Source of the DNA: Trichormus sp. ATA11-4-KO1 | Lineage (GTDB): Bacteria; Cyanobacteriota; Cyanobacteriia; Cyanobacteriales; Nostocaceae | Direction: 5' to 3' | DNA length: 64,000 nucleotides | NCBI GenBank assembly: GCA_019358915.1 | Contig: JAHHIM010000065.1 | Coordinates: 224,001-288,000, forward strand | In this document: in pieces, positions 1-64,000 of the stretch | How the letters are laid out: every line of letters starts with the position of its first letter | Position numbering within the stretch: the stretch's first letter is position 1 | The notes under the pieces: model-generated | Database searches by the model: none | Seen by the model: the letters and a program-made list of their open reading frames with translations, nothing else | What the model was told of the DNA's origin: nothing | Made by a program: the position numbers and the translations under genes

Positions 1-412
1 AGACGTTTTGATAGTCTAAATCTTGGAAACTTACCCGATAGAATATTTGTTGGTCTGGAGGTAAGTTTTGGAGAGTAAATCGAGCTGTAAAATCGTTATC
101 TTCTAAAGCCCTGGGGCCAAAAACACGCCGTACATTGCTAAAAGATTCACTGGTGGAATATTCAATTAACATTCTGGCAGGGCGATCGCTGCGACTCCAA
201 ATGACGATACTATTATCGCTGATATCTCCACTGGCAATGCCATAAGGTATGCTAGGGCGCATTTTGTCAGAGGTAATAATTCCAGGTGCTTGTCCAAAAA
301 CTGGTGATTTTGATACAAGATTGGTAGTAATAATTCCACCTGCGGTCACAGCAGAATTTAGTAAAAACTGGCGGCGGTTAAACTTCAATGGATTATTGGA
401 TTTCATACTCAT
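1..412 (-). CDS. phoD: Alkaline phosphatase D family protein, 5' part (runs off window)
   Basis: Manual translation MSMKSNNPLKFNRRQFLLNSAVTAGG...PYGIASGDISDNSIVIWSRSDRPARM; Tat motif RRQFL and PhoD N-terminal GxASGD motif; not in ORF track. Confidence 0.85.
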   Translation of the reverse strand, partial: MSMKSNNPLKFNRRQFLLNSAVTAGGIITTNLVSKSPVFGQAPGIITSDKMRPSIPYGIASGDISDNSIVIWSRSDRPARMLIEYSTSESFSNVRRVFGPRALEDNDFTARFTLQNLPPDQQIFYRVSFQDLDYQNV

Positions 413-759
413 TATTAGCAAACTCAAACAAAGTCATACAAAATAGGTAAATACCACATTCTGTAATACCAATGAGTAAAGCTTAAGTTATCCAAAGGTT
501 ATAAAAAGGTTGTTATATTATTGTTAAAATAATAAATAATTAATTAAAATTAAAGCTATTATATCAATTTAATTTCAGCTTAAATCTGCTGCAACTTTCT
601 GATTTACGCGCTCAAAACTCCAATTATTACCAGCAGTTTATTTACCAGGAAATTGTAAACAAACGCATAAAAATGCTGTCAGAATGAGTTGCTTAAGCAT
701 GACCAACCCTACAAACTTTAACAACATACTATTCCTCTTTCCACCCACTTCATCTTAAA

Positions 760-942
760 ACTCTGCGCTCCTCCGCGTTTCCCTCCGCGCACGACAGTCG
801 CTACAAGTCGGCAAAGCCTTATGCCTACGGCACGCTACGCGGTAAGCGCAGCTATGCCCGTTAGGGCTTTACGGCAGTTCCTCTTTGGGGAAACCACCAA
901 GACCGGACTGCCTCACCAACGAGCTGTCTCCCCTTTGCGTTA
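760..942. repeat. Composite of nested short dispersed repeats
   Basis: GC-rich palindromic modules (gacagtcgctacaagtcggc, gcctacggcacgctacgcg, cagttcctctttggggaaacc) in AT-rich intergenic DNA. Confidence 0.6.
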
Positions 943-1091
943 AAACTCCATCTTCAACCTCCCCATAAGCCAACTATCTGTCATATCCTTAAATAAAACT
1001 AGCAGTCAGGAAATCAACACCAATACCTGGTATTTTGCTACGATCGCTATCTTATTGTAGGAACTATGCTAGTAGTAAATTGATTGGGAAT

Positions 1092-1466
1092 ATGTTGACC
1101 AAACGCAAAAGTCGCAGCATCGCCGCAATTTTAGCTTTATCCGGTACGTTGACAATTTCCGGATTACATAAATTTTATCTGGGACAGCCGTTGTGGGGCA
1201 TCTTGTACGTCTTACTCTCCTGGACGCCTATCCCCAAAGTAGCAAGCGCCATTGAGGGAGTTTGGTACTTAGCACAAGATGAAGAAGCATTTGATCGTCA
1301 TTTTAATTTAGGTAAGTCAGCAGTTAGGAATGCACAGCAAACGGGTAATCAGGTAAGTGCGATCGCTGAGGCTTTGCGTGAATTAGATACTCTGCGCCAA
1401 GATGGACTGATTTCTGAGTACGAATTTGAGCAAAAGCGCCGCCAGCTGCTAGACCAAATCTCTTGA
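1092..1466 (+). CDS. TM2/NINE-domain membrane protein with C-terminal SHOCT motif
   Basis: GLHKFYLGQ motif; C-terminal LRQDGLISEYEFEQKRRQLL. Confidence 0.8.
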   Translation: MLTKRKSRSIAAILALSGTLTISGLHKFYLGQPLWGILYVLLSWTPIPKVASAIEGVWYLAQDEEAFDRHFNLGKSAVRNAQQTGNQVSAIAEALRELDTLRQDGLISEYEFEQKRRQLLDQIS

Positions 1467-2011
1467 TGCAAGCAAAAATGATGAACTGGCTACCTTTGAA
1501 CCCCAAGTTGCAAAAACTCCGCGCCAAACTCCTTAATGACCCCTACTATCGACTACAGTCTGGGGAAGAAATTCAGCTAGCTGCAAAACTGGGTATCCGC
1601 ATTGATGCTAATCAAGCGACTGTAGACGATTGGTTACGTCTTCCTGGGTTGTCAATTCACCAAGCGCGATCGCTTGTGGAACTTTCACGCTCTGGTGTTA
1701 AATTTTACTGTATTGAAGATATCGCTGCGGCTTTAGCTATGCCAGCACAGCGACTAGAACCATTAAAGGCTTTGCTAAGTTTTATTTACTATGACAATGA
1801 ATCTCTAGACCATCCTACACAGTTAGTTAACCCGAACACAGCCACAGTGGAACAGTTAGCAAAAATTCCCTTTATAGATGCGTCTCTAGCCGAAGCAGTA
1901 GTGCAAAATCGACTATCAGCTGGGTCTTATCGTAACTTAGCCGATTTCCAATGCAGATTGGATATATCTGGTGAAGCGATCACCCAGCTGATGTATTTTC
2001 TCCGATTTTAG
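1466..2011 (+). CDS. ComEA-family helix-hairpin-helix DNA-binding protein
   Basis: Two HhH motifs (DANQATVDDWLRLPGL; NPNTATVEQLAKIPFI). Confidence 0.8.
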   Translation: MQAKMMNWLPLNPKLQKLRAKLLNDPYYRLQSGEEIQLAAKLGIRIDANQATVDDWLRLPGLSIHQARSLVELSRSGVKFYCIEDIAAALAMPAQRLEPLKALLSFIYYDNESLDHPTQLVNPNTATVEQLAKIPFIDASLAEAVVQNRLSAGSYRNLADFQCRLDISGEAITQLMYFLRF

Positions 2012-2014
2012 CTT

Positions 2015-2593
2015 CTAGCCTTGAATAAACCCAATCCTGTCGGGAGGCCAAAAGCGAAATGTTGCCCGACCAATGATATTTTGTCTAGGTAAAAATCCCC
2101 AGTAGCGAGAATCGTTACTATCGTTGCGGTTGTCTCCCATGACAAAGAACTCACCTTCGGGAACTTGTACGGCTGGGAATGGCTGACTTGGGGGTTCAGC
2201 GATGTAGTCTTCCGCTAATGGTTGACCGTCGAGGTAAACTGTACCGTTAGTCACTTTGAGTATTTTTCCAGGGACACCAATCACCCGCTTAATAAAAGCT
2301 TGGTCTTGAGGATATCCCCGACGTTGTAATTCTTCAGGTGGCTGAAAAACGATAATATCCCCAATTGCGGGAGGGTGAAAACGGTAAGAGACTTTTTCTA
2401 CCACCAAGCGATCGCCTGTGTGTAGTGTAGGTAACATGGAATCTGATGGAATGTAGCGAGGTTCAGCAATAAAAGTCCTGATGAGGAGTGCCAAACATAA
2501 GGCGATCGCAATGAGTGTAAGATTTTCTTGCCAACTACTCCATCCTTTAGATGACGTAGCAGCTTGTTTGGCATCACTTTCGTGAGGATTCAT
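2015..2593 (-). CDS. lepB: Signal peptidase I
   Basis: IPSDSMLPTL, FIKRVIG and GDNRNDSNDSR motifs. Confidence 0.95.
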   Translation of the reverse strand: MNPHESDAKQAATSSKGWSSWQENLTLIAIALCLALLIRTFIAEPRYIPSDSMLPTLHTGDRLVVEKVSYRFHPPAIGDIIVFQPPEELQRRGYPQDQAFIKRVIGVPGKILKVTNGTVYLDGQPLAEDYIAEPPSQPFPAVQVPEGEFFVMGDNRNDSNDSRYWGFLPRQNIIGRATFRFWPPDRIGFIQG

Positions 2594-2873
2594 AAAAATT
2601 TTCAGCCAGTTCAAAAAGTGGAACGCATACCTTGATTATTTTGACGCTAAAGGTATGCTTTTGGCACTCTCACCCTTTGAGTGGGTGAATATTCTCAAGT
2701 TTTCCTACTTTTGAGAATACCAGAAATCATCTGTTTTAATAAATTTTCATTTTTCTTGTGTGAAAGTGTCTGTTAATTATTAACTTTAGTAGTTATCGGG
2801 GAAATATGAAAAGGAAAAAGTTAGCCGTATAAATGAATTAAAATAAAAATCAAATAAATTCAGATAACCTCTC

Positions 2874-3095
2874 ATGACATTACAAGAATTGCAAAAACAA
2901 GTACTGCAATTACCAACAAGTCAACGCTGGCAATTAGTACATACTCTGTTAGAATCACTACAACAAGAAATTCAACCAGTATCAAAAAAAAGGAACTTGT
3001 CTCGACTGCGTGGTATTGCTAAAGATGCCAATATATCCAATGATGAAAATATGACGGCAGATTATGTTACTTATTTGACAGAAAAATACCAGTAA
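2874..3095 (+). CDS. Small putative antitoxin
   Basis: 73 aa, ends YLTEKYQ, stop overlaps start of PIN ORF. Confidence 0.65.
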   Translation: MTLQELQKQVLQLPTSQRWQLVHTLLESLQQEIQPVSKKRNLSRLRGIAKDANISNDENMTADYVTYLTEKYQ

Positions 3096-3280
3096 TGCAA
3101 GTTTTAATTGATACAAATGTCGTTCTTGATTTTTTACTTGAACGAGAGCCTTTTGTAGAAGATGCAGTCAAAATCTTTGCAAAAATTGATGCAGGTGCGA
3201 TTGAAGGGTTTATTACTGCCACTACAATTACTAATATTTATTACATCATTCGTAAAGCCGCCGATGCATTATTGGCATAA
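3095..3280 (+). pseudogene. PIN-domain toxin, 3'-truncated
   Basis: VLIDTNVVLDFLLERE start; only 61 aa, runs into the 32-bp repeat at 3270-3303. Confidence 0.75.
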
Positions 3281-3296
3281 AAAATCTCCCCAACAC

Positions 3297-3611
3297 TAAG
3301 GGAGATAAAAATTAAAAATTTTTTAATAAAAAAACGGTAGAGAACCGAAATCCTCCACCGCTTATTTAATTTAAAAAATTCTAATTAAGATTCAGCACCT
3401 TGGGGCATTAATTCCCGACGCTGTTGAGAACTAACTTGGACAACGCCATTTTCATCAACATCAACTAAGGCTGTATCGCCGTCCTTGATGCGACCAGACA
3501 AAATTTCTTCTGCTAGGCTATCTTCTAACAAGCGCATAATTGCTCGACGTAATGGTCTAGCACCGTAGCTAGGACTGTAACCTTCCTCAATCAAACGATC
3601 TTTGAAGCGAT
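3297..3611. repeat. Direct-repeat copy of the clpC 3' end plus downstream terminator (partner 5664-5979)
   Basis: Near-identical ~315 bp; encodes the last ~75 aa of ClpC. Confidence 0.95.
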
Positions 3612-3842
3612 TCAGTTACTTAATTCCGCAGCTAGAAGCCTACCTTCAATTGGTTCATACTCATCTTCAAGTAACCATAACTTAGCAATATCGTAGCTAT
3701 TGCTAGAAAATACAACTTTATAACCCTGCGCTGGATCATAAATTTTACAGTTTTCTTGACCGTCACAAAGCAACAAAAGAATATATGGAGGCGATAACAT
3801 TGGATCTATCCATACTTCCGTAAATTCCCAGTTATTCTTCAC
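3612..3842 (-). CDS. Putative immunity/antitoxin protein
   Basis: Small acidic protein, GTG start overlaps the end of the upstream toxin-like ORF. Confidence 0.55.
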
Positions 3843-4167
3843 TAGGTCTGGTGCGGGGGATGACGTGGTATTGGTTGTCTGCATTGATTTTTATCTCCCC
3901 ATAATAAAGTAGAATATGGCTACCATCTGGACTGATTCTATAACCTATTGGTTCATTAAAAAACATTCCGTAGCGTTCATAACCGCGAATGATTCCAGTG
4001 AACTGTCCATTTTCTATGGCTTGGGCAACTTGATTCATGGTAGTTTCATCGTTAAATACATGAGCTGCCAGTCCTCGTTTAAGAAGTCTTTGCATTTGAG
4101 GTGTACCAGCTATGTGCTTGGCAACTTGTCTAATATCAAGCATAATTTGACGATTTATTTCGCTCAT
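3832..4167 (-). CDS. Putative RNase toxin (polymorphic-toxin C-terminal type)
   Basis: KHIAGT near N-terminus and YHVIP at C-terminus, reminiscent of Ntox50-like toxins; coupled to small downstream gene. Confidence 0.5.
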   Translation of the reverse strand: MSEINRQIMLDIRQVAKHIAGTPQMQRLLKRGLAAHVFNDETTMNQVAQAIENGQFTGIIRGYERYGMFFNEPIGYRISPDGSHILLYYGEIKINADNQYHVIPRTRPSEE

Positions 4168-4476
4168 TATTAAGTACCTACGCATAAATATTTAGACATT
4201 TTTCCACACGAATGAAATCGCTGTATTCCAATACTGTCACCTGTCACCGTTCGGCTGACGCTCACGGCGAAGCCTGTCCCCTTTCCTAGCTAGGTAATTT
4301 ATTTTGCACGACTACTTAATATGTCTTGTATATTGTTGATATCACCAGCTTGCCTAGCTAGCTAATTCAGTCTGAATAGCAGAATACCGCCTTAAAGGTA
4401 CGGTTATTACTCTATTTAGAGGTAAAAAATTATTCTGTACACTGCCACCTTATTTGCATAAAACATCTCCCCAACA

Positions 4477-5655
4477 CTAAGGGATGGTGAATTCGCTGTT
4501 ATCAAGCGGGGTGGGGTCGATGAACCAGCCGATACCGTTGGCGTTGTGGTCGATGAGGATTGTGCCTCCGTTGGGGTGACCGAGGGGGTCGAATTGGGTT
4601 AGTTGAGCTTCTGCTAGTTGTCCGGTGGGGAGGTCGGTGATTTGGAAGGAGATGTTTAAGGTGGGGTCGAAAAGGGATGGCCACAGATCAGTAGCACTAT
4701 ATTTAAGATCGGAAAATAAGTTGGAGGTTAAATTATGGTTTGGAGAATTACTACTGATGAATTGTTGGCGCGTTATAAAGCTGGGGAGCTTAACTTTAAT
4801 GGGATTGAGTTGATTCGCATTGTTGGCGAAATGGGCGAAAGAGATGGGATCGATGGTCAGATTACTGGGCTTGAAGGTGCTGACTTGCGAGGTATTAGCC
4901 TGCGGGGAGCTAATCTTGAAGATGTCGATTTGAGTGGGGCTAATTTGACTGGATCTGATTTGTTCGGAGCTTATCTGGGTGGGGCTGGTTTGGTAAAAAC
5001 TATTCTCAGGGATGCTAACTTGTTCTCCGCCAACCTGAATCATGCCACTCTGACCGGAGGTGATTTGACCGGGGCTAATTTGAGCCATGTAAACGCGATT
5101 AGCACTGTTTTCATTGGTGCTAAAGTTGGACACTTTGAATACGCCGATTTGACTCAGGCTAATTTCCGAGATTCTACTGCTAATGCGTATGGTCTCTGTC
5201 GTAGTTTCAATCTGATCTGGCGTACTATTATGCCCGACGGTAGCATCGAAGAAGGTCCCTACTATAAATGGAGATAGTTCTTTTTCTGTTGCAGCCATTA
5301 AAGGGGCTGGTTCAATAATGTTAATTCTTGTTCTAATATCTGTAACATTGCGATTTTCAATTGCTTGTTGAATATCTGTAGGAATATTGGACAAAAAATT
5401 ATAGCCAGTTATATCTTCAAGTTGTTTAACATTAAATAGTCCAAATGTTTTTCCATTAAGTGTAAAGTTTTGTTCCCAATGCTCATCAGGGTCTTGCCCT
5501 TTACGATTTGCATCAAGGGTATTGGGTAAATAAATACCAACTTCCAAACACTTTCGGAGACACTGATTTTATTGTTAAGTAGAAGAGGATTGCCAGAACT
5601 ATCTATTGCTTGTCCCTCTCTTCCTGCAATGACATACAGTTCTTTATTATGCTTA
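4477..5655 (-). pseudogene. Remnant of large multidomain protein: C-terminal part of NucA-type DNA/RNA non-specific endonuclease plus downstream extracellular domain
   Basis: NKELYVIAG...KISVSESVWK in an upstream frame; LEDITGYNFLSNIPTDIQQAIE; later ITDLPTGQLAEA...GWFIDPTPLDNSEF; truncated at both ends. Confidence 0.75.
4735..5277 (+). CDS. Pentapeptide-repeat protein, nested antisense in 4477-5547
   Basis: A[DN]Lxx repeats, ELLARYKAGE N-cap, TIMPDGS C-cap, GGAGGT RBS at 4723-4728. Confidence 0.9.
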   Translation: MVWRITTDELLARYKAGELNFNGIELIRIVGEMGERDGIDGQITGLEGADLRGISLRGANLEDVDLSGANLTGSDLFGAYLGGAGLVKTILRDANLFSANLNHATLTGGDLTGANLSHVNAISTVFIGAKVGHFEYADLTQANFRDSTANAYGLCRSFNLIWRTIMPDGSIEEGPYYKWR

Positions 5656-5701
5656 TTTCACGTTAAGGGAGATAAAAATTAAAAATTTTTTAATAAAAAA
5701 A

Positions 5702-5727
5702 CGGTAGAGAACCGAAATCCTCCACCG
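5702..5727 (-). terminator. Putative intrinsic terminator of clpC (duplicated at 3335-3360)
   Basis: Hairpin cggtagag...ctccaccg followed by T-run on minus strand. Confidence 0.6.
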
Positions 5728-5752
5728 CTTATTTAATTTTTAAAAATCCTAA

Positions 5753-8224
5753 TTAAGATTCAGCACCTTGGGGCATTAATTCCCGACGCTGTTGAGAACT
5801 AACTTGGACAACGCCATTTTCATCAACATCAACTAAGGCTGTATCGCCGTCCTTGATGCGACCAGACAGAATTTCTTCTGCTAGGCTATCTTCTAACAAG
5901 CGCATAATCGCTCGACGTAATGGTCTAGCACCGTAGCTAGGACTGTAACCTTCCTCAATCAAACGATCTTTGAAGCGATCGCTCACTTCTAGGGTGATAC
6001 CTTTTTCTGTTAGGCGACCAAATACTTCCTTGAGCATGATCTCCGCAATTTGTGTCACCTCTGGCTTGCTCAACTGACGGAAGACGATAATTTCATCTAG
6101 ACGGTTGAGGAACTCTGGACGGAAGTATTGCTTCAGTTCTTCGTTCACCAAGGAGCGAATACGGTTGTATTGTGACTCGCTAGCATCGTCGGCGAATTCA
6201 AAGCCGATACCGCCGCCGCCTTTTTCAATTACCTTGGAACCAATGTTAGAAGTCAAAATCAGCAAGGTGTTCTTGAAGTCTACTGTGCGTCCTTTGGCAT
6301 CGGTTAAGCGACCGTCTTCCAAAATTTGCAGCAGCATGTTGAAGACATCGGGGTGAGCTTTTTCGATTTCATCGAATAGCACCACAGTATAAGGTCGCCG
6401 TCTGACAGCTTCAGTTAATTGACCGCCTTCGTTATATCCAACATAACCAGGAGGTGAACCAATCAACTTGCTGACGGTGTGGCGTTCCATGTATTCGGAC
6501 ATATCCAAACGGATCATTGCTTCTTCGGAACCGAAGAAGTATGAAGCCAAGGATTTCGCCAATTCTGTTTTACCTACGCCGGTCGGCCCGGAGAAGACAA
6601 AACTAGCAATAGGTCGATTGGGATTTTTCAACCCGACACGAGCGCGACGAATTGCTCGTGAAACTGCTTTGACTGCATCTTCTTGACCAATTAAGCGTTG
6701 ATGCAAGGTGTCTTCCATGTGCAGCAACTTCTCGGATTCTGATTCGGTGAGCTTGTTCACCGGTACACCAGTCCAGGAAGCGACGATGTGAGCAATGTCC
6801 TCTTCGTCTACTACAGGTTCTTCACCTTCATTGCCAGAAGCATTGGTTTTGCTTTGAGCGATCGCGCGAATTTCGGCTTTGATTTCCATCTCGCGATCAC
6901 GCAGTTCACCAGCTCTATCGAAGTCTTGGGAGCGTACAGCGTCGTCTTTTTCTTTTAAGATTTGCCGTAGTTCTTTGTCTAACTCTTTGGCTGCGGGTGG
7001 CAGTTGGGAGTTAATCAAACGTACCCGAGAACCAGCTTCATCGATTAAGTCGATGGCTTTGTCTGGGAGGTAGCGATCGCTTATGTAACGGTCAGATAAT
7101 TTTGCCGCCGCCACCAAGGCTTCGTCAGAAATTTTCAGCTTGTGGTGCTGCTCGTAGCGTTCGCGCAACCCGTGCAAGATTTCAATGGTTTCGTCAACTG
7201 ATGGTTCACCCACCATTACTGGCTGGAAGCGTCGCTCTAGGGCTGCATCTCGCTCGATGTGCTTGCGGTATTCATCCAGGGTTGTGGCGCCAATACACTG
7301 CAATTCGCCTCTAGCCAAAGCTGGCTTGAGGATATTTGCTGCGTCAATGGCTCCTTCAGCCGCACCTGCACCAATCAGGGTGTGTACCTCGTCAATTACC
7401 AGAATGACGTTACCCGCAGAGCGGATTTCATCCATGATTTTTTTGAGGCGTTCTTCAAATTCACCCCGGTACTTGGTTCCTGCTACCAGCAAACCAATAT
7501 CTAGTGTGACTACGCGTTTATCTTCCAGGATGTCGGGGACATCTTTGTTGGCAATGCGCGATGCTAGACCTTCGGCGATCGCTGTTTTACCAACCCCTGG
7601 TTCACCAATCAGCACTGGGTTATTTTTAGTCCGGCGACCCAAAATTTGGATCACCCGCTCAATTTCTTTGGCGCGTCCGACAACTGGGTCTAGCTTGTTG
7701 TCTGCTGCCATTTGGGTCAGGTTTGAGCCAAATTCATCCAAGGTTGGAGTTTTGGTGCGTCCCGATTGTCCAGTGGCTGAAACCTCTGCTGTTTCGCCCA
7801 GCATACGGATGACTTGGGTTCTGACTTTAGATAAATCCACCCCGAGGTTTTCTAGCACCCTGGCTGCTACACCTTCCCCTTCCCGGATCAGGCCCAACAG
7901 CAGATGCTCGGTGCCAATGTAGTTATGCCCTAATTGGCGCGCTTCTTCCAAGGATAGTTCTAAAACTCGCTTTGCCCGTGGCGTAAACGGAATTTCCACG
8001 GCCACAAAGCCCGAACCCCGGCCTATGATTTTTTCTACCTCAATGCGGGCATCTTTCAGATTGACACCCATTGATTTCAACACTTTGGCCGCGACTCCCG
8101 TACCTTCCCCAATCAGACCCAGGAGGATCTGTTCGGTTCCGACGAAGTTGTGACCTAAGCGGCGGGCCTCTTCTTGGGCCAGCATGATTACCTTAATGGC
8201 TTTTTCTGTGAAGCGTTCAAACAT
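5753..8224 (-). CDS. clpC: ATP-dependent Clp protease ATP-binding subunit ClpC
   Basis: [22 protein letters not shown]; two Walker A motifs GEPGVGKT and GPTGVGKT. Confidence 0.98.
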
Positions 8225-8668
8225 GGCATTTTTCCCATCACCTGCGTCGTGCCGGTATGCTGATTTTAGCACAGGCTCAGAGTTTGGATGCCTGTATAAA
8301 GATTATAGACATCCAATCATCATCGCCCAAGGTGATGGCGTAATTATTAACTTTTTATTACTTTTTGTGTGGCTGCTATACTGAGGAGCTTGAGTTTACC
8401 AGTGTTTCTGGGCTTGACTACATGCAACAGGCCACTATAGTTAGATACTTTTTAACCAGTCACAAATATTAATTATTAGCATAGTTATAATACTTTAGTC
8501 AAGATAAGAGTCAATTTATATCTTTTTTAAAAGCTAAAAGTTTTACTTATTAATTATTTTAATCAAATCAGTCGCTTTTCTGAGTGCTTCCTTCCTGAGT
8601 GCGCTTGCCCTGAACGAAGTCGAAGGGGAATGCTGAGTAAAAGCCAAAAATATAAACTTGACCAATGA

Positions 8669-9184
8669 CTAATGACTAATGAGCATTTGTAAATCTGGTA
8701 GCCAAAGTACAAGGGCATCTTCCCCGTTATCTTGGTAATAATGCCGACGTCGCCCTGCTGTTTTAAAGCCAAATTTTTGATATAAAGATATGGCTGCTAA
8801 ATTAGAAGCGCGGACTTCGAGAGTAGCTCGCTCCAAGCCGCGATCGCTAGCTGTCTTCAGCAAAAAATGTAGTAAAGCCTGTCCCAATCCTTGACGGTGA
8901 TATTGAGGATGAACCGCCAAAATTGTAATGTGTGCTTCTTCTAAAATTGACCAAAAGCAACCCATTGCCAACAGTTTTGGACTAGCGACAGGGGAAAATA
9001 TACCCAATAATTCACTGTTAGGACTATCTAACTCGCGTTGGTAACCCTCCAGAGTCCACAGACCACCAAAACAAGCTTGATCCAGTTCCAGTATGGCACT
9101 GAGATCCGCAAAAGTCAGTGATTTAAATTTTAAGTCGGATGAAATCACATTTATTTTGGATAAGATAACAAGGTCTTTGTACAC
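8669..9184 (-). CDS. rimI: Ribosomal-protein-alanine N-acetyltransferase
   Basis: GNAT motifs AVHPQYHRQGLG, TLEVRASN, RRHYY. Confidence 0.9.
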   Translation of the reverse strand: MYKDLVILSKINVISSDLKFKSLTFADLSAILELDQACFGGLWTLEGYQRELDSPNSELLGIFSPVASPKLLAMGCFWSILEEAHITILAVHPQYHRQGLGQALLHFLLKTASDRGLERATLEVRASNLAAISLYQKFGFKTAGRRRHYYQDNGEDALVLWLPDLQMLISH

Positions 9185-9242
9185 TGGGAATCAGGAGACT
9201 TACTCACACCCGTAATTTGAGCAAGGATAATTAATAATAGCT

Positions 9243-10754
9243 ATGGTATCGACTCACCCCACTGGGGTTCAACATGCTGGTAGCCAGTATTTACCTCAAA
9301 GGCGCAACACAAATGCCCAAGAAAATTGGAACTTTTCGCCTAACCAGGAACTTTTGCCTTTGACCGCCAAAGTTAACGATCAAGACATCCTGGAAATTGG
9401 TGGGTGTGATGTCACAACCCTAGTTCAGCAGTTTGGTTCACCTTTGTATATTTTAGATGAAGAAACCCTGCGAACAGCTTGTCAGCAATATCGAGATACA
9501 TTTAAGCAATATTACCAAGGTGAATCTCAGGTATTATATGCCTCCAAAGCCTGGAATTGTTTAGCTGTTTGCGCGATCGCGGCATCTGAAGGGTTAGGAA
9601 TAGATGTAGTATCGGGAGGCGAACTTTTCACGGCTCTCAGCGCTGGTGTTAGTCCTGATAAAATTTACCTCCACGGTAATAATAAATCTCATGAAGAGCT
9701 AGTTTTCGCAATTGAATCCGGTGTCACCATTGTGGTAGATAACTGGCAAGAATTGCGTATTTTGGTGAAGATAGCCGAGGAGCAAAAGAGTAGAGGAACA
9801 GAGGAGAAAGAAGAAATAGATTTTATTGCACCACTATCTACTCCCGTTCGGCTGACGCTCACGGCGAAAGCCCCCTCCCTACTCCCCATCCGCATCATGT
9901 TGCGGCTAACACCGGGGATTGAATGCCATACCCACGAATACATTCGCACGGGACATTTAGATAGTAAGTTTGGCTTTGATCCCAATGATTTGGATGAGGT
10001 TTTTATTTTTGTTAGTCAGCAACCTTGTTTAAACTGTGTGGGGTTACACGCTCATATTGGTTCCCAAATCTTTGAGCGCCAACCACATCAGGATTTGGCT
10101 GCTGTCATGGTGCAGTGGTTGCAGAAGTCGGCAAATTACGGTTTAACTGTCACGGAATTGAATGTTGGTGGTGGTTTAGGAATTAGGTACACCGAATCGG
10201 ATGATCCCCCCAGCATTGAAGAGTGGGTCAAGGCAATTTGTCAAGTTGTTCAAGAAGCCTGTGCCGCCGAAAATCTCCCTTTGCCAAAATTACTGTGTGA
10301 ACCGGGGCGATCGCTTATTGCCACAGCATGCATCACCGCCTATACTATTGGATCATCGAAAGTTGTACCAGGAATTCGTACCTACTTGTCCGTTGATGGC
10401 GGTATGTCCGATAATCCCCGTCCGATTACTTATCAGTCAGTTTATCGGGCAATAGTTGCCAACAGGGTATCTGCTCCTTTTACAGAAACAGTAACAATTG
10501 CTGGTAAGCATTGTGAATCCGGGGATATTCTCATCAAAAATGCCCAAGTGCCAAAAACTGCACCGGGGGATATTCTCGTGATTATGGGAACTGGTGGGTA
10601 CAATTACAGTATGGCATCTAACTATAACCGCTTACCCCGGCCAGCAGCCGTTGTAGTGGCAAATGGTGAAGCAAATTTGATTTTGCGCCGTGAAACTTAT
10701 CAGGACTTGATTCGGCAAGATTGTCTACCAGACAGACTAAACGCGCAAAAATGA
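9243..10754 (+). CDS. lysA: Diaminopimelate decarboxylase
   Basis: YASKA, SKFG, HIGSQ, EPGRS, CESGD motifs. Confidence 0.96.
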   Translation: MVSTHPTGVQHAGSQYLPQRRNTNAQENWNFSPNQELLPLTAKVNDQDILEIGGCDVTTLVQQFGSPLYILDEETLRTACQQYRDTFKQYYQGESQVLYASKAWNCLAVCAIAASEGLGIDVVSGGELFTALSAGVSPDKIYLHGNNKSHEELVFAIESGVTIVVDNWQELRILVKIAEEQKSRGTEEKEEIDFIAPLSTPVRLTLTAKAPSLLPIRIMLRLTPGIECHTHEYIRTGHLDSKFGFDPNDLDEVFIFVSQQPCLNCVGLHAHIGSQIFERQPHQDLAAVMVQWLQKSANYGLTVTELNVGGGLGIRYTESDDPPSIEEWVKAICQVVQEACAAENLPLPKLLCEPGRSLIATACITAYTIGSSKVVPGIRTYLSVDGGMSDNPRPITYQSVYRAIVANRVSAPFTETVTIAGKHCESGDILIKNAQVPKTAPGDILVIMGTGGYNYSMASNYNRLPRPAAVVVANGEANLILRRETYQDLIRQDCLPDRLNAQK

Positions 10755-10966
10755 AGAGTGCTGAGTGCTGTAGACGCTTCTGCGGCTGACCGCAGGGTGG
10801 AACCAGTGACGTGTACGTAGGGGTCTCCCCCTCCGTAGGATGCGCGCAGCGCTGTAGTGGAGCATCTGGCGTTGCTGAGTGCTGAGTTAAGCGTTAACCT
10901 TTGATGCATAAACATGCCAGATTAATGACAAACTATTGAGGCAGAACAGAGAGTAATCCAGATGTC

Positions 10967-11890
10967 ATGAGAGATTCGTGGAAGCAATGGCTGACAAACC
11001 TGGGATGGTCACAGTCCTTGCTGCTTGGGACTCTGGATATCGTGTTAGTACTGGCGCTGACGTACATGATACTAGTTATCATTAGTGAGCGCCGGACATT
11101 ATGGATGGTGCGGGGATTTATTATTTTGATGCTAGCCTCAGCACTCAGTGGCAGAATGGGTTTACCACTACTAAATTTTGTTTTGGAAAAGCTGGTGATT
11201 GGCTGCGCTGTAGCGATGGCAGTTGCTCTACAGTCAGAGTTTCGCCGATTTTTGGAGCAAGTAGGACGTGGTGAATTCCAACAGTTGTTTAAACCATCCA
11301 ATCTCACAATCCCCAAGTCTGATAGTGTAATTGATGAAATTGTGGATGCGGTTAAAGAACTCTCGAAAAACCGAATAGGAGCTTTGCTGATTTTGGAAAC
11401 AACTGGCCCGATTGACGAGCGGGATTTTTCCGTACCTGGAGTTAAGCTGAATGCTGACGTTTCTAAGGAACTAATACAAACAATTTTCCAGCCGAAAACT
11501 TTACTACACGATGGGGCGACGTTGATTCGTGGCTCGCGTATTGTTTCATCAGGTATAATTTTACCACTTTCGGAACGCACAGCCTCGCGCCAGTTGGGAA
11601 CACGCCATCGGGCAGCAATGGGAATTACTGAGCGGGTCAAAAATTGCATCTGTGTCGTTGTATCAGAAGAAACGGGTTCTATTTCCTTAGCGGAAAGGGG
11701 AACCCTAAATAGACCACTGACGATTAGGACGCTGAAAGAGTCATTAGAGGCTCGATTATCGCCAACAGTAGATCGGGAAGCTGTTGCTCCAGGTTTATTC
11801 ATTTTGGGTCGTCAGATGGGTGGTAAGGCACTAGTACTTGTTTCACGTTTACTCGGTTTACCATCGACCGCTTCTCGAAATAAAAAATGA
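10967..11890 (+). CDS. cdaA: Diadenylate cyclase CdaA
   Basis: N-terminal TM helices; LHDGA, GTRHRAA, VSEETG motifs. Confidence 0.93.
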
Positions 11891-12636
11891 CAGCACAACC
11901 AACTGAACTGCAATATTTGCCCCCTGACTTGAAACGAGAACTACTGCCAAAGCACGTTGCAGTGATTATGGATGGCAATGGTCGATGGGCTAAACGTCAA
12001 GGTCTACCCAGAATTATGGGACATAAGCGAGGAGTTGATGCCCTGAAGGATTTGCTGCGCTGTTGTAGAGATTGGGGCATTCAGGCACTAACGGCTTATG
12101 CTTTTTCCACTGAGAATTGGAAAAGACCCCAGGAAGAAGTAGATTTTTTAATGACTCTGTTTCAAAGGGTTTTGCGCCAAGAATTGCGGGAAATGGTTGA
12201 GGAAAATGTGCAAATTCAGTTTGTGGGAAATTTGCCAGCTTTGCCATTATCGCTCCAACAGGAAATTTCCCGTTCTATGGCAGAAACTCAGCATAATCGT
12301 GGTATTCGGTTTTCTGTGGCCACAAATTATGGCGGACGCCAGGAAATTTTACAAGCTTGCCGGGCGATCGCCCAAAAAGTGCAGCAAGGTGTCCTCAAAC
12401 CTGATGAAATTGATGAAGAGTTATTTGAGCGCCACTTGTACACAGCCGGAATTACTGACCCAGATTTATTAATCCGTACCAGTGGCGAAATGCGGCTTTC
12501 TAATTTCCTCCTTTGGCAAATGGCTTATGGGGAAATTTATATCACTGATACTCTTTGGCCAGATTTTGACCGCAATGAATTTCACCGCGCCTTGTGTGCC
12601 TATCAGCAAAGAGAGCGGAGATTTGGGAAAATTTGA
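11887..12636 (+). CDS. uppS: Undecaprenyl-diphosphate synthase (isoprenyl transferase)
   Basis: [34 protein letters not shown]. Confidence 0.96.
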
Positions 12637-12648
12637 AGAATTAAACAT

Positions 12649-12841
12649 AGGACTTACGCAAAATTTGCCAAAAAGCTGAATTTATCAAACCGCCCTTCTC
12701 CTGTCGGAGACGCTACGCGAACGGGTTCACCAGTCGCCTAGGTTGGGAGACCCGCCTACAGCGCTGGTTCACCAAGGCGCCCGCGCGCAGCGATCGTCAG
12801 GGCTGTAGACGCCAAGAATTCGTTGAGTGTGCGTAAGTCCT
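12649..12841. mobile_element. MITE-like element with AGGACTTACGCA terminal inverted repeats, carrying nested inserts
   Basis: aggacttacgca...tgcgtaagtcct; shorter near-identical copy at 21790-21870. Confidence 0.75.
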
Positions 12842-12879
12842 AAAAAATTTTTAATTTTTAATTCTTAATTTTTAATTGT

Positions 12880-13152
12880 TTACGGGCCAGAAAACACGGC
12901 TTCTTCTATATCTTCCCGGCTAAGAGAATACTTAAATGAGCGTTGAATATCTTGCCCATTTTCCCCAGATTGGACATATCGCACGATGATTTGCTCAATA
13001 TCGAGCCAAATTTCAGCTTCCCAAGTAGGGCGCTGCACACGCCAGCAATGCAGCTGTGTTTCATCTTGTTGACATCCTTGGTCTTTTAACCATTGCTCTA
13101 TTTGCGGTAGTGGATGACTATATAGGGGGGTATCTGAGGAAAGAATAGACAT
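12880..13152 (-). CDS. Conserved cyanobacterial hypothetical protein (DUF3143-like)
   Basis: TPLYSHPLPQIEQWL...FKYSLSREDIEEAVFSGP. Confidence 0.75.
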   Translation of the reverse strand: MSILSSDTPLYSHPLPQIEQWLKDQGCQQDETQLHCWRVQRPTWEAEIWLDIEQIIVRYVQSGENGQDIQRSFKYSLSREDIEEAVFSGP

Positions 13153-13164
13153 AGGAATTATGGA

Positions 13165-13740
13165 TTAAATAATTTTTGAGGGAAAATTTTTAATTTCCCA
13201 AAAAGTTGTTGATGTTGACAGGTGGCTAATCTGTCTGTTGACTGTGAAAGTTGGTTGTAGCAATTGCGTCTGGAAAGCAGCTTCACCACGAGTTAAGCCT
13301 ATGGCGATCGCTAGCAGCAGACAACCTACAAAGGTTAATACCAAAATAAATACAGCAAAAATTTCACCAGATGAGAGCGGGCGATCGCTTGCGTCTAGAT
13401 AAGCCGATTTCGACCATTTGGGTGCACGGGAAACAGGACGATTTAAGTCAGATGGTGGTTGAATTACCGTAAATCGGTAATAGCGAATTTTTTGGTCATA
13501 GCTTTGTCGCCGTTCTGGGCTGCTAAGGGTGGCGTAGGCTTCGTTAAGTTGCTGAAATTTAGTAGTGGCGACGGCAGTAGGCAAATCTGTAGTATCAGGA
13601 TGATAGCGTTTACTTAGTTCCCGATAAGCGCGACGAATTTCTATTACTGATGCTGAGGGATGTAGTCCTAGCAGGGAGTAATAAGTGGGTTCACTGCATT
13701 TTGGCATTGCCCCATTGTGATTCACGGCTGTTTGAGTCAC
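13165..13740 (-). CDS. J-domain membrane protein
   Basis: AYRELSKRYHPD; C-terminal TM helix. Confidence 0.9.
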   Translation of the reverse strand: MTQTAVNHNGAMPKCSEPTYYSLLGLHPSASVIEIRRAYRELSKRYHPDTTDLPTAVATTKFQQLNEAYATLSSPERRQSYDQKIRYYRFTVIQPPSDLNRPVSRAPKWSKSAYLDASDRPLSSGEIFAVFILVLTFVGCLLLAIAIGLTRGEAAFQTQLLQPTFTVNRQISHLSTSTTFWEIKNFPSKII

Positions 13741-13865
13741 CTTGCAATCGAGTTTTTTTTATATTGTAAACCCCCTGAACCTACGTCAGGTGAACTGTCT
13801 GTGTCTTGCTGAAGCTGATAATCTTTGTGGAAAACTATCAAGCTGCTGATGCAATCAATATTGAT

Positions 13866-13979
13866 AGGACTTACGCAAGAACTCTCTGAAACCCTCTTTT
13901 CTTCTGCTCTTTGTGTCCTTCGTGGTATGCGCTGCGCGCACGCTTCACGAACGTTTTTTCATGATTTTGCGTAAGTCCT
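13866..13979. mobile_element. MITE-like element, AGGACTTACGCA family
   Basis: Same terminal inverted repeats, different interior. Confidence 0.7.
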
Positions 13980-14039
13980 GATTGATTTACATCAAACATA
14001 TTCTTACTTATGCTAAATATGATCAGGAGGAATGGAAAA

Positions 14040-14441
14040 ATGACCCTTATTTTTAATCAAGATAAATATAAAGAATTATTAATTAAATATCAACCAAAGT
14101 TAATTAAAAATGAAGCAGAAAATGAAAAGGCTTTGGCTATAGTTGAAGAACTGATGTATATTCAAAATCGTAGTCCAGAAGAAAATGAACTTTATGAACT
14201 GCTAATTACGTTAATTGAAAAATTTGAACAAGAATACTATTCACCAGGTAAAGAATCTACACCTCATTCTATGTTGCTTTTTTTGATGGAGCAAAAGAAT
14301 TTACAACAGTCAGATTTAGTAGATATTTTTGGTTCTAATAATATTGTCTTGGAAGTTATGAATGGTCAGCGAGAGATTAGCAGATCCCAAGCTCAGGCTT
14401 TAAGTGATGTTTTTCATGTTGACCCTGGTGTGTTTATTTAA
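14040..14441 (+). CDS. HigA-type HTH antitoxin, no adjacent higB
   Basis: LLITLIEKFEQ...MLLFLMEQKNLQQSDL...GQREIS. Confidence 0.85.
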   Translation: MTLIFNQDKYKELLIKYQPKLIKNEAENEKALAIVEELMYIQNRSPEENELYELLITLIEKFEQEYYSPGKESTPHSMLLFLMEQKNLQQSDLVDIFGSNNIVLEVMNGQREISRSQAQALSDVFHVDPGVFI

Positions 14442-14606
14442 TTTATTTTTCTATAAAAAAGAAAAACGCAGAGAAGGCGAAATTTTGGTACCATTTGTGA
14501 ATTTGTGATGAGCTTTTACCTTACTCAGTGCTGAGTGCTGAGTGCTGAGTGCTGAGTCAAAAGAAGAAGGAAGGACTTTCGCACTGCACTCTTCATCACT
14601 TACCAT

Positions 14607-14867
14607 TTAGCTTTCATCACCATAATCTAATCTATGCCGAATATCCAAAATCAGGACAATTTTCTGTCCATCTTGAACTTCGTAAATCACACGATAATCA
14701 TCAACATATATACGCCATCCTTCAGTACCCGATACTCTTAGAGCATTTGCAGGTATAGGTGTTGCTGCAAGAGCATCAATCTGTCTCCCGACTTCTCTTT
14801 GAGTAGGCTCAAATAAATTTAGGAACTGGTGATTAGCTTTGGGAAAAATCCAAATAGTATACATCAA
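14607..14867 (-). CDS. RelE/ParE-family toxin
   Basis: WRIYVDDYRVIYEVQD...ILDIRHR. Confidence 0.85.
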   Translation of the reverse strand: MMYTIWIFPKANHQFLNLFEPTQREVGRQIDALAATPIPANALRVSGTEGWRIYVDDYRVIYEVQDGQKIVLILDIRHRLDYGDES

Positions 14868-14872
14868 TGCTC

Positions 14873-15712
14873 CTATTTAATTTGAGAATAGAAGCGAATA
14901 GGCTCATCTTTTGAAGCTTTAGCAGCTTGATAGGCATGAATGGCAGCCAATTCTTCCAAAACTGCTTGCTCAACTTGAATAGCCTTACCTCCAGAAGCCT
15001 TGGCAGCTTTATGGACGTTATGGGATTTGAGTTTTTCCTGAAATCTTGGATCGAATGGAAATGGAATGGCATCGTCTATACAAGTCTTAGCTTGTTTATA
15101 GACATAAATAGCTCTCCATTCTTCCAAAATTATTTTCGGATTCTTTATCAGATGTGGGATTTGGTAGTTGGGAATAGGTGAAAACTGAAGCGCATTCCGA
15201 GCCATGTTGAAAGCGAACTCAATAGGCGAACCTGCACAAAATGCGGGGTGATATCCTGCTAGACCATCATAAAAGCCAACAGCAAAAGCGATCGCAGCGT
15301 CGTCCGCAATCGAATCATCCATGCCAATTACGTAGTTTACATTTTGGGCAATTGCCTCTGCTTGAAAACTCGAATAACAGGCATTGAGAATCACACATTC
15401 TCTTGGTTGAGAAAACAGACCAAATAATCCAGCTAATGCGTCTCCTGATACTAGCTGTTCTTTTCCTGTTTCATCTTCCAGAATTAATCCGTGCTTTCCT
15501 GCGCCATGTCCAGAAAAGTGGACTATATCTGGTTGACAGTCTAACAAAGCGCGACGAATATCTCTCGGACGAACTGCCCACCTCTGCTCCAAGATAAAAT
15601 TATCCCGATACTTAGATCGCCTCAAGGCATCCTCAATTTCTCGCACTTCCCGTCCTAACCCTAGCCGTGCTGTTTGGCTGGGATTTGCAGCCAAAAACAA
15701 GATTTTTTTCAT
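14873..15712 (-). CDS. CHAT (caspase-like) domain protein with triple antitoxin-like C-terminal repeat
   Basis: KILFLAANP, IVHFSGHG, VILNACYS, FAVGFY; repeats described in findings. Confidence 0.88.
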   Translation of the reverse strand: MKKILFLAANPSQTARLGLGREVREIEDALRRSKYRDNFILEQRWAVRPRDIRRALLDCQPDIVHFSGHGAGKHGLILEDETGKEQLVSGDALAGLFGLFSQPRECVILNACYSSFQAEAIAQNVNYVIGMDDSIADDAAIAFAVGFYDGLAGYHPAFCAGSPIEFAFNMARNALQFSPIPNYQIPHLIKNPKIILEEWRAIYVYKQAKTCIDDAIPFPFDPRFQEKLKSHNVHKAAKASGGKAIQVEQAVLEELAAIHAYQAAKASKDEPIRFYSQIK

Positions 15713-16088
15713 CTAATTAAGTTTGTGCAGGGTGAATATCAGCTGCTTTACCCCCCCTTCTATCATTCTCTTGAGATGAAAACTGTAATCTTGATGTCAA
15801 AGGATTTTTACTTATTAAGAAAGCCTTCAACAAATATTTAGAAAAAATTATCTATAAGTAGCTAAAAAATTTAGTACATCTAAAAATGAACAAAGAAAAG
15901 CAATAAAAAATAAATTAAGTAGAAATGCTTAATTATGTGTAAGATGTGTAATTCTCTCAATAAAGCATTAAATCCTTGACCAGCATGGGTTAGCGTAGCA
16001 TAACCCATCCTACGTTTAATTCAACTCACTTACTTAAATGGGCTATTGTGACTGAGGCTAAAATAAGCATGAAGCGAGTTCAGAAAAT

Positions 16089-16319
16089 ATGACTAACATA
16101 TCTATCATCGACGAAGTAATCGAGCAATTAAGAGCTATGCCGCAGCACTTACAATGGCAGGTATTAGAGTTTGCCCAATCACTGGCCAAATCTCAAGTCC
16201 GAGGGACGCCAGGAAAACATCTGCTGCGGTTTGCAGGTTCAATACCACCTGAAGACCTGCAATTAATACGTGAAGTAATTGAGCAAGACTGTGAACAGGT
16301 AGACATCAATGAATGGTAG
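16089..16319 (+). CDS. Putative VapB-like antitoxin
   Basis: LLRFAGSIPPEDLQLIREVIEQDCEQVDINEW; overlaps PIN start. Confidence 0.7.
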   Translation: MTNISIIDEVIEQLRAMPQHLQWQVLEFAQSLAKSQVRGTPGKHLLRFAGSIPPEDLQLIREVIEQDCEQVDINEW

Positions 16320-16358
16320 GTACTTGCTGGATACCAATATCATCATTGCTCTCTTTTA
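16309..16358 (+). pseudogene. VapC/PIN toxin, only ~16 N-terminal codons remain
   Basis: MNGRYLLDTNIIIALF, then runs directly into the convergent dnaJ stop. Confidence 0.7.
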
Positions 16359-16359
16359 T

Positions 16360-17361
16360 TTAACGCAACAAATCAGCGCGGGGTTTAAAGGTTTCAATTT
16401 GTTTAATTTTTTCGTATAATTCTCGTTCTTCAGGACTAATCTCTTTGGGTGTAACTATCTGAATTTCTACTAATTGATCGCCACGTTGACCGTTATCGTT
16501 GGGGTAGCCTTTATTGGCGAGGCGGAATCGTTGACCAGACCTAACTCCTGGTGGGATTGTCATTTTTACTGGGCCATCCAGAGTTGGTGCTTCTACCTGT
16601 CCTCCCAAAACTGCTTCACTGGGAGTCACTGGTACTTGGCAGAATATATTGGCACCTTCTAGCTTAAATAAGGAATGAGGCTCGACGGTAATTTTTAGGT
16701 ATAAGTCGCCGCCACCAATACCTTGGTTTCGCAGACGGATAGTTTGACCTGTTACCATACCTGGGGGCATAGTCACTTCTAGCGATCGCCCGTCTTCGAG
16801 GCGGATGCGTTCGTTACCACCTTGATAAGCTTTTTCTAGTGGTAGGGTTAATCTAGCTTCAATATCTCGACGAACGGGGCGTGGGGGATTTTTCGGTACG
16901 GTATATTCAACTCTGCTTTTCGGGGAACGAAATGGATCTTTACTTGTGCTGCTACTACCTCCATTTCTGCTATCTTTGCGCGCACCACCTACACCAATAA
17001 CTTGATTAATAAAGCTTTCAAAATCGGAAAATTGGCTGGGATCTACTTCCTGAGTGCTATTACGACCATTTGCGGCACCTGACCAGCTTTTAGGCTTGGG
17101 TGCCTTGTTACTGACAAAGCCTTTTTGTTTCCAGTAGCGACTAAACTGATCGTACTGCGATCGCCTGGCTGTGTCGGAAAGGACTTCGTAAGCCTCACCG
17201 ATATCTTTAAATTTTTCTTCTGCTGACTTATTTCCGGGATTGAGGTCGGGGTGGTACTGCCTTGCTAACCGCCGATAAACCTTTTTTATTTCCTCACCGG
17301 AGGCATCCTTAGGTACTCCTAAAATTTCGTAGTAATCGCGAAAATTCTGCAAATTTTGCAT
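16360..17361 (-). CDS. dnaJ: DnaJ class B (CbpA-like) co-chaperone
   Basis: J domain with HPD, DnaJ C-terminal domain, no zinc finger. Confidence 0.92.
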
Positions 17362-17446
17362 AGTTCAGTTTATTTAACTTTAAATTTAGATTTTGGTAAT
17401 AGGGACAAGGGGATAGAGGAATCAGGGAGCAACTAATGACTAATGA

Positions 17447-19525
17447 TTACAACCAATCATCTTCATCATCCCAGTTATCTTGGTAGCTGGGACGAGACGA
17501 TTTGCGAGCAGAACGGTTGTCGTAGGATGGGTAACGGCTATCTCTGCCATAGTCTCTGTCGTAGTCTTTGCCATAATCTTTGCCGTAGGAATCACGTTCT
17601 CGATATGAATCTCGGGAAAAATCGCGTTCCCGTTCCCGTTCTTTTTCTTTGTCACCACCGGTAAAAATGTCCCGAATAGTACCAAACAAGTCTTCGTCTT
17701 CATCTTCAGCGTAATACTCGCGGACTTCCCGGTTTAGTTCATATAAAGCATCTTGTAAGTCGGCATAGGCTTGATCAATGCCGCGATCGTCGTTTTCTTG
17801 TAAACTTTCTTTCAGTTCCCGGCAAATACTATCAATTCGCTGGCGGCGGCTGCGGGCAAACTGCATACCAAATTCTAGTGCTATTTCTCGCAGTTGTCGT
17901 TCTGCTTGTAAAATCAAAGCTTCTGAACGAGTGCGCTTTTCTACTCTTTCTTTGCGTTCGCGATCGACATCGGCGTATTTTTGGGCGTCCTGAATCATGC
18001 GATTCACTTCTGATTCGCTTAAGGTAGAAGCACCTTGAATTGTAATACTTTGTTCTCGTCCGGTAGTTCTATCTAAGGCTGTTACCTGCAAAATCCCGTT
18101 AGCATCGATATCAAAGGATACTTGAACCTGGGGAATGCCTCGTGGTGCTGGGGGGATGCCATAAAGCTTAAATCTTCCTAGGGACTTATTATTGGATGCC
18201 ATGTCCCGTTCACCCTGGACTACATGAATTTCCACGGTGTTTTGGTTATTTTCTGAAGTGGAAAAAATGTCAGAACGGCGGACGGGGATGGTAGTGTTGC
18301 GGGGAATCAATTTTTTCATCACACCGCCGATGGTTTCCAATCCCAAAGATAAAGGTGTCACATCCAAAAGCAGCACATCTTTGAGTTCACCTGCGAGAAT
18401 GCCTGCTTGAATGGCTGCACCCACGGCTACCACTTCATCAGGATTGACATTTTCGTTAGGTTCTATCCCAATTAAGTCGCGTACTAGCTGCTTCACCATT
18501 GGCATCCGTGTAGAACCGCCCACTAATACCACTTCTTCAATGTCTACGGGTGACAATCCAGCATCTTTTAATGCCCGTTTGACTGGTGTGCGTATCCGTC
18601 CTACTAAGTCAACGCACAAACCCTCAAATTGGGAACGAGTCAGGCGGGTTTCTAGATGCTTGGGGCCATCTTCCGTAGCAGTGATAAAAGGTAAATTAAT
18701 ATCGGTGACGCTGACAGCCGAAAGTTCAATTTTGGCTTTTTCTGCGGCTTCCATCAATCGTTGCAGTGCTTGGCGATCGCGTCTTAAGTCTACACCTTCA
18801 GCTTCCAGAAATTGCTGTGCCAACCAATCGACAATTTGTTTGTCAAAGTCATTACCACCTAGTTGCGTATCTCCACTGGTAGCTTTGACTTCAAATATGC
18901 CATCACCCACTTCTAAAATTGACACATCAAATGTGCCACCACCCAAGTCAAATACCAGGATAGTTTCAGTTGTACCCCGATCTAATCCATAAGCCAAAGA
19001 TGCAGCAGTTGGTTCATTGAGAATCCGCAACACTTCTAAACCGGCAATTCTGCCAGCATCACGGGTTGCCTGTCTTTGAGAATCATTAAAATAAGCGGGA
19101 ACTGTAATTACTGCCCCTGTGACTGGTTCACCCAAATAGCGGCTGGCATCCTCTGCCAATTTTTTCATCACCATTGCCGAAATTTCTTCTGGGGCGAAAT
19201 CCCGCTTGAGGCGAGGACAGGGAATTTTAATATTACCTAATTCGTCTTTGCGGATGGTGTAGGGTACACGCTTAGATTCCTGGCTCAGTTCACTATACTT
19301 GCGCCCAATGAAGCGTTTAACAGCAAAAAATGTATTTTGTGGGTTGAGGACGGTTTGTCGCCGTGCCATTTGCCCAACTACCCTTTCACCTTCTTTACTG
19401 AAGCCGACTACGGAGGGGGTTGTTCGCATTCCTTCCGCATTGGCAATCACCACCGGCTTGCCACCCTCCATCACGGCGACTACTGAGTTGGTTGTACCCA
19501 AGTCGATGCCGACTACCTTGCCCAT
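17447..19525 (-). CDS. dnaK: Hsp70 chaperone DnaK with long charged C-tail
   Basis: [19 protein letters not shown] motifs. Confidence 0.97.
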
Positions 19526-19841
19526 GCGTTACTCTTCTCCTAGCGTGTCTTGTACATTTATAATTAAACGGGACTACCTCTAGCTGTTTGCTATCGGATG
19601 AAAACACCTCAATATGATGATAGTCATCATGAAGAAAAGAAGTAGAGGAGCTTAAGCTTGAGGAGCTAGTTGCAAGACTAGGATAACATTGACAATGCTT
19701 CGTATGTCCAAGCAGCCTCAAATCTTATAGTCTAAATACTAAACCTCATTCTCTCTTAGAGTTGGGAAATCCACCCTCGTAAAAGTTGCTTTTCCCTTCT
19801 TCTTGACACAAGAATGCTAATATTGCAACTGATTTAAACAT

Positions 19842-20690
19842 TTGAATTTAAAAGAGCGATTACAAACTCATTTGAGGGAGATAGCGCGAGAACGCGATCC
19901 TTACATGGCGACAGCTGGGCATTTTTTTGTCCAAGAATATATCCGTCAACAATTTGCTCAATGGGGAAGTGTGGAAATCCACACCTTTCCAGTCAGCAGT
20001 AAAACCTATAGTAATTTCATCCTCGATTTACCCTCTCAAACTGCAACAAAAAAAGGGAATCTACCACCAATTTTAATTGCTGCCCATTATGATGCTGTAC
20101 CTGGAACACCAGGGGCAGATGATAATGCTACAGGTGTAGCAGTTTTGTTGGAATTAGCCAGAAAATTTGCTGCGGAACCAGCTAGATATCCTTTAAAGCT
20201 AGTGGCTTTCGATATGGAAGAGTATGGCTTGTTGGGTAGTACTGCATATGCAGCCTTGCTACATCAACAACAGCAACCACTACGCTTAATGATGTCTCTG
20301 GAAATGTTGGGGTATCGTAATTTTGCCCCTGGTTCTCAAAGTTATCCATCTCCTCTAGAACGCTTTTATCCCAATCGTGGCGACTTTATTGCTTTAATTG
20401 GTAATTTAAGGACAATTCGTGACTTAATCGGCATGAGTCAAAGTATTCGCCAAGTTGGTGTATCAAGTCAGTGGTTACCAGTACCAAATCGAGGTGTAAT
20501 TGTCCCTCAAACCAGACAAAGTGATCATGCACCGTTTTGGGATTTGGGTTATCCAGCAATGATGGTGACAGATACGGCGTTTTTAAGGAATCCCCATTAT
20601 CACAAATCTAGTGATGCGATCGCTACTTTAGATTTGGACTTTCTCACAGGCGTTTGTGAAGGTTTAGAACTTGCAATTCGGAAGTTGTAG
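19842..20690 (+). CDS. M28 family metallopeptidase
   Basis: AAHYD, PGADDNATG, DMEEYG, SDH motifs. Confidence 0.9.
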   Translation: MNLKERLQTHLREIARERDPYMATAGHFFVQEYIRQQFAQWGSVEIHTFPVSSKTYSNFILDLPSQTATKKGNLPPILIAAHYDAVPGTPGADDNATGVAVLLELARKFAAEPARYPLKLVAFDMEEYGLLGSTAYAALLHQQQQPLRLMMSLEMLGYRNFAPGSQSYPSPLERFYPNRGDFIALIGNLRTIRDLIGMSQSIRQVGVSSQWLPVPNRGVIVPQTRQSDHAPFWDLGYPAMMVTDTAFLRNPHYHKSSDAIATLDLDFLTGVCEGLELAIRKL

Positions 20691-20764
20691 GAATTTAGAA
20701 ACCATATCACTTGAGATTTTAGATGATGTTCGCGCAGCATCTAGTAAAACCCTTTCGGCAGTTC

Positions 20765-20810
20765 TAGAATCCCCCGAATTTAGCGCAAGCGGATTCGGGG
20801 GATGAGTCAA
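20765..20810 (+). mobile_element. Isolated IS200/IS605-type right-end remnant
   Basis: gaatcccccgaa...ttcgggggatgagtcaa: subterminal hairpin ending in TCAA; no transposase adjacent. Confidence 0.45.
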
Positions 20811-20871
20811 AATCACTAGATATTTCTGCCAAAGTGAGATACTCCCAAAACCATCTCGCCAAGTATCCGTT

Positions 20872-21546
20872 TTACAAAATAGAGTTCATTCCTAGACTTG
20901 CACGAATTTCACTAATTTGTACATCCCAATATTGATCCCATTTTTGAGCAATAAACTTACCTGAAGTCTGGGAACCTAGTCTGTAACCACGAGAAATTTC
21001 AGACATTAAATATTTGAATTTAGTTGGTTGATAAAGACTAATCATCACCAGGCCAAAACTCACAATCATTACACTGATGGGAATTGGTGTCTGACCAATT
21101 ACAAAAGCTTGCAGTCCAATTTCCCCAATTTCATCAGTATCAAATCCCGCAACTACATGATAAATATCATGGGTACTTCTCCAAAGCATTTTGAGATAGG
21201 AGATATCATCAACGACAGGAACTTTCTTGTAAAAGTAGGGATTGTAGCCTCTGGACTGAATTTTATGAGCATAAACATGACCTAAAGTACCTTCTGGAAG
21301 CTGACTTAATTCATCCAGATTAAAAGGAGCAGGAAGCCAGCGTTCTTTAAACAGGATGTTTACCTCAGGAATTTTTTTTAGCTCATCAACAGCTAGTTGA
21401 GCCATTTCTGTTTGATCAAGTGCGTCTTCAAAATCAAACACTGGATCAGTGCTACCATCTTCACTTTTTAGAGTACTAGATGCGAGAAATTGAATAATGT
21501 AGGTCAGGAGTCCTTTATCGGTGTTGCAGGTAATTACATTGACCAT
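20872..21546 (-). CDS. Coq4 family protein
   Basis: LPEGTLG, HDIYHVVAGF, GEIGLQAF. Confidence 0.85.
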   Translation of the reverse strand: MVNVITCNTDKGLLTYIIQFLASSTLKSEDGSTDPVFDFEDALDQTEMAQLAVDELKKIPEVNILFKERWLPAPFNLDELSQLPEGTLGHVYAHKIQSRGYNPYFYKKVPVVDDISYLKMLWRSTHDIYHVVAGFDTDEIGEIGLQAFVIGQTPIPISVMIVSFGLVMISLYQPTKFKYLMSEISRGYRLGSQTSGKFIAQKWDQYWDVQISEIRASLGMNSIL

Positions 21547-21789
21547 AGTGATTTTCTGTGTTGAAATATAGCTTTGCCAATTCAAATTCGAGGTGCATTA
21601 GTTAGAATTTATGCTTTGCCAATAAAAAAAGAATAAGCCCTATTTAGTTGTGATAAAAATAATTCTACTTTTCATGGATCTTCAGAGGGATTCATGAATA
21701 CATAAATTGTTGTTTATTGAAAGATTGAAGTTAAATGCTCAATTTGACTTAATGTGTAAATTCAAGCTCAAAAATTCAGTAAATAATTC

Positions 21790-21870
21790 GGACTTACGCA
21801 AAATTTGCCAAAAAGCTTAATTTATCCAACCGCCAAGACGCCAAGAATTCGTTGAGTGTGCGTAAGTCCT
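21790..21870. mobile_element. MITE-like element, AGGACTTACGCA family (empty form)
   Basis: Same ends and subterminal sequence as 12649-12841. Confidence 0.75.
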
Positions 21871-22074
21871 AAATAATCAAATATTTGTAAATTAAGTGTT
21901 GTTTGCCATTTTGGCAATAAAGTAAAAAAATCCAGTAATTGGCATTATTTTCAGCTATTATACATAATATAAAAAGTATAAAATAATCCAATTTTAACTA
22001 TTACTTAATCTTTGAGTAATAATTGAATTCAAACCAAATCATCAACTTTATTTATACCTAAAGACAGTAAAGTT

Positions 22075-22190
22075 ATGTTAGACCCCGTACAAACTTTTAC
22101 CATAGCCAATCAAGTCATTTTTGATGAAGGATAACCGGGTGATTATATGTACGGTGTGCTAGAAGGAAAAGTTGATTTATCGGTGAAGTT
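22075..22190 (+). pseudogene. Degraded cyclic-nucleotide-binding protein gene fragment
   Basis: MLDPVQT, then ANQVIFDEG*PGDYMYGVLEGKVDLSV with in-frame stop. Confidence 0.6.
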
Positions 22191-22221
22191 TTGCACCACG
22201 AATACTCAAAACCGTATTGAG

Positions 22222-23064
22222 TTATACAGAATATTGATGTTTTTCCATTAGCCAAGCATACCAATTATCTAAACCCACACCAGTCGTTGCAGAAACTTGA
22301 AAAATCTGCATTTGTGGATTGACGTGTCGTGCATATTCTATACATTTTTGTACATCAAACTGCACATAAGGTAGTAAATCTATTTTGGTAAGAATCATTA
22401 TCTCGCTAGCACGGAACATATGAGGGTATTTAATTGGCTTATCTTCTCCTTCTGTCACAGAGAGAATTACTACTTTTGCTTGTTCACCCAAATCGAATAA
22501 AGCTGGACAAACCAAATTACCCACATTTTCAATCATCACTACCGAGTCTAGCGGTGGGTTTAGTTGTTGTAAACCCCTGTTGATCATGGAAGCATCCAAA
22601 TGGCAACCTGTACCTGTATTGATTTGAACAACCTTACAACCAGTTTCTTTGATTTTTTGGGCATCATTTACCGTTTCTTGGTCGCCTTCAATCACATTAA
22701 TAAATAACTGATTTTTTAAATCATTGATAGTACGAGTTAAAAGAGTTGTTTTTCCCGCACCAGGAGAACTCATTAAATTTAATGCTAAAATGTTTCGACC
22801 TTTAAACCAACCGCGATTTTGGGCTGCTATCAAGTTATTTTTAGCTAAAATATCCTGTTCTAAAGATATGGTTGTATTATGTATTTTGGCATGAAGTTGA
22901 GATGCTTCATGGTGAGTGTCATGATGGTGGGAATGAGTAATGATAGTACTATCGGGTAAAGTGTGAGTATGATGATGGTGATGGAGATTGGCTTCAACTT
23001 CACCTGTTTCTAGATTAGTAATTTTGCCTTCAGCATCATCAGAACAACCGCAGGTTACACACAT
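22222..23064 (-). CDS. hypB: Hydrogenase nickel incorporation GTPase HypB
   Basis: MCVTCGC, His-rich tract, SSPGAGKT, ENVGNLVCP. Confidence 0.97.
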   Translation of the reverse strand: MCVTCGCSDDAEGKITNLETGEVEANLHHHHHTHTLPDSTIITHSHHHDTHHEASQLHAKIHNTTISLEQDILAKNNLIAAQNRGWFKGRNILALNLMSSPGAGKTTLLTRTINDLKNQLFINVIEGDQETVNDAQKIKETGCKVVQINTGTGCHLDASMINRGLQQLNPPLDSVVMIENVGNLVCPALFDLGEQAKVVILSVTEGEDKPIKYPHMFRASEIMILTKIDLLPYVQFDVQKCIEYARHVNPQMQIFQVSATTGVGLDNWYAWLMEKHQYSV

Positions 23065-23396
23065 AATTCTTCTATTTCTATTTCCTTAATTTTTAGTTCT
23101 TCCCCAGCTATTAAATCTAATTGCCAGCTACCACAATTACAAATGCCAAAAGGTTTATCTAAAGTTACTTCTGCACCACATTGACGACATTTTGCTAAAC
23201 CAGGGATTTCTTTAATTTCTAATATTGCCCCTGCTAAAACTGTACCTTGAGTACAAATATCAAAACAAAATTGTATAGCGTCTGGCAGAATAGCTGAGAG
23301 TAAACCAATTTCTAATACTACACGGCGCACTTTTGAACCTTGAGCATGTTCGCTAACAATTGCTACAATATTTTGTGTGATTCCTAATTCGTGCAT
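23055..23396 (-). CDS. hypA: Hydrogenase maturation nickel metallochaperone HypA
   Basis: MHELGI, CRQC, GEELKIKEIE. Confidence 0.96.
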   Translation of the reverse strand: MHELGITQNIVAIVSEHAQGSKVRRVVLEIGLLSAILPDAIQFCFDICTQGTVLAGAILEIKEIPGLAKCRQCGAEVTLDKPFGICNCGSWQLDLIAGEELKIKEIEIEELCV

Positions 23397-23427
23397 AGAA
23401 TTTATCTAAATTTAAAATGAGGTTCAG

Positions 23428-23457
23428 ATCCCCGACTTCTACCAGAAGTCGGGGATA
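23428..23457. repeat. Perfect GC-rich hairpin between hypE and hypA
   Basis: atccccgacttct-acc-agaagtcggggat. Confidence 0.7.
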
Positions 23458-23467
23458 TTTTTTTCAT

Positions 23468-24571
23468 TTAACAAATCCTTGGTAATTGTTCTCCTACCAA
23501 CATATCTACAATTCGTGCAGTACCAAAAGCTGTTGTTAACAAAACAACTCCCGGAGGTGAAGCAATAACTTCGCCAATTATACAAGCATCTTTCCCGGCT
23601 GAATGTAACTTCATAGCTGATAAAACGGTTTCTGCATGTTCACGTTTTACCACTACAACTAATTTACCTTCATTTGCTAAATATAAAGGATCTAAACCGA
23701 GAATTTCGCAGAAACCTTTGACTTCTTCCCGCACTGGTATAGATTCTTCATCAAGGCGAATTCCTACATGAGAACTTAACGCAAACTCATTTAACACAGT
23801 AGCTAAACCACCCCGTGTAGCATCCCGCATAGCATGAATTTCGGGACAAACATTCAAAATAGTTGCGACTAAACTATGTAACGGCTGACAGTCACTTTCT
23901 ATATTAGTTTCTAATGCCAATTCCCCACGGGCAATTAAAATTGCTGCCCCATGATTACCCAACTCGCCATTAATAATTACTACATCTCCAGCTTGGATAT
24001 TGTGAGCAGAAATGTTAACTCCTGGTGGAATTACACCAATCCCACTAGTATTAATAAATATTTTATCAGCAGCACCACGATGAACAACTTTTGTGTCACC
24101 AGTCACAATTTGTACACCAGCATTTTGTGCGGTTAGTTTCATGCTAGCAGCGACACGCCGCAAGGTATCTACTGGCAATCCTTCTTCCAAAATGACGCTA
24201 CAAGTTAGATATAAAGGTTTAGCACCACTGACTGCTAAATCATTAACTGTGCCATTAACGGCTAATTCACCAATATCACTTCCAGGAAAAAATAGCGGGT
24301 CTACAACATAAGAATCAGTAGTAAAAGCTAATCTATCTCCATGTTGTAAAAGACTAGTTAAATTGAAACTGGCTTGGTCTTCTAATTGTGAGAGGATGGG
24401 ATTATCAAAAGTACTAACAAAGATATCGTCAATTAAATCGCGCATGGCTTTACCACCGCTACCGTGGGCGAGAGTGATATGAGTATCTCGCACTTTTGCT
24501 TGGCGTTGACGGGCTTTTTCTATTTTTTGGAATATGGGGTTTTGGGTTTGCTTGTGGGAGGTAAAATTCAT
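23468..24571 (-). CDS. hypE: Hydrogenase expression/formation protein HypE
   Basis: AHGSGG, TTDSYVV, C-terminal LPRIC. Confidence 0.97.
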   Translation of the reverse strand: MNFTSHKQTQNPIFQKIEKARQRQAKVRDTHITLAHGSGGKAMRDLIDDIFVSTFDNPILSQLEDQASFNLTSLLQHGDRLAFTTDSYVVDPLFFPGSDIGELAVNGTVNDLAVSGAKPLYLTCSVILEEGLPVDTLRRVAASMKLTAQNAGVQIVTGDTKVVHRGAADKIFINTSGIGVIPPGVNISAHNIQAGDVVIINGELGNHGAAILIARGELALETNIESDCQPLHSLVATILNVCPEIHAMRDATRGGLATVLNEFALSSHVGIRLDEESIPVREEVKGFCEILGLDPLYLANEGKLVVVVKREHAETVLSAMKLHSAGKDACIIGEVIASPPGVVLLTTAFGTARIVDMLVGEQLPRIC

Positions 24572-24650
24572 TTTTAATAACGAGATGAGAAAGGTGAAAT
24601 AATTTTAAACACCAAGTAAACCAACCTCATACACTAACGCGCAATCTCTT

Positions 24651-25805
24651 TCAAACTCTTAATTCTTTGTGCCCTTTGCGGTTCGTTTTCCCTTTACCTA
24701 TAGGCATAGCAAATCGCCCATATTTGTAATAAGCTGCACAAGCGCCTTCAGAAGACACCATGCAAGTACCAATGGGTGTTTCTGGTGTGCAAGCTGTACC
24801 AAATACTTTACATTGCCAAGGTTTTAAAACTCCTTTGAGAATTTCGCCACATTGACAGGCTTTATGGTCGGCTACTTTAATATTAAGAATAATAAATTTA
24901 AGTTCGGCATCAAATTGGGCATATTCAGGACGAATTTTTAAACCTGATTCTGGTATTTCACCTAAGCCACGCCAATCGAAGTTTTCTCGCACTGCAAAAA
25001 CTTGATTGATAGCTTGCAATGCTACTAAATTTCCGGCTGATTCTACTAACCTGTTATATTGATTTTCTACTTCACAGCGATTTTCTCTTAGTTGCTGTAA
25101 TAGCATCCAAATAGATTGGAGAATATCTAAAGGTTCAAATCCGGAAACAACGATTGGTTTATGATATTTTTGGGAAATAAATTTATAAGGATCTGTACCA
25201 ATTACCATACTGACATGACCAGGCCCGACAAATCCATCTAGTTGCAGGTCGGGATTTTCTAGTAATGCTTGGAGGGCGGGAATCACGAGGACGTGATTGC
25301 AAAACATACTAAAGTTAGTAATGTTTTCGGCGGCTGCTTGGAGGATGGTGAGGGCGGTACTGGGGGCTGTGGTTTCAAAGCCTAAAGCAAAGAATACTAC
25401 TTCTTTAAGGGGGTTATCTCTGGCTATTTGTAGGCTATCGAGGGGGGAATACACCATACGAATATCTGCGCCTGTGGCTTTGGCTTGCAGGAGGTTGGTG
25501 TGGGAACCGGGAACGCGCATGATGTCGCCAAATGTGGCGAGGATGACGTTATGATTTTGGGAGATGGCGATCGCATCGTCTAATCTCCCTTTTGGCATGA
25601 CGCAGACTGGACAGCCAGGCCCGTGAATGAGTTCTAGGTTGTGGGGTAAGATTTCTTCGATGCCGTATTTAAATATGGAGTGGGTATGTCCGCCGCATAC
25701 TTCCATGATTTTGATGGGTTTTTTGAGTTGTTGGCAAAGTTGGGCGATTTGCTTTTGTAGGGCTGCGGCTTTTTCGGGTTCTCGGAATTCGTCTATGTAT
25801 TTCAT
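24651..25805 (-). CDS. hypD: Hydrogenase formation protein HypD
   Basis: MEVCGGHT, GPGCPVC, GFETT, CMVSSEGAC. Confidence 0.97.
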   Translation of the reverse strand: MKYIDEFREPEKAAALQKQIAQLCQQLKKPIKIMEVCGGHTHSIFKYGIEEILPHNLELIHGPGCPVCVMPKGRLDDAIAISQNHNVILATFGDIMRVPGSHTNLLQAKATGADIRMVYSPLDSLQIARDNPLKEVVFFALGFETTAPSTALTILQAAAENITNFSMFCNHVLVIPALQALLENPDLQLDGFVGPGHVSMVIGTDPYKFISQKYHKPIVVSGFEPLDILQSIWMLLQQLRENRCEVENQYNRLVESAGNLVALQAINQVFAVRENFDWRGLGEIPESGLKIRPEYAQFDAELKFIILNIKVADHKACQCGEILKGVLKPWQCKVFGTACTPETPIGTCMVSSEGACAAYYKYGRFAMPIGKGKTNRKGHKELRV

Positions 25806-25884
25806 GGGGAGATTTTGGCTGGTGGTTGAGGTTTTTTTTAACGAACCGCAAAGGGCGCGAAGGACACAAAGGAAGAAGTTTTAG

Positions 25885-26145
25885 TTAGTTAGTTATTGTT
25901 GCTTGGGCGGTGGCTAGTTCTTGTAGTAGTTGTAATGTTTCGGCTGCTTGTTGTTCGTTGATGCGATTCATGGCGAAGCCGACGTGAACTAATACCCAAT
26001 TTCCTATGCAGGTTTCGGGGGGATGTTGTTCGTCTACTATGCAGGCTATGTTGACTTGGCGTTTGACTCCCGCTATGTTGACGATGGCTAATTTGTTGTT
26101 AATGTCGCTGATTTCAATTATTTGTCCGGGAATTCCTAAGCACAT
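25885..26145 (-). CDS. hypC: Hydrogenase chaperone HypC
   Basis: MCLGIPG, VLVHVGFAM. Confidence 0.96.
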   Translation of the reverse strand: MCLGIPGQIIEISDINNKLAIVNIAGVKRQVNIACIVDEQHPPETCIGNWVLVHVGFAMNRINEQQAAETLQLLQELATAQATITN

Positions 26146-26199
26146 TTTTGTTTCTGGGGATAAACGAACCACAAAGACGCGGAGAATGCAGAGAGAATT

Positions 26200-28548
26200 T
26201 TAAGAGTCAGTTATTAATTGTGCAGCTGTAATAATGGCTTGACCTAGGGATATATTGCCATCGTTAGGAGGGACTAAGTTGTGAGTTAGTACGTTTATTC
26301 CTAAGTTTTGTAAGTGTTTGGTGACTTGTGTTAATAAAATACAGTTTTGAAATACTCCTCCTGTTAAAATTACTTGTTTAATGAGGTTTTCTTGACAAAG
26401 ACGTTTGATTAAATCAACAATAGTTTGAGCTAAACTTAGATGAAATTTTGTGGCTATTACTGATGGAGAAATCTGCTGTTGCAGGTCATGAAGTAAGGCT
26501 TGCCACATTGGTTTGGGGTCTATACAATAAATGCTATCTAAGAAGCTAAAGTTAAAAGGATAAATTAGCGTTTCTTTATGATAATTTAAACTGTGAATAT
26601 CAACTAAGGCTTCCATTGCGATCGCAGCTTGTCCTTCATAGCTAAATTCTTCTGGATAAATACCGATAGTCGCCGCTACTGCATCGAACAATCGTCCTAC
26701 TGATGAGGCTGGAGGTGAATTAATTCCCTGTTCAATCAGTTGATTGAGTAGTTTTAGGGGCTGTTTCTGCAAAAATTTGACAATTTCTAAATCAGTATAT
26801 TTTTGTTGGCAATTATCCCAAAGGTTGGCAGTTACTAAGTGGGCATAGGTGTTACGCCAAGGTTGATAAATTGCTTTTTCGCCGCCAATCATAGGTACAG
26901 GTTTAAATGTGGCGAGTCGTTGAAATTGGCGATAGTCTGCTAATAAAAATTCTCCTCCCCAAAGGTTACCATCTGCACCGTAACCCAAGCCATCTAAAGC
27001 AATACCTAAAACTGGGGGCGCATCTAATGGAATATTATTTTCTGCCATGCAAGCGGCAATATGAGCATGATGATGTTGGATAGAGTAAAGTTTAATTTGA
27101 TTGGTACTTGCTAATTCTTTACCTAGTTTACTGGCAAGATACTCTGGGTGTTTATCTATTGCTATAACTTCTGGTTGATGTGCAAATAAATTTAAGTATA
27201 ACTTTAGTGTATCTTGATAGGCATTAAACGCCGTAGAATTTTCTAAATCACCCAAATGTTGAGAGAGAATTGCTTCACTTTCTCGCAACAAGCAAAAGGT
27301 ATTTTTTAACTCACTACCCATTGCTAAAATTGGCGGCACATGATGAAATCCTGGTGGTAACTTAATTGGTGCTGGTGCGTATCCTCTAGCACGGCGAATT
27401 ATTTGCACTTTATCATTAACCACCCGTACAACTGAATCATCTACTCGGTTGACAATCTCCCGATTGTGAACAAGAAAATAATCAGCAATTTTTCCTAATT
27501 TTTCCCTAGCTTCTTCGTTATCAATACATTGTGGTTCATCAGCAACATTACCGCTAGTTAACACAATCGGCCGATTCATTCGCCTCAGAATTAAATGATG
27601 TAAAGGCGTATAAGGTAACATAAAACCGAGAGTATTTTGTCCCGGTGCAACTGATGCTGCTAATTGCTTTTTCCTCGTTACCTTTAGTAGAACAATTGGC
27701 GCGGCTGGACTTGTTAATAATTCTTTTTCCTTATTATTGATGGTGCAATATTCGTCAATTAATGCCAAATCTCGCGCCATCAAAGCAAAAGGCTTGTGAT
27801 ATCTTCTTTTACGCTGACGCAGTTTTTGTACAGCCGCTTCCTGAGTTGCATCACAAGCTAAATGAATACCACCCAAGCCCTTAATGGCGACAATTTCACC
27901 CTTCTGCAACAAAGTACAGACAGCATCCACATCATCCATCATCGAAAACATAGAAGCCGTCACAGGCTTACCATCAGCACGTTCTAACCAAGCTGTCGGG
28001 CCGCAAGTATGACAAGCTACAGGCTGGGCATGAAAACGCCGATTTTCCACATCATCATATTCCCTCTCACATTCCGCACACATAGCAAACGCAGACATAC
28101 TGGTATTGCATCTGTCGTAAGGAATGGCACGAATAATACTCAAACGAGGGCCGCAATGGGTACAGTTAGTAAAAGGATAACGATAAAAGCGACTAAACGG
28201 GTCGAAAATTTCTTGTTGACATTGCAGACAAGTAGCCGCATCCGAGGCAATTTCTGTGTTTCTAGAATTACTCACACTACTAGAAATGACAAAATCACTA
28301 AAATTAACTTCACCCTCATAACTACTTCTCGTTATTTCCTGAATTTTTGCCAAAGGAGGACATTCTTCATACAATCGCCTCACAAACTCAGTTATCGCCA
28401 CCTCACTTCCAGACACCCGAATTAAAACACCCTCACCATCATTACAAACATCCCCACACAACCCACAAGCCTTCGCCAAACGATACACAGTAGGACGAAA
28501 ACCCACACCCTGAACAGTCCCCCGAACCCTAACTTCTTCCGTTACCAT
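26200..28548 (-). CDS. hypF: Carbamoyltransferase HypF
   Basis: VQGVGFRP, CTHCGPR zinc fingers, QHHHAH, PPNDG. Confidence 0.97.
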   Translation of the reverse strand: MVTEEVRVRGTVQGVGFRPTVYRLAKACGLCGDVCNDGEGVLIRVSGSEVAITEFVRRLYEECPPLAKIQEITRSSYEGEVNFSDFVISSSVSNSRNTEIASDAATCLQCQQEIFDPFSRFYRYPFTNCTHCGPRLSIIRAIPYDRCNTSMSAFAMCAECEREYDDVENRRFHAQPVACHTCGPTAWLERADGKPVTASMFSMMDDVDAVCTLLQKGEIVAIKGLGGIHLACDATQEAAVQKLRQRKRRYHKPFALMARDLALIDEYCTINNKEKELLTSPAAPIVLLKVTRKKQLAASVAPGQNTLGFMLPYTPLHHLILRRMNRPIVLTSGNVADEPQCIDNEEAREKLGKIADYFLVHNREIVNRVDDSVVRVVNDKVQIIRRARGYAPAPIKLPPGFHHVPPILAMGSELKNTFCLLRESEAILSQHLGDLENSTAFNAYQDTLKLYLNLFAHQPEVIAIDKHPEYLASKLGKELASTNQIKLYSIQHHHAHIAACMAENNIPLDAPPVLGIALDGLGYGADGNLWGGEFLLADYRQFQRLATFKPVPMIGGEKAIYQPWRNTYAHLVTANLWDNCQQKYTDLEIVKFLQKQPLKLLNQLIEQGINSPPASSVGRLFDAVAATIGIYPEEFSYEGQAAIAMEALVDIHSLNYHKETLIYPFNFSFLDSIYCIDPKPMWQALLHDLQQQISPSVIATKFHLSLAQTIVDLIKRLCQENLIKQVILTGGVFQNCILLTQVTKHLQNLGINVLTHNLVPPNDGNISLGQAIITAAQLITDS

Positions 28549-28600
28549 ATACACCTCACCTTCTCCTCTCTGCGCCTCTGCGCCTTTGCGTGAGACACTT

Positions 28601-29815
28601 TTACCTAACACCCCACAACAAAACCCGATTATTACCAGAATCAGCAATCACCGCAGTATCACCACACACCTTCACCCCATAACACCAATTCAAACTATCG
28701 CGCTTAGGCAAACCAAAATTGTGATTTTCACCCTTACTTTGAAAATCCTTTTGTCCCACAACTGCATTTGCCTTTACCCCTGGTTTTCTCCATCCCAATA
28801 ACCGCGAATTAGCAGTATCAGCAACTATCAACCAATCATCAGCCACACCCACACCATAAGGCATACTTAAACTACTGGCATTAGGAAAATAAACACCTTG
28901 ATTCATTTCTACACAATCAAAGTTTTTTTGTCCTAACACTACTGTACAAAGGGCATTATTTTCTGTAGGTATTCCTTGCCAAATCATCACACGATTATTA
29001 CCCGCATCAGTGACAACTAAATTACCTCCCCAAACAGTAATATCATGACACCAGCGCATACTCGCAGCCGTGGGAGAACCGCCGCCATTTTCATTACGAG
29101 ATATCATATCTGGTTGTCCCAAAACCAAATCGGCAGGTTGACCATTTTCTGTTGGTAATTGCTGCCAAATTAATACTCGGCGATTTCCTGTATCTGCTAC
29201 AAATAATCTTCCTTGGTAATAGAAAACACCATAAGGCCAATGCATAGTATTTGCAGCTGCTACTTGACTACCCCGGTTTGATTCATTATTAATAAAATCA
29301 GCTTGTCCTAACACCAAATCAGCCGGAACATTACTATCTTCTGGTAAAGTTTTCCAAATTAAAACTCGATGATTCCAAGCATCTGCTACAGCTAATCCTG
29401 CACCACAAGCACAAATCCCCGTTGGTACATTAAAAGTTGCCTTTCCCGGTGTACCTTTAGCATTTTGTCCTTCATGGTAAAAGTCTGGCTGTCCTATTAC
29501 CCAATCAGCCGGTTGACTATCTCGGGTGGGTAAGTTTTGCCATCCTAATAATCGATGATGTCCTGTATCTGATACCCATAGTGACCCCGTTGTCGATAAT
29601 AAACAAGCACCACGAGGGCCAAACATAGATACAGGACTAGGTGCTATGGGTATAGCTAATATTTCTGGTTCAATAATGTTACCTAAAATCACCTCTGCAC
29701 CATGAGGAGATAAAGGGAAAGTTGAGGGGTTGATTGTTGCTTCTGGCGGCAAGTTTGGTGTGGGATTAATACTAACGGGAATATCCATGAACCGCAGATG
29801 AACACTGATAACCAT
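28601..29815 (-). CDS. NHL-repeat protein of the hyp cluster
   Basis: Repeated VADTGNxRVLIW / ADLVLGQ units. Confidence 0.88.
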   Translation of the reverse strand: MVISVHLRFMDIPVSINPTPNLPPEATINPSTFPLSPHGAEVILGNIIEPEILAIPIAPSPVSMFGPRGACLLSTTGSLWVSDTGHHRLLGWQNLPTRDSQPADWVIGQPDFYHEGQNAKGTPGKATFNVPTGICACGAGLAVADAWNHRVLIWKTLPEDSNVPADLVLGQADFINNESNRGSQVAAANTMHWPYGVFYYQGRLFVADTGNRRVLIWQQLPTENGQPADLVLGQPDMISRNENGGGSPTAASMRWCHDITVWGGNLVVTDAGNNRVMIWQGIPTENNALCTVVLGQKNFDCVEMNQGVYFPNASSLSMPYGVGVADDWLIVADTANSRLLGWRKPGVKANAVVGQKDFQSKGENHNFGLPKRDSLNWCYGVKVCGDTAVIADSGNNRVLLWGVR

Positions 29816-29865
29816 TTAAATTCATCGGCGAATATCAGCGTGTATCGCTAGTTGCAATTTGGCCA

Positions 29866-30720
29866 TTAAATTGAATATTTTGGCAATTTCACAAAAACCT
29901 TATCACCTTTAATCTGTACTGGATATGAATGCAACGAAATATCAGGAGTAGTTAAACATTCACCTGTTGCTAAATTGTACTGAAATCCATGTCCAGAACA
30001 AGTAATGATGCTATTATTTAACTTACCCATATCCAGAGGAGATGCTAGGTGTGGGCAAGCATTACGGTAACAGTTAACATTAACACCTTGTCGATATAAA
30101 ATCAGCAAATTATTACCGATTTCACCTGTCAATATCCCAGATTCGGGAATTTGATCAATAGTTGTCACTTTTACCCAAGTAGCAGTTTCCTGTGGAGAAA
30201 ATGGACTTATGAAACTAGAATTACTACTAGTAACCTGATGGGTATCATTAACTGCAACTACTTTAGTAATTTCAGGACAATGATTTTTAATTGCCTGTTC
30301 CACGCCGTGAGATAATGTCAAAGTAGAAGCCGGACAACTACTGCAAGTTCCTATCAATCTAACTTCTACCGTATCTGGCGGTTTAATTGCTACTAATTCC
30401 ACATCTCCGTTATGGCTTTTTAAACCTGGACGCACTTCTTCAAGGGCTGTTTGAATTCGTTGTATTAATGGCGTTTGTGGTGGTTTGACTAATTCATGAT
30501 AAAGCAGTACAGCGTACACTAATTCATCAGCAACTGCATGACGCAAAGCTGACATCGATTCTTGTTTTAGGCTTTTAATCAAACTAGTTAAAGCTGCTTT
30601 ATGTAATGCTTCAATTGCTCTTTTTAGTCCTACTGCTACACACCGTTGACTTTCATCCCATTCCGATATAATTGCCTCAAAACGGTTAATTTCTTGAACT
30701 AGTTCTTCAAGGTTGGTCAT
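29866..30720 (-). CDS. NifU-C plus Rieske domain protein
   Basis: HNGDVELV...GTCSSC; NACPH...CSGHG. Confidence 0.88.
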   Translation of the reverse strand: MTNLEELVQEINRFEAIISEWDESQRCVAVGLKRAIEALHKAALTSLIKSLKQESMSALRHAVADELVYAVLLYHELVKPPQTPLIQRIQTALEEVRPGLKSHNGDVELVAIKPPDTVEVRLIGTCSSCPASTLTLSHGVEQAIKNHCPEITKVVAVNDTHQVTSSNSSFISPFSPQETATWVKVTTIDQIPESGILTGEIGNNLLILYRQGVNVNCYRNACPHLASPLDMGKLNNSIITCSGHGFQYNLATGECLTTPDISLHSYPVQIKGDKVFVKLPKYSI

Positions 30721-30778
30721 TAGTCATTATTCATTGGTCAGTAAACAGTAAACAGTAAAGATTAATCAGAATGATAAA

Positions 30779-31003
30779 TTACTTCATTTTGAAATCTTTT
30801 AGGAGAAAAGGCATAATTAATCCTGTGACTAAGCTAGATACTGATATGGTTAGCCATAAGGGAATATTGGCTTGTGCTAGCAATACTAATATTAGCGAAC
30901 CTATACTACTAGCAATTGTAATTTGCTTGACAAAATACACTGGATCTCTTATGAGCTTGCCTTTGAGAAACAACTTTGCAGAAAACCACCCTATTTCCAA
31001 CAT
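30779..31003 (-). CDS. Small membrane protein of the hup/hyp region
   Basis: MLEIGWFSAKLF...MPFLLKDFKMK; two TM segments. Confidence 0.75.
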   Translation of the reverse strand: MLEIGWFSAKLFLKGKLIRDPVYFVKQITIASSIGSLILVLLAQANIPLWLTISVSSLVTGLIMPFLLKDFKMK

Positions 31004-31011
31004 AATTACTC

Positions 31012-31278
31012 CTAATAACTTGCTATAAAATTCAACACAATTAACCCTAAAAGGATAGCAGGAATTACACCAGCAGGCGCAAATAATGCCCCCAACATTG
31101 CTGAAAAACGATAACCTATATCTTTTCCAGCTAATAGCATTCCGCCAATAGCACCACCAACTAAAGATAAGGCGATCGCTAGTATCACCCATACAATATC
31201 TGTAGCAAGATTTAAGTCACCAGCTACTAAGCTATTGCATAAATCTATGACATGATGTTTCACTAAAATTTCTCTCAT
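31012..31278 (-). CDS. Small membrane protein of the hup/hyp region
   Basis: Gly/Ala-rich TM helices, same strand as neighbours. Confidence 0.7.
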   Translation of the reverse strand: MREILVKHHVIDLCNSLVAGDLNLATDIVWVILAIALSLVGGAIGGMLLAGKDIGYRFSAMLGALFAPAGVIPAILLGLIVLNFIASY

Positions 31279-31335
31279 GTTTCATATCCTCCCAATTACT
31301 GATTGTCTTCGTGTTTTTACTACCAAAAACAATAT

Positions 31336-32313
31336 TTAATGATTTTTATTCCCTATCTCCACAGCTAATTCTTGCAAGGCTTGGGCAACTATTTTTGCTT
31401 GTTCTGTTTGTTGATATTGGTGAAAAATTTCCCAAGCTTCTTGATAGTAATCTCGTGCTTTTAAAAGATTTTGAAAATTACCTGCTTCCGGTTTTTCCGG
31501 GTCATCAGGTAAGTTGAATAAGGCATTGGCTTTGTTAGAAATTGTATTAGCATACTCTAAAGGTGTATCTTTGGAGTTACGCACTTTTAAGGCTTCATCG
31601 TAAGCTGCGATCGCTCGTAAGTTATTCTCTATAGGATGGGAACTGACTAAATATTGCAAAGCATTACCCAAGTTGTTTTGCAACATCGCATATTCCCTGG
31701 AATGCTCAATTAAGTTAATATGCTTCAATGCCACCTCAAAGGACTGCACAGCCAACCCCTGACGTAAATATTCCCGTTCTGAAGCCATCGGCATAGAAAG
31801 ATAAGCGATCGCAATATTGTTGTATAAAATCGCGTATTCTTGTGGGTAATTTTCCCAGGTAAACACCCGCAAGGCTTCGTGATATGCTTGGATGCTATCT
31901 GTTATCCGTGCCAAATTGAACGGTACAAGCGACTGCAACGCTAAACCAAAGTTCATCTGTGCCTCTGCCACTTCTTCCGGTGAGGCTAATTGTTGTAAAA
32001 TCGGCAATGCTTCCTCGTAACCTGCCTTGGCTTGCAGTAGCAAATCAGTTCCCCCATCCGGTATTATCTGTAACGTCCCTGACATCCCCACTTGGGCGCG
32101 GGCTTGCAACAGGGGATATTCCTCACCACACATCTGATACGCCCGGTAATACAAGGAAACTGCATTGCGCAAATCTTGGGCAGTTTTGGGCTTTTTTTGA
32201 AAGCCTTGCGCCATCTCAATCAGCATCTGGATTTTTTCTGCTGTCGTCGCTGACTCTGATCCGATGGCGGAGATCGCTGCCTTCACTGCTGAATCTGTAA
32301 TACTGGGATTCAT
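31336..32313 (-). CDS. TPR-repeat protein
   Basis: Repeated YAxxxNNLGxA / AYxEAL motifs. Confidence 0.85.
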   Translation of the reverse strand: MNPSITDSAVKAAISAIGSESATTAEKIQMLIEMAQGFQKKPKTAQDLRNAVSLYYRAYQMCGEEYPLLQARAQVGMSGTLQIIPDGGTDLLLQAKAGYEEALPILQQLASPEEVAEAQMNFGLALQSLVPFNLARITDSIQAYHEALRVFTWENYPQEYAILYNNIAIAYLSMPMASEREYLRQGLAVQSFEVALKHINLIEHSREYAMLQNNLGNALQYLVSSHPIENNLRAIAAYDEALKVRNSKDTPLEYANTISNKANALFNLPDDPEKPEAGNFQNLLKARDYYQEAWEIFHQYQQTEQAKIVAQALQELAVEIGNKNH

Positions 32314-32439
32314 AACTGCCGTATTCTCACCAATTGGGGAATTGAGTCTGTCAACGCCCCCCAAAAATAGAAACACGCTGAATGTGTCTACTCAGGGGCT
32401 ATACCGATTTACGCAGTTTTGAGTCCCGATTGATAATTC

Positions 32440-32453
32440 GTAATTACTTTTAC
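32440..32453. promoter_or_regulatory. Candidate NtcA box between the divergent TPR/hyp and hupSL units
   Basis: GTAattactttTAC matches GTA-N8-TAC; no -10 box at the canonical spacing seen. Confidence 0.4.
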
Positions 32454-32937
32454 CTAAAATGGAGTGAATCAATTTTTTTACTATAAAACAATCTCTTGAT
32501 AAATTTCTAGGGGGTAATTGCGAATATCCAATGTCAGCAAAAAATACCTGATATTTTCACAATACTTTTGATAGAATTGCCTGACATTATTTAACTATTT
32601 TATATTGAATTCTTGACATATAACTTGCAATACTTAATTTTTATTTAACGAAATAAAAATATCTAAAAATTTAGATTATATTGAAAAATAAATATTGATA
32701 AACAGGTGAAACTCTCCAAGCTCTATCACCTAAATCATACATGATGAAGAGTGCTGAGTTAAAAAACCGCCCACACTTCGGCAAGGCTCAGTGACCACAA
32801 TTCGCGTTCCTTGTACCAAGTATGAAAGTTCTTCCTTCTTCTTCTTTTGACTCAGCACTCCCCTTCGACTTCGCTCAGGGCAAGCGCACTCAGCACTCAG
32901 CACTGAGTAAGGTAAACAATAGAAAAATATGTAGCTA

Positions 32938-33900
<963 letters not shown>

Positions 33901-33943
33901 TTCGTAGTAAGCACTTTAGTGCTTATAAAAACAGGAGAAGAGA

Positions 33944-35539
<1,596 letters not shown>

Positions 35540-35601
35540 TTGATTTTTTAGCAGAGATACATGATAAGATAGAATAATTTGACAAAAATGCATAGCCACT
35601 T

Positions 35602-35832
35602 ATGAATTACAAAGACTACATCACGATCGAAGCGAATAAACGCGGTGGTAAGCCTTGTGTACGTGGGTTAAGAATTACAGTTTATGAAGTGCTTGAATAC
35701 CTAGCTTCCGAGATGACCGAAGCGGAAATTCTTGATGATTTCCCCGACCTGACGCGAGAAGATTTAAAAGCTTGTATTGCTTATGCGGCTGACCGTGAAC
35801 GTCGGCTGATGATTTCTCCATTATCAGCATGA
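35602..35832 (+). CDS. DUF433-type antitoxin
   Basis: GGKPCVRGLRITV...EILDDFPDLTREDLKAC. Confidence 0.9.
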   Translation: MNYKDYITIEANKRGGKPCVRGLRITVYEVLEYLASEMTEAEILDDFPDLTREDLKACIAYAADRERRLMISPLSA

Positions 35833-36161
35833 AATTACTGTTTGATGAAAACTTATCCCCTAAATTATCCACCCGTTTGAGCGATCTTTTTCCAGACTCA
35901 CTTCATGTTCGAGATGTAGGCATGAAAGCAACCATAGACCCGATAGTTTGGAATTATGCAAAAGATAATGATTTGATGATCGTCTCAAAAGATGCTGATA
36001 TGCACGATCTGAGTTTACTGTTTGGGAATCCCCCAAAAGTTATCTGGCTTAGACTTGGAAACTGTTCTACCTTACAAGTGGAAAATTTATTGCGTCGGGA
36101 GTTCAGCACAATCAAATTATTTTATGAAGATGAAACTTCATCATTGCTTGCCTTCTCATAA
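35829..36161 (+). CDS. PIN-like toxin (DUF5615-type)
   Basis: MKLLFDENLSP, IVSKDAD, PPKVIWL. Confidence 0.88.
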   Translation: MKLLFDENLSPKLSTRLSDLFPDSLHVRDVGMKATIDPIVWNYAKDNDLMIVSKDADMHDLSLLFGNPPKVIWLRLGNCSTLQVENLLRREFSTIKLFYEDETSSLLAFS

Positions 36162-36168
36162 TTGGAAA

Positions 36169-36275
36169 GCAGAGGGGTTAGTTGAATTAGCAGAATTTTT
36201 ATCTTTGCTGCAATTATGATCGCAGTGTGTAATCAAGCATGAATGACAAGCGATCGCACACCAAAACCAGCACAG
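36169..36275 (+). repeat. Inter-cassette direct repeat, copy 1
   Basis: gggttagttgaattagcagaatttttatctttg...gtgtgtaatcaagcatgaatgacaagcgatcgcac. Confidence 0.9.
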
Positions 36276-36317
36276 GCGATCACACCATAGATTGATATAT
36301 TTGAGTGAGTCAAGTTA

Positions 36318-36614
36318 CTAGTTTCGCGTCTGCCAAATTTTGGCATCTCTCCGCCCGTGAAAAATTGCTATGACAATAATTCGACTTGACACAATCCGAT
36401 AGTAAATAGCATAAGGGAAGCGTTGTAAAACAGCCCGATGAACATCGTTATACACGACAGCATAAGACTCTGGCATTTGGCAAATTTTATTGATAATCTC
36501 ATCTACGCAGCCTAAAAATTCGTCGCCCAGCCCTGCTTGCTGATTTTCGTACCAAGTATATGCATCATCAAGTTCTTCAAGAACCTCTGGACGAAACACC
36601 AACACATAATTCAT
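36318..36614 (-). CDS. RelE/ParE-family toxin
   Basis: DAYTWYENQQAGLGDEF, RFPYAIYY, AIFHGRRD. Confidence 0.9.
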   Translation of the reverse strand: MNYVLVFRPEVLEELDDAYTWYENQQAGLGDEFLGCVDEIINKICQMPESYAVVYNDVHRAVLQRFPYAIYYRIVSSRIIVIAIFHGRRDAKIWQTRN

Positions 36615-36844
36615 TATTGTCTTTTAATGGCAGCTTTAATTTCTTCCCATGTCATCACGTTATCTGGATGAGCTTCATAATCATTAATCCGACGCTCAAG
36701 CTCTTGTTGTTGTGCTGCTGTGACATTTGGATAAATCTGTTCTGCGGCGATACTTTCCCAAATGGCTTGTACAAAACGAAGGCGTTCTTCAATGCTCAGA
36801 GATTTAATCTCATTTAACGTGGCTGTAAAATCCATGTTTATCAA
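36614..36844 (-). CDS. Addiction-module antitoxin
   Basis: LSIEERLRFVQAIWESI...ELERR...TWEEIK. Confidence 0.88.
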   Translation of the reverse strand: MINMDFTATLNEIKSLSIEERLRFVQAIWESIAAEQIYPNVTAAQQQELERRINDYEAHPDNVMTWEEIKAAIKRQ

Positions 36845-36948
36845 TCCAAAGGGAGAAATGTGATGTCAATCCAAAGAGAAAAATGTAATGTCAATATATC
36901 TTAAATATAACGTTAGTTCGATAACTTGAAAAAACCTCTCTCCTGCAA

Positions 36949-37112
36949 ATGGATAGTCAAGATGCAGGAAAAAATGTGACTCCAGCAGAACGACGGGACA
37001 CAAAAGGGTTAATTGAGTTAGCAGAATTTTTATCTTTGCGGCAATTGCGATCGCAGTGTGTAATCAAGCATGAATGACAAGCGATCGCACATAAAAACCA
37101 CTACAGACTATA
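36949..37112 (+). repeat. Inter-cassette direct repeat, copy 2
   Basis: atggatagtcaagatgcagg...gcgatcgcacataaaaaccactacagactat. Confidence 0.9.
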
Positions 37113-37157
37113 TTGATTTACACTAAACTTAGTTTATAGACTTAGTTTATAAATTTC

Positions 37158-37403
37158 ATGGAAAGTGTAAATATCCATCAAGCTAAAACAAATCTCTCAA
37201 AGCTGTTATCACGGGTAGAACTGGGAGAAGAAATAATTATCTCTAACCGAGGTGTTCCCATCGCCAAGTTAGTTCCTTTTCATACTTCATCAAACCGACT
37301 CAATAGTTTAGGGCAAGATCAAGGGCGTTTCGTAGTACCAGATGATTTCAACGCTCCTTTACCGGAAGAAATTTTGGCAGCATTTGAGGGCGGTGAAGAG
37401 TGA
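37158..37403 (+). CDS. Phd/YefM antitoxin
   Basis: VNIHQAKTNLSKLLSRVELGEEIII...PIAKLVP. Confidence 0.92.
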   Translation: MESVNIHQAKTNLSKLLSRVELGEEIIISNRGVPIAKLVPFHTSSNRLNSLGQDQGRFVVPDDFNAPLPEEILAAFEGGEE

Positions 37404-37798
37404 GACTCTTGCTAGATACACAGTGCTGGTTATGGTGGTTTGCTCAACCAGAGCGTTTGAATGAAGAAGCGATCGCCTGTATTGTTGATAAAACCAATGA
37501 ATTATGGCTATCAGTGGCCAGCATTTGGGAAATGGGGATAAAAGTTGCGATCGGCAAGTTACCACTAGCAGATCCCTTAGATAGTTATATTTCTAGTCGG
37601 ATGACACTTTTGGGAGTGCGATCTTTAGAAATTACAGCTTCTCAGGCTTTACGAGCAGCTGCATTGCCTTTGCATCATCGAGATCCTTTTGACAGAATGT
37701 TGATTGCACAGGCTCAGATAGAAAACATGACACTTGTGAGTGCTGATTCAATGTTCAATCAGTACGACGTTCCCCTGCTTTGGGCAGCCAAATCTTGA
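37400..37798 (+). CDS. VapC/PIN toxin
   Basis: LLLDTQ, SVASIWE, HRDPFDRMLIAQA. Confidence 0.93.
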   Translation: MRLLLDTQCWLWWFAQPERLNEEAIACIVDKTNELWLSVASIWEMGIKVAIGKLPLADPLDSYISSRMTLLGVRSLEITASQALRAAALPLHHRDPFDRMLIAQAQIENMTLVSADSMFNQYDVPLLWAAKS

Positions 37799-37809
37799 GA
37801 TTCTAACTT

Positions 37810-37946
37810 ATGGATAGTCAAGATGCAGGAAAAGATGCAACTCCAGCAGAACGACGGGATGCAAAAGGGTTAGTTGAGTTAGCAGAATTTTTATCTTTGC
37901 GGCAATTGCGATCGCAGTGTGTAATCAAGCATGAATGAAAAGCGAT
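37810..37946 (+). repeat. Inter-cassette direct repeat, copy 3 (remainder at 38266-38294)
   Basis: Near-identical to copy 2 up to GCGAT; resumes gatcgcacacaaaaaccactacagactat at 38266. Confidence 0.9.
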
Positions 37947-38167
37947 ACTTGAGCTAAAGCTTCATCTCCTGATATGGGTTGTATAGAACCACTTCTAATT
38001 TCATCTCGCCGCCTTTTAGCTTCAGTAATCCCAGCCGCTTGAATTGCGGGATCTGTATCAAATTCCAAGCTTTCGATGATTTTTTCTGCTAAAAGCGCCC
38101 TCGATGCACTAGGCAAGGATAAAATTTCTTCTGTTAGTTGCTCGATTGACCGCATAGCTTGTGGCAA
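37925..38167 (-). CDS. Orphan addiction-module antitoxin, 3' end clipped
   Basis: LSLPSASRALLAEKIIESL...EAKRRRDEI; last residues come from the repeat. Confidence 0.75.
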   Translation of the reverse strand: MPQAMRSIEQLTEEILSLPSASRALLAEKIIESLEFDTDPAIQAAGITEAKRRRDEIRSGSIQPISGDEALAQVSLFIHA

Positions 38168-38402
38168 GAAGCTGAGGTTTGCTTAAAGTTTAACATGACG
38201 GCAAACGAAACTTTGTATTATGATTTTTAGCTAAAAGCGGTAAGCGTTAACCACACCTTTAAGCTGATCGCACACAAAAACCACTACAGACTATTTGCAT
38301 TTAACAGCAGTAAAATATGTAATTCATTTGCTCTGTGACTCGACCTTAATCTATTCTTATCAAATATAAAGAAAGATTAAGATGATTGGTGTGTAGGAAA
38401 TC

Positions 38403-39620
38403 ATGATCAAGATGTTAGCTCCAAGTAATTGGGTTTTGGTAAACACCTGTTTGCAGTTTGCTGGTTGGGGAGTCTTTTCTCTTGCGCTTGCAGAGGTATT
38501 AAGAGATAGCTACCATGTTTTGTGTCACCAAGTCGGATGGCTTTCTCAATGGCACAACAAGCACCACATGGTATATCGGCGAGATTTATCAATAGTGTCT
38601 CTGAAAGCTTACCAAGATTCCCAGCTCTATCACGATATCTTCGAGTCGAGTCTATTGGTAATTGTATTGACACTGATTGCCTTATTTGTTCATCAAATGG
38701 GGTTATGGCTGGGAGTAGTATATGGCTTTACCTTCTTGTTTGGTGCTTCGCTGCGATATTTCCAGGGAAAAATCGATACAGACTACAACCATCTACCCGG
38801 CCCTTTACAAATCATTCCATCCGTTTGGTGGGTGAATCGGTCTTATCATTGGCGGCATCATTTTGATAATGTCAATGCCTACTACAGTGGTGTCTTTCCT
38901 TTAGTGGATAAAATACTGGGTACCGCATTATCTCTCAAGGGTAAAACCGTCGCTTTAACTGGAGCATCAGGCGCTCTCGGGCAAGCTTTGGCGGCTGAAC
39001 TGCTCAAGCACAATGCTAAAGTGGTGGCATTAACCACTAACCCAGAAAAATTAGCAACGCACACTGAGTTAAAGGTGGTTTCCTGGGAGTTGGGTCATGA
39101 AGCTCAACTAAAGGATTGTTTAGCAAAAATTGATATTTTAATTATTAACCACGGCGTTAATGTCTACGCTAGCCGTACATCTCAGGCTATCAATTCTTCT
39201 TATGAAGTTAATACTTTCTCGGCATTGCGGTTAATGGATATATTTTTAACCACGGTAACAGGGCCACAAGCAAAGGCAACAAAAGAAATCTGGGTTAATA
39301 CTTCTGAGGCTGAGGTTTCCCCGGCGTTAAGTCCGCTTTATGAACTCAGTAAACGCACATTAGGAGACATTGTGACTCTCAAGCGGTTGGATGGTAATTG
39401 TATTGTTCGCAAGTTAATCCTCGGGCCGTTTAAGAGTCAACTTAATCCTTATGGAGTGATGTCAGCGCCGCAAGTGGCTCGTGCCATTTTGTTTTTAGCA
39501 CGAAGAGATTACCGAAATATCATTGTGACAATCAATCCTCTCACTTATATACTTTTTCCTTTAAAGGAAACTACTACATGGCTGTATTACCGAATTTTTA
39601 GCAAAACAGCCAAGAGTTAG
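38403..39620 (+). CDS. Bifunctional sterol desaturase / short-chain dehydrogenase
   Basis: His boxes HNKHH and HWRHH; TGASGALG; YELSK. Confidence 0.88.
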   Translation: MIKMLAPSNWVLVNTCLQFAGWGVFSLALAEVLRDSYHVLCHQVGWLSQWHNKHHMVYRRDLSIVSLKAYQDSQLYHDIFESSLLVIVLTLIALFVHQMGLWLGVVYGFTFLFGASLRYFQGKIDTDYNHLPGPLQIIPSVWWVNRSYHWRHHFDNVNAYYSGVFPLVDKILGTALSLKGKTVALTGASGALGQALAAELLKHNAKVVALTTNPEKLATHTELKVVSWELGHEAQLKDCLAKIDILIINHGVNVYASRTSQAINSSYEVNTFSALRLMDIFLTTVTGPQAKATKEIWVNTSEAEVSPALSPLYELSKRTLGDIVTLKRLDGNCIVRKLILGPFKSQLNPYGVMSAPQVARAILFLARRDYRNIIVTINPLTYILFPLKETTTWLYYRIFSKTAKS

Positions 39621-39941
39621 AGCAAGGCTGAGATTTGAGATATCTTCCACCAGGCAACGGTCATACCAGGCTACACAGACGAGGCGTTCGTGAGCCTGTA
39701 GGCTTATCCTTACCGTATGCAAGTGGGTAGAATGTGCGCCTCCTTGCAGAAAAAGGTAAACATGTATTAGGCTATGCAAGAACCAACGTACAGAAAGCTC
39801 TTAATCCATCAGTAAGGGAAAGTATTTGCTGTCACATCTATTGCTGAATACATCTTTGAAGAAGAACCCAAACAGCTTGATTTATTGAACACACTTTCCT
39901 TGTTATACGCAGGGTAAGCAGTAATTAAGGAGGAAGACAGT

Positions 39942-40466
39942 ATGTTAAAGCAACTTTTAAAAGGTAGCTCTGTGTTAGTTTTTTTGGTTGCAGGCAACCT
40001 TTCTGCTCTAGCAGAAACTCCAGAATCACAATCTCAACCTCAAGCGCCTCAAGTGCAAGAGGTACCTCAAGTTCCAGAATCTCAAGCACAAGATGTCAGC
40101 ACAGAAGAACTACAGCAATTTGCCAACGTCATCCCCAAGTTGCAGGAAATTGGTCAAACAGCGCAGCAGAAATTTGCACAAGCAATCCAACAATCAGGTC
40201 TGAGTATAGAAAGATTTCAAGAGCTTTCCCAAACACAGCAGTCGCCTGAGGCTAACCCATCTACACCAGCAACTCCAGAGGAGCAAAAATCCTTTAACCA
40301 AGCGTCCTCCCAAATACAGTCAATCGAACAAGAAACCCTATCTCAACAAGAGCAAGTAGTCCGAGAGGGTGGGTTAGAACCGAGGCGCTTCAGTCAGATA
40401 TTGGTTGCCATTCAGCAAAATCCAGCTTTGCAACAGCAGGTACAGCAGCTTATTCAACAAAATTAG
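39942..40466 (+). CDS. Secreted Gln-rich protein (DUF4168-like)
   Basis: Signal peptide; two GLxxxRF repeats. Confidence 0.75.
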   Translation: MLKQLLKGSSVLVFLVAGNLSALAETPESQSQPQAPQVQEVPQVPESQAQDVSTEELQQFANVIPKLQEIGQTAQQKFAQAIQQSGLSIERFQELSQTQQSPEANPSTPATPEEQKSFNQASSQIQSIEQETLSQQEQVVREGGLEPRRFSQILVAIQQNPALQQQVQQLIQQN

Positions 40467-40578
40467 TAACTTTATAGCCACCTGAATTCAAGTATCTCTC
40501 AGGTGGCAATGACTCCCATACTTGCACAGTAAACTCTAAAACTTTCTTTTGTTAAAGCTTGCAAAAAAAACACGCACT

Positions 40579-40817
40579 ATAGCAATCCTCAATCATTTGA
40601 GAAAGAAATAGCTAAAAAGCTTATAGCAATTCCCAGTTAAGTGAGGTACAGAACTAATGTTTTTCAACGCAGAGCGGCGCTAAGGGAGCGCAGAGTTATG
40701 CAAAGATTGCCCAATTTTATTAGCGATGTAATCAGTACTTCAGCAGATTAGGAAACGCTATCTACAACACTTACTTTTTATCTGTATCTTTTCTCACGTT
40801 TTAACTAGGATTGCTAT
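40579..40817. mobile_element. MITE-like element with nested related element
   Basis: atagcaatcct...aggattgctat termini; inner atagcaattcc...ggaaacgctat. Confidence 0.55.
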
Positions 40818-40917
40818 TGTGCGCTTTCGTCACTTTCATCAGAAAAAAATCTTAAGACCCTGATTTTTCAGGACTTTTATGAATACAAGTGCTAAATTTT
40901 GTTAGCTGATTTAGTGA

Positions 40918-41292
40918 TCACGATTTAGTAAAAATCATCTTAAAAGCGATAAAAAGTAATGCTGTCCCAAATATCCTTCGCAAAAATACCTCTGGTATTC
41001 CAATGGCAAATTTAGCACCTAGCAATGCTCCCAAGAAAAAACCAACACAGACAAAGATAGTTACTTTTAAGTCTACATATCCCTGCTGGTAATAAGCCCA
41101 AGCTCCAAGTAAACTAATTGGTGGAACCATCAAAGCCAAGGTGGTTCCCTGGGCGCTATGCTGGGAAAAACCAAAAAAATAAACGAGTGCTGGTGTAATG
41201 AATACACCTCCTCCAATGCCAATTAATCCACTTAAAATTCCAGTTACGGAACCCAATATCAGATAAGCTATGGTAGCTGTCAAAATTTCCAT
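40918..41292 (-). CDS. TauE/SafE (TSUP) family half-size membrane protein
   Basis: SGLIGIGGG, AQGTTLA. Confidence 0.85.
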   Translation of the reverse strand: MEILTATIAYLILGSVTGILSGLIGIGGGVFITPALVYFFGFSQHSAQGTTLALMVPPISLLGAWAYYQQGYVDLKVTIFVCVGFFLGALLGAKFAIGIPEVFLRRIFGTALLFIAFKMIFTKS

Positions 41293-41726
41293 AATTACTT
41301 TTAAGCTAACAACCATCTGGATTTTACTAGGCACACAGACAAACCTTTCCTTCCTGAAATTTAATGGATTTGTCCAGTTTAGTTTTCAACCAAGACTTTC
41401 ATTTTTTGCGTGGTGACTGGTGTAGCTTGGTAACTTCCCCCACTCTTATTTGAGTTGCATTATACAATCATTGCTCCAGAGGAGGGTTGTAGTGGGGGAA
41501 ATTGTGAGCAGTTTACATTTGCTGATGGAAAGGCAAAGTGTTATTCAAAAACTTTATTTGATCGTGAGACTTTAAGCAATTAATTCACTTGATGCCGGGT
41601 ATGTTAACACAAGCCAATCAACTGAACAAGTTTTTGAGGTGCTTATGCCATTTTGACAAGAATGACTGTTACTTGAATTTGACAGAACCAATTATTTCTG
41701 TGCTTCCAAGTCGTGCAACTAAAGTA

Positions 41727-41891
41727 TTAGGGAGTCGTTGGTGGAGTAGCTTCTGGCGGTGCTGCTGGTGGAGTAGCTTCTGGCGGTGCTGCTGGTGGAG
41801 TAGTTTCCGGTGGAGTAGCAGTAGGCTGACAGGCACTCGTCAGCAAGGTTGCACCCAAAGCGGAAGCAAGAAAAGCAAATTTTATGTTCAT
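41727..41891 (-). CDS. 54-aa Pro/Thr-rich lipoprotein (not in ORF track)
   Basis: MNIKFAFLASALGATLLTSA-C lipobox then TPPAAPPEA repeats; AGGAG RBS upstream. Confidence 0.8.
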   Translation of the reverse strand: MNIKFAFLASALGATLLTSACQPTATPPETTPPAAPPEATPPAAPPEATPPTTP

Positions 41892-42356
41892 AACTTCTCC
41901 TTAAAAATAGTAGTGAACAGCATTATGGTACTAATTTGTACACTCTTTTTACTATGATAAATGTGTAATACAAGACAAGATTTATTGTACTGTGTTTCCG
42001 TAATTTGTGCCACCACTGGCTAGAAAATATAGTAATTAGAAATTCAAAATAAATAAGTCTATTGGGAGATTTTAAATGTGCGAATTTTGAATTAATTATA
42101 ATTCACTTATCTTGACAGATATGGCTGTTCAGCATAGATTAATAAGTCTGTACCAGCATGAATTTTAAATTACCACAACAAGTTTGCTAGTGATTAGCAG
42201 GTTTGTTGGATAAATAGCAAAGTTAAAAGTAAAAAGTACTACATAGTCAACGTCAGCAGAAAATGTTGTACTAAATTGCTGTAATTATTTGACATCCCAG
42301 CATCAGTAGGAGTATATTAATAAATAACGAGCGTTCGATATAAATAAAGCCGAATC

Positions 42357-42962
42357 ATGCCTAAGATTGTTGACCATGACCAATACCGCAAAGAACTCCT
42401 GAGCAAGAGTTTTGATTTATTTGCCCAAAAAGGTTATGGTTCGGTCACCATGAGGCAAATTGCTCAAGGTTTAAATGTTTCTACTGGTACGCTTTATCAT
42501 TATTTTCCTAGTAAACAAGCTTTGTTTGAGCAATTAGTTGAGGAAATAAGTCAGCAAGATGTGAGTGCAGCACTGGCGGAGATGGCAGGCGCTAAAACGC
42601 TGCAAGAGTCGATGGCAGCACTGGGAAGATATCTAGTTAAAAATGAGGATTACTTTATTAAGTGGACTTATGTCTGGGTTGATTTTTGTCAGCATCAAGA
42701 CTCACAAGAAATCCGCAACAATGTTGTATTTAAACGTGCTAATCAAAGATATCAGCAGGCAGCTTGTGATTTTCTAGGTATTCAAGATGCAGTATTGGCA
42801 TCTTTTATATTGAGCTTTGTTAATGGTTTAATTATGGAGAAATTATGGGGTAATGAAATGATTGATTTTTCTGAACAATGTACATTGTTGGGTAAAATGC
42901 TGACGTTATATTTACAGCAAGAAAATTATCACAAAGCTGCTAATTTACAGCCATATAAATAA
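42357..42962 (+). CDS. TetR-family regulator
   Basis: FAQKGYGSVTMRQIA...GTLYHYFPSK. Confidence 0.93.
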   Translation: MPKIVDHDQYRKELLSKSFDLFAQKGYGSVTMRQIAQGLNVSTGTLYHYFPSKQALFEQLVEEISQQDVSAALAEMAGAKTLQESMAALGRYLVKNEDYFIKWTYVWVDFCQHQDSQEIRNNVVFKRANQRYQQAACDFLGIQDAVLASFILSFVNGLIMEKLWGNEMIDFSEQCTLLGKMLTLYLQQENYHKAANLQPYK

Positions 42963-43025
42963 TTAGGGTTTTAGTAATAATGTTAATTTCACGTATCAAA
43001 TAAGTGTGTTTATTGTGAGGGGAAA

Positions 43026-44306
43026 ATGGGGCAAAATCTGTTATTTAAACCTGCTTATAAAACGCTAATTCCCTTAGTAATAGCTGCGACTGCAATTGCA
43101 GGTGGCATTGCTGTTTATAGCATTTCTCAGTTTGGACAAGTTGGTCAAACTGCCTCATCTGAATTAGGACAAACCACACCAAGAGTGACGGCTTTAGGAA
43201 GATTAGAGCCAGAAACAGAAGTAATTAGTTTGTCTGCACCTTTGGTTTTAGACGGCGATCGCATTGCTCAAATCCTAGTTAAAGAAGGTGATATCGTTGC
43301 AGCCGGACAGGTGGTAGCAATTTTAGACTCACGCGATCGCTTGCAGAATGCGGTACTCCAAGCTCAAAAACAGGTGAGAGTCACTCAAGCAAGATTGGCT
43401 CAAGTCAAAGCCGGGGCAAAAACTGGAGAAATTCAAGCACAACAGGCAACTGTGGAACGCTTACAAGCGCAGTTACAAGGAGATAAAACCGCTCAACAAG
43501 AAGCGATCGCTCGCATCGAAGCGCAGTGGTTAGGAGATAGAATTGCCCAAGAGGCGACAATTAAAAAACTGGTAGCAGAACTCAACAATGCCGCAGCTGA
43601 ATATCAACGTTATCAGCAGCTATCTTCCCAAGGAGCAATTTCTCATTCTTTATTTGATAGTAAGCGTTTGATTTGGGAAACCGCACAACAGCAGCTAGAC
43701 GAAGCCAAAGCAGTTCTCAACCGCATTAATTCTACAGCGAGTAGGCAACTGACTGAAGCTAAAGTTGCACTCACCCGAATTAACGCCACTAGCAACAAAC
43801 AAATCAGCGAAGCCAAAGCCACACTCAACAGTATTGCCGAAGTTCGTCCGGTAGATGTGCAGGCTGCACAGAGTGAAGTGGAAAATGCGATCGCATCTCT
43901 CAAACAAGCCGAAACAGACTTAGCAGCAGCAGAGATTAAAGCCCCAATGGCGGGTCAAATTCTCAAGATTCATACAAAAGTTGGAGAAAAAATTCGTGAT
44001 GCCGGCATTGCAGACTTAGCCCAAACCGAGCAAATGATGGTAGTAGCAGAAGTTTATCAAACCGACATTGGTAAAATTCAACTGGGACAGCCAGCAGTAA
44101 TTACTAGTCAAGTATTTGATGGTGAATTACAAGGGACAGTTTCCCAAATTGGTTTACAAGTAAATCGACAAAACGTTTTTAGCAACCAACCAGGAGAAAA
44201 CCTAGACAGCCGAGTGATTGAGGTCAAAATTCGTCTCAACCCTGAAGACAGTAAACGCGTCGCTGGGCTGACTAACTTGCAAGTACAAACAGCAATTGAA
44301 TTATAA
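43026..44306 (+). CDS. devB: DevB-family ABC exporter membrane fusion protein
   Basis: VTALGRLEPE, coiled coil, AEVYQTDI, RVIEVKIRL; paralog identity unknown. Confidence 0.88.
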   Translation: MGQNLLFKPAYKTLIPLVIAATAIAGGIAVYSISQFGQVGQTASSELGQTTPRVTALGRLEPETEVISLSAPLVLDGDRIAQILVKEGDIVAAGQVVAILDSRDRLQNAVLQAQKQVRVTQARLAQVKAGAKTGEIQAQQATVERLQAQLQGDKTAQQEAIARIEAQWLGDRIAQEATIKKLVAELNNAAAEYQRYQQLSSQGAISHSLFDSKRLIWETAQQQLDEAKAVLNRINSTASRQLTEAKVALTRINATSNKQISEAKATLNSIAEVRPVDVQAAQSEVENAIASLKQAETDLAAAEIKAPMAGQILKIHTKVGEKIRDAGIADLAQTEQMMVVAEVYQTDIGKIQLGQPAVITSQVFDGELQGTVSQIGLQVNRQNVFSNQPGENLDSRVIEVKIRLNPEDSKRVAGLTNLQVQTAIEL

Positions 44307-44333
44307 ATCCTTAGAAAATTAGGTAATTTTATC

Positions 44334-44669
44334 ATGCTGAAAGTCATATATCTTCTGCTTTGTATTTTCGGAACAGTTTTGCCTTACTCACAGTTATGGC
44401 CATTTGTCCTAGAATATGGTCTTGATATCCGGCTTTTTTTTGAACAGCTATTTGCTAATAGAATTTCCGGTTTTTTTGGCATGGATGTAATTGTTTCATC
44501 CCTAGTTTTTTGGGTATTTGTATATGGGGAAGGTACACGTCTGAAAATACCAAATCTCTGGATTTACATTGCTGCTAATCTTTTGGTTGGGGTTTCCCTT
44601 GGTTTGCCTTTATTTCTCTTAATGCGACAGTATCAACTTGAACAACAGACTGAGACTGTGAGATTTTAA
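44334..44669 (+). CDS. Small membrane protein (DUF2834-like)
   Basis: FANRISGFFGMD...VGVSLGLPLFL. Confidence 0.75.
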   Translation: MLKVIYLLLCIFGTVLPYSQLWPFVLEYGLDIRLFFEQLFANRISGFFGMDVIVSSLVFWVFVYGEGTRLKIPNLWIYIAANLLVGVSLGLPLFLLMRQYQLEQQTETVRF

Positions 44670-44697
44670 CTAACTTTGATATGGGGACAATTGCCAG

Positions 44698-45864
44698 ATG
44701 TTTTATAAAATATCCCGCAAAACTCCGCTAGCATGGCGGCAGTTAATGAAAGAAAAAACGCGTCTAGCAGTTGCGGTTGCAGGTATTACTTTTGCCGATA
44801 TGTTGATGTTTATTCAACTGGGGTTTGAAAGTGCGCTTTTTGATGCAGCCATACAACCTCATCGCAATTTACAAGCGGACTTGGTTTTAATTAATCCCCA
44901 ATTTCAAACTTTATTTTCAGTCAAAAGCTTTTCTAGAGAACGACTGTATCAAACATTAGGTTATGAAGGTGTAGAGTCAGTAAATTCTGTATATATTGGC
45001 ACTGGACAATGGCGAAATCCTGAAACACGACTTGATCGGGCTATCTTGATTTGGGGTATTGATCCTACCCAATCTGCATTCAAGTTTCCCGAAGTTCAAC
45101 AAAACCAGGATCATCTCAAACAGTTGCATCAAGTTCTGTTTGATCAAGCTGGTCGTCCAGAATATGGGGCTGTGGGTGATATCTTCCAAAAAACAGGCAA
45201 TTTTGAAACAGAATTGAATAATAAAGCTGTGCGTGTTCGGGGCGTATTTAGTAACGGTGCTTCCTTCGCCGCCGATGGTAATGTTATCACCAGTGACTCC
45301 ACCTTTTTACAACTATTTCCAGACCGTCAACGCGATCGCATCGAAGTCGGGTTAATTACTCTCAAACCAGGTGCTGATCCAGAGAAAGTGCGATCGCAAC
45401 TCGCTGCTGGACTCCCTAATGATGTCAGCGTCCTGACTCCAGAAGGTTTTGCCCAAACCGAAAAAGATTACTGGGCAACTGGCACTGGTATTGGGTTTAT
45501 CTTCGGTTTAGGTGTGGGAGTCGGTTTCATTGTCGGCATTGTGATTGTTTATCAGATTCTTTACTCCGACGTTTCGGAACACCTGCCAGAATACGCCACC
45601 CTCAAAGCCATGGGTTACAGCGATCGCTATCTATTGGGAGTCTTGCTCCAAGAGGCATTATTTTTAGCCGTCTTGGGTTATATCCCGGCATTCTTCCTGT
45701 CTTTTGGATTGTATCAGCTTACCTATGCTGCCACACTGCTGCCCATCGCGATGAAAGTAGACAGGGCAATAACAGTATTTATTCTCACTGTCATCATGTG
45801 TAGTTTTTCTGGGGCGATCGCTATGCGGAAATTACGATCAGCTGACCCCGCCGATGTTTTTTAA
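44698..45864 (+). CDS. devC: DevC-family ABC permease
   Basis: PLAWRQL, EYATLKAMGY, ADPADVF. Confidence 0.9.
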   Translation: MFYKISRKTPLAWRQLMKEKTRLAVAVAGITFADMLMFIQLGFESALFDAAIQPHRNLQADLVLINPQFQTLFSVKSFSRERLYQTLGYEGVESVNSVYIGTGQWRNPETRLDRAILIWGIDPTQSAFKFPEVQQNQDHLKQLHQVLFDQAGRPEYGAVGDIFQKTGNFETELNNKAVRVRGVFSNGASFAADGNVITSDSTFLQLFPDRQRDRIEVGLITLKPGADPEKVRSQLAAGLPNDVSVLTPEGFAQTEKDYWATGTGIGFIFGLGVGVGFIVGIVIVYQILYSDVSEHLPEYATLKAMGYSDRYLLGVLLQEALFLAVLGYIPAFFLSFGLYQLTYAATLLPIAMKVDRAITVFILTVIMCSFSGAIAMRKLRSADPADVF

Positions 45865-45904
45865 TTTTTGGGTTCCCTTGTTCCTTCATCCCCTTCTATT
45901 CACT

Positions 45905-46633
45905 ATGTTGCAAAACTCTGTACTAGTAGAACCTGTGATTGCTGTTCATAACGTCAACCACTACTTTGGTGGAGGTAATCTCCGCAAACAAGTTTTATTT
46001 GATATTAATTTGGAGATTAACGCTGGTGATATTGTGATTATGACCGGCCCCTCAGGTTCAGGAAAAACCACTTTGTTAACTCTCATGGGGGGACTACGTT
46101 CTGCTCAAGAAGGTAGTTTAAAAATTTTAGGACAGGAAATTTGTGGGGCTAATAAAGCACAGTTAACCCGACTGCGCCGCCAGATTGGCTATATTTTCCA
46201 AGCGCACAACCTCATGACTTTTTTGACAGCTAAAGACAATGTGCGAATGTCTTTAGAGTTGCATGACGATTTTTTAAATCAGGATGTCAACACCAAAGCG
46301 ATCGCGATGTTAGAAACTGTTGGTTTAGGTGATCATGTCAATTATTATCCAGAGAATTTGTCAGGAGGGCAAAAACAGAGAGTAGCGATCGCTCGCGCTT
46401 TAGTCAGCCATCCTCAAATTGTTTTGGCAGACGAACCCACGGCTGCACTTGACAAAAAATCTGGGCGTGATGTCGTCGAATTAATGCAGAAGCTAGCCAA
46501 AGAACAAGGCTGTACAATCTTGCTAGTTACCCACGACAACCGCATCCTTGATATTGCTGATCGCATCATTTATATGGAAGATGGTCAACTGAAAACTAAT
46601 GATGTCGATGTTGCTACAAAAATGCAAATCTAA
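45905..46633 (+). CDS. devA: DevA-family ABC ATPase
   Basis: GPSGSGKT, LSGGQKQR, ADEPT. Confidence 0.9.
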   Translation: MLQNSVLVEPVIAVHNVNHYFGGGNLRKQVLFDINLEINAGDIVIMTGPSGSGKTTLLTLMGGLRSAQEGSLKILGQEICGANKAQLTRLRRQIGYIFQAHNLMTFLTAKDNVRMSLELHDDFLNQDVNTKAIAMLETVGLGDHVNYYPENLSGGQKQRVAIARALVSHPQIVLADEPTAALDKKSGRDVVELMQKLAKEQGCTILLVTHDNRILDIADRIIYMEDGQLKTNDVDVATKMQI

Positions 46634-46730
46634 ATATTTATCAAAAAAGGCAAAAAAGAGAGAGTAGGAGTGTGGAAAAATGCTCTTTCTACACTCCTCT
46701 AAACCTCTGCTTCTTGTTACTTAAATAACT

Positions 46731-47504
46731 TTAGTTATAGTAAAACTTAGCATTTTTCAGTGCCCTAATTCTAGCTAGATTTAAGCGGTAGTGATAGCTA
46801 ATTCTTCGTTCCCATTTTTCCCAAAAACTTTTCTGTTCCTTGGTATACGAAGCATCATAATGATGCGTGATATTTTTAATTTTTTGCCAGCCATCTGTGC
46901 CAATAGTCCACCCTACTTTGGCAGCAGCTAATCCCATGGCATTACCTACACCAGCATGAATGCCTTTTAATTCTAAATATCTCCCAATAATTCCCCAATA
47001 CTTCAAATACTCTAGTTCTCTACCTTCATCTCTAGCAATAATAAATAAAGATTCTCCTACATATGTAGTATTTTCTAGATGCAGATTTAAATGTGCAGCC
47101 ACCTTTTGAAGAGACTGCAATCTCTCAGGCGTGTATCTACTAACATGTTCAATTAAATTTTCATAATGTCCTACTGTGATTCCAGGTTTCCACTCCAAAT
47201 TATCTGGTAGGGGAGCTAATATCCTAGTATCTGCATCAATATAAATAACAGCAGGAAATTTTGATAAGGCTATTTCCATGACAATACTTTTGTCATGATA
47301 ACAAAGAAGAATGCCTTTTTGGCGATGTTTAAAAGCTAGAACATTCGGAAAATCACTGAAATCATTGATGTCATCTGTAAAAACTAACAGTGAAGTTCCT
47401 GGAGCGTATTTTTCTAAATCACTAGCCAATTGCCGAGCCAGAAGACGGTACTTCTTTCTCAAAGCTAATGTGCAAAAACAGTAATATTTTTGTTCTTGAC
47501 TCAT
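46731..47504 (-). CDS. Hypothetical protein, possible GT-A glycosyltransferase
   Basis: VFTD and YIDAD (DxD) motifs. Confidence 0.5.
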   Translation of the reverse strand: MSQEQKYYCFCTLALRKKYRLLARQLASDLEKYAPGTSLLVFTDDINDFSDFPNVLAFKHRQKGILLCYHDKSIVMEIALSKFPAVIYIDADTRILAPLPDNLEWKPGITVGHYENLIEHVSRYTPERLQSLQKVAAHLNLHLENTTYVGESLFIIARDEGRELEYLKYWGIIGRYLELKGIHAGVGNAMGLAAAKVGWTIGTDGWQKIKNITHHYDASYTKEQKSFWEKWERRISYHYRLNLARIRALKNAKFYYN

Positions 47505-48320
47505 AAACTACTGATGATTTTAATGTAATATTTATGGATGTAGCCGAGCAAAAAGTAAATAAACAAACCTCGTAATATATCATACAGCGATCGCACGAGT
47601 AGTGAGCCAAATTTATCTGCTTTTCCGTAGCTTAAATTTTAAGTAATTAATTATACTTTTTAGTTTCCCTTGGGAATCTGGCTCTTTACTTGAATAGTGG
47701 TAACTACTTATAATCAGCAGTTTCCAGATGTCAGGTATTTTGCTTGGTGTCTTAGTGTCTTAGTGGTTAAAAAAATGACTTTTGAATTATAAAGTTACAA
47801 AGGTGGAAAGCCTAAAATTTTGTCCAATATTCGGTAGTTTTTACTCACATTGAAAGGGCTAGTACTTATACTCAGCACTTTTTAAGTGAGTGAATTAATC
47901 TCTAGAAAATAAAATAAATATTAAATGCATTTTTTCTGCAAAAAAAATGATAGGTTAGATACAGATTAAGATTTACTCGTAAGCCAAATTCTGACGCGCT
48001 CATCTAACTCAATCTAATTCACCAGTTGATTAAGCAGACAACAGCTAATTATGCTTGCTTGTAGCTAAAAATTGTCAATAGATATATCATGGGAAGTAAC
48101 ACAAATCCTTGTTTGGTGCTACTTATGCAAATTTTCAGTCACAAATTTCTCTGCAAAAATTAAATAAATATAAATTGGATTTTTTGGCAAAAAAAAATGA
48201 TATGTTGGATACAGAATTGAATTTCGCACGTATCTGGAGTAGTCCGACGTGAATCTGCTCCAGTTTTTCCCCCTTAAACTCCTAAGCTTTTTATGTTTTA
48301 AATGGGATTTAAGGGTAGTT

Positions 48321-48702
48321 TGAGTACATAATAAAATAACCCAAAATCATTTCAAACCGAGCGAAAACCTTTGCTATGACTGGATTTTGGCTGAGTACAA
48401 AGAAATCCTGAACCTCTCTTCATAAATACTCGTACCCCAAGTAAAAAATACTAGTACCCCTACCCAAAAAATAAATTTTTAATTCTTGTAAAGCCCAAAT
48501 AAGTAGGGTTTGAAAATTTGAGTACAAGCGTAATAAATCCAATAAATTCTATCCTCAATAGACGCGCCAACCATTTGAGGACAACTGATATAAATCTTAT
48601 ATCGCCAATCACTCAACGCTCGAACCAAAAGTAATAGCGAAGAGTGAGTGGAGGGATGAGATAGCACCATGCCTCTGTGAATAAAAGTCGCGGCTGTACT
48701 CA
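48321..48702. promoter_or_regulatory. Cluster of TGAGTACA motifs upstream of nifB (candidate CnfR/PatB-responsive sites)
   Basis: TGAGTACA at 48321, 48392, 48519 and inverted at 48695. Confidence 0.65.
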
Positions 48703-48919
48703 CAAACAAATTCCACCCAAGACCTAAACGTTGACACACACCAGCCGATAGCGAAGCGTGGCATTAGCCATACCTGAGTCAACAGTAAACAAATTGATAA
48801 ATGTTAACTGTTAACTGCTAACTGTTTGAATACAAGACGCGACTTTATTTCCTGGGTAAAGACAGTAGCAACGGCATCTCCCACTGTGGCATCCAGTCCA
48901 CCGACCCTTGCGAAATTCA

Positions 48920-50368
48920 ATGACACTACCGTCTTCAGGACTCCTCTCCTCCGACCATCAGGAACTAGCAGTTACCCCAGCAAAATCAGGTGGTTGCGGA
49001 TGTGACAGCAGCACCACCGTGGAAATGGATGAAAAACTCCAAGAACGGATCGCCAAGCATCCCTGCTACAGCGAAGATGCTCATCACCACTACGCCAGAA
49101 TGCACGTTGCAGTTGCACCAGCTTGCAATATTCAATGCAACTATTGCAACCGTAAATACGACTGCGCTAACGAAAGTCGTCCTGGGGTAGTTAGCGAGTT
49201 GCTGACACCAGAAGAAGCAGCACACAAAGCTTTGGTGATTGCAGGCAAAATTCCCCAAATGACAGTCGTGGGAATTGCGGGGCCTGGTGATCCATTGGCG
49301 AATCCCGAAAAAACTTTCCGCACCTTTGAGTTGATTGCAGACAAAGCACCAGACATCAAGCTTTGCTTATCAACCAACGGTTTAATGCTACCCGAATACA
49401 TCGATCGCATCAAACAACTAAATATAGATCACGTTACTATCACCCTAAATACCATCGACCCAGAAATCGGCGCTCAGATTTACTCTTGGGTTCACTACAA
49501 GCGCAAGCGTTATAGAGGCGTTGAAGGTGCTAAGATTCTGCTTGAAAAGCAGATGGAAGGCTTGCAAGCACTCAAAGAAGCTGACATTTTGTGCAAAGTC
49601 AACTCCGTGATGATTCCCGGAATTAATGATCAGCACCTGATCGAAGTCAATAAAATGATTCGGGAAAACGGTGCATTTCTGCACAATATCATGCCACTGA
49701 TTTCGGCACCGGAACACGGCACATACTTCGGTTTAACAGGTCAACGCGGCCCCACACCCAAAGAAGTTAAGTCAGTTCAAGACAATTGTGCTGGCAACAT
49801 GAAAATGATGCGCCATTGTCGTCAGTGCCGAGCCGATGCTGTAGGATTATTGGGAGAAGACCGCAGCCAAGAATTTACCAAAGATAAGTTCTTGGAAATG
49901 TCCCCAGAATATGACCTTGAGCAACGCACCCTAGTTCATGAAGGGATTGAAAAATTTAAAGAAGAGCTAAAAATAGCCAAAGATAAGGCACGTGCAAGCA
50001 AGAAATTTGCCAGCAATCCCAAAATTCTCGTTGCAGTCGCCACCAAAGGCGGTGGATTAGTTAACCAACACTTCGGTCATGCCAAGGAATTCCAAATTTA
50101 CGAAGTAGATGGTAATGAAGTTCGCTTTATCGGTCATCGCAAGATTGACCAATATTGCCAAGGTGGATTTAGTGAAGAAGCCACTTTCGAGCATATCATG
50201 CAAGCGATCGCAGATTGCAAAGCAGTTTTAGTCTCCAAGATTGGTAACTGTCCTCAAGAAAAACTGCAAGCAGCTGGTATACAGACCGTTGAAGCTTACG
50301 ACGTGATTGAAAAGGTTGCTTTGGAATTTTACGAGCAATATGTCCAGGAGTTAGGGAATAGGGAATAG
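48920..50368 (+). CDS. nifB: FeMo-cofactor biosynthesis radical SAM protein NifB
   Basis: [13 protein letters not shown]-terminal NifX-like domain. Confidence 0.98.
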
Positions 50369-50554
50369 GTGAGACCAGCGCGGTCTTGGGGAGCCACTGC
50401 GGTCTTGAGGTTTCCCCAAGTGGAGCAAGTGGCGTGGTTTCCCCCATGAGCGACTGGCAAACCCGAAGGGGAGTAGGGATTAGGGATGCAAAAATCCCCT
50501 CCCCACTCACCACTCACCATTCACCACTCCCCCATTTCAACAAGGAGAATAATC

Positions 50555-50908
50555 ATGGCTTACACCATCACTAGCCAATGTATTTCCTGCAATCTCTGTC
50601 TGTCTGCTTGTCCTACTGGTGCAGTTAAAGTAATTGACGGTAATCACTGGATTGACCCTGAACTTTGCACAAACTGCGCTGGTAATATTTACTCTGTACC
50701 TCAGTGTAAAGCTGGTTGTCCCACCTGCAATGGTTGCGTTAAGCAGCCTAACGATTATTGGGAAGGCTGGTTTGCTAATTACAACCACTCTTTAGCAAAA
50801 TTAACCAACAAAAAAGATTACTGGGAGCGCTGGTTTGAATATTACTCTCAAAAATTCTCAGAACAAATATCTCGGCATCAGAGCGGAGTTGTAGGTGTAT
50901 CAGGATGA
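50555..50908 (+). CDS. fdxN: Ferredoxin FdxN, uninterrupted
   Basis: CISCNLCLSACP, CTNC...QCKAGCP; AGGAG RBS; between nifB and nifS. Confidence 0.93.
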   Translation: MAYTITSQCISCNLCLSACPTGAVKVIDGNHWIDPELCTNCAGNIYSVPQCKAGCPTCNGCVKQPNDYWEGWFANYNHSLAKLTNKKDYWERWFEYYSQKFSEQISRHQSGVVGVSG

Positions 50909-52107
50909 GCATCATTTATTTAGACAATAATGCCACAACTAAGGTAGACCCAGAAGTTATAGAAGTGATGTTGCCTTATTTGCGGGACTACTACGGTAAC
51001 CCCTCAAGTATGCACACCTTTGGGGGACAAGTTGGCAAAGCTGTAAAAATAGCCAGGCAACAACTAGCAGCCCTCATCGGTGCAGATGAATCGGAAATTG
51101 TCTACACCAGTTGCGGTACAGAGGGAGATAACGCGGCTATTCGCGCCGCCCTGTTGGCACAACCAGAAAAGCGACATATCATCACGACGCAAGTTGAACA
51201 CCCAGCAGTGTTGAATGTCTGCAAACAACTGGAAACCCAAGGTTACAATGTTACCTATCTGTCGGTGAATCGTCAGGGACAGTTGGATCTCAATGAATTA
51301 GAGGCCTCCTTGACTGGTAACACCGCCTTGGTGACGATTATGTATGCCAACAACGAAACAGGTACCATTTTCCCCATTGAGCAAATTGGCTTACGAGTCA
51401 AAGAATATGGCGCTCTCTTTCATGTAGATGCGGTGCAAGCCGTGGGCAAAATCCCCATGAACATGAAGAACAGCACCATCGATATGTTGACCTTATCTGG
51501 TCATAAAATTCATGCTCCCAAGGGAATTGGTGCTTTGTATGTGCGGCGCGGTGTGCGGTTCCGTCCCTTGTTACTTGGGGGACATCAAGAACGTGGTCGG
51601 CGGGCAGGAACAGAGAATGTTCCAGCTATAATTGCTTTGGGTAAAGCGGCAGAATTGGAACTCTTGCATTTAGAAGAGGCTACCACAAGAGAAAGAAAAC
51701 TACGCGATCGCCTAGAGCAAACCTTACTCGCTAAAATTCCCAACTGCGAAGTTAATGGCGATCCAACGCAGAGATTACCAAACACCACCAATATTGGTTT
51801 CAAGTACATTGAAGGTGAAGCAATTCTGCTCTCTTTGAACAAATACGGCATCTGTGCCTCATCTGGTTCTGCTTGTACCTCCGGCTCTTTAGAACCTTCC
51901 CACGTTTTGCGGGCGATGGGTTTACCCTACACCACTTTACACGGCTCCATTCGTTTCAGTCTTTCTCGCTACACCACGGAAGCCGAAATTGACAAAGTAA
52001 TAGAAGTAATGCCCGATATTGTCGAACGTTTACGCGCCATGTCCCCCTTCAAAAAGGATGATGCGGATTGGTTGCAAGAACAAGCACAAGCACTAGCTCA
52101 TAGTTAG
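50905..52107 (+). CDS. nifS: Cysteine desulfurase NifS
   Basis: YLDNNATT, SGHK, SSGSACTS. Confidence 0.97.
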   Translation: MSIIYLDNNATTKVDPEVIEVMLPYLRDYYGNPSSMHTFGGQVGKAVKIARQQLAALIGADESEIVYTSCGTEGDNAAIRAALLAQPEKRHIITTQVEHPAVLNVCKQLETQGYNVTYLSVNRQGQLDLNELEASLTGNTALVTIMYANNETGTIFPIEQIGLRVKEYGALFHVDAVQAVGKIPMNMKNSTIDMLTLSGHKIHAPKGIGALYVRRGVRFRPLLLGGHQERGRRAGTENVPAIIALGKAAELELLHLEEATTRERKLRDRLEQTLLAKIPNCEVNGDPTQRLPNTTNIGFKYIEGEAILLSLNKYGICASSGSACTSGSLEPSHVLRAMGLPYTTLHGSIRFSLSRYTTEAEIDKVIEVMPDIVERLRAMSPFKKDDADWLQEQAQALAHS

Positions 52108-52197
52108 GGAAGAAGCAGGGGAGCAGGGGAGAGAGTTATTCCTCATTTTCCTCATCCCTCAAATCTCAAATCTCAAATCTCAAATCTAAAATCGACC

Positions 52198-53112
52198 ATG
52201 TGGGACTACACAGATAAAGTATTAGACTTGTTTTACAATCCCAAGAACCAGGGAGCTATTGAAGAAACTGACGAACCTGGTGTAAAGGTAGCAATGGGAG
52301 AAATTGGTAGTATTGCTTGTGGTGATGCTTTAAGATTGCATTTGAAAGTTGAAGTAGCCTCTGACACAATTTTGGATGCTCGCTTTCAAACCTTTGGCTG
52401 CACCAGTGCGATCGCTTCTTCTAGTGCTTTGACTGAAATGATCAAGGGTTTAACTTTAGATGAAGCCTTGAAGGTCTCCAATAAAGAAATTGCCGACTAC
52501 CTCGGCGGATTACCTGAAGCCAAAATGCACTGTTCTGTCATGGGGCAAGAAGCGCTAGAAGCTGCTATTTATAATTATCGTGGCATTCCTCTAGCTACCC
52601 ATGACGACGATGACGAAGGCGCATTAATTTGTAGCTGCTTTGGGATCACCGAATCCAAAATTCGCCGTGTGATTGTCGAAAATCATCTCACTGATGCAGA
52701 ACAGGTAACAAATTATGTCAAAGCTGGCGGCGGATGCGGTTCCTGTTTAGCGAATATTGATGATATTATAAGAAGTGTAAAGGAACAAGCCGCCGCACCT
52801 GCTCTTAACAACCACAGCGTCGGAGTTACTACAGATATTGCTAATTCTCAGCCGCAATCGCCAAGACCTCTCACAAACGTGCAGAAGATTGCATTGATTC
52901 AAAAAGTCTTAGATGAAGAAGTCAGACCCGTATTGATCGCTGACGGCGGAGATGTAGAACTTTACGACGTAGATGGCGATAGAGTCAAGGTTTTATTGCA
53001 AGGCGCTTGTGGTTCTTGTTCTAGTAGTACAGCCACTCTCAAGATTGCGATCGAAGCCAGATTACAGGATCGAGTCAGCAAAAACCTTGTAGTCGAAGCA
53101 GTCGAACCATAA
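52198..53112 (+). CDS. nifU: Fe-S scaffold NifU
   Basis: ACGD, FGC, KMHC, GACGSC; three-domain layout. Confidence 0.97.
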   Translation: MWDYTDKVLDLFYNPKNQGAIEETDEPGVKVAMGEIGSIACGDALRLHLKVEVASDTILDARFQTFGCTSAIASSSALTEMIKGLTLDEALKVSNKEIADYLGGLPEAKMHCSVMGQEALEAAIYNYRGIPLATHDDDDEGALICSCFGITESKIRRVIVENHLTDAEQVTNYVKAGGGCGSCLANIDDIIRSVKEQAAAPALNNHSVGVTTDIANSQPQSPRPLTNVQKIALIQKVLDEEVRPVLIADGGDVELYDVDGDRVKVLLQGACGSCSSSTATLKIAIEARLQDRVSKNLVVEAVEP

Positions 53113-53284
53113 CTTACAGATTTACGCACCACACAAATAAATCCTGTAATTCATTCACCAGGAACAAGAAGTAGGATTTGACCCAAATCTTCGCTCCATC
53201 AATGCTTCAGTCTTAAAGTACATAGGTGAAAGTCAACACCTAATTGCACATTTCATGATCCCACACGCTTCAAAGGAACAGGAT

Positions 53285-53641
53285 ATGAGTACATTGTACG
53301 ACAAAATTGGTGGACAACCGACTATTGAAAAAGTGGTTGATGAGCTACACAAAAGCATTATGGCAGACAACAGTCTCAAACCCTTTTTCGCTAACACAGA
53401 TATGGCGAAACAACGCGCTCATCAAGTTGCATTTTTCTCTCTGATGTTTGAAGGGCCAAAGCAATACAGTGGCCGTTCTATGGACAAAACCCACACAGGG
53501 ATGAATCTCAATGACCAACACTTCGACGCTATTGTCAAGCATTTGAATGCGGCAATGGCTGCAAGTGGAGTATCAGCAGAAGACACCAGCGCTGCCTTAA
53601 CTCGCGTTTCCAGCTTAAAGGGCGCAATTCTCAACAAATAA
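53285..53641 (+). CDS. glbN: Cyanoglobin (group 1 truncated hemoglobin)
   Basis: MSTLYDKIGG...FFANTDMAKQRAHQ...H; 118 aa between nifU and nifH. Confidence 0.93.
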   Translation: MSTLYDKIGGQPTIEKVVDELHKSIMADNSLKPFFANTDMAKQRAHQVAFFSLMFEGPKQYSGRSMDKTHTGMNLNDQHFDAIVKHLNAAMAASGVSAEDTSAALTRVSSLKGAILNK

Positions 53642-53911
53642 GGACTTCTGCATTGATTGACGAATAACTACCTCAAGTCCTCCTTTATTTTCTCCCTATA
53701 TTTGTAAAGTGTGTAATTCCTTTGTCATTTGCTTGACAAATGGCAAAGGAGAAAAATAAACAAACTCACAGAAATAAACTTAACCCGAATCATTATGACT
53801 CCAACACCAACTGATTTTGTTGTGGAGCGAGCGCCACCAGCGATGCTCTCTCTACATGCGCTCACTGCTGTAGCTCAACAGGCGTGAACGTCAACACAAA
53901 AGACCCACTAA

Positions 53912-54841
<930 letters not shown>

Positions 54842-54968
54842 TCACCAAAGGAAAAAGGAAAAGGCAAGAACTCATATCTTACCTTTTACCTTTAACCTTC
54901 TCCCCCCCTACTCTTAGGGGACTTCCATCTACCCTATCCCCAGATCCTTAGGAACTCGAGAGGCTAAA

Positions 54969-56331
54969 ATGACACCTCCAGAAAACAACAAGATTGTTGA
55001 AGAAAGAAAAGAGCTAATTAAAGAAGTTCTAGAAGCTTACCCCGATAAAGCTAAGAAAAAACGGGAAAAGCACTTAAATGTATTTGAAGAAGGTAAGAGC
55101 GATTGCGGCGTTAAATCTAACGTTAAATCTCTTCCTGGTGTAATGACCGCTCGTGGTTGTGCTTATGCAGGTTCTAAAGGTGTGGTTTGGGGTCCTATTA
55201 AGGACATGATCCACATCAGCCACGGGCCTGTAGGTTGTGGTTACTGGTCTTGGTCTGGTCGTCGTAACTACTACATTGGTACTACAGGTGTTGACACCTT
55301 TGGTACCATGCACTTCACCTCTGACTTCCAAGAACGGGACATCGTTTTCGGTGGTGACAAAAAACTACTGAAACTGATCCAAGAATTGGAAGTACTCTTC
55401 CCCCTTAACCGTGGTGTATCCATTCAATCTGAATGTCCCATCGGTCTAATTGGGGATGACATCGAAGCTGTGGCTCGTAAAGCATCCAAAGAAATTGACA
55501 AGCCTGTTGTTCCCGTTCGTTGCGAAGGCTTTCGGGGTGTTTCCCAGTCCTTGGGTCACCACATCGCTAACGACATGATTCGTGACTGGGTATTCCCCAG
55601 ATCCGATAAAGCTAAAGCTGACGGTTCACTGAATTTTGATTCTACTCCTTACGATGTAGCAATTATCGGTGACTACAACATCGGTGGTGATGCTTGGGCT
55701 AGCCGCATCCTACTAGAAGAAATCGGCTTGCGCGTAGTCGCTCAGTGGTCTGGTGACGGTACTATCAACGAAATGTTGATGACCCCCAACGTGAAGATGA
55801 ACCTTATCCACTGTTATCGGTCGATGAACTACATCAGCCGTCACATGGAAGAAAAATATGGTATTCCCTGGTTAGAATACAACTTCTTTGGCCCTACCAA
55901 GATTGCTGAATCTCTACGGGAAATTGCTTCTAAATTTGACTCGAAAATCCAAGAAAACGCTGAGAAGGTAATTGCCAAGTATCAGCCCACAATGGATGCG
56001 ATCGTTGAGAAGTACCGTCCCCGTTTGGAAGGTAAGACTGTAGCCATGATGGTTGGCGGTCTACGTCCTCGCCACGTTGTACCCGCTTTCCAAGATTTGG
56101 GTATGAAGATGGTTGGTACAGGTTATGAGTTCGCTCACAACGACGACTACAAACGTACTACCCACTACATCGAAAATGGTACTATCGTCTACGATGACGT
56201 AACTGCTTATGAATTCGAGGAGTTCGTTAAAGCACTTAAGCCAGACTTAATTGCTTCTGGTGTGAAAGAGAAGTACGTCTTCCAAAAGATGGGTCTACCT
56301 TTCCGTCAAATGCACTCTTGGGATTACTCCG
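54969..56331 (+). CDS. nifD: Nitrogenase MoFe alpha chain, 5' portion interrupted by excision element
   Basis: NifD sequence to MHSWDYS, then diverges where GPYHG is expected; ORF reads on to a stop at 56378. Confidence 0.97.
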
Positions 56332-56616
56332 AACCTAGCGATCGCTCTTACAAGTCAATTAAATCAAGCTTTTTTTAGCAGCAAGAGAAAATAGAGTCTA
56401 TTTCTAGCCTAAATACGAGTTTTAGGATATCTAGGAACAATACATTTTTAATACTTGAGACAATATAACTCTTATGGGAATTGGTTTTTGAGTTTGGCTA
56501 AATTTTATTTAAAGCAAAACTGTAAATCAAAATACTTTTTTAACTGATATTTTTTTAGATTAAAACAGGCGATCGCTTGCTGGAAGACGAAATTGGCAAA
56601 AGCTGACATTTGTACT

Positions 56617-57035
56617 TTACAGTTTCTTGAAGTATCTAGCGACTGGCCACAAATCAAAGCCCACCTTTTCATAAGTATGACGCGCTGCGCTATGACCAGG
56701 ATCACCTCCAGTTTCCACCATAGCAATAGACATCCCCGCATCTTTCATCCAGTCTAGAGCGAATTTTATCAGAGCGCTGCCAATGCCGCGACCTTGAAAA
56801 TCTGGATCGACAGCCACCATGTAAATTTTACCCATGCTATCCTCTGAGTGGAGTTTCACGGCTACAAAGCCTACAGCAGAACCTGCATCGATAGCAACCC
56901 ATACATTGGTGTCTTCTGCAACGCAAACATCCTCAACAGCCTTTTGCTGGCTCACACGCCAATTATCGGGATAAAATGCCCGGTATACATCAGCATTCAT
57001 CGTGTTCTGAATCGAATCAAAAACTGGAGTTGAAC
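56617..57035 (-). pseudogene. GNAT acetyltransferase, 5'-truncated
   Basis: AVDPDFQGRGIG, YEKVGF; frame extends upstream to PVFDSIQNT with no convincing start. Confidence 0.6.
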
Positions 57036-57257
57036 AGTTGCAACTGAAAGGGATTAGTCATTAAGAAAGGAGATACAATTTGTTATTGTGGCTCAGCCTG
57101 GGAAAGCTAAACCAGTTCTTGGATCATGAATGTACAAACATAGTGTAAGCGATCGCATGACTTAATCCCAAATAGAGGTCAAGACCATCACAAACTTCTA
57201 GTAAATTCTAATTGTTATTATTCATGATTTTTGTGTAAGATTAGCAACATTTAATAT

Positions 57258-57836
57258 TTAATCGGGGAAAGCCATACCTGTCATGGGATCACGGATATAC
57301 AACCCTAGCGTCAGACTACCCATCACTTCATCCCAAACGGGTATTAGTTGCTCTGCTTGATCTGCCCAATAATCCAATGTAATTAAGCATTGCACATTTG
57401 ACCCCAAACCGATGCAAGTTCGTGAAAAAGCTTCTCGTGGTTTTTCTTGGGTGTCAATAAACTTAATCTCTGTCCAGACAATTTTGGCAGTTTGGCGCTT
57501 GACAGTGACAATTTCTCCTCTAGCAATGACGTTACGCTCGTCTTCGTCCATTATTTTCTTCAAGGTGGATTTTAACGGAAACATACTCCAGTCACGGGGA
57601 GGTAGAGGATTGAAAGATACTTCTAAGCAACAATCATCGTTAGGGGGTTTTTGATCACGAAACTTGAAAGATTTTTCTTGCGGTTCAAAAAACCAATTAT
57701 GGGGGACATTAAAGCGCACAGCCCCACGATTTGCTACAAAAATCTTGTAGCCTGATGGAGATTCCCAGCGATGGTCAGGCTTTAGTTCAAGCGTTTCTTT
57801 AATCCACTGGAGATTGCTTTTTTTACGCTTTGCCAT
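57258..57836 (-). CDS. Hypothetical protein
   Basis: Clean 192-aa ATG ORF, function not recognised. Confidence 0.7.
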   Translation of the reverse strand: MAKRKKSNLQWIKETLELKPDHRWESPSGYKIFVANRGAVRFNVPHNWFFEPQEKSFKFRDQKPPNDDCCLEVSFNPLPPRDWSMFPLKSTLKKIMDEDERNVIARGEIVTVKRQTAKIVWTEIKFIDTQEKPREAFSRTCIGLGSNVQCLITLDYWADQAEQLIPVWDEVMGSLTLGLYIRDPMTGMAFPD

Positions 57837-58074
57837 AGTTTTTTGCCAGTCTGCTGAAGATTACGTAGGCGTAACTTGTCGTAGACGTTGTAAGCGATCG
57901 CCCACTTTGTCAATAGTACCAAATTGCTAGTATTTTATAGTTGTGAATTAGGACAATGCACCACATCGTACCCTGGCATCTTCATCAGAATGGCAGATTA
58001 AGCAATAGTCAGCAAATATAATTTTTCTCAACATCATCCAGCAGTGCGTTGGCGTAGTTAACAAATGCGATCAC

Positions 58075-58617
58075 TCAGACTCGATCAAGCGATCAATGCG
58101 GTTCTGGTGGCAACTCCACACGTATCAAATCATGCGATCGCACCTTACCACCAATTAGCACGACACCCATCACACCTGCTTTGCGAATCAAATTACCCTG
58201 CTCGTCTCGGTCTCACACTGCCGCCATCAGACCTTCCTGAATTCCGTTAAGCTGGACACACGGGTTCCGTAAGCCAGTAATTTCAACTATCACCTGTGTG
58301 CCCAGGTATAGATGAGTACCCAGAGGTAGCCTAAGCAGGTCGATTCCTCGCGTCGTAATATTCTCTCCCATTTCACCTGCACCCACAGTAAAACCTTTGA
58401 CACAAAGTTCGTCATGCAGCTCAGAATGAATTAAATGCACTTGACGGAGATTAGGCTGATTCGGATTAACAGCTACCCGTGAACGATGCTTGACTGTCAC
58501 ACCCATATGTGCATCACCCTCAACGCCTAATCCTGGGAGTAACTGGATACTTGGCTGCTCATACTTCTTCATCGTATGCAAAGCACTTCTATGCACCGCT
58601 TTAACAACTCCATTCAT
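58075..58617 (-). pseudogene. MOSC-domain protein with internal stops
   Basis: GVEGDAH, GENITT, RNPC; continues GLMAAV*DRDEQGNLIRKAGVMG...PEPH*SLDRV*. Confidence 0.85.
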
Positions 58618-58741
58618 TCATCACATACCCTCGTTTGCTTGGCTCCAACTCTTACCACCCAAGGCTTCTTGAGTTTTGCATGATTGCTTGTACGATTATA
58701 TATGGCTAGGTAACGCTGTTAATTAACTAGAGGTAAAAATT

Positions 58742-59008
58742 ATGAACATCCAATTGAAAGCAGAATACGAGCAATTTATACAAACCCGAATTGCTACAGG
58801 TAGATATGAAAATGCTGAAGATGTGATTGTAAAAGCATTGAAACTACTGGAGGAATGGGAGAAGGGTTATCAGGAATGGGAAGAAGAAACTAAGAAAAAA
58901 CTAGAGGCTGGGTTGGCTTCTATCGAACGTGGAGACGTAGTAGATGGTGAAGTGGTGATGGTAAGACTGGAGGAGAAATTACGCCAAGCGCGTGAGGCTC
59001 AAGGATGA
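58742..59008 (+). CDS. ParD-like ribbon-helix-helix antitoxin
   Basis: FIQTRIATGRYENAEDVIVKALKLL. Confidence 0.88.
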   Translation: MNIQLKAEYEQFIQTRIATGRYENAEDVIVKALKLLEEWEKGYQEWEEETKKKLEAGLASIERGDVVDGEVVMVRLEEKLRQAREAQG

Positions 59009-59310
59009 TGGAATACTTGATTTCCAAGGAAGCAAGCCAAGATTTAGATGAAATTTTGGATTATTTTTTAGTTCGTAATGTCAACGCTGGCGAAAGATTT
59101 ATTCGAGAATTTAATAAGAAGTGCCAAAACATAGCTCAATTCCCAAATATAGGGCGAAGTTACACCAAGTTTGACCCCAGGCTGAGAGGGATACCATTGG
59201 ACGGCTATATCATTTTTTATCGAGTTTTTGAAGATAGTGTTGTGATTGTCCGGGTAGTTAGCGGTTATCGAGATTTAGAATCTATATTTGCAGATATGGA
59301 CGATGAGTAG
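59005..59310 (+). CDS. ParE-family toxin
   Basis: ASQDLDEI, FPNIGR, YIIFYR, RVVSGYRD. Confidence 0.9.
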   Translation: MMEYLISKEASQDLDEILDYFLVRNVNAGERFIREFNKKCQNIAQFPNIGRSYTKFDPRLRGIPLDGYIIFYRVFEDSVVIVRVVSGYRDLESIFADMDDE

Positions 59311-59341
59311 ATTTTAGTTGTGAATTAGCGTAGAGGAATTG

Positions 59342-59454
59342 GGCGTTGCTGAATCATGGGATGAAATTTGATGTATTAAAATCTTAAACTCTTGATTCTC
59401 TCTGCGCCTTTGCGCCTCTGCGTGAGATAAATCATCCCGCAATTATGCAACGCC
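59342..59454. mobile_element. 113-bp MITE with 8-bp target-site duplication AGGAATTG
   Basis: GGCGTTGC...GCAACGCC ends; AGGAATTG at 59334-59341 and 59455-59462. Confidence 0.9.
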
Positions 59455-59464
59455 AGGAATTGCT

Positions 59465-59547
59465 GCGATCGCCTTCTAAAGATACTTATAATTAATTAAG
59501 GTGCATTGCATATATAAAAATACACCCTACCCCAGAGATGCGATCGC
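59465..59547 (+). repeat. HIP1-bounded spacer repeat A (copies at 60552-60628 and 61608-61696)
   Basis: gcgatcgcct...aggtgcattgcata...atacaccctacc...gatgcgatcgc. Confidence 0.85.
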
Positions 59548-59653
59548 GTTTAAATCTCGAATCAATCTCTATAACTGTTGCAATATAAGCTTTATAGCCA
59601 TAAGCTGCACTTGGTCGCACGAACCTTCGATCTCTAACTACTAGTAGGAACTA

Positions 59654-60292
59654 TTATGTTCCCGGACGAGAGCGAAGATGATCGGGTAGATGATGGCGAT
59701 CGCCCAATATTTCTAGCAAAGGGCCATTAACGTCAAATTTAACCATACCTACCGACGCGACCAAAATATTCACCCGATAGCGATAGCGCCCCAAATCAAT
59801 CCCTAGTAAACTGCAAAGTATAATCCGAATCGTGGCTTTATGGGAAACTACTAAAACATTACCTTGGGGATGTTTTTCTTGAATTTCAGCAATTACAGGC
59901 ATAGAACGGTTAGCAATATCTACCGCAGTTTCTCCACCTAATGGTGCATTCCAAGCCGGTTCTGTCAACCATTTTACATAGTTCTGGGCGTAATTCTCTT
60001 GAGCAAACGATTTACTCTTAGTTTCCCATTTGCCGTAACTACCTTCTCTCAGTCCGTCACGCAACTGCATCTCCATTCCAATAGCATCACAAAATGGCTT
60101 GGCGGTGGCAATTGTGCGCTTCATCGGGCTAACATAAACAGCTTCCCACTTCAATTTTTGATAAACATCGGCAAAACTCTTTGCCATCTGCATCCCTTGT
60201 GTTGTCAACTCCGCATCAGTTTCACCGCAGAAATTACCACTTTGACTAAAAGTAGTTTCTCCATGTCGCAGTAAATATAAATTGAGTGTCAT
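59654..60292 (-). CDS. Histidine phosphatase family protein
   Basis: LLRHGET, SPMKR, VVSH. Confidence 0.92.
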   Translation of the reverse strand: MTLNLYLLRHGETTFSQSGNFCGETDAELTTQGMQMAKSFADVYQKLKWEAVYVSPMKRTIATAKPFCDAIGMEMQLRDGLREGSYGKWETKSKSFAQENYAQNYVKWLTEPAWNAPLGGETAVDIANRSMPVIAEIQEKHPQGNVLVVSHKATIRIILCSLLGIDLGRYRYRVNILVASVGMVKFDVNGPLLEILGDRHHLPDHLRSRPGT

Positions 60293-60706
60293 AGCTTGTA
60301 TTGCAATTGGGATGAAGGCGTTTGTACCTCAATAAAATAGCATCAATCTCGCAATCGAGTATGTAACACCAGGACAAAGTAATCAACCAAAAAAGTTAAT
60401 CAATTGTATACAAAAGCGCTCGCATCAATTAGCGGTTAAGTTTAGTTGAGTTAATATGTAGGAACAATCAGTCCTAACTAATGTCTGGACTATTTAGTTA
60501 CACAAATTTTTACATAGATAACTTGCTGCGAACTGACAAGTCAGCGCTTGCGCGATCGCCTTCTGAAGAATAATTGATCAGGTGCATTGCATACACGACA
60601 ATACACCCTACCGGAAAGATGCGATCGCCTCCGGTGCTGCGCGCAATCGCTCTAAAGTGAGCTAATATAAATAATTACTTTGTTTTTATAATTCTTAGGA
60701 TTATCT

Positions 60707-61241
60707 TCATCTTTCTTCCCCAATCTCCCAATCTTCGTACTTTAAACCATCAATACGGCTAAATTCACGGATGTTGTGGGTCACAAGTGTGAGATCATTA
60801 GCTAGAGCGATCGCAGCAATTAATAAATCATTTGCTCCAATTGGAGTCCCTAAAGCATCAAGACGAGCGCGAATATTTCCAGCTATTTTTGCTGCTTGAC
60901 GATCAAGTGGTAAATCAGTAAACTCAACCAATAAATTTTCTGGCGTTGCATAAATGCGGGATGAATTGAGATAATTTGCCAAGGATAAACCTAGGTTCTT
61001 CGAGACTTTGCGACTTTGCGCGAAATAAAATTCATCCCATTAATCGGCAACGCCAATTTTCTAAGTGAGTCAGGTTCCTGTTAACATTGGCACTTTTGTA
61101 AGCACCGTAATACAGTTCACTATAAACAACAGTACAGATGTAAATCTCCCTAGAAGGTATTGATAAGACCTTTTGAGTAACAGGTGAATTTGCTGAATTG
61201 AGAATTTGGATACATGCATTGGTATCTAAAAGGTAGGCCAT
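60707..61241 (-). pseudogene. VapC/PIN toxin disrupted by MITE
   Basis: YLLDTNACI N-half and NDLLIAAIA...VTHNIREF C-half; removing 121 bp restores a 138-codon frame. Confidence 0.9.
60942..61054. mobile_element. 113-bp MITE with 8-bp target-site duplication AATTTTCT
   Basis: GGCGTTGC...GCAACGCC ends; AATTTTCT at 60934-60941 and 61055-61062. Confidence 0.92.
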
Positions 61242-61501
61242 TGAATCTCCTCTCGCGTCTCGAAAGGAAGCTGTTCTGGACGTTCAAGTGGTTCACCTTC
61301 CCAACTACCTATTACTTCTTCAAGAAACTTAGGAGAATATCCCAATTCTTCCGGTGTTTTGCTTACAGACGATGCAGATTCTTGGGTGACAGGTTGAAAG
61401 ACAACTACAACATCTAATTCTTGGTTTGCAATCTCGGCGGGAAGTTGAATGTGCAGAATTCCATCATCACCTATATGTGTTCTGAATCTCATGCTCTCCA
61501 C
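61226..61501 (-). CDS. VapB-like antitoxin
   Basis: THIGDDGILHIQLP...GSWEGEPLERPEQ; overlaps vapC start. Confidence 0.8.
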   Translation of the reverse strand: MESMRFRTHIGDDGILHIQLPAEIANQELDVVVVFQPVTQESASSVSKTPEELGYSPKFLEEVIGSWEGEPLERPEQLPFETREEIQWPTF

Positions 61502-61716
61502 GGCTTAACCTCCTAAATTATGAATTAACTTCTTCTTTTCATCTTATCCCAGCCCAATTTGCTGATGTTGCGGTTAAGTTTACTTGAGTCCATTGTACAG
61601 ATGAATTGCGATCGCCTCCTGAAGACACTCATAATTCATCAGGTGTACATAATTCATCAGGTGTATTGCATACACGACAACACACCCTACCGGAAGCACG
61701 TTAAAGGCTCGCAAAA

Positions 61717-63528
61717 CTAGGTTTTGATTTTTAATACAGGTTGATTAAATGGTTTAAGGTTTTTGCTTTGTTTGTGTTGTCGCGTCAACTCTATCAAATC
61801 ACTAGTAAATGCTTTAAGCCTTTCTGGGGGGCTAGTGAAACCAGATTTTCCACTATTATAATTTTCGAGAACTTTATCCAAAATAGTTATTGACTGCTGA
61901 AATAAAATTAAAGTATGCTCTTCATTACGTAAAATTTGTTGCAATTCAATAAATTTTTTTTCATTTTTCTTATTATTAATTAAGTCAATATCAAGCTTTA
62001 AATCAGATAATGCTAGTAGCCTAAATATCATAATAATTTGATACTTGAAGCGTTTGTAATACTGATTTAAATTGTTGGTTCTTATAAATTTTTCTAATCT
62101 GTAAAACGTATATGCACTTAGATAGTAGGGATAAAAGCTGTGATTTTCTACAAAAATTCTCCGGCTATTATTTTTTAGAAGTTCTCCATAGTATCTACAT
62201 GAGCTACTATGTGGTTCATTAAGAAACATAGCAAGAAAACACTTAACTTGAGTAGCAGTTGAAATTACTTTGTAGTTATCAACAATAGAGTTAGAGCTAT
62301 TGTACTGCTTTGATCGTCTTTCATAGTATAAACGATGTTTACGACCTTCATCATCATTAAAGCTTTCATAAAACTCCTCAAGCTTTTTGTTAAATGGCTG
62401 CAATGACCAAAACGCTTCTGGTTTCACCTCGGTTTGCCTATTAGTAGCTCTGATAATCTGATTTGTTATCTCTTCATCTGCTGTAATAATTAGCTTTATT
62501 GGCAAATATATTTGTTCATCTAATGAATCTTTATTTTTGTATAAAATATGGCTTGTTTGGCAGCCATTAACTATTTGATAATCTTTAATTTTAAAATATG
62601 TACCTGTTTTGTTAATTGATTTTGCAACAATAGTGGCTCCATTATTTAGCAGAACAAAACTATCTCTTCGTTTTTGATTTTTAATAGTGTCATTAATCTC
62701 AGAGTTAACAGTGTTATCACCTTGAAAGTCCCTAACGTTATCATAAAATAAATTTTTTTGCAGTGTACCATCCGTACTAGATATAAGTTTTAAATATTCT
62801 TTACAAGGTAAAATGCCAATATACGCTTCTTGCACTTTATCTATCTGTGGTAATATCGTGTGCCTCTCAAAATTAATTTCTCTTGTAACCTTATTTCGTA
62901 TCTCTTTGTACATATTTTGCAGATATTCTGCATCAACAGGAATAAACTTAACTCCTTCATGTCCTGAAGAAAATAAGCCAGTCTTTCTCAAATCTTCAAT
63001 TCCATCATTAATAACACTTAGTAAATTTCCATCTTGTAACCATTTTCCAGTAGTAACATAATACATATGACAAACTGGGTTTTCTTCCATGTGCAAACTT
63101 AGAGAATAAATATGTTTCTTTAATTCGAGCAATTCTTTAATCTCTTGACCTGTAGCTCTGGATGGCTGGTCTTTGAAAAAATCTCTCACACCATGAATAA
63201 ACTTACTTATATGTCCCAAATCAAAGTCGCTGGATGTTTTTGTCTGTATAAAAATGAATTTTGCATCTAGTCTATTTAAGGCTTTCTTTAAATCATCTAT
63301 TTCTTCTGTAGAAGAAGCCAAATTTTCATTAACCATGATAGCTAAGCCGTCAATACTGTTATCTCCACCTCCACCAATACTAATATCCTCAATACTAAAT
63401 CTTTCCGAGTGTAATCTTGAAATAATACAGTAATTTACAAAGTATTCAAACGCTGTATTTTTACTTAGGTCTTCCAAGCTATACTCTTGACAAAAATCTC
63501 TTAGATAAGATTCAATAATTTGATTCAT
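61717..63528 (-). CDS. AIPR-family (abortive infection phage resistance) protein
   Basis: IDG, FIQTK, LFYDNVRDFQG, LNNG, QIVNGCQT, ATNRQ, YYERR; low GC. Confidence 0.88.
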   Translation of the reverse strand: MNQIIESYLRDFCQEYSLEDLSKNTAFEYFVNYCIISRLHSERFSIEDISIGGGGDNSIDGLAIMVNENLASSTEEIDDLKKALNRLDAKFIFIQTKTSSDFDLGHISKFIHGVRDFFKDQPSRATGQEIKELLELKKHIYSLSLHMEENPVCHMYYVTTGKWLQDGNLLSVINDGIEDLRKTGLFSSGHEGVKFIPVDAEYLQNMYKEIRNKVTREINFERHTILPQIDKVQEAYIGILPCKEYLKLISSTDGTLQKNLFYDNVRDFQGDNTVNSEINDTIKNQKRRDSFVLLNNGATIVAKSINKTGTYFKIKDYQIVNGCQTSHILYKNKDSLDEQIYLPIKLIITADEEITNQIIRATNRQTEVKPEAFWSLQPFNKKLEEFYESFNDDEGRKHRLYYERRSKQYNSSNSIVDNYKVISTATQVKCFLAMFLNEPHSSSCRYYGELLKNNSRRIFVENHSFYPYYLSAYTFYRLEKFIRTNNLNQYYKRFKYQIIMIFRLLALSDLKLDIDLINNKKNEKKFIELQQILRNEEHTLILFQQSITILDKVLENYNSGKSGFTSPPERLKAFTSDLIELTRQHKQSKNLKPFNQPVLKIKT

Positions 63529-63867
63529 TTATGCTTCCTTGAAATTTCTTGAATACCGAAAATATTGAGCAAAACTGTTTATCTTACCATCTTGTTGTTA
63601 CTTACTTTACATAAAATAGTGCTCGTTGTAACTTTATTAAGTATCTTCATAGACAAGTCATTAACACGTCAACAAAATGAAGAGCCTTTTTTTACACTTG
63701 ATATTTAAATTGTAAATTTTATGATACACATTTTTATTTAAGAAAACCACTATTTCTACGTAACATTATGCATAGATTAATATACTAATTTATACAATAA
63801 CTAAACTTTTATTAAGTATCAATACCAATTGTATCACTTGCGATAAAGGTATCATTCAACATCCTAA

Positions 63868-64000
63868 TTAACTCTGCTCATGCACTAACTCCATTTTCAA
63901 CTTCTCAACCTCCATTTTCAATCTTTCATTCTCCAACCTCAACCTCTGATTCTCCTCCCTCATCACCTCAACTTCATTACGTTTACTCAAAGCTTGATTA
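63868..64000 (-). CDS. xisA: 3' end of nifD-element excisase XisA (not in ORF track)
   Basis: NQALSKRNEVEVMREENQRLRLENERLKMEVEKLKMELVHEQS*, coiled-coil tail recalled as XisA C-terminus; orientation opposite to nifD as expected. Confidence 0.8.
   Translation of the reverse strand, partial: NQALSKRNEVEVMREENQRLRLENERLKMEVEKLKMELVHEQS

What the first reader, a model, noticed from the sequence alone, without database searches (positions are those of the whole stretch)
4477..5547. Complete pentapeptide gene nested antisense, codon-for-codon, inside a nuclease-toxin-like gene
Seen: the + strand gene 4735-5277 (own GGAGGT RBS, normal caps) lies wholly within a - strand ORF sharing the same codon boundaries. 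That ORF has recognisable protein on both sides of the overlap: a NucA-type endonuclease C-terminus before it and an ITDLPTGQLAEA...GWFIDPTP domain after it. All 22 Leu codons of the pentapeptide gene are TTG/CTT/CTG/CTC; none is TTA or CTA and no Ser is TCA, exactly the codons that would be antisense stops, although TTA is common in neighbouring genes. Inference: selection kept both strands coding, and the nested gene may be an immunity or partner protein that cannot be separated from its nuclease. This copy is a truncated relic, so the intact system should be sought in homologues.
Basis: partly seen in the sequence, partly recalled or inferred. Interest (0 to 1): 0.86.

Follow-up and report, generated by a model that had tools for sequence, protein, structure and literature searches.

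The report
Antidote gene nested inside toxin gene
Many cyanobacteria carry a small gene written backwards inside a giant secreted protein's gene, right behind its DNA-cutting part; both strands are kept readable, and the small gene most likely makes the matching antidote, a layout not found in the papers searched.

Summary
Confirmed, and much larger than the window. The copy here is an orphan fragment; the same genome holds the intact form, a 10,408-codon frame (adhesion repeats, NucA-type nuclease, antisense pentapeptide gene, metallopeptidase-like domain, Ig/PKD repeats). A search by the flanking domain alone gave 85 modules: 75 hold the antisense pentapeptide gene, all in codon register, 74 with the host frame open. 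In 82 distinct nested genes (about 34% alike) there is 1 antisense-stop codon where about 880 are expected, and codons that would put cysteine in the nearly cysteine-free host are cut 11- to 18-fold against flanking genes. A sister system with a terminal nuclease has the same pentapeptide genes outside the frame, none free of those codons. Nuclease and pentapeptide gene travel as matched pairs, independent of the flank, in the slot NuiA holds beside plain nucA; orphans keep the pentapeptide gene and lose the nuclease. Best reading: a polymorphic nuclease toxin with an internal toxin domain whose cognate acidic inhibitor is nested antisense. Inhibition, expression and killing are inferred, not shown.

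The parts
4477..5568 (-). Open host frame (stop to stop): remnant of a giant secreted-type protein gene; ends where the fragment is joined to a terminator half
   Evidence: paralogues of 10,408 and 780 codons in the same genome
5278..5544 (-). C-terminal third of a NucA-type (Endonuclease_NS) nuclease, catalytic His/Asn missing
   Evidence: 68-69% to paralogues; 75% to the nuclease of L115
5529..5657 (-). Further nuclease piece in another frame, separated from the rest by a frameshift and a short deletion
   Evidence: 67% over 43 aa to L115
4735..5277 (+). Complete pentapeptide-repeat gene (180 aa, net charge -7), predicted cognate nuclease inhibitor; N-cap like the Alr5209 family
   Evidence: Pfam PF00805 E=6e-24; NF052603 E=1e-16 but below cut-off; 74% to L115
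4735..5277 (-). Host-strand reading of the same codons: Ser/Ile/Gln/Thr-rich linker, no confident fold
   Evidence: AlphaFold pLDDT under 50 for this stretch in the paralogue, mean 49 alone; composition
4723..4728 (+). Shine-Dalgarno GGAGGT of the nested gene, itself inside the host frame
   Evidence: SD-like 4-mers in 55 of 82 nested genes against 23 of 246 control windows
4480..4665 (-). First 60 or so residues of the conserved WFID domain (HExxH metallopeptidase-like in intact copies), cut before the zinc motif
   Evidence: Atlas lead Peptidase_M10 score 0.90
5664..5670 (+). Junction core TAAGGGA: left half of the second clpC terminator hairpin, joined to the fragment
4450..4484 (+). Other half of that hairpin with its tail (35-nt repeat of 3269-3303), joined to the fragment's other end and supplying the stop
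3297..3611 (-). Duplicate of the clpC 3' end and both terminators (copy of 5664-5979); marks a variable insertion site
   Evidence: a same-genus genome has a different, shorter insert here (1,043 against about 2,400 bases)

Best explanation
A polymorphic nuclease-toxin/immunity system of cyanobacteria with an internal toxin and a nested antisense immunity gene. (1, shown) Giant genes, up to 10,408 codons in this genome, read through adhesion repeats, a NucA-type nuclease with intact catalytic residues, the back of a pentapeptide gene, an HExxH domain and further Ig/PKD/Calx-beta repeats. (2, shown by codon statistics) Both strands are under selection: the pentapeptide gene as a folded protein, the host strand as a stop-free, cysteine-poor spacer. 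(3, shown) Nuclease plus pentapeptide gene form a cassette exchanged between distant lineages while the flank follows close kin. (4, inferred) The acidic beta-helix stays in the cytoplasm and blocks its own nuclease type by binding the DNA groove, as NuiA does for NucA; spare copies protect against neighbours' variants. (5, inferred) The giant protein leaves by a type I secretion system that needs the C-terminus, so the toxin cannot be terminal; nesting keeps the inhibitor welded to the nuclease between two conserved flanks so that both are swapped in one step. (6, speculative) The adjacent HExxH domain cuts in the disordered linker and frees the nuclease. The window copy is an orphan: an intact inhibitor gene with its upstream DNA and a dead nuclease stub, parked at an insertion site behind clpC.
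For: Overlap: 75 of 85 modules found by the flank alone hold the gene, 75 of 75 in register, 74 of 75 open; 1 forbidden codon in 1,748 Leu + 1,078 Ser of 82 genes, about 882 expected. Host translation: GCA 21 of 1,448 Ala and ACA 18 of 820 Thr in nested genes against 144 of 851 and 102 of 388 in un-nested ones of the same family, while GGA and AGA do not differ; the host has 1 Cys in 10,376 residues. Nuclease: Endonuclease_NS in 51 of 63 upstream segments, all 51 of 139 aa or more; GH 43 of 43, Asn 41, Glu 42; top fold match NucA. Pairing: nearest neighbours agree for pentapeptide and nuclease in 16 of 43, pentapeptide and flank in 2, nuclease and flank in 0; all 19 pairs with closely similar pentapeptide genes also have closely similar nucleases, and for the 6 terminal nucleases with a close nested relative the partner ranks 1,1,1,1,2,3 of 42. 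Slot: NuiA is convergent behind 11 of 15 plain nucA genes; a pentapeptide gene is beside 18 of 18 terminal nucleases of this type, often as arrays. Orphans: 32 modules break within the nuclease against 7 at or in the pentapeptide gene (p=0.005, rough). 82 of 82 nested proteins are net acidic, 13 of 22 free-standing ones. PPIase-ABC-HlyD follows the giant gene in 5 of 11 plasmid records and begins after it in 2 more loci.
Against: No expression, binding, inhibition or killing data. Linkage alone makes neighbours co-vary, and the overall Mantel correlation of pentapeptide and nuclease is modest (0.24, against 0.14 for the flank). The host strand does not slow substitution (third/first position ratio 1.69 in 12 nested and in 9 un-nested pairs), so selection on it is only a filter on stops and some residues. 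6 of 11 plasmid records have no type I secretion genes next to the giant gene, C-termini are of several unrelated kinds and no RTX motif was found, so step 5 is open. The HExxH domain has only weak matches (EcxA E=0.05). No uptake route into a target cell is evident, and NucA itself is a scavenging nuclease (recalled). One nested-type nuclease (L106) is a long, odd row in the tree.
Confidence: 0.62

Rival explanations
1. Self-protection without warfare: the giant protein is a surface adhesin carrying a DNase for scavenging or remodelling extracellular DNA; the nested protein is its cytoplasmic safety inhibitor, like NuiA, and the diversity reflects age and drift.
For: Most of the host is CARDB/Ig/PKD/cadherin/Calx-beta repeats; only one nuclease fold occupies the slot, unlike classic polymorphic toxins; top structural match is the scavenging NucA.
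Against: Close kin with 90-96% identical flanks carry nucleases 28-41% alike; plain nucA genes are far less divergent; orphan and arrayed pentapeptide genes without a working nuclease are common, which makes sense only if foreign nucleases arrive.
Confidence: 0.2
2. The overlap is real but the pentapeptide protein is not an inhibitor: it is a folding or export chaperone of the nuclease, or a regulator, or the antisense transcription itself tunes the giant gene.
For: No pentapeptide protein is described as a nuclease inhibitor in the review passages read; YjbI-type pentapeptide genes beside GH-E nucleases were left unexplained.
Against: A chaperone would not be kept in orphans and arrays after loss of the nuclease; it sits in the NuiA slot and no NuiA was seen in nested loci by ORF inspection; amino-acid-level purifying selection (position 3 > 1 > 2) argues against an RNA-only role.
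Confidence: 0.13
3. The host frame is not really translated through the overlap: nuclease gene and downstream gene are separate, and pentapeptide repeats just tend to leave the opposite frame open.
For: RefSeq splits the host and annotates only the pentapeptide gene in 2 records; the linker has no fold and no slowed substitution.
Against: 0 of 37 un-nested genes of the same family and 0 of 22 free-standing ones have an open opposite frame; 74 of 75 nested ones do; cysteine avoidance matches the host.
Confidence: 0.03

Closest known systems
NucA/NuiA of Anabaena (PF01223/PF07924; PDB 2o3b; passages of PMC2790893)
   Same: Same nuclease family and catalytic residues; partner gene on the opposite strand directly behind the nuclease.
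   Different: The partner is a pentapeptide beta-helix, not NuiA; the nuclease is a domain inside a giant protein; the partner gene lies inside the frame; both are hypervariable.
Polymorphic toxin systems with orphan cassettes and poly-immunity loci (passages of PMC3482391)
   Same: Conserved stalk with a swappable toxin and matched small partner; orphan modules; tandem arrays of partner paralogues.
   Different: Toxin is internal, flanked on both sides; one toxin fold only; partner is antisense and nested; orphans keep the partner and lose the toxin; 'pentapeptide' does not occur in the 300,000 characters held of that paper.
YjbI-like pentapeptide genes beside GH-E His-Me finger toxins (section 24 of PMC5714182)
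   Same: Pentapeptide-repeat genes next to nuclease toxins, with no other immunity gene found.
   Different: Other nuclease group, type VI secretion context, separate genes; no immunity role proposed there.
Long antisense embedded genes olg1/tle3 and olg2/PA1383 of Pseudomonas aeruginosa (passages of PMC8850804); pic/set (seen only as a reference title; content recalled)
   Same: Antisense gene embedded in a secreted-protein gene, with stop-codon depletion.
   Different: Those are young, mostly confined to one species and of unknown relation to the mother gene; here the nested gene is a recognisable Pfam family, spans many cyanobacterial families and co-varies with the adjacent host domain.
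DNA-mimic pentapeptide proteins MfpA/Qnr/AlbG and cyanobacterial Alr5209 (passages of PMC8145042)
   Same: Same repeat family; acidic; N-cap resembles Alr5209 (NF052603, below cut-off).
   Different: Known targets are topoisomerases; Alr5209 has no shown function; no nuclease inhibition described in the passages read.

Membership tests
Antisense nested (embedded) protein-coding gene | Both frames open over the whole inner gene beyond chance | tested here: met
   74 of 75 modules; 1 forbidden codon against about 882 expected; controls 0 of 37 and 0 of 22 open
Antisense nested (embedded) protein-coding gene | Amino-acid-level selection on both frames | tested here: met
   Inner gene: position 3 > 1 > 2 differences 590/349/240. 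Outer frame: Cys, Arg, Tyr, His codons depleted, but no slowed substitution rate
Antisense nested (embedded) protein-coding gene | Transcription and translation of both strands | not testable with these tools
   no RNA holder was listed
NucA-type sugar-non-specific nuclease (PF01223) | Profile match and catalytic His, Asn, Glu | tested here: met
   intact homologues; the window copy lacks the catalytic part
NucA/NuiA system | Partner belongs to NuiA (PF07924) | tested here: not met
   partner is PF00805; NuiA sits only beside plain nucA (11 of 15)
Polymorphic toxin system (Zhang et al. 2012 sense) | Toxin domain at the C-terminus | tested here: not met
   about 950-2,000 further residues follow in full-length nested hosts; met only in the sister architecture
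Polymorphic toxin system (Zhang et al. 2012 sense) | Toxin cassette swapped on a conserved scaffold | tested here: met
   flank 90-96% identical with nucleases 28-41%; nested and terminal nucleases intermixed, at least 7 changes forced by well-supported branches
Polymorphic toxin system (Zhang et al. 2012 sense) | Several unrelated toxin folds in the slot | tested here: not met
   only Endonuclease_NS in 51 of 51 long upstream segments
Polymorphic toxin system (Zhang et al. 2012 sense) | Cognate immunity gene that neutralises the toxin | tested here: inconclusive
   genomic pairing supports it; neutralisation not testable here
Polymorphic toxin system (Zhang et al. 2012 sense) | Orphan cassettes or immunity arrays | tested here: met
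   32 truncated modules; arrays of 2-4 in 11 of 17 loci
Type I secretion substrate | Linked ABC transporter and HlyD adaptor | tested here: inconclusive
   5 of 11 plasmid records, 2 further loci
Type I secretion substrate | RTX nonapeptides and C-terminal signal | tested here: not met
   no GGxGxD in 29 downstream parts, varied C-termini; non-RTX substrates exist (recalled); near-absence of cysteine fits
Pentapeptide repeat protein (PF00805) | At least eight tandem repeats, Pfam score above cut-off | tested here: met
   83.6 bits against 20.2, four stretches

The most novel reading that the evidence does not exclude
A widespread class of cyanobacterial weapons solves the problem of an internal toxin by overprinting: the cognate immunity gene, a DNA-mimicking pentapeptide beta-helix, is encoded antisense inside the toxin's own frame, its back side serving as the cleavable linker; matched nuclease-inhibitor cassettes move in and out of this nested state repeatedly, and orphan inhibitors are collected as a record of rivals. 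It would be the first functionally coupled, ancient, multi-family antisense nested gene pair in bacteria and would give a function to a large share of the unexplained cyanobacterial pentapeptide proteins.
Probability: 0.5. Interest if true: 0.94.

Novelty: new variant of a known kind. Interest (0 to 1): 0.87.

Why it matters
Long antisense nested genes in bacteria are disputed and mostly young and without known function; this one recurs in dozens of divergent copies across cyanobacterial families, has a built-in control (the same genes un-nested) and a clear candidate partner. Annotation pipelines hide it: of 11 plasmid records, 8 list only the host, 2 list the inner gene with a split host and 1 has no annotation there (the plasmid gene table is incomplete). 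It offers a direct test for the long-open function of cyanobacterial pentapeptide proteins, a new family of candidate nuclease inhibitors with many specificities, a possible kin-discrimination system in biofilm and mat-forming cyanobacteria, and a natural series for studying how overlaps are gained and lost.

Tried and rejected
Complex prediction of the intact paralogue's nuclease with its pentapeptide protein: no verdict, score 0.00, controls not folded; seven supporting rows of the partner alignment were cut short at the N-terminus by my coordinate error. RNA runs: no RNA holder listed. Idea that the host-strand reading (period five, Gln-Ile-Ser) folds as a second beta-helix: not supported, pLDDT under 50 in context and mean 49 alone with 70 sequences. 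Idea that different toxin folds occupy the slot: rejected, nuclease only. RTX-type export signal: none. Slower substitution caused by the host frame: not seen. My first reading that GGA/AGA enrichment reflects the host was dropped: un-nested genes show the same. Promoter scan: 3 sites, fewer than shuffles, none upstream of the inner gene. NCBIfam and Pfam give nothing for the window's host frame; PADLOC nothing for 4 proteins. Type I secretion genes near terminal-type hosts: none in 17 stretches around 9 loci, mostly upstream, so a weak contrast. The window-tail comparison printed was out of frame and was redone. Earlier scan findings: nothing relevant in six look-ups. Literature searches without a description of this system; the library lacks most subscription papers, and the large supplement of PMC3482391 was not held as text, so a listing there cannot be excluded.

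Full report
Observation. The minus-strand frame is open from 5568 to 4477 and the 180-codon plus-strand gene 4735-5277 lies inside it in the same codon register. The inner gene is a pentapeptide-repeat protein (PF00805, 83.6 bits) with GGAGGT 6 nt before its ATG. None of its 22 Leu codons is TTA or CTA and none of 9 Ser codons is TCA. With this genome's codon use the chance is 1.9e-7; only 1 of 4,796 windows of 180 codons in long ORFs is open antisense, and 22 of 22 free-standing pentapeptide genes picked by my pattern carry such codons.

The window copy is a fragment. About 1.2 kb sit between two halves of the second clpC terminator hairpin (TAAGGGA at 5664-5670 and 4478-4484), followed by other cargo and a duplicate of the clpC end. 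A same-genus genome has a different insert of 1,043 bases at this site. The fragment starts in mid-nuclease, has a frameshift and short deletion near 5540 and ends 60 residues into the downstream domain; only the inner gene is whole.

The intact form. The same genome holds two paralogues: G000:C41:1570-32793, one frame of 10,408 codons with the inner gene at 29968-30492, and a 780-codon fragment on C36. The giant protein has an N-terminal M10-like peptidase motif, CARDB, PA14, PPC, He_PIG, Big_9, dockerin and propeller regions, then Endonuclease_NS (E=3e-34), the overlap, a second HExxH domain, Big_9 and PKD. An AlphaFold model gives confident nuclease and HExxH domains and pLDDT under 50 for the overlap; the best fold matches are Anabaena NucA, 39% identical.

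How general. I aligned 16 copies of the downstream domain only and scanned genome contigs: 141 relatives, the best 80 kept, from named Nostoc, Tolypothrix, Calothrix, Rivularia, Anabaena, Chamaesiphon, Waterburya, Xenococcus, Crocosphaera, Leptolyngbya and other cyanobacteria, two records being labelled otherwise. These hold 85 modules; 75 have an antisense pentapeptide gene just upstream, 75 of 75 in register, 74 of 75 with the host frame open across it; of the 10 without, 4 are at a locus edge. Pooling with loci (whose query included the overlap) and dropping identical genes leaves 82 inner genes, 120-318 aa, median identity 34% among the 43 with a full nuclease. They contain 1 forbidden codon in 1,748 Leu and 1,078 Ser, in the one module whose host frame is broken; about 882 are expected from flanking genes. 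A Shine-Dalgarno-like word precedes 55 of 82 starts against 23 of 246 control windows.

The host strand is translated, as a spacer. Synonymous codons of the inner gene that would give Cys in the host are nearly absent (GCA 21 of 1,448 Ala, ACA 18 of 820 Thr), and those giving Arg, Tyr or His are reduced. The giant protein has 1 Cys in 10,376 residues and hosts downstream of the overlap 24 in 64,288. Against this, the host frame does not slow substitution: third-to-first position differences are 1.69 in 12 nested pairs and 1.69 in 9 un-nested pairs, and the stretch has no confident fold. So the inner gene sets the sequence and the host filters it.

A natural control. A sister architecture has the same nuclease type at the very end of 1,300- to several-thousand-residue proteins, then a stop, then separate pentapeptide genes of the same family: 18 of 18 such loci (17 of 20 regions that I picked by nuclease match, plus the Oscillatoria nigro-viridis plasmid; the other 3 were one nested copy and two plain nucA). 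Of 37 genes counted, 31 are convergent and 6 on the same strand; they hold 364 forbidden codons in 1,110 Leu and 628 Ser, none is free of them, and GCA and ACA are at 17% and 26%. One array member is 79% identical to a nested gene and has a single TTA, as if recently released. Behind plain nucA the convergent gene is NuiA in 11 of 15 loci.

Matched cassettes. Every upstream segment long enough (51 of 63; the 12 misses are stubs of 64-117 aa) is Endonuclease_NS, with the GH motif in 43 of 43, Asn in 41 and Glu in 42. Nearest neighbours agree for inner protein and nuclease in 16 of 43 loci, for inner protein and the equally adjacent flank in 2, for nuclease and flank in 0; loci with flanks 90-96% identical have nucleases 28-41% alike. 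All 19 pairs with normalised pentapeptide score above 0.5 also have nucleases above 0.5, and the pairing holds across the two architectures (ranks 1,1,1,1,2,3 of 42 for the six closest cases; it is lost for distant ones, ranks 4-38). In a quick tree of 78 nucleases, nested and terminal forms are intermixed (at least 7 changes forced by starred branches; direction unknown). The window's stub and its inner gene both match L115 best (75% and 74%). The overall Mantel correlation is modest (0.24), and kin are not independent.

Orphans and charge. Among modules, 40 have a full nuclease frame, 32 break within the nuclease and keep the inner gene, and 7 break at or inside it (p=0.005 by length, using first stops as a proxy for breakpoints). 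All 82 nested proteins are net acidic, as are 30 of 37 array members, against 13 of 22 free-standing ones.

Export. A PPIase, a peptidase-domain ABC transporter and HlyD follow the giant gene in 5 of 11 plasmid records; they are not adjacent in 6 (with 72, 90, 91); two more loci show the start of that cassette. In this genome C41 ends 73 bases after the stop, and a close homologue of the ABC (partial) and HlyD genes lies near the end of C4; a link is not shown. No RTX motif was found and C-termini vary.

Mechanism. Shown: dual open frames under selection, an intact nuclease, cassette exchange, orphan retention. Inferred: the acidic beta-helix is the cognate inhibitor; acidic mimicry of DNA is known for EndoGI and for MfpA/Qnr (passages of PMC2790893, and PMC8145042). 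Inferred: export from the C-terminus forces the toxin inside, and nesting keeps the inhibitor gene between two conserved flanks. Speculative: the HExxH domain (His, Glu, His invariant in 16 of 16; weak matches to EcxA and Peptidase_M10) frees the nuclease by cutting the linker. I give this reading 0.62, self-protection of a scavenging adhesin-DNase 0.2, a non-inhibitor role 0.13, an untranslated overlap 0.03.

Known systems. It works like NucA/NuiA and like polymorphic toxins, but fails membership tests of both: the partner is not NuiA, the toxin is not terminal, and one fold fills the slot. Passages of PMC3482391 describe orphan cassettes and poly-immunity loci and never mention pentapeptide repeats in the text held; its large supplement was not available. 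Section 24 of PMC5714182 notes YjbI pentapeptide genes beside GH-E nuclease toxins without assigning them immunity. Passages of PMC8850804 describe translated antisense genes in Pseudomonas aeruginosa, one inside the toxin gene tle3, young and nearly species-limited. Passages of the Lipocone preprint and of PMC10933656 did not bear on it. Nine searches (listings and abstract starts only) found no description of this arrangement; subscription papers are mostly not covered.

Verdict. The feature is real, widespread and under selection; the window shows a relic of it. The nested-immunity reading is well supported by genomics and directly testable, but unproven. New variant of a known kind; interest 0.87.

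Noticed in passing
window 3612-4185 (- strand): Two small genes, a DUF6972 protein (E=1e-49) and a 90-aa orphan, in the second insert behind clpC; similar DNA lies near clpC in two relatives. May be a toxin-antitoxin or toxin-immunity pair; no PADLOC hit.
   Followed up: partly
window 2874-3280: Antitoxin-like gene and a PIN-domain gene cut to 61 aa where the clpC terminator copy begins.
   Followed up: partly
window 4170-4320: Short dispersed repeat with dozens of copies in this genome and its closest relative (MITE/REP-like).
   Followed up: no
G000:C36:406200-409226 (L023): Mosaic orphan: decayed pieces of a nuclease like the window's type precede a second nuclease stub; its inner gene shares the N-terminal three quarters with the C41 copy and has another C-terminus, so recombination also occurs inside the overlap.
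   Followed up: partly
L062, L066, L078, L083, L122: Nested pentapeptide genes of about 300 aa made of two fused units, each with its own caps, with the host frame open throughout.
   Followed up: no
L159:1143-1991: A nuclease stub fused in frame, on the same strand, to a pentapeptide protein inside an array.
   Followed up: no
L035, L037, L038: REP-associated tyrosine transposase-like genes (label recalled from the motif) directly upstream of orphan modules in one family.
   Followed up: no
G000:C41:678-1418 and L174:17869-18600: A roughly 243-aa unannotated gene directly precedes the giant gene in this genome, and one of the same length precedes it on the Anabaena cylindrica plasmid; not compared.
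   Followed up: no
L134:880-2676: A group II intron interrupts the parent toxin gene just before its nuclease on the Oscillatoria nigro-viridis plasmid.
   Followed up: no
G000:C13:94142-95725: A plain nucA with a convergent NuiA-like gene is present in the same genome.
   Followed up: partly
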